Below, piece by piece: positions 1 through 64,000 of a stretch of 64,000 nucleotides of DNA. The notes beneath the pieces were generated by a model, which made no database searches, was not told where the DNA came from, and worked only from the letters and a program-made list of their open reading frames with translations. The stretch's first letter is position 1, and the number at the start of each line of letters is the position of its first letter. The DNA is taken from assembly GCA_951406725.2 (NCBI GenBank), contig OX597831.1:31000001-31064000 (forward strand). The letters run 5' to 3'. The DNA is from Octopus vulgaris (taxonomy: Eukaryota). A program made the translations under genes and the position numbers.

Positions 1-80
1 GGAATTTGAACTAAGAACTTAAAGACGGACGAATGCGACGAAGAATTTTGCCAGGCATGCTAATGATTCTGCCAGCTCGC
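1..80 (-). mobile_element. tRNA-derived SINE family A, 5' head (truncated by window edge)
   Basis: Reverse complement reads GCGAGCTGGCAGAATCATTAGC...GTTCAAATTCC (A/B-box-like), the same head as the copies at 18122 and 53530. Confidence 0.8.
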
Positions 81-129
81 TAAAAATAAAAGTAAAAAAT
101 TATTATTATTTTTATTATTATTATTTTCT

Positions 130-2600
130 ATTATAAACTAAACAGATTAGACTGTTGGAAAACAAAAATCCTAACATCGGGCTACAACAAGTAAACTTAG
201 ATGTCAAGAACCATCCTAAGTATCCTAGCTATCCTTAATAACACTGTTGTCTGGAGCTGTACTAAACTGGGTTTTATGCCTATTTCCTCTATCCATTCGT
301 TCAGATGTTCAAGAATAGTTCCCAAAGCACCTATAACTACTGGAATACATTTTACCCGCACTTTCCATAGTCTCTGTAATTCAATAGCTAGGTCCTGGTA
401 CTTTGATATTTTTTCTATACTTCTCATATTAATTTTTTCATCATTTGGGACTGCAAAGTCAATTATCGGGCACATTCTAATCTCTTTATCTACTTCTACC
501 AAATCAAGGCATCTAGCTTATATTACTCTGTCAGTCTGAATGTTGAAGTCCCACAACATCTTATATTTCTTACTTTCTAGTACTTTGACAGGTTCATACT
601 CATAACATTTATCAGTATGTTCAAATCCTAGCTTTATACATAGCTCTCAGTGGATTACACTTCCTAGATTGTCATGTTTTTTCTTGTATTCTTTCATTGC
701 CAGCATGCTACGTTGGTTTACTATATGAGTAACACTTTCCTCTTTTGATTTGCGTAATCTATATTGGGAATCTGCTTGCTTTTGTCTATCTTGGCTTTTA
801 TATAACTAGTCCTTAATGCTTGATTTTGTGCAGCTACTAAAAACACTTTCTGTCTCCCTTTTCAGCTTTCATTTCTGCAACCTTAACCACATCTCACTAC
901 TACTATTTGCTGCAACTATCTTTGGGAATCTACCATGCAATGCGTTCTCCAACCAGTCAGATAATTTCTGTTCTTTTGTTTGGTTTTTAAGTTCGTTTGG
1001 TGATTTGGTTTCCCTATGTCTTGCTGTGACTGAAGCAGCTTTTAATAAACTTTCTTCTCTATTACCTACATAGGAGTCTATATCTACTCTAACTAACTCC
1101 ATGCAGTCTTCTACTGATATTAACCCTTTTCCACCTCTGTTTCTAGGTAGGTATAATCTTGATACTCCTGCCCTTGATTGGAGTCCTCCTTTCATAATGA
1201 ATTCCTTCTTAGTTCTTCTGTCAAGCTCTACTAATTTAGTTTTTGCTCAATCTTCAAAAGCTGCTGGGTATCTGATCTTCTGTTGACTATTACTCTTGCA
1301 TAGATCAATAACTTAGTGTCTTCTATATTTTTAGTATCTATCCTACTGATAACTGAATCTACTTTCCTAATCATATCTAGCAGCTTCCTTCTGTTGGTGC
1401 CTTTTAATTTTGGCAGTCTTTTTCTTACTCCTTTAGTCATTACTTCCTGCAACTCATCTAAAATCTTCTGACCTCCCTCACTTAAGTCGCTGGTGCCAGT
1501 GGTCCCTTCCTTATTGGTAGCGCTATTGTTATTTTTTCCTTTAGATTCTTCTTTGGTTTGAGTAGTATCTCTTATGTTGTTGTTTGTCTTTCCCACTGCC
1601 TGGTCTTTCTCTTGTGATCTCTTCTACCTCCAATTCTGTCACCCGCTTTCCCCTCCTAATAGCATTAGCTTGACCTACTAATCTCTTCTCATTCACTTTA
1701 AATATACCCTTCTCTACTCAAAGTGTCAACATCCGTTTTCTATAGCCCTTTCTTTTAGGTTCACTTTCTAAGTAGCACTGCATCACTATCCTGTTTCCTT
1801 CGCTGGTCCACTTCCTCCTCTTTGCTCTATTATCTGCTAATGCTGTATTAGGATAACAGCTGTGGTCAGTCTGCACCTTTACAGAACCACTGCCGAGCGA
1901 GAGGCCTTCCCTTAATAGTCCAGCTTCATTTTTGCTGTTTACACTCAGAGTTTCTAGGGAAACTCCTGTCTCATAAATTGAGTTGAGGTAATGTTCGTCA
2001 CCATCGTCATCACCATTATTATTTCTATAATCAATCCATGCAGAAGTGAGAATTCTACGTTTGTCATGAGATTTCATGGATCATGCGATTGATTGTTGAT
2101 TTTACATCCATATGAGCCTCGTCAGCACTCTTTTTGCTCAGTGAGGAAAATATCGTTCTGCTCCAAAATGTATATATTTTCCCCACGGGGTTAGATGTTA
2201 AAATCTTATAAGTGGTAGATAAATAAGTTATGGGCCGACAGTTTTTGGAAATTTAGTTTAATTATTCTTTGGGAGTAAGTAAGTAATACCACTTGTTTTC
2301 TTAGGATCTCTCATAATTTAATTGAATAACTGAACTAAATTTTCGTGTGTGCACGGGAGCGAAGCGAGCCAGAAATTTGGGACCCTAACTTTACCAAAAG
2401 ATGAGCCTTCGTGAGTGTCATCCTTAAGTCTACTACTGTGATGTCTGCCCATGCTCGTTCTGGGAAATTTGGTAAGATCCTATTGTGTGTCTAATCCAAT
2501 TTGCATTTTTAATGTATGGTTTTTCATCACCTTAAATATTTTCCAGAAGTCTTCAACTTCTTCCATGGGTGGTGGGATCGTCAACGTTTATTTTCTCATT
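130..2600 (-). mobile_element. Decayed RLE-type non-LTR retrotransposon (R4/Dong-like) with the RT domain deleted
   Basis: Broken ORF pieces: N-terminal KRRKWTSEGNRIVMQCYLESEPKRKGYRKRM (1718-2077), RLYLPRNRGGKGL (869-1195), a CCHC-like region, and the restriction-like endonuclease IIDFAVPND...KISKYQDLAIELQRLW...PVVIGALG (197-502). TAA-rich tracts lie on both sides. Confidence 0.85.
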
Positions 2601-2652
<52 letters not shown>

Positions 2653-2654
2653 GC

Positions 2655-2800
2655 GACATTTCGTCCGTCATTGCGTTCTGTACTCAAATTTCGTCGAGGT
2701 CGATAGAATAAATATCATTTGAGCACTGGAGTCGATGTAATCGACTTACCCACCTCCCCCGAAATTGCTGACCTTGTGCCCAAATTTGAAACCAATATTA
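2655..2800 (+). mobile_element. SINE family A fragment
   Basis: CATTTCGTCCGTC...GTCGATGTAATCGACTTACC...CCTTGTGCCCAAATTTGAAACC matches other copies. Confidence 0.7.
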
Positions 2801-2974
2801 AATATATGGCGGGGAGTAGATCTACAAGACCAGTCGTCTGTAAATCCTACGATTTTGAGAAGTGGACACGTAAAAATACTGGCTACATGTTTAGTAAGAA
2901 ACCAACACAACTGCAGATGAAGACATATAGTAGAGGAATATCCCCCCGAGAGAAGCTTGGAGTACAAGTGAAAT

Positions 2975-3170
2975 ATTGATTTTAAATTCTGGGACAAGGT
3001 CAGAAATTTTGAGGAAGGGAGTAAGGCGATTACATCGACCCAAATGCTCAACTGGTGCTTAACTTACCGACCCCAGTCGACCCCGGCAGGATTTAAGCTC
3101 AGAAACTTTGGACAGATGAAATTTCTTTAAACATTTTGCCCAATGTGCTAACGATTCTGTCAGCTAGTAG
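2975..3170 (-). mobile_element. SINE family A copy
   Basis: Reverse complement contains CTGACAGAATCGTTAGCA and GGTCGATGTAATCG motifs. Confidence 0.7.
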
Positions 3171-3661
3171 CCTATTGAAGGAACATTGGAAAAGCTGTTC
3201 TGAAAAGAAAAAAAAACCATCATCATTATTTTTCGGTAGGTACATGTGATGGCTTAATCAAGGGGCTCGACGTAGATACCATATATCCTATATATCCTAA
3301 TGATAGAATACTAAAACAGGTAACCAGATAAGTTTAAATATGAGCGTACAAACCCAGCGTAAGTCTAGAGGATAACGCTCGTACACTATACTTTTGAAGT
3401 GCATATATTTCCATCCGAGGTTATGTACTATACGCACATACATGCATAAATACATACACATACAAACATAGCGTTATGTATACTTAAACATACGTTTTGT
3501 TCTTTGCCATCTCGTTACCTACATCAACTTAGGAAAATATCTTATTATTGTTGACTTTTGCTCTAGGCAGACATTTCTAACACATACTGTGACAATATTG
3601 ATAAAGACAACTACTGGCGTTTGCAAATATTTTCATTGTTTATAGGATATAACAGACATCA

Positions 3662-3788
3662 ATGACGGAGCCAATATCAATGAGACTGCGAAATATTAAG
3701 TATAACAATAACAATGTTCGTCCGTCGTTGTCGACGGTAACCAGGATATCACATGGGAAAAGAAGATGCTCGGAGGGTTCTGCCGCAG
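3662..3788 (+). CDS. Candidate first coding exon of an unidentified host gene (MTEPISMRLRNIKYNNNNVRPSLSTVTRISHGKRRCSEGSAA)
   Basis: Unique CpG-retaining stretch with acceptor ttttcattgtttatag (ends 3645), ATG at 3662 and donor CAG|GTCGAG at 3788. If unspliced, it is a 59-aa ORF ending at 3841. No homology recognised. Confidence 0.25.
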
Positions 3789-4067
3789 GTCGAGTGCGAT
3801 CTAATTCTGTTTGTAGGGGGGTGGTTCCTCTATTGACATAGCTACGACAGGCAGGGCGGTCCTGTGCCTGCATTTCTCAGGTGTCGGAGCTGATCTGAAA
3901 TCACTTCAGTGAGGCTTTGAGTGTATTAAGTATGTGCGTATTAAGTTTAATACTCACACACGTACACACGCACGCACGCACGCACACACACACTCAGACA
4001 CACACAAACAGAAAATGAAAGAAAGGGAAAATAAAAAAGCTTCTAACACTGGAGAAAGTTTTAGAAA

Positions 4068-4106
4068 TTCTTTATATTTCGGACTAAAAGCTCTATCTTC
4101 AGAAGG
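4068..4106 (-). ncRNA. Minimal type I hammerhead-like motif
   Basis: Minus strand: CTT-CTGAAGA-TAGAGCTTTTAGTCC-GAAAT-ATA-AAG. The core is canonical, stem I is CTT/AAG and stem II is imperfect. Confidence 0.5.
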
Positions 4107-4439
4107 AAGCACTCTAAGAAATGTGTATTTACCGTTTCTATTTTTATTATCATTTTAAACTGCGCAGTTTGAGTTAGCAGCAACGGCAACTCTTCACATG
4201 TTAGTCGTGATTGTTATGACATTTTTTCGTAGTAATGGTGGAAGATGGTGTCAGTGGCGAATGACATGACGTTGGTCGTAATCGCCGTGATGTATTCATA
4301 GGATCCACCCACCCATCTCCGATCGATTACTGACTTTTGAGTTGAGGCGGTGGATTAACATAACCTCCTTAATACGTAGATTTCCTGTGTTCCCTGAGGC
4401 TAGTATGTCAGTGCATGTTTCTTTGTTGATATTGCACGA

Positions 4440-4598
4440 CAGACGTCCACACAGTTTACGTTTACCAGATTCACAAGGTACCAATGGATCTGGTTTACAG
4501 TAGAATAAAAACTTGCTCAAGGTGCCACGCAGCAGGACTGAACCAGTAACCACGTAGCTGCAAAGCAAGCTTCTTAACCTTACAGCCATGTCTGCGCA
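4440..4598 (-). mobile_element. SINE family B 5' part
   Basis: Reverse complement GCAGACATGGCTGTAAGGTTAAGAAGCTTGC...GGTTCAGTCCTGCTGCGTGGCACCTTGAGCAAGT resembles the copy at 43309. Confidence 0.7.
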
Positions 4599-5084
4599 TA
4601 ATGTAAGCGAACATCATGAAAATCCATCCTACTTGCAACTGATTTCAACACGCGAAGCTAACGTTGTAGATATCGATATTTACCCATCATAGATGCTAAA
4701 TGGAAATATAATACGGCGTGCCTATTTATAACAGACAAGTGTACTTTACACGATATCTATTTACAGTTTACTAGCATAGAGTTACGGGAGACAACCATGC
4801 TGCTTCAACATGGTCTTTCGAAACGCTAGAAATAGCAGTTAGAGCTCTGTCACTGGAACCACATCGGGACCGATATGAGACAGACATTGAATGAGTGTGT
4901 AAGTCATACACCAGTACAATCATACCTTGGCAACAAGATATGATTCCCCGGGAGCAGCAACACGCACGCACAGACACACACTCACTAACTCACACATGCA
5001 CATGTGCACACAGTAGTAAATGCGTTTGTGTGTTAGTGAATGTATGAATATAAGCATGGTTGTCATGTTTGTGTAAGCATGTAA

Positions 5085-5131
<47 letters not shown>

Positions 5132-5194
5132 ATGTGTGTGTGCTTGTGTGTATGTGTGTGTGTGTGCGTGTATAGATATAGATAGATAAATGTA

Positions 5195-5335
5195 GATTAT
5201 TTACATTATTTACATTATTTACATTTGAGGGATATTTGTCCTCATCTTGTTTGTTGTTAAAACGTTTCAGCTGATATACCATCCAGCCTTCATCAGGTGT
5301 CTTGGGGAAATTTTGAACCTGGGTTTTCATTAGAA
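5195..5335 (-). mobile_element. PLE-type terminal repeat fragment with a hammerhead core
   Basis: Minus strand: ACAC-CTGATGA-AGGCTG-GATGGTATAT-CAGCT-GAAAC-GTT. The stem I partner is missing. Adjacent to a microsatellite. Confidence 0.55.
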
Positions 5336-6151
5336 ATGCCAAAAAAATAGGGTATTTTGGAAAACTTTTTAGGAGCAACGCAACAACTGTGACACACAAA
5401 AATGATGAATACGATCTACGTTTGGTAGTATCATCATCAGCAGTTCCACCGTTCCGAATAACCTCCATGGTTATGCAGGACAATACTCACTATATGACGC
5501 TTTACTAGTTTTGGACTGTGACTAGAAATTTGTTTCTCTGAACCAGGAATTACTGGTCATACATGACACATGTCCTAAATTTTTAAGATATTGGTGAGTA
5601 ATTTGAGGGAGATTTGGCTGGTATTACGTAGCAGGTCAGACGATAACGTAGAGGCCATCATAACACTTTGGTGAACATAATGTTACGGAATATCATTTGA
5701 TGTTAAAGGAATGTGGATGTTGTTTCCGCAGTTAACGATTATATTTTAATCAATACATTTTCAAGACTTTGAATAAGATTTACGAAGTGAAAGATTATTA
5801 ATTTCAATGGTCTCTCTCTGTGTAGATAATGAGAATTTATCTTAATAACCATCATGAAAAGGAAGGGGTTAAGAAAATATTCTCAGACAATAGACTTGCC
5901 AGTTCTGCTTAATGGGGTAGAATCATTGGATAAGAAATCTTAAGGGACTTTGGCTGTGATTTATCGTTGACCATTTCGACGTCACACAAGATTGGTCAAG
6001 ATTTCAGTTCCCTCTGGATATGTCATATGCAGTAATTAAAATTTCATGCTGTTCTTCCATAATAACATTGGCAGCAATTCGCAGGAGCCACTTTAGGAAA
6101 GGTTTAGCCGAAGGCGTTATTTAATGCTCGAGATATATTGAAGTGACCTAC

Positions 6152-6211
6152 CTGACAATAATTCAATAAGACTCTGTTTGTCTCAATTACAAACGCATCG
6201 ATGCAATTTTG
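6152..6211 (-). CDS. Candidate 60-nt internal exon (QNCIDAFVIETNRVLLNYCQ)
   Basis: Minus strand: gtttcttttttcacttcacaccgtcag|60 nt|gtaggt. Open only in phase 0. No homology recognised. Confidence 0.25.
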
Positions 6212-6747
6212 CTGACGGTGTGAAGTGAAAAAAGAAACAACTAACATCTTAGTAGAGCAATTAGATTAGTGTAAAAAAGTAAATATGTCAGTAGCAGTCC
6301 ATCTATATAATACTAGAGTTCAGAATCTATTTATCTGCTTGCGTGTATATTAAATATTGCGAAAAATAGATCTAGTGTACCGGAATAATATTACGACTAA
6401 TGTCAACTTAAGCATAAATATTTCTGTCTACGTCCACTTGCAGTGTATTTTTGCGCTCTGGAATCCTTGAAACTGAAAACGTGTTGCTTTTACCAGCACA
6501 GAAAAATTGTTTTCCATTCATTCATGGAGGAAAAGAAATGCAATGCAACGTACGCATGCACAAACTTTCGAACACATACAACAACATGCAGATTTACGCT
6601 AAAGCCACAGACAGATTAGTAACTGAACTACGTAACCTCATACACAAACTCACAGCTAACAGCGAATAGGCATGTGGACAAGTATATACGGAAGCAAACT
6701 CCCCACTTAAAATCATTTCTAATCTAAGTATAAGGTCAGCAATTTTA

Positions 6748-6932
6748 AGGTGCTGAAGAGTTCCTGGCTTTAAAGATATCGCGAAAGGCCCAACCCTCCG
6801 AGTTCTTTTACAAGGCTTAGTAGAACTGAAGGACTGCTGTATTAAGTGTGTGGATCTGAGAGGGGAATATGTTGAATAATATCATACTTAACTGATCCTT
6901 CTGTATTTTCTTTTACCCAAAGCCAAGAACCT

Positions 6933-6935
<3 letters not shown>
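6748..6935 (+). mobile_element. Mariner-derived MITE
   Basis: TIR-like GGTGCTGAAGAGTTCCTGGCTTT...AAAGCCAAGAAC, with an internal mariner C-terminal remnant (KCVDLRGEYVE*). Same family as 28050-28217. Confidence 0.7.
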
Positions 6936-6985
<50 letters not shown>

Positions 6986-7193
6986 CACATACGACAAACT
7001 TGATCAGAATCGAAATATTTAGATGTCGATGCCTGAGATTACCTTTAATGGACGCTCTCACCGAAGGAATTTACCGTATATGAATTATCTAGGAATGAGT
7101 TCGAAATTATTTATTAGATTATTTTCAGTTAACATTTTGCAATATAAAAAATCTTAATTTTTATTTTTGATATCTTAGCAATTTCTTTTTCTG

Positions 7194-7249
<56 letters not shown>

Positions 7250-7262
7250 TTACGTATGTTTA

Positions 7263-7602
7263 AGGTGGCGAAAAATCGTTTGCAGACCGAGAAAAGTGCA
7301 TAGCGGTATTTCGTGCTTCTTTACGTTCGGAGTCCAAATTCTAACGAGGTTGACTTGTCTTTCATCATTTTTGAGTTTGGTAAAATGAGTACCAGTTGAA
7401 AACTGGTGTCGATGTAATCGACTTAACACGTCCATTGCACTTGTTGCTCTTGTGGAAAAATCTGAAAAGATTATTTTACGCTTGTAAAAACAAAAGCTGT
7501 GTGGTAAGAAGCTTGGTTCCGTGTTCAGTCCCACTTCGTGAGCCTTGGGCCGACCAAAGCCTTGTGAGTGGATTTGGTAGCCGGAAACTGAAAGAAGCCT
7601 GT

Positions 7603-7605
<3 letters not shown>
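7263..7605 (+). mobile_element. SINE family A copy followed by a family B fragment
   Basis: GGTGGCGAAAAATCGTTTGC...GTCGATGTAATCGACTT, then GCTGTGTGGTAAGAAGCTT...GGAAACTGAAAGAAGCC. Confidence 0.7.
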
Positions 7606-7677
<72 letters not shown>

Positions 7678-7815
7678 GAACCTTATCAAAAATATTTTTA
7701 AAAGTTCAGTGTAATAAAAAAGTTCATAATTGTTTCTTACTAGTCTCAACAGGATCCACGTGGTTGTTTTTTTAGCTGTCTTGTGTGTTCGAATGACCCG
7801 CGGTTGAAATGGCAG

Positions 7816-7868
<53 letters not shown>

Positions 7869-7996
7869 AGTAAAATCTTTTTTGCTAGTTTATTTTGTCT
7901 CTCTGTCTTATCTCATGGCACAATATGAACATTTAAGGTGGTTTTGGGAGTCGGGGTTTTGACTGCTATTTCGGCATGGTGGTGTCTCTCAGATAC

Positions 7997-8043
<47 letters not shown>

Positions 8044-8084
8044 ACACACACACACATAAATATGTGTGTGTGTGACTTTGTGTA

Positions 8085-8290
8085 TGTGCTTGTCCCCACC
8101 ACCGCTTAACAATCGGTGTTGGTGTGTTTTCGTCCCCGCAACCTAGTAGTTCGGCAAAAAAAAGACACCTATTGAATAAGTACCAGGCTTTAAAAAGCAC
8201 AGGTGTCGGTTCATTCAATTAAAATTCTTCTCCAAGGTGGTGCCCCATCAAGGCTGCAGTCAAATGAATGAAACAAGCAAAAGATAAAAG
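8085..8290 (+). mobile_element. SINE family B 3' half
   Basis: TGTCCCC...GTTCGGCAAAA...GAATAAGTACCAGGC...TGAAACAAG, as in 25095-25290. Confidence 0.7.
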
Positions 8291-9169
8291 GTGTATATGG
8301 ATAGAATATGCGTTAATCAGCAAGACGTATCAAAAGAATAAGTCGTGATATATCAGGTGGATTTGTTAATGTAATTCAAAAATTAGCATACAGAAAGCAT
8401 TTTGTAATGTAGGATCACCTTACTTGTAAAGACAATGGTAATCATGAATACAGCTAACACAAGAGCATTTACACGAATTTTCTTTTCTGTTTATAACGTT
8501 TCACCGATAACATATTGGCTTTTCTAAATTTTTCAGTAATTGCTCCCCATGTTCTACTTTTAGGGTATCAAATTACTTCCCTTAATTTTCCAGCAATAAT
8601 TTGCAGCCATTAGGCTTTCGTTTACTGCGAATTCAGTTTATTTTATTTACTTTAAAACTTTTGAGTTCGTCCTCTATAAAGCTCTGCCTGGAGTCATGAA
8701 TGAATAAATCAATATTAATTTTGTGTTATTCGAAAGGAAATCAATAGAATCAACATGTTGAGCAAATATAGAAAGAAATCATTGTTTATAGTGTCATTGA
8801 TATCAACATGGTTGGGAGGTATTCAATGTGTAGATGCTGTAAAATTGCCGGAGTGGCGATTAAAACGATTGCCGTGATTAATACGGAGCCCTTACGGTTT
8901 GAGTTCTAATCTTGTCAGTGTACGCTCTAACCATGATAAAATGTTATGTTGTATTTCTTATCGAAGTTTTCATTCTGAGTTCAACTCACGTCAAGCTCAA
9001 CTTTACTTTTCATCCTTTTGGGATTGATAAAATAAAGTTTCATTCAAGCACTGGGGCCATTGTTATTAACTAACTCCCTACCCTGAAAATTACAGGTCCT
9101 TACACTGAAAATTGTAGGCCTTGTACCTAAATCAGATCGTAGGCTGAGAGAAACGCTAGCACATCTGAT

Positions 9170-9432
9170 AAAATGACACCATCTGATTTCCATCTGCTTG
9201 GCCCAATGAGGGACAGTCTTCGAGAAGAAGGATTTGTTGAGGCAGTCGAGGTGAAAGTGGCTGTGAAGAAGTGTGTACAACAGTACCCATCTGAATTTCT
9301 TCAAGGAAGGTGCAAATGCATTTTTTGTAAAACCTTTGTATAGATACTTTCTCTAACAACATTGCAATTAGCATGACATCAGTAAATAAGTTATGCCCAC
9401 TTTCGCATTATTTACGGTATAGAACCTCGTAC
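9170..9432 (+). mobile_element. Mariner transposase 3' fragment with TIR
   Basis: Translates TPSDFHLLGPMRDSL (compare APSDYHLF) and ends ...CCTCG|TA. Confidence 0.6.
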
Positions 9433-9492
9433 ATATACATATACATCAAATGTATAGGTATGTACGTACATATGTAAATATATATATATATA

Positions 9493-10776
9493 TTCGGTTG
9501 GCAACTCAGTTCCCGCCGTTTTGTCTTTAATTCTGGGATTTATTGCGTTTTTAAATTTTGGAATCTTTTTTTTTTTCGAGAATTCTATTTTTGAATCATT
9601 TTGGAATCTATTTTGTTTTTCTTTCTAGTTAATTTTAGCTAATTTTTGTATATCTTCAGAGCATTAAAATGGAATATCAAGTTAAGAAAAACGAGCATTT
9701 TCGACACCTCCTTACTTTTTGCTTTTAATCAAGATTCTAAGGCTGCAAAAGATGCTCTCGACATTTGTGCTGTGTATGGAGAGGGTGCCATAGCTGAAAG
9801 AACCGCTCGTGATTGGTATGCAAAGTTCAAAAATGAAAAATTTGGCCTCAAAGACGCACCTCGTTCTGGCCGTCCAGTTGAGTTCAATGAAGAACGATTA
9901 AACCAGATTTTTCACGAAAATTCTCGTCAAACGACAAGGGAACTGGCAGAGAAAATGGAATGCTCTCACACTGCTATAGTGAGGCATCTTCCCTCGATTG
10001 GAAAGGTTCAGAAGTATGGAGCTTGAGTTCCACATGCTTTAAGTGACAACAACAAAAACTAACGATCCACAATCACCGCTCGTTCCTTGCTTGTCACCGC
10101 TCAACTCATGGACACCAGCAACGATTTCTTCACCGAATCGTTACTGGCAACGGAAAATGGTGCCTATGCATGAATATGAAGCATGTAAGGAATGGGTTGG
10201 CCCCGATAAACAAGCGACACCGCGCATGAAAAAAGATCTTCATCCGCGTAAAACGATGTTGTGCGTATGGTGGGACTGGGACGGGATTATCCATTACGAA
10301 TTGCGAATTGCTGAAACGGAACCAAACGGTCAACAGATAGGAACGACTCAACATAGCTATTCAAGAGAAAAGACATAATCAGCAGCATGGAGTTCTTCTG
10401 CTGCACGACAACACCCGCCCTCATATCGCCAATGTGACCAAGAAAGCCATTCAAACGCATGGCTGGGAAGTGCTGACACACCCGTCGTACTCTCCTGGTT
10501 TGGCACCAACGGATAAGCACCTCTCCCGATCTCTTTCAAATGCTATGCGTGGAGTTTCGTTCAATACTGATGCAGAATTGAGAGTTTGGTTGGATCAATT
10601 TTTCGAGGCGAAATAGGGTGATTTCTACCAACGAGGTATTGAAAATCTTGTTGAAAGTTGGGAAGAAGTTGTAAACAACAAGGGTGAATATATCATTGAT
10701 TAATTAGTTATTTTTTTATTAAAACTTTAAAAAAATTTAAATTTAAAAAACGGTCAGAACTTAGTTGCCAACCTAA
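9493..10776 (+). mobile_element. Full-length mariner (DD34D) element with a pseudogenised transposase
   Basis: TIRs TTCGGTTGGCAACTCAGTTC / GAACTTAGTTGCCAACCTAA with TA TSD, about 1.28 kb. HTH region (ERTARDWYAKFKN, DAPRSGRP), A*VPH (WVPH), MLCVWWD, HDNTRPH and HPSYSPGLAPTD are present with stops and frameshifts. Confidence 0.95.
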
Positions 10777-10849
10777 TATATATGCATGTGTGTGAGTGTA
10801 TGTTTGCATGTGTGTGTGTAAGCGTGTGCGTGTCTAAGTACATATATAT

Positions 10850-11192
10850 ATGCTGAGACCCACTTCAGTCATGACTGACCATGGGATTGCACCTAGCATT
10901 TTGCCCTCCCAGGCACAAGTCCGAGCAAGGTTGTTTATGGAAGACCAGAAGTCACTCATGCATAACGGCCTCCCTTCTCCACATCACCGATGATTATTTA
11001 AGGGAAAAGCTAAGGCCAATACAGATTGGCACCTGTGACGCCGCAACTCATTTCTACAGCTGAGTGAACTGGAGCAACGTGAAATATAGTGTCTTGCTCA
11101 AGAACACAACACGCAGCCCGGTTCGGGATTCGAACTCACAACCTCACGATCGTAAGCTCGTCGCTCTAACCACTGCGCCATGCGCCTTCACT
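10850..11192 (-). mobile_element. tRNA-derived SINE family D (CORE-like central domain)
   Basis: Reverse complement: GGCGCATGGCGCAGTGGTTAGAGCG...GAGTTCGAATCCC (A/B boxes), then GTGTTCTTGAGCAAGACACT...CCAGTTCACTCAGCTGTA. Confidence 0.85.
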
Positions 11193-11252
11193 ACTATATA
11201 TATGTATGTATGTATGTATGTATATATATATATATATGTGTGTATGTATATA

Positions 11253-11305
<53 letters not shown>

Positions 11306-11364
11306 ACATACATACATACATACATACATACATACATACATACATACATACATACATACATACA

Positions 11365-11395
<31 letters not shown>

Positions 11396-11642
11396 GCATG
11401 TATGTATTTATGAGGCAAAAACAGGAAGCAAGTTTTGCCATTTCGCTCATTTGTATCCATTAAAATTGTTTCGGCGATCAATAATCAAAACCCATGAACA
11501 ATCATAAATCATAATTATAGCTTATAAAATATATTCGATGAGATCGATCATGGATCATGGATCTCATCTTCAGATGGGAGAGAGAGAGAGAAATAGAAAG
11601 AGAGTGAGAGGGGAGAGAGGAAGAGAGAGAAAGAGAGAGAGG

Positions 11643-11683
<41 letters not shown>

Positions 11684-11852
11684 CGAGAAAAAGAATGAGG
11701 AGAATTAGGAAGAGAGACAGAGAGAATTGCCTGCCAAATCTTTTTCAAATCATATCCTATCTTTACAACTACTAATACTACTACTACAAGTACCATCACC
11801 ACCACCACCACCACTACTTTAACATACCAGCAACAGGAACAGCAGCATCAGT

Positions 11853-12365
11853 GGTGACGCAATGGCCCAGTGGTTAGGGCAGCGGACTCACGGTCGTAAG
11901 AACTCGGTTTCGATTTCCACGAGGCTCCGGCAGGAGTGGAGTGGTGAACCCCGCTGTACTCTTTCACCACAACTTTCTCTCACTCTTTCTTCTTACTTCT
12001 TCCACAAAGCAGAGGAACCATGGTGTAACCCACTATGGTGTGTTAAACTTTCAGACCCTAGTCTAGATTGCGAATCCTCTGTACCTCAGGATGGTTCAGC
12101 TCTCCACCCGTTAAAAGCCACCGTTTACGGAATGAGGATAACAACGTAGCTTTCGCGCCCGTGCAACCGCCAGTCTATCGAGTGTAGTGGGTGGATCTTC
12201 AAGTTGCCATGCGCATTCTTTGTAGCTTAGAGTAGGCTCGAATTAGAGATTATTCTTTGTGGCTAATGGCGTGAGTCCAGACTGGAAGAAGAAGAAGAAG
12301 AAGAAGAAGAAGAAGAAGAAGAAGAAGAAGAAGAAGAAGAAGAAGAAGAAGAAGAAGAAGAAGAA
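11853..12365 (+). mobile_element. SINE family C head fused to a distinct tail ending in (GAA)n
   Basis: GCAATGGCCCAGTGGTTAGGGCAGCGGACTC...CTCTTTCACCACAACTTTCTCTCACTCTT is shared with 39888 and 55972. An unrelated ~290-bp tail and (GAA)n follow. Confidence 0.7.
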
Positions 12366-12629
12366 AGCAGCATCAACAACAGCAATAGCAACATCGTCAG
12401 CGGCAGTAACAAATGAGAATATCTAGACAGTGTAAAGAAGCTGCAGGTTTCAAAACAGGAGAATGTTAGCCTATCACCAGTCTGGAAGAAATGTCCACAT
12501 CAGCGTTGTTTTCATTATATTCCGTGAATTTTAAAATATCTCTCGACTCAGGAAACATCAATCAAACCAACTACGTTGCTAAGATTGTTTTTTATGTTAT
12601 TTCTTTCTATTATTGGCTGTCGTTGTTTT

Positions 12630-13030
12630 GTGGCACACCGCGCCGGACAAAACGTTTAGCGGCATTTCTTGCAGCTTTATTCTCCGACGAATATGAAGTC
12701 AACTTTGTCTTCCAGTCTTACTGGGTCGATGAAATAAGTACCAGTTGAGCAATAGGATCGATGTACTTGATTCGCCCTCCCCACACGATTTCAGGCCTTG
12801 TGCCAATAATAGAAAAAATATTATTAGAGCGACGTGCAAGCAGAATTGTACACCGCATCAAACAAAATGCTTAGCGGCATATCTTCTGGCTCGTTAAGCA
12901 CCACCAGTCAAATTTTCCTTTCATCTTTACGGGGATCGATAAAATAAGTACCAGTCAACCACTGGGTCGATGTAATCTACTTGCTTCCTCCCCTCAATGT
13001 ACATGTCTCCGGCCTAAATTAGGAAGAATT
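12630..13030 (+). mobile_element. Two adjacent decayed SINE family A copies
   Basis: GTCGATGAAATAAGTACCAGT and GATCGATAAAATAAGTACCAGTC domain motifs. Confidence 0.65.
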
Positions 13031-13559
13031 ATTGTTGTTGTTTTTTTGTTGATGTTATTGTTGTCGTTGCGTAGCTTCAGGCGATCATTGAATGAACAAG
13101 CATACGATCAAAGACTTTGCAGCCACAACAATAACAATACCATCTGTTTCAAGTACAAAAAAAAAAATCTATCACCATCATCATCATTATCATAATGTTA
13201 TTGTTCTACGACTTGATTTGAACATAACCAACTAAACCTTATAAGACAATTATTTATCACCACCAACACCAACACCAATACCATCATCAAGAGCATGTTA
13301 GTGATCATGACTGTTTCTTCTTCTTCTTCTTCTTCTTCTTCTTCTTCTTCTTCTTCTTCTTCTTCTTCTTCTTCTTCTTCTTCTTCTTCTTCTTCTTCTT
13401 CTTCTTCTTCTTCTTCTCTTCACTGCGGAATATATAAGACGTGTTTTCAAACGCTCCAGGTTGGTGCAGCTTAAAACATTTATTTTTGGTGCTTATTTGC
13501 ATTATTTATTTTATTCCAAGTTGTCAATAGAAACACCAAGAACCTATTACTGGTTTTCT

Positions 13560-14935
13560 ATGGCTGTTTAACCCTTCTAAGGGCTATATTCGTCCCACCA
13601 AATAAGTTCGGTGGGCGTTTAATTTAAACAAACACAACTCAACAAAATGGCTGAGCACGTCTTGAAAGAGTTGAGAAAAACCAAAACAACACCTTCCACG
13701 AATCTGGTGACTTCTGAAGATTTCCTTCCCCTCCACTCCGTTACCGGCAACAATACAGGTGAAGAGGAGGAGGAAAACGAAACTGTTACGGTATAAGTCA
13801 TAGTAACAGCAGCAGTAACAGCCGTCCAAGAATTTGGACCTGGAGATCTCTATTTCCAGCAACTTCGAGGGCCACCTCCCAGTGGTGTCGGGCGTCAACG
13901 AAGAGCCCTCGACTACAACACAATCGAAGGAGAGGGGCTTTCTCCGTCCGGGTTGGGGATCCGTGGAATAAGCTGCCGGACGAGATAGTAAAGATGCCGA
14001 CGACCGCTCGGTCCAAAGTCTCCCTTGACCACAAATGGCCTGAACTCTTTGCATGAACACCACCCTGTACATAACTCCATGTCCCTCTACATGGCCTTGC
14101 TTTTTGCTTTTTGAGCCAAAAAATTAACTTAATTTTACTTAACAACAAGACGACCAAAGTATTTTTTCCAAGGTCTGGGGGTCTCCCGCCCCTAAGCCCT
14201 AGACCATCACCTAATCACCCTTACCCGTCTTGTGGCTTAACAACAACAGCAGCAGTAACAGTAACAGCAACAGTGGTAGCAGTGAAAACAGCAGAAGCAG
14301 CATCTGTGACAACAACCGCTAGCAGTAGTGTTCTTGCATTACTGACATGTGGAGTTATGTTGAACAACTGTTATCACGTGTAGGACAGATCCCGCTATCA
14401 GCCGAGTCCATAGCGAAGATCGACTCGCCGCCTTCCATTGGTCTGGAAGGGCTGGCAATTTTCCTCTGTCTGATAGCAGTAGCGAAAAAGGTTGTGTGGT
14501 TGACCAGTTTGAAAGGACTGAAAACAGACACTTTTCTCTTCGGCCAATTTCTCATCAACTTTTTTTGAATTTCACTTGGAAAAGAAGGAGTGGTGGGCAG
14601 AAAAGTGCTGAATAGTGGGTGAATGTAGCGAAAACGGCCCGCCCGTGTGAGTGGATCTACTCTAACAATACGCCTGTAGGCTAGTGAATCTGAGAGGGAG
14701 AAGGGTGCCATTCCCACTACACCCTCAAAGCATCGAGCGGTCCAGGATTGGTGGGTACCTGAACCAACTCCAGGTGATCCCCACCCCTATTGGGGAACTT
14801 TCACTGTTATATTCTTTTCGTTTAATACTGCTATAGTTTTAATTGTGTACTCGTTGTTTTGTGTAAAATTGTCACTGTCCACGCCTACTGTATTGTCCCC
14901 AATATGTCGGCTCTGGTAGACAATAAATGAAATAA
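13560..14935 (+). mobile_element. Internally deleted Tx1/L1-like LINE remnant
   Basis: ORF1-like start MAEHVLKELRKTK (ATG at about 13647). ORF2 C-terminus-like WSYVEQLLS...FLCLIAVAKKVVW (14347-14568). The 3' UTR ends ...CAATAAATGAAATAA. No RT domain is seen. Confidence 0.5.
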
Positions 14936-14962
14936 TAATAATAACTTAGCATCATCATCATC

Positions 14963-14993
<31 letters not shown>

Positions 14994-15015
14994 CCGTCGT
15001 CATTATTATCCAATA

Positions 15016-15187
15016 TTGGCAGAAACGTTGGTACTCCGAGCAAAATGCTTAGTGACATTTCGTCTGTCTTTCTATTCTGAATTCAAATTCTGCCAAGGTC
15101 AACTTTGCCTTTCATCCTTTCGTGGTCGATTAATCGACTATTCCCCTTTTCCCCAAAATTCAAGGCCTTGTACCTATAGTAGAAAAG

Positions 15188-15259
<72 letters not shown>

Positions 15260-15266
15260 GTTATTA

Positions 15267-15297
<31 letters not shown>

Positions 15298-15715
15298 CAT
15301 TATTATTATTATTATTATCACGGTGGCAAACTGGCAGAATCGTTAGCGTGCTGGACAAAATGCTTTGCGGTATTTCGTCTGCTGGTACGTTCTGAGTTCA
15401 AATGCCACAGGGGTCGACTTTGCCTTTTATCCTTTCGAAGTCGATAAATTAAGTACCAGTTGAGTACGGCGGTCGATGTGAGCAACTGTTCCCCTCCCCA
15501 CAAAATCCAGACCGTATGCCTATAGTAGAAAGTATTATTATTATTATTATTATTATCATTAAGGCGGACATTTCATTCGTCTCTACGTTCTGAGTTTAAA
15601 TGCCACTGATATCGACTCTATCTTTCATCCTTTCGGATGTATCTGATGAGCGCTGGCATCGATATTATCGACTTACACCCTCCCATACAATTATTGGCCT
15701 TGTGGCAAAATTTGA
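15016..15715 (+). mobile_element. Three SINE family A copies separated by (ATC)n/(TTA)n
   Basis: Repeated TGGCAGAA...GTTCTGAGTTCAAAT...CTTTGCCTTTCATCCTTTCG motifs. Confidence 0.75.
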
Positions 15716-16233
15716 GATCATCATCATCATCATCATTATCATGCGTGGTTTCAGAGGTGATTAAGTTACTATTTTTAGAGAGCAGAGTGACTACGCAGGG
15801 GTTCCTTTCTTCTCTCGGGTATGTTATGTTTGGTATTTGTTGGTGTGGAATTTTCCACCGATATATTTTTCGTGGATATTCTTAGCTTCTGTAGTACTTT
15901 TAATATCTCTCCAAATAGTCCTTCTTTCGGCTGGCATTCAATATTGTTTTAACGAGAACATCAAGTTGCGTAGGAAGATAATATATTGATCACATTCTAG
16001 AGAAGCTAGTGATTATAAATAAAATGTCTACATTCTTATGTATGTATGTATGTATGTATGTATGTATGTATGTATGTATGTATGTATGTATGTATGTATG
16101 TATGTATGTATGCATGTATGTGTGTGTATGTATGCATGTGAGTGTATGCAATTATGTATACACGCACATATATATATACATGCATATGAGTATGTGTATC
16201 TATCTATCTATCTATCCATCTGTTTTTCTATCC

Positions 16234-16268
<35 letters not shown>

Positions 16269-16294
16269 CATCTGTCTTTCTATCCATCTATCTA

Positions 16295-16645
16295 TCTTGA
16301 CCAAGGTTACCGTGGTCTTTTTCGTAGGCTTTTCTTCCCACGGATAAACCTTACTTGCTTTCCCCTTTTCACCATACATCATGACACTGTGATACACGAT
16401 CCCTATTGATCGTTTTTTTCTCCTCTTCCCCTTGTTCCTCTTCTTTCTTCTTTTTTCATTTTTCTTTTCTTTTGTTCCTTTTCGCTTTTTTCTTTTCCTT
16501 TTTTTTTCTTTTTTTCTATTTTTTGTTCTTTTTTCCCTTTTGATCGAAAACCTACGCCACCTTTTTTTTCTCCCCCAAAAGAAAAGCTCTACCTTGTAAC
16601 TTGTCCCATCTGTGTGCAGCCCTGTGTGGCCAATAAAGAAACTTA
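16295..16645 (+). mobile_element. 5'-truncated LINE 3' UTR (pyrimidine-rich)
   Basis: Ends CTTGTCCCATCTGTGTGCAGCCCTGTGTGGCCAATAAAGAAA, similar to the long tail of SINE family A and to the 3' end at about 14900. Confidence 0.5.
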
Positions 16646-16719
16646 TCTATCCATCTGTCTGTCTATCTGTCTGTTTATCTATCTATGTATCTATCTACCT
16701 ACCTACCTACCTACCTACC

Positions 16720-17276
16720 TATATATATATATATATATAAAACTGAGAATGTCGGTCTGTCTGTCTGTGTGGTTCCCTAAAACTTGAGAACTACGCAACC
16801 AATTTCATTTAAATTTTATATATGTCTTACTTAAGGTCAAGGGAGTGTCATCGGCAAAAAACTAACTTTTTTCCCTAGGGCGACCCCACAGCAATATCAG
16901 AGGTGACACTTTAATTTCTCCTAAGCCCTCACGTCACACAGTTGTTAATGTTGATTTCAGTTGGGTCACGTCCTTCCAATTGCTTTAGATTCGTAATGCA
17001 TCTTACGGCTATGCCTGTCACCTGGATGGTGAGGAATCCTACATTGGGAGTGGTAACGACTAGGGTAGGATAACTGACTCCTATTGTGATCATTCGTCTT
17101 TTGGTTTCCATGTGGCACGATTACAATTTTTTTAGGGTGTGTAAAGAGGGAAACAACCCTCATCTGCAATTTTGATGAAATTCGAAACATAGATATTCCA
17201 GTTCATTCAAAAAATATAACAGAAAAGTCTAATTCTTCAATTGAATGTAACCGGGCAACGCCGGGTATCTCTGCTA

Positions 17277-17277
<1 letters not shown>
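16720..17277 (+). mobile_element. Non-autonomous Helitron
   Basis: 5' CTATATATA...AAAACTGAGAATG, subterminal hairpin ACCGGGCAACGCCGGGT (17250-17266), and 3' CTAG followed by T. Confidence 0.8.
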
Positions 17278-17337
<60 letters not shown>

Positions 17338-17415
17338 TCCTTCTTTATCTAGTTTCAGCTCACGAGCTGTGGCCATGCATACATACATACATACATACAT
17401 ACATCTGTCTGTCTG

Positions 17416-17450
<35 letters not shown>

Positions 17451-17529
17451 ATATATATATATATATATATATACATACATACATACATACATACATCTGT
17501 CTGTCTGCGTTGTTCTCTCTCTCTCTCTC

Positions 17530-17629
<100 letters not shown>

Positions 17630-18121
17630 AACACAAATGGGTTAAAGGCTCACTACAACTGTTTTAGATGCATTTTTTTCATATTGATGAAAGGTTTGAT
17701 TACAACGATTACATCATGGAAAAGTTTTCGTCAGATGATTAAAAATTGAGTTCGGAGACAAAAATACCGCAGGTTGTGGATTGAGTCTCTCAGTAAGGCT
17801 TCACTGAAGAGAGTGAAAACACACCGAAGATTAACTAGATTTAACCAGCTGTGATAATAGAAGCCAACGGATCATAAAAACAATCATCGGACAGTACCAC
17901 ACCTAATTTATTTCTTTAAATGGAACTAGCCAGATAACCTGAAGTCAGCTAACTCCTTCTATTGCTCTAGACGTCATTGAAATGTGTCCAAGCGTGATAA
18001 CATACATAAAATCATACGACTCTTACTTACTTGCATCGATAGATACGCATATATATAGACATAATCTAATACATATGCAGGCACATATACACACATGCAT
18101 GTATATATAATCCGTATTTAA

Positions 18122-18352
18122 TGCGGCGAAGCGGCAGAAACGTTAGCGCGCCGGGCGAAATGCGTAGCCGTATTTCGTCTGTTGTTACGTTCTGAGTCCA
18201 AATTTCGCCGAGGTCGACTTTGCCTTTCATTCTCTCGATGGTCGATAAATAAAGTGCCAGTTTCGCACTGGGTTGATGTAATCGACTTAATCTGTTTGTC
18301 TGTCCTTGTTTGTCCCCTCTGTGTTTAGCCCCTTGTGGGTAGTAAAGAAATA
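18122..18352 (+). mobile_element. SINE family A, near full length with long tail
   Basis: GCGGCGAAGCGGCAGAAACGTTAGCGCGCCGGGCGAAATG...CCCCTTGTGGGTAGTAAAGAAATA. Confidence 0.85.
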
Positions 18353-19169
18353 TATATAATCCATATTTAGGGAATGGAGGAGGTAAAATCCAGGCTACAT
18401 ATGTTTCCTAGTTAGCAGAACCTCGGAAGTAGTAATTAGTCAACGAGGAGTACTCCGCTAGCAACACAATGGGTTAATGGTTTCTTAAATGAAGGTTACA
18501 CTGTCGTGAAGGGGTCCGATGTTATCTCACTGAAGATTTGATTGAAAATACATTGCAGCGTGGATTTTTATTCGCATAGACAACAATCCCAGTTGCTAAC
18601 CGTGAACTATAAAATAACATTTTTGCAGCTTATCGAACTTTGATATGGGAAACATTTACAACCTTCTGTGCCAATAAACTGCTATTATTTGTGAAAGTTG
18701 TTTTGTATATTTTCTACCGTCTGCTCAATGCTTACTGACTTGGTACCGCTGGATCCATGGATCTTATCTTACATATGATAATATACATTCATACATACAT
18801 ACATACGTATGTGTGTGTGTGTGTGTGTGTGTGTGTATTTACACACATATCTCGCAGACTGGGCGGAGTAGGTATAAACTTGCTGTAGCGATACGCGATT
18901 CCCTAGTGTTAATATAAATTACCCTAATCCGGCACGCTTACGTAGAGGAGTGAAAGCTGTGAATAAAATATTGATAATGAAACTAGTACATGTGCTCTGA
19001 CAACTGTCATAATTCTAACGTAATTTAATATGATGCATCTACACTTGTCCTAACTGTACCAACCCTGCTACTGTCAGCAATAATAATCATGTTAGCAATT
19101 ATAGTAATGTTATTGAATCATAGAGATGTTTAATTAGTTTTAATGCAACACTTAAGTTATATGATAATA

Positions 19170-19375
19170 GTGGTTCTAAGTAGCCTGATACCCCCTGGAA
19201 TATGCAACTGTCATAACAGACATATCTGCCCGCTTAATAATACCTGTTTACTTAAGAATATAGTTTACAAGTGGGATTAAATAACTGACTCATACACCAT
19301 CACCTACACAGACTCGACGATTGACAACTTCAAATCTAGATTGCATAATCACATCTTGTCATTTAAACATAATAG
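19170..19375 (+). pseudogene. Penelope-like element GIY-YIG endonuclease remnant
   Basis: Translates CNCHNRHICPLNNTCLLKNIVYKWD*ITDSYTITYTDSTIDNFKSRLHNHILSFKH: a Cys linker, IVY...Y motifs and the conserved R...H. Confidence 0.75.
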
Positions 19376-20187
19376 AGGTGCTGTACCGTTGAATAAAAAC
19401 CGGTGTTTTGCAGTGTTAATAATTATTCTCTTATTTATGTTTTAGATATGGTTGGATAACCAGAAGACGTCACGGAAAGAGCTTGTGTTCAGTTAGACTA
19501 CTCATTAACTTATTTTCTCGAGGCTAATGTAGTTTTCATTACCATTTAAATAGACATATTCTGTCATGTTTGAAGTTGCATACAAGTGGAGCCAACAGCA
19601 CCGTGGCCTCAAGTATATCAATAAGCTTCATTATCCTGCCAAGATTAACTACTAGCAACAAAAGCCAAATGCCTGCTGCTAAGTTTAGGTTTATTCAACT
19701 TAGCTGCTGTTAGTTAACTAGGAAATGTCGTAACATCTAAGAAGACTTTCGAGAATCTCGTCTAAAGAGTGTCGGAAAAGTGCCTATTTGCATTTCTTCC
19801 GCTTTTTACGTTCTGATTTCAAATTCACCCTAGACCAACTTTGTCTTTCACTCTTTAAGGCTGGATAAAATAAAGTACCAGTGAAATACTGGGGATGGTA
19901 GTAACAAATAACACCTCCTTTCAAAACTACTGGTTCTGTGCCTCAATCAGATACCGAGCTAGCAGAATCTGTAGTTGCAATGTTATTATCAGTCCGAACA
20001 TGCTGGATGCACGTTCGAACTGGGGAACTGCATTTTGTCACAGAGAGTATATCTCTGCATTTGTGGTAGGCGCACATGTATATGTAGGCGCGTGCGTCTG
20101 CCTGCGTGTATGTGTGTCTCTGTGCCCGTGTGTGTAGGAAGGTATATATAGTTGTGAGGTTGTGTATGTATATGCATATCTATGTTA

Positions 20188-20272
<85 letters not shown>

Positions 20273-20350
20273 CAAGTATGCGAGTGGGTGTATGTGCCTG
20301 GTATTAGAGTATATGTATGAACGTGTGTAGGATATATGTGTGTGTCTGTG

Positions 20351-20389
<39 letters not shown>

Positions 20390-20496
20390 AATCAAAGTAA
20401 GCAACAAGAATATCTTCGGTAATTTGGTACAATCGTTTCTCGCTACATCATTTTATTAAACATTGCAAGTATTACATCAGTTTTAAAATATTGAGC

Positions 20497-20575
<79 letters not shown>

Positions 20576-20594
20576 TAAAAAATGGAGTTAACGC

Positions 20595-20683
20595 AGGTGT
20601 AAACAAATATTTTTACTTTCGACACATGTTTCGAAAATTGCACTGATACTATTCAAAAGAATAAATGGTATAAACAATGCAAT

Positions 20684-20722
<39 letters not shown>

Positions 20723-21414
20723 GGAGGTGTATGTATATGTATGCACACAAAACTGTTTGACTAAGTATTCGTTTTCCTGTTTATCCTATTATTATTCTTT
20801 CTTTTTCTTCTAAGCAGTTATGAAGTCGAAAGCTGATTAAGGTCATTTTATCTAAACAGGAATGCAAAATTTCCCCTCTGTATTTGCATTTTTAGGTTTC
20901 TGCAATCTTGTTTTCATTTTATTCATTCTATAAGTAGACGGGCTTCTAACAACATGGCGGCGACACTCAAGATCTTTCCTGAGACACAATTTTATCTATG
21001 GAGGTACCTGATGAGACCCAGACTGCACGATGGAGGCAATACAGCATGTTGAGCAGAGTCCCATACATAAGGGACAATAACAGGACGGGTCGAAAAGAAC
21101 CTTGTACAGAATAAAGTTTAATACTAAATCCATCTTCTCGTTACTTAATACACTGACACTGTGGAGTACCTGAGGTAGATCCAACGGAAATATACCCCGA
21201 CAGCAGATGACAACAAGTTCCACAAATTGTACCAGTGCTCTACTCAACACTTCAACACGCTAATCGACTTATACCTACTAGTCCAAAATATTCATTATAT
21301 TGCTATATATATATATATATATAGGTGTAATCAAATATTTTTACTTTCGACACATGTTTCGAAAGTTCCACTGATACTATTCAAAAGAATAAATGGTATA
21401 AACAATGCAATCTT
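20595..21414. repeat. ~92-bp direct repeat (20595-20686 and 21323-21414) bracketing a hammerhead-containing segment
   Basis: AGGTGTAA(A/T)CAAATATTTTTACTTTCGACACATGTTTCGAAA...CAATGCAATCTT occurs twice. The minus strand has GAAAC-ATGT-GTC. Confidence 0.85.
21004..21107 (+). ncRNA. Type I hammerhead-like motif with an extended stem II loop
   Basis: GTAC-CTGATGA-GACCC-(67 nt including a GTCCC/GGGAC hairpin)-GGGTC-GAAAAG-AAC-CTT-GTAC. There is one extra A in the GAAA segment. Confidence 0.55.
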
Positions 21415-21480
21415 CTCCTCAGGTAACTATTTATTTTTTCCGTGTTAATTGTTAACAAGGTAAAAATACACTCATCTATT

Positions 21481-21572
<92 letters not shown>

Positions 21573-21598
21573 TGTGTTGTATAAAGGATAGTGGGTAA

Positions 21599-21893
21599 GG
21601 CCAGGGCAATGCGAAGTAAATGTAAGGTAAATCACAAGAAAACAAACTTACGAATTACTGTAGACTTACTTTGCATTCAATATTTCGGGGTTATGACCCC
21701 ATTTTCAAGAAATTAACGAATGTTGCCGATGTGCGTGTGTGTGAGCGTGTGTGGAGTGAACAACGGCAACATTCATCAATTTCTTGAAAATGGGGTCATA
21801 ACCCCGAAATATTGAATGCAAGGTAAGTCTACATTAATTCACATGTTTGTTTTCTTGTGATTTGCCTTACATTTACTTCGCACTGTTCTGTCC
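21599..21893. repeat. Fold-back element: ~130-bp inverted arms, 35-nt spacer, hammerhead-like motif in each arm
   Basis: Arms 21599-21728 and 21764-21893 are reverse complements. TTC-TTGAAAA-T-GGGG-TCATAA-CCCC-GAAAT-ATT-GAA lies at 21781-21816. Confidence 0.9.
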
Positions 21894-21942
21894 ATGCCCT
21901 TTATATAATATATTCTACACAATACTTCATATTAATTATTCA

Positions 21943-21996
<54 letters not shown>

Positions 21997-22039
21997 GTAT
22001 GTATGTATGTATGTATATATATATAGAGAGAGAGGGACC

Positions 22040-22112
<73 letters not shown>

Positions 22113-22199
22113 GGATAGAAATTCGTATATATGTGCATGTATATGCATGCATGTATGCATGTATGTATGTATGTATATATATATAGAGAGAGAGCTAGC

Positions 22200-22282
<83 letters not shown>

Positions 22283-22445
22283 GTTGATGGATAGAAATTC
22301 GTATATATGTGCATGGGTGTGTGCAAGTGAGAAAGAGAGGGAAAAGAAAATGCATGTAAGTGAGCGTGTGTCTGTGTGTCTATGCGTGTATGAGTACGAG
22401 TGGCTGGGTGAGTGAAAGAACTCAAGACTAAGGAATAGATTGTGT

Positions 22446-22640
22446 GGCGGCGAGCTGACAGAATCGTTGGCACACCGGATAAAAAGTTTAGCGGCATTTC
22501 GTCCGTCTTTACGTTCTGAGTTCAAATTCCGCCGAGGTCTGCTTTACCTGTTATCCTTTCGGAATTCGATAAATTAAAAACCAGTTGTGTACTGAAGGTC
22601 GATGTAATCGACTATCCCCTCCGCGAAATTTCAGGCCTGT
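22446..22640 (+). mobile_element. SINE family A copy
   Basis: GGCGGCGAGCTGACAGAATCGTTGGCACACCGG...GTTCTGAGTTCAAATTCCGCCGAGG. Confidence 0.85.
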
Positions 22641-22969
22641 ATGTATGTATGTATGTGTGATTAAAACATTAAACGAATTAATAAATGCGAAACGCAGCAT
22701 TTTGTATATTTTAGTACATGTGTAGAATAGAAATTAAGCTTATGTCGATAGCTCATTAAACAAACTATACGAAATATCGTATACGATTTAGTTGTGTCTT
22801 CAGAGGGTCATTATGCCAATAATAATAAGCACACGCATTGGTTCAATATCACTTCCTTATCCATTACTATTCGCAACCTCGTCAGTGTTATGCCCTCAAT
22901 CTTGCTGGCCCGCCTTAAGTCTGTCTGCGAATTGGTGCTATGCTAGTGTGTATGCATATATGCATATAT

Positions 22970-23633
22970 GTCATTATTCAGTTCTATTTCAAGTTTTCTT
23001 GCCAATAGAGAAAGAGCTGGTTTCTTACCTACATCCAAGACTCTTTCATTGGAATTTCAACAACATCAAAAGGGTACTTTTGTATGCATGTATACGTACA
23101 TATTTTTATGTTTTGTTTTATGTAAGTATTCATATGCATATAGTTACATGTCCAGACACGCTCATTATTACTTAAATGATAAACTTCTGGAAAGTTTTAT
23201 AAATTTTTACAGTTTCAGTGATGGCTTGAATATGTAAACTTTGAATCAGCTTTCTCCTTTTGGGTTTGAGTAGCCTAATTTCTTAAAATTGATGTGTATG
23301 TATGTATGTATGTATGTATGTATGTATGTATGTATGTATGTCATTGTTAGGTTTTATTTCAAGATTTCTTGCCAATAGAGAAAGAGCCGGTTTCTAATTT
23401 AGATTCAAGCCTCCTTCATTGGAATTTTAACATCAACAACAGTGCATTCTTGCTTGTATGTATGTATGTATGTATGTGTGCAGATTTGTATGTTTTACTT
23501 TATGTATGCATTCTCATACATATAGTTACATATCTAGACATGCACATATATATTTAAATGATACACTTCTGGAAAGTTTTACAGACTTTTACAATTCCAG
23601 TGATGGATTGAATATGTAGTCTTTGAATTAGCT

Positions 23634-23635
<2 letters not shown>
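22970..23635. repeat. Two tandem ~370-bp units of an interspersed repeat with a degenerate hammerhead-like motif
   Basis: GTCATT...TTCTTGCCAATAGAGAAAGAGC...CTTCTGGAAAGTTTT...GAAT(C/T)AGCTT at 22970 and 23340. Minus strand: CCAATGA...GAAACCGGCTC. Confidence 0.8.
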
Positions 23636-23665
<30 letters not shown>

Positions 23666-23844
23666 TGTATGTATGTATGTATGTATGTATGTATGTATGT
23701 ATGTATGTATGTGTGTATGTATGTATGTATGTGCATGTATGTATGTGTGTATGTATGTATGTGTGTATGTATGTATGTATGTGCATGTATGTATGTGTGT
23801 ATGTATGTATGTGTATATGTATGTAGATATGTACACTCAGCTGG

Positions 23845-24040
23845 CAAAAATGAGTAGTACCTGTATTTCTAAGAGCCAGCATTGTCACACACTGTGTCAC
23901 GCTAAATCTTCCCGAGTACTACGTTAAGGGTACACTTGTCTGTGGAGTGCTCAGCCACTTGCACTTTAATTTCACGAGCAATCTGTCTCTATTGATAGTA
24001 TCAGCAGGGACCCTCGTCGTCACAATCGACGGAGGGCTTC
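23845..24040 (+). mobile_element. SINE family C 3' tail fragment
   Basis: CTACGTTAAGGGTACACTTGTCTGTGGAGTGCTCAGCCACTT matches the tail of 55972-56358. Confidence 0.75.
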
Positions 24041-24141
24041 TTTATGTAGATATGTGGTTACTTATAAGAGAAGGGAAGGCAGAGAGTAAATGATGAGTAT
24101 GAGGGTGGTTTTGAGTAAACATTCACTTACCTACCAGTAGG

Positions 24142-24193
<52 letters not shown>

Positions 24194-24312
24194 TTTTGGT
24201 GATCCGTGACCTCATTAACAGTCCGGCCTTTTTAATCAACTTCAGTTCGTCATTACGGAGATATACTTGCATAGCAAGTGACTTCATCTGAGATCGTGTG
24301 CTGGAACGAAAA

Positions 24313-24565
24313 CAATTGCAGCGTGGAAGGTGTTTATAAGCCATTTAAGAAACACACAAAACCGTTAGATTCACTTCAACATTTAAATTTAATTTGTCAA
24401 AATATTTTCGTCGCTTTGAGACCGCGACCTGTTCACTGACAAAGCTTCGTGCTGCGTCTGAAAGCGACGAAAATATTTTGACAAATTAAATTTAAATGTT
24501 GAAGTGAATCTAACGGTTTTGTGTGTTTCTTAAATGACTTATAAACACCTTCCACGATGCAATTG
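24313..24565. repeat. Fold-back element: 105-bp near-perfect inverted arms with a 43-nt spacer
   Basis: Arms 24313-24417 and 24461-24565; I count about 2 mismatches by eye. Confidence 0.95.
24393..24443 (-). ncRNA. Type I hammerhead-like ribozyme, G3-C8 variant
   Basis: Minus strand: TTTGTCA-GTGAACA-G-GTCGC-GGTCTCAAA-GCGAC-GAAA-ATAT-TT-TGACAAA, with a 7-bp stem I, 5-bp stem II and palindromic minimal stem III. Confidence 0.7.
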
Positions 24566-24837
24566 AGTTCGTCATTGTCATCTAGTAAAGATTTATGGAT
24601 GTAGCTCCTCGTGTCGGTCGTGGTGGGGAGGGAGGAAGGCTGGAGAGATCAGTGTGTGTGTGTGTGTGTACTCATGCGTATGTGCGTGTGTGTATGTGTG
24701 TGCGCGTGTGTAAGTGTGCGCGTATGAGGGTGCGCATTAGAGGTCATATTCGTTGGATTGAGTCGGTTCAGTATGTTCGTGTAAATATTCGTAAATGAGT
24801 GAATGTATGTATGTCTGTTTGTGCGTACATACATGTA

Positions 24838-24999
24838 CGCACAGGAGTGGCTGTGTGGTAAGTAGCTTGTTTACCAACCACATGGTTCCGGGTTCAGTCC
24901 CACTGCGTGGCACTTTGGGCAAGTGTCTTCTACTACAGCCTCGGGCCGACCATAGCCTTGTGAGTGGATTTGGTAGACGGAAACTGAAAGAAGCCCGTC

Positions 25000-25062
<63 letters not shown>

Positions 25063-25290
25063 TGTGTGCATGTGTGTGTTTGTGTGTCTGTATTTGTCCC
25101 CCTAGTATTGCTTGACAACCGATGCTGGTTTGTTTATGTCCCCGTTACTTAGCGGTTCGGCAAAAGAGACCGATAGAATAAGTACTGGGCTTACAAAAGA
25201 ATAAGTCCCGGAGTCGATTTGCACGATTAAAGGCGGTGCTCCAGCATGGCCGCAGTCAAATGACTGAAACAAGTAAAAGAGTAAAGAATA
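24838..25290 (+). mobile_element. SINE family B, full length with internal (TA)n
   Basis: CAGGAGTGGCTGTGTGGTAAGTAGC...GGTTCAGTCCC...TTGGGCAAGTGTC...GACTGAAACAAGTAAAAGAG. Confidence 0.9.
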
Positions 25291-25656
25291 TGTGCATACG
25301 GTGAAACCGGTTTTATGAATAGATAAGTGTATGTGTGTTCCCACACGCGCGCTCGTGTGTGCATGTGTGCGCATGTGCTTGTACCTGTTTGTGTGCGTGT
25401 GCGTGGGTAAGTATGATTGTGCATTGGAATTGTTCATATATACATGTATTTAACGGTACGGATTTCCTCGTCACCCTAAACCTACTCTATATGTATCTAC
25501 GCATACATGTATTTATGCCCTCATGTACACACGTACGCACACGCGCGCATGCACATCGATATACATACATATATACATACAAACATACATATATATATAT
25601 ATATGTACGTATGTATGTATGTATGTATGTATGTATGTATGTATGTATGTATGTAT

Positions 25657-26200
25657 GTCAGGTCACTTTCGAGTGCTACTGGTAACATGTAACCCAGTAC
25701 AACCTGTTGCATGGTCGGGTCGTCGGCGACTAAACCTGCAACCCCACTAAGCTTGCTTGGTGAGGAGGGTGTTTATTGGACACCCTGCGGGATGAAAAAC
25801 AAAACCCGTTAAAGGGCGGAGGAACTCTTGAGAGTCAATGGCCATCCAATAAATGTCTTATGGCTGTATCATGCGTGGAGACAGAAATAATCGGACTGAA
25901 TACCCGATAAGCCATTGGGAGTGCAGGACTCCTAGCCTTTGTTAGGGCATCCTTCTAGGAGAAGGTAACTCAGGTAACTGGGATAACTCCGACAAAAAAC
26001 CTGCGGCTCAGTGGTTACCGATGATGTTGACTTGTTCTTCTTTTCGGATTATGGCTGCTGTTGCTTATTGAGTGGGATTGACTCAGTGCACAGCCTTTCC
26101 TCACTTAAAAAAAAATCTTCTTGCACAGGCATTGCACGGTAACAACATTGATTAAGCTTCGTGCAATGGCCATACTCGATAACTAGGGGGCAGCCACCAT
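25657..26200 (+). mobile_element. Non-coding RTE-related retroposon
   Basis: Contains GGGCATCCTTCTAGGAGAAGGTAACTC, resembling a motif of RTE 5' regions. Embedded in (TATG)n, with no ORF. Confidence 0.45.
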
Positions 26201-26409
26201 GTATGTATGCATGCATATATATATGTGTGTGTGTGTGTGTGTGCGTGTGTGTGTGTGTATAAATTTCTTGGATAGTAGCAGTAGCGTTGTGGTTCAATTA
26301 CCTACTAAGTATATTTTGTATTTAGAAACGGCAATGTCTATCCCATAAGGACAAACATATCTTTCGTAATGATGAGGTTTAGGCAAGATTTTGATAATGA
26401 TTTGATTCC

Positions 26410-27010
26410 GTATGCTACCATGTTGATCTTTTGCATCGACCACTGTACTCTGTCATTACAATCCAACCTCTGTTCATTTAGTCCATCAACCAAGCTACTA
26501 GAAGTCTCCCCAATGTATGCCGTAATCAGGTTCCTATAATCACCCTTAATGCATTTTATATGGTAGACTACATTCCAAGTCTTACAGTTAATTCCAGGAT
26601 TAAAACTACATACAATGCAGTTCCTTTAGGTATACGTAGCCTTGTCTAAGGGATATCTCTTACATAACTATGATTCGATGAACCTCCCTGATTTCTCTGC
26701 GATTTTAATGTTGAGTTTAGCATCCTTCAGAGCCGTCCTAGACCTGCGAGCTAACTCTTCATAGCCTCTACAAATCTTGAAAGTTATCCGTGTGTTACCA
26801 TGTGTTTATTCTTTTTGCTATTTGCTTTATCACAAATTCTCTAAAGTTTATTATATTTACCCTGGTACTTTGGGTGGGTTCGATTGCATTCTTATTTATG
26901 ATATCATCTAAATTCTTCCTAACACCCCTGAACCAACTGATAAAAGGCTCAATCGATATACGCTGTCCGTCCTTTTATTTTAAACTGTTAGGGTATGATC
27001 GGAGGGTGAT
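26410..27010 (-). pseudogene. Penelope-like element GIY-YIG remnant (Cys-linker, Neptune-like)
   Basis: Minus strand translates CIVCSFNPGINCKTWNVVYHIKCIKG...TAYIGETSSSL, with stops upstream. Confidence 0.75.
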
Positions 27011-28049
27011 TTAGTTGCTATATACAAGAAGTAGACGGTTTCGATCTTTTCTATCGAAATGTTTGTTTAAACCAATATATACACGCTTTATCTACTTCGA
27101 GTTTCATCGTTCCTCAAAAGAATTATATAAATACACACACACACACACAAACACACATATATATATATCCATTTAGCTGCATACATTTACACATACGTAC
27201 GCGCATACATACACAAGTATATACATATGAATATACCTGTCGTGTGTATATTATAGTTAAATAGGTAGGTAGAGTGGAAAGAGACAGAAAGTGAGAGTGT
27301 GAGTGAAAGTGAGAGAGAGAGAGAGAGAGAGAGAGAAAACAGAGAGAAGCGGGAGAAGGAAAGAAAGAGAAAAAAGAAAGAAACAAAAAAGATTTTCAAT
27401 CAAGAAATTCTTTAAACTCCTAATATCGACAGGTTACAGACGCATAGCGAGGTATATATATTGATCGTGCTCTGAAACTGCATCAGTCTCCGTCGCACCC
27501 ATCATACACCAATGCTCTAACATTGTCTACCAGGCTACTACTGTCCATCCCGTTTTAATTTTCTCGTGTATCTTCTGCCTGTCATGCAGCAATTCATCTA
27601 CCCGTATGACATTAATGTTATAACAATGACAATGGTCATCCTGATTAATTTAGTTACAACAGCTTCCAACCCTGTTATATCACTTAACAGCCCTCACCCG
27701 TTATTACAGAACCATTAACATCTATGCGTTAACCAGTAGGCCTGGACGTAGTCAAAATTAATAGCTAGACGTAGTAACAGAATTTCCCTCGAATAACATC
27801 CTCTTGACTTAAAAATGGACAGACATGCGTTATGCAGTTTGAGATAAAGCACTTCTGTGCACACACGATGATCACAGTTAGAAGGTATTTGATAATAACA
27901 CTCCTTGATGAGGTATATTCTAGGCCTAAGCAACAACTCTAGCAAACATTTTTACCACATCAATGTCGTAACATTCGCCAGATTTTGCAATAATATGCGC
28001 AGGAAATACTTCAAGTTTTGTAAAAGAGTTCACCCGAATAACTTAATAA

Positions 28050-28217
28050 TTTAACATCATTCAGTAATCACTTGAACGTATTCCTCTATCTCAGATTCAG
28101 ACAACTTATTGCAGTGGTCCTTCAGCTTTTCTGAGCCTTGTAAAAGAACTCGGAAGGTTGGGCCTCCAGCCAGGCCTTTCGCGATACCCTTAAAGCCAGG
28201 AACTTTTCAGCACCCCG
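28050..28217 (-). mobile_element. Mariner-derived MITE (same family as 6748)
   Basis: AAAGCCAGGAACTTTTCAGCACCCC terminal repeat and shared internal sequence. Confidence 0.7.
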
Positions 28218-28267
28218 TCGTTTGGATATGTGTGTGCGTGAGTGTATATATATATATATATTTAAAT

Positions 28268-28762
28268 AATCAGAAGACGGAGAAAACATTTGATCAACAA
28301 ACAAATTGAAACATATCGGTTGATTATTTTTTAATACAAAAAATGACGTGACATTTCTTACGGCGGTTTCCGCCTCCAGTGTTAGTCGGTGCTTAGGAAA
28401 GAAATTCTGAAAATAATATTTGTATGTATGTTTTGCCAATCGACTTCAAACTCCATGCTGCAAGATGGTATGATGTTAGTATATTGAGCCTTCTAACCTC
28501 TTCTCGAGGCCCTGTCCTTTCCTATTCCCTCTTCTCTTCGTTTATTTTACGCATATGTATTCACTCCATCTACTCGATCAAATATACTATGTAGATGACG
28601 AATATTAATTTCGGAATTTCTTTCGTAAGCACCGACTAACACTGCGAGCAGAAACGGCCGTAAGAAATTTTATGTCATGTTTTGTATTAAAAAAATAACC
28701 AACTGGTGTGGTTCCATTTGTTTGCTTGTTTGTTGATCAAAAGTTTTCTCCATTTTCCGATT
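28268..28762. repeat. Diverged fold-back element: ~155-bp arms, ~177-bp spacer, hammerhead-like remnant
   Basis: Arms 28268-28421 and 28599-28762. TTTCT...GAAAC-GGCC-GTA-AGAAA lies at 28617-28667, with a degenerate core. Confidence 0.8.
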
Positions 28763-28930
28763 TGCTTATTCTGTTGCTACCTGTACCCTATGAGCACAGT
28801 GTACCTGCATACCCATGCCCGGGGATAGCACAGGTAATTGATACCGACAGTAAACACGGATACTGTTATCCCTTAGTTGGTTACCACAACTGCTAACTCT
28901 GCTTACTTTTATACATACATACATATATGT

Positions 28931-29000
<70 letters not shown>

Positions 29001-29192
29001 ATATGTATGTATGTATCTGTACACACACACACATACATATATATCTGTATATATACATATACTTTTCAGTTTTTAGTTATTTAAATTCTCCCCTTTAAGA
29101 AGAAGCAGGTTTCTAACAAGAATACAAAGCTCCATCGTCGGATTTTAAAATTTATGTATGTATGTGTGCATGTATGTATGTATGTATGCATG

Positions 29193-29223
<31 letters not shown>

Positions 29224-29517
29224 GTATGTATGTATGTTTGTATACATATATATTTATGTTCTACACATGTTTACATACGCACACATGCACTGATATATGG
29301 AAATTTATAAATTTATAAATCATATAGAAATATATCTTTCATAAAAAAATCTTTTAAAATCCCAGAATGGCACAAATCAATCTGTCATTCTATTCGTTTC
29401 AAGATATTTTTTAAAGAGTGAATAATTTTACTTTAAGAAAATCTTTCTTTAAAAATTGTGACTATATCAAAAATACTTTCACAAACCACTTTTTAAGAAA
29501 TATATATGAATATGCGT

Positions 29518-29594
<77 letters not shown>

Positions 29595-30229
29595 GTGTGT
29601 GTACGTATATGCATATTTGTGTATTTTGAGCTATATAGAGCACAAAATATAACCAATGTTCAGAAGTCTATGTTACCCATTTGAGAGAGAAAGTTCGATT
29701 CCTAAACTAAAATCTCAATATCTTGCTAAAGTCATCCCTCGGTATTTAAAACAGAGTAGATTTTGGAAACATTGGGAATAAGATTTTTGCGTTTATTTAA
29801 TACATTTTTACAGGTATTTCTTTAATGAATTTTTTCTGTTGGGCAAAAAATGTAAGCAATCACCTTACATCATCAAAATATCAGAAATTGTAAAGAAGAT
29901 GAAGGAAAGAATCTTGAGATAATAGCAGTCATATAGCTGTCAGACAGAATCATAGTTTCCACAAGCGTAAATTCTATAGAAATCACGATTTTCTAAGTCA
30001 GCTGTGTTCGACTCTTTACGTTTCGAGTTCAAATCTGGCTGAGATCAGCTGTTTTTCATTCCTTCCGAGTCGATAAAATACAACATTTGTCAAGTACTAT
30101 TATCAAATATTAGACTGTTACACTCCACCCCAAACGGCCAGAGAAAGTTTTCAAACTTTGTACCTATGTTACAAGCAATTATCATCACACACTGTGCTCA
30201 TAGACAATATACAATTCTATTTTTGTCAG

Positions 30230-33182
30230 TCTTGCATTCCGAGTTGCGCGTCCTGACCAAGAAGTATGAACAACAAAATATTACGACTAAGACGAAACAC
30301 ATCTAAAGAAAAAAAAAGACGGTAACGAAAATTTTTTAACAGTGAGGTTGCTATGAAGAAACTTAGATTTTACAAAAGTCACTAGAAAATTGTACTATAA
30401 TAATTGAAGTGAATAAATTTGGGTGAATAAATTCAGATTATTTTGTGGAGTAAGCCAAGAAGAAAAACGTTTCTATAACTTTGTGTGTCTGTATAAGAAC
30501 TTGTTTCCAACGAAACAAAACCATGTTCTAAATAAAAGAAATAAATAAAAGTATTATTTGATATATTTTTGTCAATAAAGCTGATCGTAAAATATTTAAA
30601 TTGGCTATCGCTTTGATGTTACCAAAAGATTAAGGAAAATGTAAACAGCTTGAAATCAGGAAAATTTGATTACACATTTTGAAAGGGAGAGAAATCCTGT
30701 GATGTTTAGACATAATCTTTTGCAGTTGTTACTGAAAAAAATTGAACGGGTAATGCGGTAGAATTAAAACAGAAAAGAGTATAGTTTGGCTTCAGAGATA
30801 AAAATGATATGAATCGAGACAAAGTAATTTTGGATACAGATATGAAAAATGCGCAACATTTGAAGGAAATTAATCCAGCACATTGAAAAAGCATTGAATA
30901 TTGCTATGACTGCTGCGTGAGCCAACAAAAAGTCTTCAAATTTACCGTGAAGAAAGCCTGAGACTGATAATTCAGGTGCTGTTGCTGTGCAGGGCAAGAA
31001 CATAATATTGGACATGAATCAAAAGATAGATTGCTACAGATGTAAAAGTAACAGAGTAGATAAATAAAAAAATTATTCGAAGAAAAAAAGTAAAATGCAG
31101 TCATACAATGTCATTTAGGGAGGAGTATAGGTTCAGATTGTATTACAATAAGGGGGTTAAATATTTGCAAATTAATAATAAGAAGAAGAATTTTAAAAGT
31201 AAAACTGAAAAATGTTACATTAGTAATAACAAATATAAGAAAAACAAGTTTAATAAAATTCCATTGGAAATGAATAGATATTTAAATGACTACATATATG
31301 ATACTGAACCAGTTGCGTTCCTACCTGGACCCAGCGGTCAAAAATAAGAAAACGGGAATTGAAATCCATCAAAGTTTTTGAGTGTTTTTACCATGGCGCA
31401 AACCAATTTCAATGAAAAAGATGTGTGAAATTTTAGCTACCAAGAAATTTAAGCTATCAAGAAACACATTCAAATTGAGATTGTCATACAAAAATAAAGA
31501 TGATACTCTATTGTTAGGCAGGAAATGGTTTCGGAATTGTTTTAAAGTGGGCATAATTCCCTTAATTCATTCTCAGATAAGAGAGTTATTGAATTGAATG
31601 TGAATAAAAAAAAAATGAAAATAAAAAAGAATTTGATAACCGATTGCAAAATATTTTGGATAAAACTTCTTTGGTACTTAAAGTTGATTTTAGCTTTGAT
31701 ACGAAGTCAATGCTCTTTTGTAAATTGATAGAAATAGCTCGGTCGAAATTTTACAATTTGCGTTAAAATGTCTTTCAATGGATATGATCTGAATGCTGAC
31801 CTGGACTAACTGGTCAACGCAGGCATTTAAAAAGTCATTAATTCTACACTGTGGTCAACTTGTACTACGATAGTCTTAAAAGAAACTGTAAAAATAAGAA
31901 CTTGTAGTGACTATACGTTTATCGTAAAACATCTTGCTGTACAGCAGTCTTGTTCTCAAAACTAATGATGTATTCAGAAAGTTAAATGGTTGCAAAGATT
32001 TTTATATCTCTTCTATGATTAATTAACATTGGAATTGCTTCAAGAATGAAAAAAAAGTCAATAGTTCCTAGACTTTATTCCAATAGGAAAGATTGCAATT
32101 TAGTCTGTCATCATTTCCAGTCATATTTCAGAAAAACCATTGATATGTCGACAAGCAGTTTAGAGTAGAATATTGCTTGCTTGGATGATGCATTGGTAGA
32201 AGAGGGAAGCAGATAAGAGAACGATAAAATTTTATCGGTAGTTTTTCAGAAAACTGAATAATTTGGATTCTGACAACAAATGGGGTAATACGAATCTTTG
32301 CAAATTAACGTAAAATTCTTAGGCACGTTATAATTAGCAAGAGAATTCAAACTGACAAACTGAGAGAGAGAGGGGGGAGAAAGGGAGACAGGGAGAGAGA
32401 AAGAGAGAGTGAGAAAGGACAATTTTTTCAGTGATTTGTAGCCCATTAAGAAATGAATGGAGATAAAATGAAAATTAAAATTAGTCCGTTGGATGTAACA
32501 CGGCTTTCAATTTATTGAAGAAATTGTTGGTGGAGAAAACAATCTGTTTCTTTATGAAGAAACAAAGACATTAATTGCTCCAAACAAAGCACCTCAAAGT
32601 GAAATAGGTGTAGTTTCCTGTCACATATAGAAAAAAATATTAGGCGAAGTTCTCTGTAACAGACTGCAAGAAAGTTTGTGTCTAAAATGTTGACAGAAGC
32701 TGAAAATATTATTCTTAAGAAGATATTGAAGATTGAACTGTTATATTTGCTGACAATAAATATGATCAGTATTTATTTGCTAAGAAATTTATACCGTTTA
32801 CTATTCAGAAATTACTACAATAACACTTAATCCTGAAAAAGAACTTTCCTAAAATGACAATGCAGCCATTACAATGTTGGACGCTGGATTTATTCGGTTA
32901 CAATTTTAAGATTAAATTTCAATCAATAAAACAAACTTCAAATGCAGACGCTTTCAATGAAGTTGTCATGGACTCTCATAAGTTACTGTTGAATAAGAAA
33001 GGATAAAAAAAAAGGGAAAGTGTTGACGATTAACAAGCAAAGCAATATTAGAAGAATGATGCTGAATTGATGGCCAAAGAGCTAAATAATCATGTCTGAA
33101 CCAACTGGGGGTTCAAGTCTCAAAACCGAAGTTCAATTCTGATGTCTGGCTAGATAACAATAACCAGAATTCGCACGGCAAG
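30230..33182 (+). mobile_element. Highly decayed coding-like A-rich segment, possibly a DNA transposon
   Basis: About 3 kb nearly free of SINEs with strong A skew, short broken ORFs and weak terminal inverted similarity (CTTGCATTCCGAGTT / AATTCGCACGGCAAG). No motif recognised. Confidence 0.25.
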
Positions 33183-33284
33183 TAAACAATTGGTCAGCCG
33201 ATGAATCTGCATGAGTTTGTCCTGCAATAATAACAAACAGAATTTCAGACCTTATACCTCTACTAGGAAGGATTATTGTTGTTG

Positions 33285-33863
<579 letters not shown>

Positions 33864-34413
33864 GAGAGTTGAGAGTAGTGCATGCCATCCAAGTGAGGTT
33901 AGGGTACGAATATGCAAACCCAAGTATACCCATCATGTCTATCCGTTTAATAAGGGTACCAGGAACATGGAGCTCAACTATGTGCGCGACATGATGATGA
34001 AGAAAGACAGCCCATGACCTTGTAGCTGGGGCCGAGTTAGAATTTTCTTCAGGTCGAGTAGACCATCCAACTCAAAAAGTCCCTGAACAAGGTTGGTTTA
34101 AGGATGATGAACGAAACACCCATGTTTCCAAGAGGGAATCATTCAAACCCCATAGAATGCCTCTTAACACATAGCTATGATGCTCCTCCACTACTCCACT
34201 ACTCCGGTTCGTTATCAGAGATACACATCTCAGCCCCAAGGAACTTACTCAACTGGTTAGGGTCAAGTTAGTGAAAAGCAAATCTGCGGTATTGAGCAGA
34301 ATATTTGCTGTAGTCCATCTTCTACACCAGGACAAAACATGTACATCATAACACTTGCACTCAGATACGATCAGAAGCTACGAGAGCAACTGCCTGCTAC
34401 TGCATTAGGACAA
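33864..34413 (-). mobile_element. Non-coding retroposon ending in (TAA)n
   Basis: About 550 bp of higher-GC sequence bounded by TAA tracts, lying between two RLE LINE fragments. Confidence 0.45.
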
Positions 34414-34427
34414 TAATTATTACTATT

Positions 34428-35180
34428 TTGGTTTGGTACAGATTCGGTCTTATTCCTGATAGGAATTATGTGGATAGCAGGTTACTACTTGTAACCTTAG
34501 GTATCCACAAGTTTTCAGCAGTTTTTCAAGTGATTAGAACCCTCCTGATGATCCTCGCTGTACTTAATAGAGAGAATTTTCCAAAGGGGATTCTATTTCA
34601 ACCGGGAATTCTATTTCAATCTCCGTCAGCCATTTGTCTATATCTTGACTAACTGTTCCTAACGCACCACTTATTATAGGTACGACCTTTATTGTTCGCA
34701 TGCTCCAAATTCTTCCTATTTGAAACGTTAAGGGAATGTGTTTCTTTTTGTTTTTCTTCTTCTTTCTTTACGATCCTGGAATCAAACGGTCATGATGGGT
34801 TGGTAAGTAAGCAACTTCGCTTTACTTTATCTACGATCGTTATATCTGGTTTATTATTTTCTAATTTCTTGTCCGTTTGAATAGGAAAGTCCCACAAAAG
34901 CTTACATTTCTCCGACTCCAGTACTCTTTCGGATTCGATGATTGTACCATGTGTTTCCAGCTTCTTTCCCCATTTCTGGTACTGTTTCCAGTGTATAAAA
35001 TTTACAATCTGGTCGTGCCTCTATTTCTTATATTCTCCCAGTGCCATCTTGGGGCATTCTTCCACAATATATGCCACTGTCTCGTTCCAAGTTCCACAGG
35101 CTCTACATTTTTCTGACACATTCTCCCGATATATATTATTTCTCAAGCTGCTTGTTTTTATCCCATGATGTTGGGCTGCA
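34428..35180 (-). mobile_element. Decayed RLE-type LINE 3' part (third lineage)
   Basis: CRAC...ETVAYIVEEC (CCHC-like), RHDQIVNFIHW, LLWDFPIQTD...NNKPDITIVDK, VVPIISGALG and STARIIRRVL. Confidence 0.85.
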
Positions 35181-35189
35181 ACAATTAGG

Positions 35190-36050
35190 CTCTCTGTAGG
35201 GGCAGTCTGTTGAGGTTAGCGGAATTTTCGGAATAAAAACGGTATCATTTTTGCCGTGTCCCGTGATAATTTGGGCTTCAATGACGAGGTTCCATTGCAT
35301 AGTGTGGGTGCGTTTAAATTGCCTAGGAGTATGACAGGTCAATCGACTTTTAAGTGAAATTCATAGGGAGGGAGTCCTGAAGAATGTTGGGAGTTGAGAA
35401 ATTCTGTTGGAAAGCCTGTAACCTGATTGATATCGATAACGGTGTCAACTGATCTATAGTAGCATTCTTGAGAAGGTAGCTTACTGAGTTAGTCGTAGTT
35501 AAGAGTGGTGACAGCTGCATTTGTAGGTGGAAGAACAGCCCTGTGCAAACGTGCAAGTATCGGCAGTTTGCAATGTATGTGCATTGTAAAAACTGTGTAA
35601 CTCTCACAACTAGGTATAAATAAAAGTAGAGAATTTATATAATAGGGATTAATTTCTGAAGGCATTTAAAAATTTATTAAAATTTATTTTAAATTTCATG
35701 GCTACTTCAAGGAAGTGCTAATGGGCAAATATTGGCGGTTTGCAGTGAATGGGCATTGTAAAAACTGTAGTTGAAGACAAAGTGAAAGTAGCATAACGTC
35801 ATCAAGAGTAATGTCCCTTGAAGGAACGATCGTTGGTGGTTGTTATTTACCTATGAGAAGGTATTTTAGTCCCCTAGGGGCGGCATTACTTATTATGTGG
35901 AAAATTTGAAGAGTTTATGACCATCTCTTGAGCATAAGTAATGTATATTCCCAACGTGAACAAAATCGGATGAAAAATATTGATTTTTAAGGGGAGTCAA
36001 GAAAAAGGCCTATACACACAGAAACATCTTTGGGTCCACTATATATAAGA
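35190..36050 (-). mobile_element. Helitron derivative with a Pif1-like helicase remnant
   Basis: EFLNSQHSSGLPPYEFHLKVD*PVILLGNLNAPTLCNGT and VIEAQIITGHGKNDTVFIPKIPL (35190-35420). Probable 5' end TCTTATATATAG at about 36050. Confidence 0.75.
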
Positions 36051-36071
36051 TATATACATGCACACACACAA

Positions 36072-36130
<59 letters not shown>

Positions 36131-36483
36131 CACATATATGTACAGAGAGAGAGAGAGAAAGAGAGGAAGTTGCAGACGCAGAAACAGACGTGGAAACAGA
36201 CAAATGGGTGGAGTTTCCTCTTCAGATATTCATCCGGAATGACATAATGCAGGAATTTCCGTTGTTTCTTCATTCAATTAACAGAAGTACTTCAATTACT
36301 CTGGTTATTATCGATTATTTGCATGTATGTCTATCGGTATTTATGTGTGTATGAGAATATATATATCTATATGTGTGTGTGTGTGCGTTTGCGTGTATGT
36401 ATCTATCTACGTATATTTAAGAAACGGTGTGCGTTAAGGAAATAGATATTAGACGAATTTCAACATTAATGAATACGACAATT

Positions 36484-36563
<80 letters not shown>

Positions 36564-36731
36564 TGGTATAGTTGTTCTTGTGATGTTGATGTGAGAGACA
36601 GGAGACACAGCATTACTAACGATGCCAAGCAGTGCAATTTTAAATTGACATATAAACAATAAACATAGCATTAGAGTGTATATTATGTCTGTGAGTATTC
36701 ATGATTATATATACATACATACATACATACA

Positions 36732-36772
<41 letters not shown>

Positions 36773-36779
36773 GAGAGAC

Positions 36780-36807
36780 AGACAGATAGACAGATAGGTA
36801 GATAGAT

Positions 36808-36890
<83 letters not shown>

Positions 36891-36939
36891 GTAGGTAGGT
36901 AGGTAGGTAGGTAGGTAGGTAGGTAGGTAAGTAGGTAGG

Positions 36940-37010
<71 letters not shown>

Positions 37011-37079
37011 GTAGGTAGGTAGGTAGGTAGGTAGGTAGGTAGGTAGGTAGGTAGGTAGGTAGGTAGGTAGGTAGGTAGG

Positions 37080-37171
<92 letters not shown>

Positions 37172-37180
37172 CAGATAGAT
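36780..37180. repeat. Compound (ATAG)n/(GTAG)n microsatellite
   Basis: Alternating blocks are directly visible. Confidence 0.95.
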
Positions 37181-37578
37181 ATAACTATTTATGTATTGTA
37201 AAATTTGTGTCCACTAGGATTTAAAGTTTGTTTCACGAACTAGTTTAAATAAACTGTTAGATGAAACTTGATATAAACTTTAGAGTATCTCTCAGTCTAC
37301 TTTCAATTTTGAGTCACCCCATCAATAAATATTTGTTTATTTTCTTGAACCAACTTGAAAATATCAATCTCGCTTAGCATTTACACACATAAACCCTCAC
37401 GCGTACAATGCACTTTCATACAAATAGACAAATGTACACGCACGCACAGATACATATATATGTGTGTGTTTGTGTGTGTTCGTGTGCGTGTGTGTGCGTA
37501 TGTGTATATAGTGTGTGTGTGATATGTATGTATTACGAATATAGCTACAAAATGTTTATTGCTGTGTATGTATGTATA

Positions 37579-38801
37579 CAGGGTGCGTAAGGCATTTGAT
37601 GAATACCTTTTTTGGGTCATTGCTGCATTTTCTGCTAACTCTGTATAATCTTCCTTTTAAAAAATAATAATGGCAGACCCTCAGCTTACTCGAAAAATGA
37701 AGAGGCATGGTGTTATTGTAGTTATAATGGCTGAGTATAGCGTATTAGGAATATCTCGATTTTTAAAAGTTGCCAAATCTTTCATCTATGGAGTTTGTAA
37801 GGAGTTAGAGACTGAAGATGGAAACGTATCACCAGTTTCAAAGCATAAAAATGATTCTAAATGCTCTGAAACCATCAGAATAATTGAATTTATCCAGCAA
37901 GTTTAACAGATCATTGATTACAATCCCAGAAAGTCCATGCAGTCAATTGCAAAACATCTCCATGTGCCTGAAGGAACAGTCAGAAATGTTTTCCACGAAG
38001 ACATTAGATATAATTTTGTCAGAAAAAGCAAAAGAAAACCACTACATTAGATCTAAAAGGTTCTGAAACAAACTGAAAAATCCAGCAGAAGAAGATTTGA
38101 TTTGGCTTTTCTGAAATGAGAAAAATTTCGGCCAAGATCAAAAAGCTAACAGAAGAAATAAAATATTGTAATGCGTAGACTCATCTGAAGTTCCAAGTAT
38201 TATGCATACAAAATTTTCTGCAACTGTCATAGTTTTGGGGGTTGTCAGCAATGAGGGACATGTGATTCCTCTTTACTTCTTTCCACAGGGCCTTAAAGTT
38301 AACTCTGCCGCCTACATTGAGGTCCTGAAAATAATTGTTAAGCCCTGGATAGACAGTGTATGCAATGGAAGGTCATATGTGTTTCAGTAAGACCCTGCAC
38401 TATCACACATGGCTCTAGTAACACAGGAATGGAAGGCTGAAAATTTTCCTGATCACATAATCCCTAACATATGGCCTCCTAATTCCCCCAGATCTCAATC
38501 CATGTGGAGCGTTGTTGAGAGAGAAGTCAATGAACACGCCCATAACACCAAAGATTCTTTGAAAGTTGCCATAGAGTAATGTCCACAATGAACCAGAACC
38601 CTTTGATTTGAGTATGTAGATCATTTAGATCTCATATAGAAGCAGTTGTTGAAGCTGAAGGTGGCTTTATTGAATATCATTATAGAAAAGAAGGTTTATT
38701 TGTATTCACATACCATATTTTTGATAAATAAAATTATTATCTGTTATCATATATCTGTTTTTATAAACATGAATCTGTCCTCAAATATCTTACGAATCCT
38801 G
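37579..38801 (+). mobile_element. Full-length Tc1/mariner element, maT/DD37D-like, pseudogenised
   Basis: TIRs CAGGGTGCGTAAGGCATTTGA / TCAAATATCTTACGAATCCTG with TA TSD. MHTKFSATVIVLGVVSNEG and FQ*DPALSH...WPPNSP/DLNP spacing fits D37D; the third D is deleted. Confidence 0.9.
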
Positions 38802-38814
38802 TATGTATGTATAT

Positions 38815-38895
<81 letters not shown>

Positions 38896-38905
38896 TGTAT
38901 GTATG

Positions 38906-38947
<42 letters not shown>

Positions 38948-38949
38948 TG

Positions 38950-39024
38950 TCAAAGGCGGTCCTACCCCATATTAAAATAAATTTGTCTGAAATTTTAAGA
39001 TGTTTCCAATATTTTGTCCAACGC

Positions 39025-39028
<4 letters not shown>
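38950..39028 (-). mobile_element. Tc1-like terminal fragment
   Basis: TA|CAGGCGTTGGACAAAATATTGGAAAC. Confidence 0.5.
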
Positions 39029-39072
<44 letters not shown>

Positions 39073-39078
39073 AGCAGG

Positions 39079-39120
<42 letters not shown>

Positions 39121-39653
39121 TGGACTCGTACATATATGTAAAAATACATACGTAAAATATTCTAAGCTCTCATTGTAATTCTGTAGACCTTTTCAATCAT
39201 TCCTTCCCCGCTGCTCTATCTCACTGTGGAATACTAAAACAGGAAGACTTGTAAAGAAGAAATAGAGCTGCCAACTTTAATATACGTTATAATTTGTTTG
39301 ACTATGGCTTCTTGCAAACGTCACTCAAATCTACTTGTAAACCGAGAAGAGAAATACTTATATATAGAAGGAGAAATACCACCCTCCGGTCAATGTTTTC
39401 CTAGGTTGCCATATGTATGTCTGTACACACACATACAAAGACACACAGGTACACACACACACACTCACACACACGCATTCCCCCACACAAATGTATTCAC
39501 ATACACACGCATGCACACACACATACACATGTGTATATCCCGGCTTAAACGTGGATATTCTGTTAGTACAAACAATAGTGCGGTAGTTTCCATAAGAGAA
39601 ATTCGCATATTACCTTTTGGTGCAAAACGCACTAAAATGCAGCAAAAACCGAC

Positions 39654-39758
39654 ATGAAAGTTTCTCTCGTATTAACCACCGCAGTATTGTTTGTTCTAAC
39701 AGAACATCCTCGTTTAAGAAGGGAGATCCCTCGGTATTACTACTGCCTCTGTCAGTAA
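39654..39758 (+). CDS. Candidate 34-aa prepropeptide-like sORF (MKVSLVLTTAVLFVLTEHPRLRREIPRYYYCLCQ)
   Basis: MK followed by a hydrophobic core, an RLRR furin-type site and a short Tyr/Cys peptide. Unique sequence; no expression evidence. Confidence 0.2.
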   Translation: MKVSLVLTTAVLFVLTEHPRLRREIPRYYYCLCQ

Positions 39759-39761
39759 TGT

Positions 39762-39834
<73 letters not shown>

Positions 39835-39887
39835 CATGATTGCATCGCTCGGTGTGTCCTCTAATTCACAACGACGGCAAGGTATGT

Positions 39888-40194
39888 GGAGGCACATGGC
39901 TTAGTGGTTAGAGCAGCTGACTCGCGGTCGAGGGATCCCAGGTTCGAGTCTCAGACCGGGCGATGTGTGTGTTTATGAGCGAAACACCTAAGCTCCACGC
40001 AACTCCGGCAGAAGGCAATGGCGAACTTCTGCTGACTCTTTCACCACAACTTTCTCTCACTCTTTCCTCCTTCATCTTGCAGCTCACCTGCGACGGACCG
40101 GCGTCCCGTCCAGGTGGGGAACCTGTACGCCAAGGAAACCGGGAAACCGGCCCTTATGAGCCAGGCATGTCTCGAGAAGGAACAAACAACAAAA
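39888..40194 (+). mobile_element. SINE family C head with a V-domain-like tail and 9-bp TSD
   Basis: A/B boxes TGGCTTAGTGG and GGTTCGAGTC; CTGCGACGGACCGGCGTCCCGTCCAGG...GAAACCGGG; TSD CAAGGTATG at 39878-39886 and 40195-40203. Confidence 0.9.
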
Positions 40195-40808
40195 CAAGGT
40201 ATGGTCCTGAGGGAAATTTCGCTACTAGTCTTAGCAGGTTGAGCAACTTCGCACAGGTCCCCTATCGTAAGTTCAAAGTCACCGATGTTGTTTAACTCTG
40301 ATGTGGCATACATTTAATAATATACATTGTAGCCTTGATCATCCCATATTGTCACACTAGTTATTACATTGCTCGTTGTATCCTTTATACATGACACATG
40401 GGTATGACCTGATTTAGATTTGGTGTATATTTCTAGCAGCTTGTTTAGATCGCGACCCAAATTACATCATTCTTACATGAAGGAAACACATATTGCCGTC
40501 ATCTTACACAGGGGAAATACTGTAGGCTGCTAAATAGCGAGCAGTTCTAATCGTATCTGCTTTTGTCAATAAACAACACTCTATTTCTTTCTCTTCTTAA
40601 TTTTCTGTTTCATTCTTGCAGAGAGATGGTCGGTGTAAGAGACAGAATGAAATATTTGTTACATAGGTTTCGTTGTATTAAGGATGTGACTAGTGGAAAT
40701 GCGGTGTGGAGTTTGAGTAACTTTTATGCATAAGTTCCATCCATCCATCCCGTCCATACACATACTTACAGACAGACAGACAGACAGACAGACAGGTAGG
40801 TAGGTAGG

Positions 40809-40949
<141 letters not shown>

Positions 40950-41984
40950 TATTCTAATCTGTCTCGCTACTCCGAGTTTTACCAGGCGGTGTACATTCTT
41001 CAGGCATGGATGAAAATTTTCTCACAAAACATGAAAATGTCACAAATTAAAAGTCTTGAGTGGATCTTGGTTCCAAATGTTTGGTAGTGAGAAAAGAAAT
41101 GTTATGGATAAAATTGAATTAACACCCAAACTTTTTAAATGGAAAATACAAAAAAGTGGAAATTCAAAGGAAAAATCAAAATACTCATTATTATTATCAT
41201 TATTATACAATAAAATGTGCTGAAAGAGTAAATTTTAAAGTGTAAAAAAGAAAAAAAAAGTAAAGTATTTGACAAGTTTAAAAATTGCAAACAATGGACT
41301 TGGCAAGTCCTGGTGCAATAAACATTATTTTTAAAAAAGAAACTCCTGAAAATGTCTGAAGTGGTGTCAAAATATTTTCAAGAAAAACAAATTACCTCTT
41401 CATGGTGACAATAAATTTACATAAACTAGTATGTCTTCCATTGTTTTCAATTCCAGTAATCAGAATTGATTAGTGTTGATGATATGGCATCGAAATGTGA
41501 GCAGCAAAAATTTCAAATTTACTCGAGAAAACGTTCGAAAAGATTAAGATTTTGTAATGAAAAGTTTTCATAAATTAATCTTATGAAATTATTGGTCAGA
41601 ATTCTTTAAAAGCTTCCTTCTAATCAATAACATTACTTTTGAAGAATATTAAAAAAAAACGAGTCTCAAATTATTACTTGTCGGTGCATTTTGTATTTTT
41701 CCTCCAGATATCTTCAGGATCAAGAAAATCACTAATGACGAAAATTTAAAGAAAGACAAACCATCAGATTTCTTTTGTATTCTGCTGAAATCATTTTCAA
41801 AAATATATATATAAAAAAATATTCTGGCAACAGTATTGAAGCTTAACTAAGGGATAGGGATTGAAATATCACTCAGTTAGCTTTAATGTCCTTCCAATCT
41901 TCCACTATCGAATTCATGAAGAGAAACCCAGAAGTTTCCATTTGTTTTGGACTGTGTTCTCCTTTAAACAACCGGCTCAGTGGT

Positions 41985-42322
41985 CGTGTGGTACAAACTG
42001 GGTAAACAGTCGTATCAGACACATATGGACTCAGGATGTTGGGAAGCTTACTCCATTTAAATACGTTAACATCAAGTAAATAGACGTGAAAAATATGAGG
42101 ACTCAAATGAACTGACGCATACAATATTGACCCACAAACTTTAACTGAGCTACGTGTGGTACAAACTGGGTAGACAGTCGTATCAGACACGGATGGACTC
42201 AGGATGTTGAGAAGCTTACTCCATTTAAATACGTTAACATCAAGTAAATAGACGTGAAAAATATGAGGACTCAAATGGACTGGTGCATACAATATTGACC
42301 CACAAACTTTAACTGAGCTACG
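41985..42322. repeat. Two near-identical tandem 168-bp units
   Basis: CGTGTGGTACAAACTGGG...CTTTAACTGAGCTA starts at 41985 and at 42153. Confidence 0.95.
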
Positions 42323-42329
42323 AGGGATG

Positions 42330-42700
42330 TTGTTCTGGTTTTGTAAAGACAGGCAGCTAATTTAAGGTTTGGGTATAGTGATTCCATCTTCCGTCCATCT
42401 CTTACTTTATAGATCGTAACAAATGATTTTTGCGACATGGCTTTTATAATTAGCATCATCCATTGAGTTCCACTCTGTTGTGTGGACGCCCCCAGACGAT
42501 GAAGTAGACTAGCCCAATACGTAGATATAGAGGGAGAAGTCTAGACGTCAGGTGTAGTAGAGAGTGGAGTTGAGTAGAGGTCATCCGAACGTGCGACATA
42601 ACACACCCATTTATTCCACCAAGATCATCCAAAAGTTGCAGTTTTCGGTTAAAATAAATGCGCATTTTCATCAAATGTGCAAGATCCTCATACACACTAA
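42330..42700 (-). pseudogene. Possible PIF/Harbinger transposase remnant
   Basis: HVRMTSTQLHSLLHL (compare FRMS..F..LL) and ..DDANYK (compare DANYKF). Very decayed. Confidence 0.3.
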
Positions 42701-43308
42701 GACTACTGTTAGAGACAGATTGATAGATATTGTTGAAATCTCTGCAGTCTGGAATCGTATGTTACTAATAGATCGGATGAATTAAGGATCAAATGCTGTA
42801 GAAATTTCTTTTACTTTAAACTAATTCTGTAAAACCTCCCCCGAGTGCTGGATATGTATCTATAACCCTTCGATATAGAAATTAATTACTAATAATAGTA
42901 TTCATAAATTATATTTAGGTAACCTAGCGTACCTTGGTATTATTAATACATATAATTAATCATATTTTAGTTAACTTTGCCTACCCTTAGTCCAAACATC
43001 ATATAATGGAGGCTGTAATTTCCCCCCACTCCGCTTGACGAAAGATGTTGGCTAATTTACGTCCCCATAACGCAGCGGTTCAGCAAAAGATACGATGGAA
43101 TAAGTACTAGAATTTAAAAAAATGAAAAATGTTCTGAGTTCGATTTGTTTGACTAAACGTTTCAAATTGCTGCTCCAGCATGGCCGTAGTTTAATTGAAA
43201 ATAATCAAAATATAAAATAATATTTTAATTACAAGTAGTTAAGATATAAAAACTGTACCGGCTTGTGTGAGGGAAAAAAGAATAAGGTCACGTAATATAA
43301 ATATATAT

Positions 43309-43700
43309 AGGCGCAGGAGTGGCTGTGTGGTAAGTAGCTTGCCTACCAATCACATGGTTCCGGGTTCAGTCCCACTGCGCGGCACCCTGGGCAAGTGTCT
43401 TCTACTATAGCCTCGGGCCGACCAAAGCCTTGTGAGTGGATTTGGTAGACGGAAACTGAAAGAAGCCTGTCGTATATATGTATATATGTATATGTATGTG
43501 TGTGTTTGTGTGTCTGTGTTTGTCCCCGTAGCATTGCTTGACAATTGATGCTGGTGTGTTTATGTCCCCGTCACTTAGCGGTTCGGCAAAAGAGACTGAT
43601 AGAATAAGTCCCGGGGTCGAGTTGCTCGATTAAAGGCGGTGCTCCAGCATGGCCGCAGTCAAGTGACTGAAACAAGTAAAAGAGTAAAGAGTAAAAGAGA
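43309..43700 (+). mobile_element. SINE family B, full length
   Basis: GGCGCAGGAGTGGCTGTGTGGTAAG...GACTGAAACAAGTAAAAGAG. A decayed 3' half also lies at 43020-43200. Confidence 0.9.
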
Positions 43701-43775
43701 GATATTGGAAATTACATATTCGTTGGTTCAAAGTTAAATGTTGATTTTGTTGCTTTCCCAAATTTCTTATTCCAG

Positions 43776-43864
43776 GTGAATTCCGTTACTCAAATGTTAT
43801 TGAATTTGATTACTTAATAGATAAACGATTTGGCATACCACTAGGCCATGCTGACATTGATTAG
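43776..43864 (+). CDS. Candidate phase-1 terminal exon (EFRYSNVIEFDYLIDKRFGIPLGHADID*)
   Basis: Strong acceptor ttgttgctttcccaaatttcttattccag, protein-like composition, and unique sequence downstream. Confidence 0.25.
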
Positions 43865-44161
43865 TTCAATGGCCAAGTAGTCAGAGTTGTAACGGTGACA
43901 AAAAGAAGTAGCTGCCGTCGTTGCCGTCACTCGTGCTGCTAATGCTAATACGGTTACAATTGTCGTTTGAATAGGAAGTATCCAGTCGCTTGATGAAAAG
44001 ATTCTCCGAGAAGTATTTATTCTCGTGGACGCATTGACACACAATCTCTTGATTTGTTTTATCAAGCATATTGAAATAAGCTTCGCTGTTTAGTATAAAA
44101 GTTTGTTTCGCGACTGTATGGTGCCATGTTCTATCACTGTACCTGTACAGAAGCACATCGT

Positions 44162-44227
<66 letters not shown>

Positions 44228-44394
44228 ATATATCTCTGTACAGTAGTAGCAACGTTCTGAAATATTTTATGTTCTGAAAGCAAATTCTCTACAGTTAAAC
44301 GTGGTGGTGAAATACTTATGGTAAAATATGCAAAAAAAAACCCTTATCTGCTCAGTGTCCAAGCGGTCTGCGACCGTAAGTTTGTCAGTGATGT

Positions 44395-44580
44395 TGATTT
44401 GAAATTTTGGTACAAAGCTCGCAATTTCGGAGGAGGGGGTAAGTCGATTACATCGACCCCAACGTCTAACTGCTACTTAGAAAGGATGAAGGGCAAAGAC
44501 GATCTCGGCGGAATTTGAACTTAGAACGTAAAGAAAGACGTATTTTGCCCGGTGCTAACGATTCTACCAGCTCACCGCCA
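44395..44580 (-). mobile_element. SINE family A copy
   Basis: Reverse complement: GGCGGTGAGCTGGTAGAATCGTTAGCACCGGGC. Confidence 0.8.
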
Positions 44581-44671
44581 TCACTAATATTAATTAATGA
44601 GTCAGTCATTAATATTCTTTGTTCCAAGATAAAGTTGCGGGTTTATAATCGTTATAATCTCTTCCTTATTT

Positions 44672-44709
44672 CCTACTGATGAAGATTAAGGACTAGAAAC
44701 GCATCTAGG
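44672..44709 (+). ncRNA. Minimal type I hammerhead-like motif
   Basis: CCTA-CTGATGA-AGATTAAGGACTA-GAAAC-GC-ATC-TAGG, with a perfect stem I, canonical core and weak stem II. Confidence 0.55.
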
Positions 44710-44875
44710 TGTCCGCTAGGGGAAGACAAGAAAAGTAGTTTTCTTAACACCTGCTACCATAAGTGAGAATTTTTATTTTCTCCGCGGTAAACTGCAGTGA
44801 ATTTGCCTTTGTAAGTTAAGATATGTGACAAACATATTTCAACTAACTTAAGGTTCAGATATACGTATATATATA

Positions 44876-45117
44876 CAGGGTTAACCAAAAGTCACATGAG
44901 AGTAAGTCAAAAACATGAAACGCCAAGATTTAAAAAAAAACTTATTTTATATGAGACTTCGCTAATAAATAAACAAATGTTGGAAAAAGAACTAACTGTG
45001 ATTTTAACTCACAGCATTCAATTATTAAGCCTTCATAATTGGAATGAATAAATAAAATTGAATATTAAGTATTTATGGAATTTTGATTTACTATCGGGTG
45101 ACTTTTGGCGAACCCTG
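44876..45117. mobile_element. Tc1/mariner-type MITE
   Basis: TIRs CAGGGTTAACCAAAAGTCAC / GTGACTTTTGGCGAACCCTG, about 240 bp, preceded by TA. Confidence 0.8.
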
Positions 45118-45192
45118 TGTGTTTATATCTGTGTATGTATGTATATGTGTGTGTATACAGACAAATAGACAGACAGACAAACAGATAGACAC

Positions 45193-45291
<99 letters not shown>

Positions 45292-45499
45292 TCGCTGGCA
45301 AGAACAAATGTTCTAAACTGGATGGGGAAGATTCGAAGAGATGACACAGGCTCGTGTTTCTTCAAGTTTTACGAATGTAAATTTATACATCTACTTTGCC
45401 AGGCGCAAGGGATCATAAGGATGAAGTGAAAAAAGAGAAAATCATGTATATGAAATATACAACCTCCTTTTACACTTAAGCTCATATAATTTCTCGTGA

Positions 45500-46060
45500 T
45501 ACAATCTGATGCTATAAAGGGACTCTGTAGACTTCAGTGGTTGAGGAGCAAGATCCATCTGACTGACATTTGGTGGAAGTTATAGGCTGGAGTTCTGTGT
45601 ATGTGCGTGTTTTTCTCTAGTCGCTTGCTATGTTAGAAGTGATGTTATCTACAGGCGTGCCAAACTGTAATGTTATAAAGCAGTTTGTGGATTTTCACGT
45701 CTTTGGGAAGTGCTATCTTATTAGCAACAAGAATCTTCTTGCTATATTTGCAGACTTCGTATTATATTTATCATTCTAACTCACGTCGGAGTTTGATGTG
45801 GAAGTGGTATCACTTTGTAATAGATTGCGGTACTTTTGAATATACCTCCATCTGATTATAAACATCAAGTAATAGCTATGGGATGGTTAGACTATCTATA
45901 CACGTACGCTGTTTTTCCTTTTGGGAGCTTACTATATGAGTAGTGTTTGCCTATCTTCAGGCCTAAGAGTATGCCTAAGAAGTCGAATTTAGATAGAGAT
46001 GGCAGTTATGCTGAAATCTTTGAAACGATCAAAGTTTTCCTGAACAGATAAATAACATGG
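45500..46060 (-). pseudogene. Penelope-like RT C-terminal remnant
   Basis: DFLGILL...YVYR*SNHP and FGTPVDNITSNIA, compared with the PLE motifs NFLD/SNHP/WFNPP. Confidence 0.55.
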
Positions 46061-46444
46061 CTGCTCATATTATCTATCATTAGCGCACGGCCAAACTGAG
46101 GGTGTAAAGTCAACAGGTGAGATCCAGGGATGTTCAGTATAGAACATGCGTAGTCCTCGGTCAAGACTTTGGATTGCAAGTTTAAATCATTTGAGCATTG
46201 CTACATGGGTTCTATACTGAGCATCTTTACTTAATATCCAGTGATATATATATGTGTGTGTGTGTGTTTATAGAAAAAGAGGGAGAGAGATAAATAGATA
46301 AATATATACATACATACACACATATATATATACATATATGTATATATACATATATGTATACATACATGTGTATACATGCCTATACATATATATATGTATA
46401 TATATATATATATATATCTTCTGTAATCATAACTAACACAGAAG

Positions 46445-46505
46445 GTGATGATGATGATGATGATGATAGTGGTGGTGGTGGTGGTGGTGGTGGTGGTGGT
46501 GGTGG

Positions 46506-46566
<61 letters not shown>

Positions 46567-46632
46567 GAAGAAGAAGAAGAAGAAGAAGAAGAAGAAGAAG
46601 AAGAAGAAGAAGAAGAAGAAGAAGAAGAAGAA
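46445..46632. repeat. Compound trinucleotide array (GAT)n(GGT)n(GAT)n(GAA)n
   Basis: Directly visible. Confidence 0.95.
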
Positions 46633-46926
46633 ACAATCATGATCACAAACATGCTTTTGATGATGGTGTTGGTGTTGGTGTTGGTGGTTACAGTGGTGGT
46701 GATAAATAATTCTGTCTTATACAGTTTAGTTGGTTATGTTCAACTCAAGTCGAAGACAAATGCTTTTCATGTCTTTGCAAATGAAAACAAATAAATCAAT
46801 ATATTTTTCATTCTAAAAAACCACCGAAACCAAAGACAATCTCTTTCTTCTTTCTATAATTTTTTTTTCATATTGTTCCCATTCTTCTTTTCCATCTCAG
46901 CCTCTTCCATCTCCTGTTCCCTCCTT

Positions 46927-47020
46927 GTTCTCCTCCTTCCCGTCGCCGTTCTCCTCCTTCCCGTCGCCGTTCTCCTCCTTCCCGTCGCCGTTCTCCTCCT
47001 TCCCGTCGCCGTTCTCCTCC
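46927..47020. repeat. 21-bp minisatellite GTTCTCCTCCTTCCCGTCGCC x4.5
   Basis: Four identical units plus a partial unit. Confidence 0.95.
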
Positions 47021-47714
47021 CCTTCTACTCTCCTCCCTCTCGCCTTCTCCTTCTTCCGCCACTCTTACGCCTTTCTCTTTCTCTCCTACTCTTCCTCTTT
47101 TATTTCCACGATACAATATTTCTCAATTGCTGCTTTGATATTTTCTCCAATAACATTTCATTTTACAATCACGATATTATGCTTCAGTCCTTATATTTCG
47201 TTACAAAAATTAATCCGTACCGGTGTGGCGTCTTTGATAATGTTTTATCGATTGAGTGTAGAGTATAAAAAGAAAGAGAAGAAAGAAGGAATAGGATAGA
47301 ATAGACATGTCAATATCTCATGGCAAATTGCTATCGGATAAGATCAACACTTAGACATCGTCGAACAAGAAGCTAAATAAGAAAAGTTAGTGGAGCCTTA
47401 CATGCTGCTGTGGGGTTAGCCTTTCTCAGAGGGATACAATTGTCGTATATTCAAAAATGTAATAATGAACACAACCAAACTGACAGTTGCTTGTATGATA
47501 TTAGTTATCGAGAACTAATGAGCTAGAGAACGGCTTGTTGACAGTGGACTCATAGTTGGGTTAACGGTAGTACGGGACTGAAAATAATGGTTATATTAGC
47601 AGTAGAATGATAATGGAGGTAATAGTGGCATTAGACAAACAATAAGAGAAATAGTGGAAGCATACTGCTAATAGTTGTAATAGTAGCTGTAAACAGTTAA
47701 TACGGTTAATAACA

Positions 47715-48185
47715 GCGTCCGACTTTACGTTCTGAGTTCAAATTCCACCGAGGGCGACATTTCCTTTCATCCTTTCGGGGTGGATAACTTAAGTAGCACT
47801 TGGTTATAGGGGTCGATGTAATCGACTTAACCCCTCGCCTGAAATTGCTCGCCTTGTGCCAAAATTTGAAACCAATATTAATAGTAGTAAACAAAGCGGC
47901 ATGCTGGCCAAATGGTTAGCACGTTGGGCAAAATGCTTAACGGCATTTCGTCCGTCTTTATGTTTTGAGTTCAAATTCCGCCGAGATTGATTTTGCTCTT
48001 CATCCTTTCGGGGTCGATAAAATAAGAATCATCTGAACGCTGGGGCCGATATAATAGACTTATCCCCTTCCCTAACTTGCTGGCTTTGTACCAAAATCAA
48101 CAGTAGTGGCAGGGCGGAGAGCTGGCAGAATCGTTAGTACGACGGGGGCAAAATGCTCGCCTTGTGCTAAAATGTGAAATCAATA
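47715..48185 (+). mobile_element. Cluster of three SINE family A copies
   Basis: Repeated GAGTTCAAATTCC...TTCATCCTTTCGGGG motifs. Confidence 0.8.
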
Positions 48186-48239
48186 TTCCCATATCATATA
48201 ATCAATATTCTAATAACACATTATTAGGCTGTTTATTAG

Positions 48240-48450
48240 CCTAATGTGTTAGTAGACTGAAAATTTGTATTAGATTGTTAATGTGTTATTGAAGAGTATT
48301 GATAATGTATTTAAGACTGATAATATGCTATTAAAAGTGAAATGATAATGTGTTATTAGAAGTGAACTGATAATGTATAATTAGAAGTGAACTGTGTATT
48401 AGACGGTAATGTGTTATTAGATTTGAACTGATATTAATGTCATTTGAAGT
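48240..48450. repeat. Degenerate ~20-25-bp tandem repeat
   Basis: Recurrent TGATAATGTGTTATTAGAAGTGAAC-like units. Confidence 0.6.
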
Positions 48451-48616
48451 ATCGGCTTCTTATCTGCAGCATTAAGAAAATCATAACACTAATGATAATG
48501 AACAGATGATGGTCGATTTATAGCAAACTGATAATATTTTTAGTGGTTGCTGAACGAGAGGGTCAGTGACGAAGCCAAATTAGGCAGCAAGACATCAACG
48601 GCCCCCAAAATAATAA

Positions 48617-49777
48617 CACTGATTAACATATTATCTGGCACATGGTTTATCAAGGGTTTTTAACTAATTCGGGGGTGCTCAATCCAAATCTGGCACCAGA
48701 TTTTGTCTATCACGTCAGATTTTTGAGTTATAAAATATTTTAGTTTTGCTAGAAACAGCAATTTAATGCTCACAAAGGAAGGATATCGCATATGTGATAT
48801 AAAAATTTAAGGTTATTCATTCTGAGCATCATATTACTGCGAGAACTTTCCCTGTTTTGACGATCTCTTGTGCACAGATTCTGGAATGTCTCTCATCAAG
48901 CTCCAGCAGTAATCCGCCAACATGTTTCAGTTCCATCGGCTTTGGTAGCGTTCTTCAATTACTTTTACATCTTGATAAAAGTGTTCACCTTGTTCTTTGC
49001 TGACATCAATCAGGTTCACTGGAAACTCACCCACGTGACTATGTAAGTAGTGCAATTTAATACTCATTCTACATACAAGTGCTTACAAACTCAAGAGCAG
49101 TCTCTTCACAATTTCTTGATAGTTTTCACCTTTCCTGTTCCCAAGGAAATTCCGCACCATATCACAGAAGGCATTCTGAGCTCTAGCCTCAGCTGCCTCA
49201 TTGTTGTAACAAAATGTGGATCCCTGAGGTTCATCAAATATGCCTGCTTTCTTCTCGGCACTGAAACTTGGAATGGTTGCACATATATATCTGAAGCAGG
49301 CTCCACTGTGATCAAAAGCTTTAATGAATTGCTTAATCACACCAAGTTTCAACACAGGTTTTGCAAACTTTGTGGGGAGTCCAGGTTTTATCCTGGTCTC
49401 CAAGTGCCATTTTAAAGTAAGCAAAATACACCTTCTTGACGAAGTTATTAACGTTGCGCCTTTGAGCCTGTAGAGTGAAGTTTCCACTGATGTAGCAGAA
49501 GATATCGGAGTCATTACAGCACGTCTTTCCCAGTGGTTCTGTACACACCTGAAAAGAAGAGAAAGGATTTTAAAGCAAATCTCACCTTGAACATAGTGGT
49601 GTAAAGTTAACTTTCGGTGTGATCCAGGTAAATAAATGTATGTATGTATCGATGGCACAAAAATGTGACGTGATAGAGCGAATTTGAGGTCAGTTTTGGA
49701 ATCGACACCCCAAAATTAGTCCAAAACATCTCTAAGATTTTATGCCAGAGAATAAAAGTTTATTTTGTTGACCAGTG
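48617..49777 (-). mobile_element. Internally deleted Chapaev3-like DNA transposon
   Basis: TIRs CACTGATTAACA / TGTTGACCAGTG with a TAA 3-bp TSD. Transposase pieces: CCNDSDIFCYISG...LGDQDKTWTPHKVCKTC, LKLGVIKQFIKA, NFLGNRK, LHYLHSH and MLADYCWSL. Confidence 0.8.
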
Positions 49778-49784
49778 TAATAAT

Positions 49785-50160
49785 TCTTTTGGCACAAAGC
49801 CAGCAATTTTGAGGGGCGGGTAATGCCGATCACATTGACTCCTGTTCTTTTCTTGAATGGTACTTTCTTTTATCATTGACTCCGAAAACATGAGAGGCAG
49901 TTGCCCTCTGCGGGATTTGAACTCAGAGCGTAAAGAACCGGAAGAAATGTAGCAAAGCATTTTGTCAGATGCGCTTAAATTTTGTCAGCAGAACGCCTTA
50001 TATTATAATAATTCTTTCTCATTTTGGAACAAGGCTAGCCATATTGAGTGGAGCAGGCTAATCATTCTCAGTACTCGACTGGTACTTTATTTTATCAACA
50101 CTAAAATGGAGCCTCGGAGGAATTTGAACTCTGATCTTAAAGAGCTGGAAGAAATGTCTG
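49785..50160 (-). mobile_element. Two decayed SINE family A copies
   Basis: GGATTTGAACTCAGAGCGTAAAG and GGAATTTGAACTCTGA. Confidence 0.6.
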
Positions 50161-50199
50161 CTCGTGTCTAGTCTCACGCCTAGCTGAACTTGGTGTGGA

Positions 50200-51560
50200 T
50201 TTTCTACTAGAAAATGTATAAAGTCCCAGATACAACTTGTTTGCTTGTTATGCCTAACACCACTGACTCGGTTATGTTATTTACTGAATCCATATTGTTG
50301 AATTTTTTCCAGAAGTTTTTAACAGCTGGTTTATCCACGCAATCACTTGCTTCAATGAGTTGCTTGAAACTTCTAACATAATATACTTTCATGTTAGCTA
50401 TCATATCTTGCTCCTTTCCATTAAATGCAGCAAAGATGTGTGCTTATCAGAAATTATCAATTTTATTGGGTGGTTTAAACAGTCTTACGGGAGCTCTGCA
50501 TTGAGAGAATTATTACGCTTGGTTCTGTACATTGCTTTCATCAGGGCAAAACTTTTTGTAAACCAAATTTGAAAAAGGCTCGTTGTCAACCAAGCTTATT
50601 TTTGAACGAAAATTCATTGTTAGAAAAACTTAGCATAATCCTTGAAATTCTTTGGAGTTTTGGAGTGATACAATTGTTGGGGCTAATTTTTCTCACTAGA
50701 AATTAAAGTCCTTGGTAGACATGAACCCCTAGAAAAACCAAGTTTGATAAACGTTATGTGCTTGCTCTGGTGTATGACCGCCTTCAGTAATAGTTTTCTT
50801 CGTCTGTCCAGAATAATTATTTATGGCAAGGTTAGCACTGGTAACTTCACCGGGTTTTTCAATGATTTACAAACTAAGATACCTCTTAAACCTTTCAAAT
50901 AAGCCTCAACTAGTAAGAAAGGACTATGTATCGAAATTTTCACAGTCCGCAGTCTGCAAATCGTAATGAAAATGTTTGGCTTTTGCTTGATTAACCATTG
51001 TGTTGACTGGAAATTCCCTTTTGGTCTAACCATCGATTCAAAGAATCAGGAGACATTCTGTTTTAACCATCCCTTTAGATTTATGAGTAAACAATACCCG
51101 GGAAATTAACAGAATAACTGCTTGACCTTATTTTCGTTTCATTGTCAGGTATTATTTTCATTGTTGCCAGTTAAGTTTTTGCAATATGGTTGAGTTTTTC
51201 TTCTGCATAAAGCATCAAGGTGGAGAGGACAGAACGTCTAGGCAGTGGCCAGGCTTGAAAAGAACAAGTTTCGAAATGTTAGTTTTTCAAAATTTATTAA
51301 TAATTTATTCATCCTTCCATATGGGAGTCATAGACCGTATTCCTAGATTAGTTGTTATACTTCATAATTTCTGTAACTTGATAATTCCCTAACAAGAGGT
51401 TCTGTAGCTCGGGGAATGCTTATATTATTATTGATAATTCCTGCTTTGAAGAGAAATATGTTTATTGTACATATTGATGCTCTGTTTTTTTTATTTATAG
51501 CTTGAAAATATTTGGGATATCTTTCTTCAAGAGAGTTTTGTTTATTAGAAGACTTGTGAA
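50200..51560 (-). pseudogene. Decayed pogo/Tigger-type transposase
   Basis: AWLTTSLFQIWF, HTSLLHLME (compare NTTSLIQPMD) and MIANMKVYYVRSF...VKNFWKKFN. Confidence 0.6.
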
Positions 51561-53112
51561 TATTTGGACATTTTTGACATGACGAATACTTACTTAATTG
51601 GTTCTATCAGAGTTGTCTGACAATGCTAAAACCAATAGAAATTGAAGCAGAGCAACATAACGAAAGTTATGACAAAATTTGATTTGTGCAGTGTGTGTAT
51701 ATATATATATGTCTGAAAACTTTAAAACTAAATTATTATTTCATAGAGAATCAGTATGCCAAGAAATTTATTTTTTATTTAGAACTACTGTCAGTATTCT
51801 TAATGAGAGAATTTTGACTTTAAAAGAATGAATAATAACTCTACAAAATTGATAAAAGTTTGGATGACATCTAAATAAGAACCTGTTATATGTTTACTAG
51901 CAGATGTCTACGTAAATAATTTTCTTTGCTAGATAGGATAGCCAAACCGGGTAGTAGCATGCAGGTTAGATCGATATGATTTTTTTCTTCATTTAATATT
52001 CTTATCAACGATGATTTCTAGAAATTTAAAAATAATCAACATATTATATTCTGTTACCGTCAAATTCAAGCTGCGATTTTGAGTTCGGGGAATATGTGTC
52101 TTTCGTGATAATGAAGAGGCCGTTATAGTAATGATATAACAAAGCGATTGAGAAGATATAATATGACAGTGATGTATTATTTATAGAATTATATTTAAGG
52201 AAGAATTAGTGAGTAAGTGAAGGGAAGCTTCTATTTTCAAGTGCTTTATTGTCTACAGTAGTGATTTCAAAATGCGAGTTACTGCCTTCTTCATGGATGT
52301 TGGGTAAGTCTATGAAGGAAAAAATTCCTAACAAGAGGGTTGGATTTATTGTTACAATTTTTTTATTTCTTCATATTATTATCTCCTTTAATGTAATGTG
52401 GTCTATTCTTCTGAGCAATGCTATCTGCGATAGATATGAGATATAGAACAAGGCACTGGTGGAGCAAAAACGTTTGAGAATCACCGACCGAGGAAGACTT
52501 CAGATTCTCCCAGATAGGAAAGGTTAATTTATGGCCATTAAGTTCACATCGAACATTTACACATTTAAATCCATGAGAAAACACAGGAAAGGAAGGAGTT
52601 TCAGAGGTTGGCAGTTCTTGCGATAAAAATATGTAAAAAATGTTTCGTTCAAAAGAGAGAATCAAAAACTGAAAGACTTGAATGATCTGTCTTTCTGATA
52701 AAATCTGTTTGTGCATGTACAGTTGCTACATTCCAATTATGAGCGCAACAGTGTGGCAATATAGGGCGAAGAACGCAAAAATTGAGAAAATTGTGCCTTG
52801 TATAGAAGTAAACATTCAGCTATTGTATGTTTTCTGAAATTATAGAACAAGCATACTATTTAAGATGCAATCTTGGTTGTATTATTGAGTGCCTGACTAA
52901 CATCTTATATCTTCATCGGAGCGTCGAATATGAAGTGAAATATATTTGGAAAAGCAATTGCATTTATGCATATATATATATATATATATATATAGGAAAA
53001 AGCATTGCCAATGAGGAAACCACTGTAACTTATCGCAGAAACTGCTGGAAGCTAATGCAGTTCAGAAGATAATCGTTTATTACTATGTCATCTCATATAT
53101 TATATATATATA

Positions 53113-53160
<48 letters not shown>

Positions 53161-53449
53161 CGTTGTTTTGTAAGATTCTTGACGGGAAATCTTGTGTTGA
53201 AACAGATATTGTTGTGCTAACCACAAGCACTATGTACTTGGTCTTCACTTAAGCTTTATTATTCTTAGTCTTATTTTAGTGTCCTTTGTCTGAAATCTTT
53301 CGTCACTGTAACTTCAATACTCCCCATTCCACGTGTCTCGGACAGAACAGATTAAACAGAAAAAGAGGAGACATGAAATATATATATGTATACACACACA
53401 CACGCACACACATACACTCGCACACACATGCACACGTGACAAGCAATCA

Positions 53450-54012
53450 CGCAGTTTCCGTCTACCATATTCACTCACAAAGTATTGGTGGGATGGGAGG
53501 AGGGGCTATCGTAGAAAACACTTGCTCAAGGCGGCGAACTGGCAGAATCGTTAGCACGCCGGGCGAAATGCTTAGCGGGATTTCGCTTGTCGTTACGTTG
53601 TGAGTTCAAATTCCGCCGAGGTTGACTTTGCCTTTCATCCTTTCGGGGTCGATAAATTAAGTACCAGTTACGCACTGGAGTCGATGTAATCGACTTAATA
53701 CCTATGTCTGTCCTTGTTTGTCCCCTCTATGTTTAGCCCCTTGTGGGTAATAAAGAAATAGGTATTTCGTCTGTCTTTACGTTCTGAGCCGAGGTCGACT
53801 GCCTTTCATCCTTTCGGGGTCGATAAATTAAGTTCCAGTTACGCACTGGGGTCAATGTTATCGACTTAATCCCTTTGTCTGTCCTTGTTTAGCCCCTTGT
53901 GGGCAATAAAGAAATAAGAAAACACTTGCTCAAGGCGCTGTGCAATGTATCTGAACTCCAAAACAACGTGTTTATAAAACGTTATGTTTTTTTGTTACCA
54001 CTTAGCCATACC
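53450..54012 (-). mobile_element. Old SINE family B copy interrupted by a family A insertion
   Basis: Family B-like pieces at 53450-53529 and 53917-54012. Confidence 0.7.
53530..53916 (+). mobile_element. Young SINE family A with a tandemly duplicated body and 17-bp TSD
   Basis: TSD AGAAAACACTTGCTCAA at 53513-53529 and 53917-53933; the body is repeated from 53761. Confidence 0.9.
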
Positions 54013-54289
54013 TATTAAGTTTCTGATGCTGTGGGTATATATGAAAGGGACGGGTATGGATTGGTTTAGTCCAAACAAACCAACACCCATTTACGGGTAG
54101 GGATAGAATTAATAACGGAGGAGTTAGCAGGGTATCTACCTTGCATGGGTCGAGAAGGACCCGAGTTCGCCAAGATATGCTCTGATAGGTATTTTTCTCC
54201 TACGTGTTAGATCTAGAAAAAGACCCACTCCACCTCACTATCAACAAAAATACCATGATATATCATTTCAGTCCTGAAAATCTGTTCCA

Positions 54290-54680
54290 CATGTTTATCA
54301 TCGGCAAAGTCTACATCAAAAGATGGATGGATGCAGTAAAATTACGTCGGCAGCTCTTATAACTTTGCTGTTGAGATCGTATTTACGGTTGCACATATTT
54401 TATTCTATAGAAAATACAGAATGTGAATATCTAGTTTTCCATTTCCCTCTAGGTCTGTCAGAAGATATTCATTCTCGGCAAGTTAATGGAATGTGGACTG
54501 GAGAGAATAATGTCGGAACCGTTTGACAGGAAATGTTTAATCTAAGATATAAAGAGATTGGTAGGACCTGTGGGTGATATATTTCACTTGGACGTTCCAC
54601 ATACCAGATATGGTCGAAAGCTTTCTTGGTGTCAAAGACATAAAAACAACATTGCTCTCTGCAGAAATTGTCAACGAGGA
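54290..54680 (-). pseudogene. LINE reverse transcriptase remnant
   Basis: FDTKKAFDHIW (compare DxxKAFDxVxH) and DFADD. Confidence 0.55.
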
Positions 54681-55068
54681 AATACCAAAGTTCTGTGTAT
54701 GTATGTGTGTGTATGTATGTGTGCATGTGTGCGTTTCTATATGTGTGTTTGTGTGTGCCTCTGTGTGTGTGAGTGTGAAATCTTATTTGAAAGCAGATTT
54801 ATCATGAATGATGGTGTTTTACGGAAGCAAGTCCTGCTATTCACCGAGTGTTATCTGGTTGCGTGCAAGTATTGTGATTGTGGGTGTGCGAACCTGTATC
54901 TATCTATGTATGTGTGTATGTATGTACGCATGTATGTGTGTATGTGTCGAGATTTCAACTGTGTCTTTTACCATGTTTCTTCTTTCTTACTGATTTCCCC
55001 CTCTCTCTCTCTCTCTCTCTCTTTTCATCTCGTTACCTTAGCCCTCTATCCATCCGCCTCGTACCCTC

Positions 55069-55118
<50 letters not shown>

Positions 55119-55389
55119 GGCCACCATACTTCTCTCTATCACCTGCCATTCAATCTCAGACAACAAAATCTTCCTACTTCCCTCAACTACACAATCTGCA
55201 CAAATCAATAACGCTGCAGTTACAGAAGAGAGCAGTGCTAATATATTTCGTCAGAAAAATAACACTTTTTCTCGGTGCTTCTCTTTATTTCTTTCTTACG
55301 TGCTTCCATAGTTCCCTTTTTATTCTTCATTTTATTCTCCCTTCTTTTTTTTTTATTCGCCCTCCTTTTATTCTATATCATTTGACAGA

Positions 55390-55434
<45 letters not shown>

Positions 55435-55665
55435 AACTCTTTATTTATTTATTTATTTATTTTGTTTATATCCCACTCATGTATTCAAGATAAAGCTCTT
55501 CACCTTATACTAATTATATATTATTCGAATGTTCTGGAATGTTTGTCTATGAAGGTCGATACACACTAGCTTCGCGTTTGGCTCTTTCTTCATTGCTTTC
55601 GTTTCCTGTTCTCCGTTTATTTATTTTGACAATACTTGTACATGTGTGTGTGTGTGTGCGTGTGT

Positions 55666-55724
<59 letters not shown>

Positions 55725-55971
55725 TATGTGCGTGGTGTGGTGTGCAAGAGAAGGCAAGAGTTGCAATAAAACACAAATGATAGATTTCCATCCCGCCGCC
55801 GTAATCTCGCTGTAGTGAGAGCGGAGTCGTTTAAAACTTACTGGCTATTCCACAGAGCTCCAACTTTTAGTAGGTGCAACCAATGTAGATTTATACAAAA
55901 AATTTTAGGGAAATATAGCTCATCACTGAACACAATCGCCTTGCCACACCGATCAAGTGTATACACAGTCT

Positions 55972-56358
55972 TTTTTTGAAAGCACTCCGTCGGTTACGAC
56001 GATGAGGGTTCCGGTTGATCCGACCAACGGAACAGCCTGCTCGTGAAATTAACATGTAAGTGGCTGAGCACTTCACAGACACGTGTACCCTTAACGTAGT
56101 TCTCGGGGATATTCAGGGTGACACAGAGAATGACAAGGCCGGTCCTTTGAAATACAGGTACAACAGAAACAGGAAGAAAGAGTGAGAGAAAGTTGTGGTG
56201 AAAGAGTACAGCAGGGATCACCACCATGCCCTACCGGAGCCTCGTGGAGCTTTAGGTGTTTTCGCTCAATAAACACTCACAACGCCCGGTCTGGGAATCG
56301 AAACCGCGATCCTACGACCGCGAGTCCGCTGCCCTAACCACTGGGCCATTGCGCCTCC
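55972..56358 (-). mobile_element. SINE family C, full length, 10-bp TSD
   Basis: Reverse complement: GGAGGCGCAATGGCCCAGTGGTTAGGG...GTTTCGATTCCC. TSD TACACAGTCT at 55962-55971 and 56360-56369. Confidence 0.9.
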
Positions 56359-56616
56359 TTACACAGTCTACACAACAGCAAATTATTACCACGATTGAAT
56401 TCAACTACTAACGATATATAGATCAAATCGATGAGGTCACCAAATTGACGTGCTGCACACCATAACTTATACCCCACCTAACTTTCAACTACTGTCGCGT
56501 TTCAGTTTCATCACCGCAGCTTAAACAATGATGGCATGATGGTATATATATATCTGTTAAATTTATACACCTGTCCACAACTGAATACAGTTACACGGTC
56601 AGCTTCGTTCTAAATC

Positions 56617-56820
56617 AGTGGTTCCCAAACATTTTCGGACTGCCGCCCCTTTGACACCCAAGCCACATCCCTAGCGCCCCTACCTCAACTAATCATCACA
56701 AACATAGACCTCTTTCTGAAGCAAATTCAAACCAACTGTATTTCACAAATAAAAGTTAATCTAATGAACCCATTTTTTTTTGTTGTTGTTTTTACATGAA
56801 TCGCCACCCCATTATCGTAT
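56617..56820 (+). mobile_element. hAT (Charlie-like) terminal fragment
   Basis: TCTAAAT|CAGTGGTTCCCAAAC. Confidence 0.5.
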
Positions 56821-57103
56821 TTTTTTTTGTTCTTGTTCCATTTTTCGTTATTTTTCTAAGTGACCCTTAACTTTTGGCAGTTGCAGTTTCGAAGAGTATT
56901 TGTTTATTTCCTCAAAGCATATGAAATATTTATTCCATTCGCTCGAAATTTTCACGAAAGGTAGATATAAGGTATGTCTAAATATTTGCAAAATATTTAG
57001 TCTCAATGTTTTGTTAATTTTCTATAATAAATATTTCAATACACTTGTTCTAACGACCCTCATATTATTGCCGCTACTGTATATACATATATATATATAT
57101 ATA

Positions 57104-57187
<84 letters not shown>

Positions 57188-58204
57188 ATAAGACCTCCCT
57201 TCCTTCATGAATGACTATGGGATTGCACCTAAACGGTTCCCTTCCGAGGCAATATACACATATAAATACATGCATACATGCATACATATCTTTGTGTGTG
57301 TGTGTGTGAGTGTGTTTGTGTGTGTGTGCGCACGCTCGTGCGTTCGTGTGTGTGTGCGCGCGACGAGCTTTTACACAACTTTCTTATAACAAACTCCGCC
57401 GAGAAGTTATCGGTCAACTCTCCAATCCTAAACTAAGGCCACTTGCTAAAAGTAAACTAAAGCCACTTGCCAAAAGTTACAAGTCCTGGTAAAAAAAAAA
57501 TCACGTGGTTCGGAAGCAATTTGCGAATTACTTAACCACGTAGCCCTACTTGATAAGAATAAGAAACACATGCTCTATCGCATTTGTGTATGATAACTAT
57601 TGTCATGTCGTAAATAACTGATTATTACATCACCAGCTGATAAAATATCGGAATCCTAACTCTTAGATCATTTTTCCTTTTCTACCTTATTGCAGCTCTT
57701 CGTTTTCCTTAACGCCTTTAATGACAACCTTATCTCTCTATTTCCCAAACAAAACATGTTAAGTATGTATGTATGTACGTACGTATGTGTGTGTGTGTGT
57801 ATGTATGAATGCATGTATGTATGTATGTGTGTGTGTACGTATGTACGTATGTATGTATGTGTGTGTGTATGTATGTATGTACGTACGTATGTATGTACGT
57901 ACGTATGTATGTATGTATGTACGTATGTATGTATGTATGTATGTATGTATGTACGTATGTATGTATGAATGTATGTATGTATGTATGTATGTATGTATGT
58001 ATGTATGTATGTATGTGTGTATGTATAAATATATATATATATGAACTTATGAGTATCTCTCTCTATCTTTCTATATATACGAGGGAAAGTCAAAAGTTAT
58101 CCGCACTTTCGCCATAATATACTTTTATTATTGTCACGCCGCCTTCTGCGCAAGCGTGCTTATAATTGGTACTACTGGGGTCACATGATCGAAGTTTGAG
58201 TCTG

Positions 58205-58871
58205 ATCGTGCCATCACTGTTGCTGGAAACTTCGTGTGCATCACTCTGGAAACTTCAGAAATATCTGCACATGTCCACTTGTCTTCGTCTGTTAGATTTC
58301 GGATTCTGGTCAAAGTTTCTTTCGTCAGAGAAAACCAAAGCATACCTTGTTTATGGAGGTGGGGTTACACTTTGTTAAGTAACCGTTTTGAATAGATGAG
58401 ACGGTTTGCCTGTGTTTTTGCAAACACGAATTGGCCTTTCCTCATTACATAGAACCTGTATCAAATATCACGATGTACCACAGTGCTGATAGTCCATTCT
58501 TACCCCCCAGAGTTCTTTAGCAATGGACCTCCTTGATCTTCTGGGGTTTTCATTGACAATGTTTTGAACATGTGGTATAAATTCCGATGTCCCATTAATG
58601 TCTGAGCGTTGTGAATGGTTTTTTTCTCTCTGATACAGGTGAAACATTACCATCACATGCCTCTAATTCCAACCAAACTTTGTGTACAAAAGATCTTGCA
58701 ACATTTAGAAATCACTGTGGTTCGCATGTATAGCAGCTATGACTATATGTATTTTCATTTCTTGTGTTAGCATGATATCTTGAAATGGTTATCTGAAAAA
58801 AATGATACTTTAAATCATTTGAGGTGTAATGAACTTAAGATAAAATATCCTAAAATACCGCTCGCACCCTG
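58205..58871 (-). mobile_element. 5' half of a maT/DD37D-like element related to 37579-38801
   Basis: TA|CAGGGTGCGAGCGG terminus, NPRRSRRSIAKEL and MHTKFPATVMA. It abuts another mariner-like end at about 58080 (TACGAGGGAAAGTCAAAAGTTATCCG). Confidence 0.75.
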
Positions 58872-58902
58872 TATATGTATATTTACATTATTACAATTAA
58901 TG

Positions 58903-59077
58903 CTGCAAAAACATCATAAAAATATCACAAACACCTGGTGCTCAGAGTTTCAGGTTCCCGTCCTTCGGACAGTTTAGATTGAAAATCTCAACATTCTCCA
59001 TCTAAACTGTCCGACGAACGGGGACTTGAAACTCTGAGTAGCAGATTTTTTCTGATATTTTTGTGATGTTCTTGCAG
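58903..59077. repeat. Fold-back element: ~77-bp arms, 20-nt spacer, hammerhead-like motif
   Basis: Arms 58903-58979 and 59000-59077. CTGT-CCGACGA-ACGGGACTT-GAAAC-TCTGA-GTA-GCAG lies at 59007-59043. Confidence 0.85.
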
Positions 59078-59194
59078 GTTTAATAATAATAAAGCATATT
59101 GCTCTACCTCCGGTATTCGAGTACTATTTTTCCCCACCTCGTTTCAGATTTATGTTCTTACTTTGGTGTATATGTGTGTGTATGTGTGTGTTCT

Positions 59195-59432
59195 CTTTTA
59201 TTCTTTTACTGGTTTCAGTCATTTCATTGCGGCCATGCTGGAGTACAGCCTTGAAGAGTTCTAGTAGAACAAATTGATCCCAGGACTTCTTTTTTAAGCT
59301 TACTACTTATTTTATCGGTCTCTTTTGAAGAACTGTTACGTTGCGGGGACGTAAACACCGGTTTTCAAGCGGTGATGAGGGGATAAACACAGGCACAAAC
59401 ACAGACACACAAACACACACACACACACACAG

Positions 59433-59491
<59 letters not shown>

Positions 59492-59645
59492 ACGAGCTTC
59501 TTTCAGTTTCCGTTTGCCAAATCCACTTACAAGCCTTTGATCGTTCTGTGGTTATGGAAGAAGATACCCAAATGCCACGTAGTGAAACTGAACCCGGAAC
59601 CGTATGGCTTAGAAGTAAGCTTCTTACCACAATGTCACGCCTGCC
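59195..59645 (-). mobile_element. SINE family B copy
   Basis: Reverse complement of the 24838/43309 family, with internal (CA)n. Confidence 0.85.
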
Positions 59646-59675
59646 CCTATGTGTATATATGTGAGTGTGTGTGTG

Positions 59676-59720
<45 letters not shown>

Positions 59721-60623
59721 ATGTATAGCAAAGGATGGCTGAATGTCAGCTCACTTTAGCTGTTTCTAACGCACCTTTTAATAGATGAATAAGTTCATTA
59801 CATCATAGCAAAAAGCTGTTTTCATCAGATGATACATAAAATTTCAAACAATTCATTCACCGCTGTTATTTATTTATTTGATATAATGCACGACAAAGAG
59901 ATTCCCGATCCATCGGTAATCCTGGAGTATAACAAACAACGAGCACTTTGAACCAGTCCCTAAGAGTTAGATACTTGTATGGGCTTAATTCTATGTGTGC
60001 ATTATCTGAAAATTCCACTGAATGTACTTCAGTAACCAGTATATTTATTCGACTAAAGGGAGCGTTTGCAAGTTAGTTCGGTCCAACTTGGTACCTAATA
60101 TTTAAGTACTTGATTCTCTCCTTAATCCTTGTGTTACACACACACACACACACATACAAAGAGAGAGAAAGAGAGAGACATGGAAACCTATATGTGTCGC
60201 ACGTCAGAGTGAGAGAGGGTGGAGAGACAGGGATATTTTGATTTTCTACTATAGATATCATAACAGCTGAAGTGGGGGTATTTTCAGCGAAGTTTTTTTT
60301 TTTTTTTGTCCACTGAAAGCAGAAGTAATTCCCCGAATAAGTCCAGCATATTCGAACGGTGGGCTATTATAACTATTAAATCTTATTCCACAAGACATTC
60401 CGCTCTCACGGGAGTACACATGGTTCTACAGATAAGGTTGAACGGAAAATCGAATTTCGAAAATAATATTGATGTGCAGTAAATCACTTGAACTATAGAG
60501 AAAGCGATTTAGCAGAAATATCAGACTTGAAGATAAATAATTTATTTGGCAAGAGAAAACAAAATTAACTATTTATGCCAAATTTTCACATTGCTGCTTT
60601 CTTATCATTATTACCGTATCTAA

Positions 60624-60845
60624 AGGCAGCGAACTGACAGGATCATTAGCGCGCCCGGCATGATGCTTAGCAGCATTTCGTCCATCTTTACATTCTGAGT
60701 TCAAATTCTGCCAATGTCGACTTTGTTTTTCATTCTTTCAGAGTCGCTAAAATAATCACCAGTGAAACACAGGAGTTGATGTAATCGACTTATCCTTCCC
60801 TTTACCAAAATTCTGCTGGCCCTGTGCTAAAATTGGAAACCGCTA
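60624..60845 (+). mobile_element. SINE family A copy
   Basis: GGCAGCGAACTGACAGGATCATTAGC...GAGTTCAAATTC. Confidence 0.8.
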
Positions 60846-60859
60846 TTATTGTTGTGGTA

Positions 60860-63090
60860 TAATGAATGTTGACGATATTGGTTAAATATCTTGCTTACGT
60901 TGTACAAGGTGCATCATAATGATTAGACATTCTGTGCAAGATCTAAACATCGTGGAACCTAATTACATTAATGTTAACATTTTTAACAATTAATTAGTAT
61001 ACTATATCTGATTCTCAAATAAGGAATAAACAACAGCATGAGATAAGATAAATACGGTTATTAGCAAAGCATATGCAGTAATGGCCTCTTACTATTAGAG
61101 ACCCGAATGTGTTCTATTAAACTAGAGAGTTCCCGTAATGGTAGGGGACTAAACTAAGGGAGATAACACCACGTCTCCCTTTCAGGTCATGAGTTTATAA
61201 CGACAGTTTACTTTGGTGGTCGAATTCTCCGACGACATCTGGTGTACACAGCTGGCTTAGGACTTCCCGAGCTGGCAGGTGGAACATCCTTATGCGCAGT
61301 GGACTGGGCCTCTGGTTGGTCAACTTGATCGGCGAGATGTTCTGCTGAATTGTCGCGGCTGTACTCCGGACTGTTTCAGGGTACCGTTGGTAAAGAGGAC
61401 AATTCTATAGGATTAGCTACTTGAGGAAACTTGGTTTTCTTCTATTGCGAAGATAGCTTCTGTTTCGACGAAGTGGTCCTGAATCTGCCTCGACAAATAC
61501 TGACCTTGGTGATAGTTTTCACCACTTTGGTTGTTGTACTGGTTTTAAGTGTCTTCACCCAAACTGGCTGTCCTTCAAGTAAACGATGCATGATCTCTAG
61601 CTCGATGGTTTGTCGAAATTGACCTTTTGTTTCAATTTGAGCTGAGAGTCGGTATTTTTGTGTCGCTCAACATTTGGCAGGATACATTTTTATAAGAAAT
61701 TGTTGGAATGCGAGTCCTGAGTTTCCTATTCATCAACAAATCTGCAGGACTCTTGCCAGTTGTAGTGGAGTACTGTGATAATTAAGCAGTGCAATATATG
61801 GATCACTTGCTTTTTTAAGAAGGTGTTTAACTGTCTGAATCGCACGTTCAGTTTCTCCTTTTCCTTGTGGATAATGAGGGCTACTGGTGAGGTGTAAAAA
61901 GCCAAAAACATTTGAAAAATCCCAGAACTCCTTCGATATGAATTATCGGAAAGGACCAATATCGGAAATGACAACCCCCGGTATACCAAATCTAGCAAAT
62001 ATTGATTTGCAGTTGTCAGTGATACTGCCTGATATTGTTGTCTGTAGATGAAATATCTCTATCCATCTCGAATAGTAGTCAATGACAAATAGATATCTGA
62101 GTCCTTTCAATTCGAACAAGTCCATCCTTACCTTCTGCTATGGATATTCATGTAATTTGGTAGATCGTAGTGGTTCTGATGAATATCTTTTTTCCTTCTC
62201 ACAGATACTACACCCACCTATCTTTTCAGCAATTTGCTTGGAAAGGCCTGGTCACCAAACATTGTCCCGCACCAGTGCTCGGCATTTGACGTTACCTTGT
62301 TGTTCGTGTAGACGATCCAAGATGTCATTTTGGAGGCCTGCGGGCATGATGAGTCGGCTCTGATACAATAAGCGTCCCTGACAAACTGTTAGGTACTGCC
62401 GTACAAACCAGTGGGGTATTAGTTCACCTACCATTACGGGAACTCTCTAGTTTAATAGAACATATTCAGGTCTCTAATAGTAAGAGGCCATTACTGCATA
62501 TGCTTTGCTAATAAACGAGATATCTTATCTCATGCTGAATTCTCTTTCTATTTAACCAATATCATCAACCTTCATTAGTTCAGGATCTTGTGTGGCTGCT
62601 TCAGGCCAGTGGCCCATCTTGTAGAAGTTGATAACTTGACTACAGATTTTATCAGTGCTTTTAGAAATCCCAGAAATTCTTCGACATGAATTGAGGACCA
62701 TTATCGGAAATGACAACCTCTGGTATACTTATATCAAACGAATATTGATTTCCTCCAGTCGTTTGTCACTCACGGAGATGTTCTCTATGATAGAACGGCC
62801 GAACAGTCTGTCTCTGCCTCCTGCTGGAACTCTTTATTTCGTTGGTACGCTGCCAGGAGCCCTGGATAGGGTGTCTGCTGTAATGAGGTTTCTCCCTGCG
62901 GTGTGTGTGATCTCGTAGGGGAATCTCATTAGGCGCACTCGGAAAGGCTGGATTCTTGGAGTCAACCCATCGAGACGTTTAGTCTTTAGTGGTAGTAGAG
63001 GCTTGTGATCTGTTCCTATCAAGAACTTTGGTAGTCCTATCAAAAAGTCAGCAAACTTCTCACAACACCATATGACTGCTAATGCTTCCT
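60860..63090 (-). mobile_element. Decayed Gypsy LTR retrotransposon (RNase H, integrase, PPT, 3' LTR)
   Basis: KEALAVIWCCEKF...TDHKPL...ADTLSRAP; zinc-finger region LH...VW*PGL...CSIC; DLFE...VIDYYSRW...FARFGIPGVVISD; PPT GAAAGGGAGA at about 61174-61183. Confidence 0.9.
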
Positions 63091-63532
63091 TGTGCCTAGA
63101 GTAGAAAAGAATATTTGTAACATATGCTGTGTTTGTCCAAGGACGGACTTGTTAGTCATATGAGATATCATGACGGCATTTTCTAATTGAAGAGATTCCT
63201 TCGGTAAAATAACGATCAGTATGCTTGTGCGCATATACTGTACACACACGCACACACGCACACACACCCATACATAGACACACACATGGATTGGAAGCAA
63301 ATAACTTTGTACACACACAGATGAACAAATATACATGTACATAGCATCACCTCACGACACCACAGACATTGCTTACGTTGTACAAGCTGCATCATAATGA
63401 TTAGACATTCTGTGCAATATCTAAACATCGTGGAACATAATTACATTAATGTTAACATTTTTAACAATTAATTAGTATACTATATCTGATTCTCAAATAA
63501 GGAAAAAAACAACACAATATTATTTTAATTAA

Positions 63533-63745
63533 GGTGGTGAGCTGGTAAATCTGTCAGTACGTTGGGCAAAATGCTTAGCGGCATTTCGTCTGCCTTTACG
63601 TTCTAAGTTCAAATTCCGCCATGGTCGACTTTGCCTTTCATCCTTTCCGGGTCGATACAATAAGTATCAATTAAACATTGAGGTCGATGTACTCGACTAA
63701 AACCTCTCTCAAAATTGCTGGCTTTATGCCAAAATGTGAAACTAA
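63533..63745 (+). mobile_element. SINE family A copy
   Basis: GGTGGTGAGCTGG...GTCGACTTTGCCTTTCATCCTTTCCGGGTCGAT. Confidence 0.8.
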
Positions 63746-63899
63746 TATTTCTATTAATTAGACATACATGAAAGATAGCTGCGAAAATATTTTACTATCA
63801 TGTTGATCTATTCATCAAAACATGCTTCACTGATCCTGCTTTGGTATGCGATCTGCCCTTTATCCGTAGTCTACGCTATTAAATGTCCTGATCTGGCTT

Positions 63900-64000
63900 G
63901 AGGTTAGAGTTAGTGTTTAGGGTTAGGTTTAGGGTTTAGTACTAAGTTTAGGGTTCGAGTTAGCGATTAGGGTTATGGTTAGGCTAGAATTTAGAGGTAG
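63900..64000 (+). repeat. Degenerate (TTAGGG)n-like interstitial repeat
   Basis: TTAGGG, TTAGAG and TTAGTG variants run to the window end. Confidence 0.7.

Follow-up and report, generated by a model that had tools for sequence, protein, structure and literature searches.

The window analysed here, a 64,000-nucleotide stretch of the Octopus vulgaris genome (contig OX597831.1, positions 31,000,001 to 31,064,000), carries a hammerhead motif in which the 3-8 pair of the core is inverted, and this raises the question of whether the swap reflects selection on self-cleavage and, if so, whether that selection acts on this copy or on the family from which it was copied. A sequence-only reading had taken the two core changes as an argument for selection on catalysis and against decay. 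We found the motif to sit within a 311-bp insertion (24255-24565) flanked by two identical 11-bp target copies, with the following features (positions are those of the window):

24393-24443, minus strand: minimal type I hammerhead motif with a G3-C8 core, identified by sequence, fold, descriptor search with shuffles, and comparison with relatives.
24255-24460, minus strand: 3' pLTR arm of a Penelope-like element (PLE) family, referred to here as family A, with 97-100% matches across the genome.
24456-24565, plus strand: inverted, 5'-truncated second arm which begins in loop II and ends at the 'short' 3' end.
24252-24344, minus strand: first 31 codons of the element ORF, by translation, starting 56 nt after position 17 of the hammerhead.
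24244-24254, no strand assigned: left 11-bp copy of the target-site duplication, the final ATT being common to the element end.
24566-24576, no strand assigned: right 11-bp copy of the target-site duplication, identical to the left.

All parts of the motif are read from the minus strand. A 7-bp stem I (5' strand 24443-24437, 3' strand 24399-24393) encloses the core G3 U4 G5 A6 A7 C8 A9 (24436-24430), an additional unpaired G (24429) between A9 and stem II, a 5-bp stem II (24428-24424 / 24414-24410) with a 9-nt loop, G12 A13 A14 A15.1 (24409-24406), a helix III of 2 bp closed by a UA loop, and U16.2 U16.1 U17 (24402-24400). By standard hammerhead numbering the cut would fall between 24400 and 24399. 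The motif has a three-way junction with stems I and II and a short stem III around the core, and GAAA, U16.1, H17 and G10.1-C11.1 are all present; the literal CUGANGA core is absent from it and GUGAACA is found instead, in which the 3-8 Watson-Crick pair is retained in swapped form, and we file the motif as a hammerhead core variant and not as a consensus member. Stem I, the GUGAACA core, stem II, GAAA and the UUU triplet stand as they had first been read. The fold is also complete as claimed, although that description had omitted the unpaired G and a 117-nt inverted repeat, and while the palindrome assigned to stem III is present, only the inner six of its 10 letters can form helix III.

The minimum free energy structure of the isolated 51-mer contains stems I and II (-13.8 kcal/mol, z -2.5), and 2/200 shuffles reach as good a fold energy. 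A minimal-hammerhead descriptor permitting any Watson-Crick 3-8 pair, run on the window and 60 shuffles, returned exactly one site in the window (24393-24443), none in any of the 60 shuffles, and no second hammerhead in the left flank. Rfam gave no hammerhead among the best 150 of 163 matches, nor among the 15/15 of a second search, with only microsatellite and hairpin noise matched at the window; this silence is uninformative because no hammerhead was matched either at 5/5 loci with canonical-core minimal relatives. We note that a frequent family variant at 24397 (stem I), at 15-31% of the depth in four public runs, converts a U-A pair to U·G and is structure-neutral, and that no variant of at least 3% was listed at the core positions in 4/4 of these runs, where the depth drops and one run is possibly the source. 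Public runs from four organisms contain the stretch; small shares in two insect metatranscriptomes were left out of the evidence.

The arm that carries the hammerhead is 5'-truncated near an intron-like acceptor and terminates at the 'long' 3' end, and in longer copies the same stretch lies after the RT-EN ORF and before the ORF start; the second arm is without the 5' half of the hammerhead. The ORF start region corresponds to the PLE 'tail' region and extends into the full ORF in two other copies (L289 and L292), and the N-terminus shares 35% identity (E 4e-34) with a further family in the same genome, family B. The inverted repeat (24306-24422 / 24456-24572, 117 nt, 96%) has the hammerhead in one arm and the 33-nt loop. 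The 206-nt arm alone is predicted to pair with a probability of ~0.8 in stem I and ~0.5 in stem II, whereas RNA which includes the inverted arm is predicted to form a single long hairpin (-180 kcal/mol) in which the hammerhead pair probabilities are 0.0, which argues that this copy is unlikely to function as a ribozyme. It is a dead fragment, truncated and without promoter or ORF body. In a predicted dimer, the intermolecular pairing is via stems I and II and not helix III. Elsewhere in the window, other Penelope-like families have left two decayed fragments on the minus strand: a GIY-YIG region with stops at 26470-26757, which is 44% alike to both family A and family B, and part of an RT at 54087-54393.

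The 2.8 Gb genome was searched with a pattern of the 5' half of the motif in which positions 3, 7 and 8 were left free; this matched 6,147 times, whereas the reversed pattern, used as a control, matched 0 times. The typical family A copy is ~200 bp, has one of two end points and continues into (TA)n; both 3' ends lie within the first codons, matching the tail explained for PAc, the anole element discussed below. An inverted arm was found in 25/30 loci sampled in genome order, and the motif is identical in copies without one. Arm pairs combine one long and one short end in 39/55 cases (a set that counts the window twice and includes three split hits). Within a single insertion, the arms nearly always end at different 3' ends and sometimes differ at subfamily-diagnostic sites, namely loop II type and position 8 (L309, L322, L170, L178, L319 and window 24456-24465), and such differences fit copying by a dimeric protein, primed from both strands of the target, with two separate RNAs or two pLTR units as templates.

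One longer copy (L163) has a 1,025-codon frame with YVDD (recognised by eye), a CxxxCxxC linker and a GIY-YIG domain above the Pfam cut-off (PF01541); L163 itself has no Pfam RT match, and its homologues P0082 and P0112 carry PF00078. The hammerhead is found ~1 kb downstream of this frame in longer copies, and in L292 the same pLTR runs on into the ORF, which starts 56 nt after position 17, so that the pLTR with its hammerhead is present on both sides of the ORF. Family A shows 5' truncation, inverted arms, an optional tail and target duplication, as well as the (TA)n targeting and CX2-5CxxC linker that are features of the Neptune clade. These features mark it as an EN+ Penelope-like element whose linker and targets are of the Neptune type, its RT and GIY-YIG ORF being known from family copies outside the window; we refer to its placement as 'Neptune-like', by linker and targets, and Nematis shares the linker. 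The window is a single head-to-head insertion and not the head-to-tail tandem of non-coding units, each with a hammerhead, which characterises non-LTR retrozymes.

Several arrangements of the repeat were noted in the course of this search. Sequences resembling a branch point and an acceptor, as a retained spliceosomal intron would have, lie immediately upstream in 133 exact matches, in which no spliced joint was found, and 37 of the first 100 of these 133 copies listed are on contig C16 (58.8 Mb, ~2% of the genome). The G3-C8 repeat forms a tandem array with a period of ~2.18 kb at C2:206.158-206.186 Mb and another, retrozyme-like, with a period of ~170-190 bp at L304 on C28. One inverted insertion has been multiplied again inside a larger repeat that carries it as a passenger (L033, L040-L042, L047, L051-L054 and L056-L062), and has the same junction and flanks in 14/30 loci, also occurring as inverted pairs 2.7 kb apart. 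A tandem array on C2 and close pairs on C1 were considered as full-length elements and rejected, as they are larger duplications or a passenger copy. Three older family A copies (L176, L264 and L302) have C at core position 4 and are possibly an old sublineage.

The inverted pair is carried by the great majority of these copies. G3-C8 was found in 1,041/1,149 matches with the window-type loop, where 37 differ at position 3 (A 22, U 11, C 4), 74 at position 8 (G 33, U 26, A 15) and three at both positions, and in 1,793/1,862 matches with the young-type loop; these loop-class patterns demand exact flanks and old copies are therefore under-counted. The share across family A copies is 91-96%, and the pair, which had been asked about as a possibly fixed state, is nearly so. 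Arms picked without regard to the core had G3-C8 in 75/102 and G3·G8 in 17/102, in a set that is rich in C16 copies and has a double count of one locus or more. Of the family matches with C3, 18/18 retain C8, so that none of them has C3-G8. The G3-C8 state thus belongs to the family as a whole; it probably arose once and was passed on from copy to copy. Copy number says nothing on selection because copies inherit one state, and we rejected it as evidence for this reason and since 14/30 sampled loci are one re-amplified passenger copy. The proposal of selection on catalysis is not supported in the form in which it was argued: a single change in the family has been multiplied into thousands of copies and was not selected at this locus, and what the window contains is a truncated and inverted piece in which the predicted pairing probability of the hammerhead helices is ~0 once the inverted arm is part of the RNA. 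The two main lineages of family A have pLTRs that are ~91% alike, a similarity too great for the unchanged core to be a sign of ongoing selection.

Evidence of the direction of change comes from two comparators found via protein homology with the motif disregarded. Family B (55% at the amino acid level to family A) and metagenome contig L181 (41%; the metagenome scan gave two loci, with flank sufficient to reveal the motif in one) both have C3-G8 downstream of the ORF. G3-C8 is derived because these protein-found relatives carry C3-G8 at the same place, and the earlier proposal that the two core changes are the 3-8 pair is borne out. A single origin of G3-C8 probably lies on the stem of family A, which forms a single clade against the C3-G8 relatives (99/96 in a first tree, which has partial rows with unrelated flank and was used solely for the family-level split, and 100/100 in a further tree, from which 11/57 loci were left out where the fetched flank was without the motif). 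All 25/25 G3-C8 motifs with the sister-type G15.2 bear family A loops, in a search restricted to this stem II, and other G3-C8 families may exist. A canonical-core pattern with a related stem II gave 1,603 additional matches, with endonuclease remnants upstream in 4/30 of those examined.

Between family A and its relatives, 130 nt downstream align at shuffle level (45-56%), U4 G5 A6, GAAA and U16.1 are invariant, and 9/15 pairs have been altered on both sides. In a nine-row alignment, 83.6% of cells are paired compared with 73.0% when shuffled, with the two G-C rows representing one event; as 6/9 rows came from a pattern fixing the core and stem II, and rows are related, these pair counts lean towards structure and the weight lies with family B and L181. 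These comparisons suggest that the two core changes are a compensatory pair and that purifying selection maintained the fold in the lineage from which family A arose. We note that the youngest family B subfamily (L187 and L192) has intact frames of ~1,310 codons, C at core position 9 and U17, and that older family B copies have A9 and C17.

Independent variation at positions 3 and 8, which had been named as evidence against the proposal, was found in part, as position 8 varies by itself. G8 occurs in 213 matches (in the first 100 listed, position 3 is G in 97 and C in none), and C8 to G is the most frequent core change in both loop classes counted and is above controls. G3·G8 is also seen in 8/44 endonuclease-bearing rows. 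One sublineage has 46 G3·G8 and 250 G3-C8 matches, with 38/46 of the former on C16, mostly at 0.6-10.7 Mb and with independent flanks, and six of its endonuclease-bearing copies fall in a clade of 11. The 3' flanks vary among the G8 arms examined and these are therefore separate insertions from G3·G8 templates; such templates have retrotransposed, and the broken pair therefore did not block mobilisation. The C16 excess may reflect local hopping or a chromosome with special retention. Three accounts of G3·G8 were rejected: DNA duplication of the C16 cluster, as the flanks differ; one simple clade, as there are several haplotypes and loop types; and a mutation hot spot (26 young-loop G8 rows, 7 control C-to-G changes at an ACA site whose denominator is uncounted, and 2 G3-to-C).

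It should be noted that G3·G8 can be read in either direction. Reversion is favoured because most deep family A rows have C8 and the age test is flat (departure of 3.9% for 28 G3·G8 copies and 2.9% for 14 G3-C8 copies, p = 0.39), and a surviving intermediate is favoured because the sole amplified core variant is the ancestral letter and is found on older haplotypes. It is possible, though we think it doubtful, that family A preserves the full path, with C3-G8 in the sister families, a surviving mobile G3·G8 intermediate, and a catalytically restored G3-C8 taking over the family.

The pLTR minimal hammerheads of metazoan Penelope-like elements (Cervera and De la Pena 2014, PMC4209133) resemble the family A motif in their pLTR location, type I topology and G10.1-C11.1; they too have one more nucleotide between 9 and 10.1 and a very short, palindromic helix III, occur as solo copies by the thousand and form close opposite-strand pairs, and they are described as having low activity as dimers. 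Among the 56 motifs in Fig. S3 of that paper, 53 have C3, three U3 and none G3, and U3-A8 is the sole core covariant given there, in contrast to G3-C8 in family A, where stem I is also longer (7 bp). Natural covariation at 3-8 is likewise known from U3-A8 hammerheads (Perreault et al. 2011, PMC3088659), but U3-A8 retains the pyrimidine-purine order whereas G3-C8 inverts it, placing a pyrimidine at the general-acid position. EN+ Neptune elements (Craig et al. 2021, PMC8557442) share with family A the order of RT, CX2-5CxxC linker and C-terminal GIY-YIG, the inverted 5'-truncated arms, tail and (TA)n targets, and the linker is shared by Nematis.

The closest experimental system is PAc, a Poseidon PLE of Anolis carolinensis (Frangieh et al. 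2024, PMC11167929), in which the hammerhead also adjoins the ORF start, two 3' ends lie inside the first part of the ORF (the tail), ATT is found at the target, and priming occurs on both strands. PAc has a natural C3-G8 and an ORF that begins inside the hammerhead, whereas in family A the ORF begins 56 nt beyond position 17 and the protein has the CX2-5CxxC linker of Neptune and Nematis elements. The core found in family A is that of the PAc C3G/G8C laboratory mutant: C3G, equivalent to the family A G3·G8 state, abolishes cleavage in PAc and C3G/G8C partly restores it; cleavage requires protein, PAc with a mutated hammerhead still inserts normally in vitro, and none of the RNA-seq reads had its end at the cut site. 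G3-C8 is recorded as a partial laboratory rescue in PMC11167929, PMC8495972 and PMC3884650, and the claim that double swaps restore activity agrees with publication but overstates the effect, which is partial only (PMC11167929, PMC8495972).

Natural 3-8 covariation (U3-A8), PLE minimal hammerheads and laboratory rescue by C3G/G8C are already in print. No natural G3-C8 hammerhead was found in the literature searched, which was without most subscription papers, figures and the Terminon paper; the O. vulgaris repeat annotation, in the parts consulted, does not mention hammerheads (PMC13282606), and the sections seen of four further sources have no bearing on the 3-8 swap (PMC6155905, PMC10085705, PMC7229834 and bioRxiv 10.64898/2026.07.22.740005). 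What appears to be new, judged from sequence, is a natural and abundant G3-C8 core in a known kind of element, in which cleavage at the family level is plausible.

We consider it probable that the family A ancestor swapped C3-G8 for G3-C8 and that intact elements carry what is likely a weak self-cleaving RNA, assisted by protein or as a dimer, which is selected and yet dispensable per insertion, with the window copy predicted to be inactive. Cleavage after U17, which precedes the start codon by 56 nt, would trim transcripts that are tandem or result from read-through, with assistance perhaps from the element protein, as in PAc, or from a second copy; cleavage, helper and purpose are proposed here because of PAc and the low activity of dimers noted by Cervera and De la Pena. 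The hammerhead would be useful over the long run and not required at each insertion, and the tolerance of C9 in the young subfamily of family B counts against strict need. To form the window copy, target-primed reverse transcription would have begun at two internal sites and so produced a pair of cDNAs joined head to head. A less probable alternative, to which we still give appreciable weight, is that the G3-C8 motif no longer cuts usefully and that the fold is kept as a protein binding or folding element, or is a relic that has scarcely decayed. This would agree with the repeated copying of mispaired G3·G8 templates, with PAc insertion without cleavage and the success of Naiad PLEs without canonical hammerheads (PMC11167929, PMC8557442), and with the U17 and additional G in the motif and the C9 tolerated in family B; however, a relic would hardly be expected to change just those two letters of the core that pair with each other and to leave everything else intact as its flanks reach saturation, and the youngest lineage is 96% G3-C8.

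The stronger form of the original proposal, that this locus itself is an active ribozyme under selection, draws on the folding of the 51-mer by itself and of the arm alone, but the copy is truncated, bears a target duplication and has neither promoter nor ORF body, its core is merely the family state, and the hairpin with the inverted arm displaces the hammerhead pairs, making this very improbable. Half of the motif lies within the palindrome arm and Rfam is without a match, as might be expected of a chance look-alike created by the inverted repeat, but the same motif occurs in copies without an inverted arm, relatives have canonical hammerheads at this place and none of the shuffles has one, and we regard this last explanation as refuted, with next to no probability left to it.

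The kind of system is unchanged by this finding, as PLE minimal hammerheads and laboratory rescue of the swap have both been published. With a natural G3-C8, the covariation known from nature would comprise an inverted pair as well as U3-A8, and it follows that CUGANGA descriptors overlook whole families of thousands of copies. The question which bears on this family is the purpose of the hammerhead in Penelope-like elements. With C3-G8, G3·G8 and G3-C8 in one genome, the rate of cleavage could be compared with amplification success using natural sequences, and if the path through a surviving intermediate is true, then the octopus would hold a natural three-state test of what the hammerhead does for these elements.
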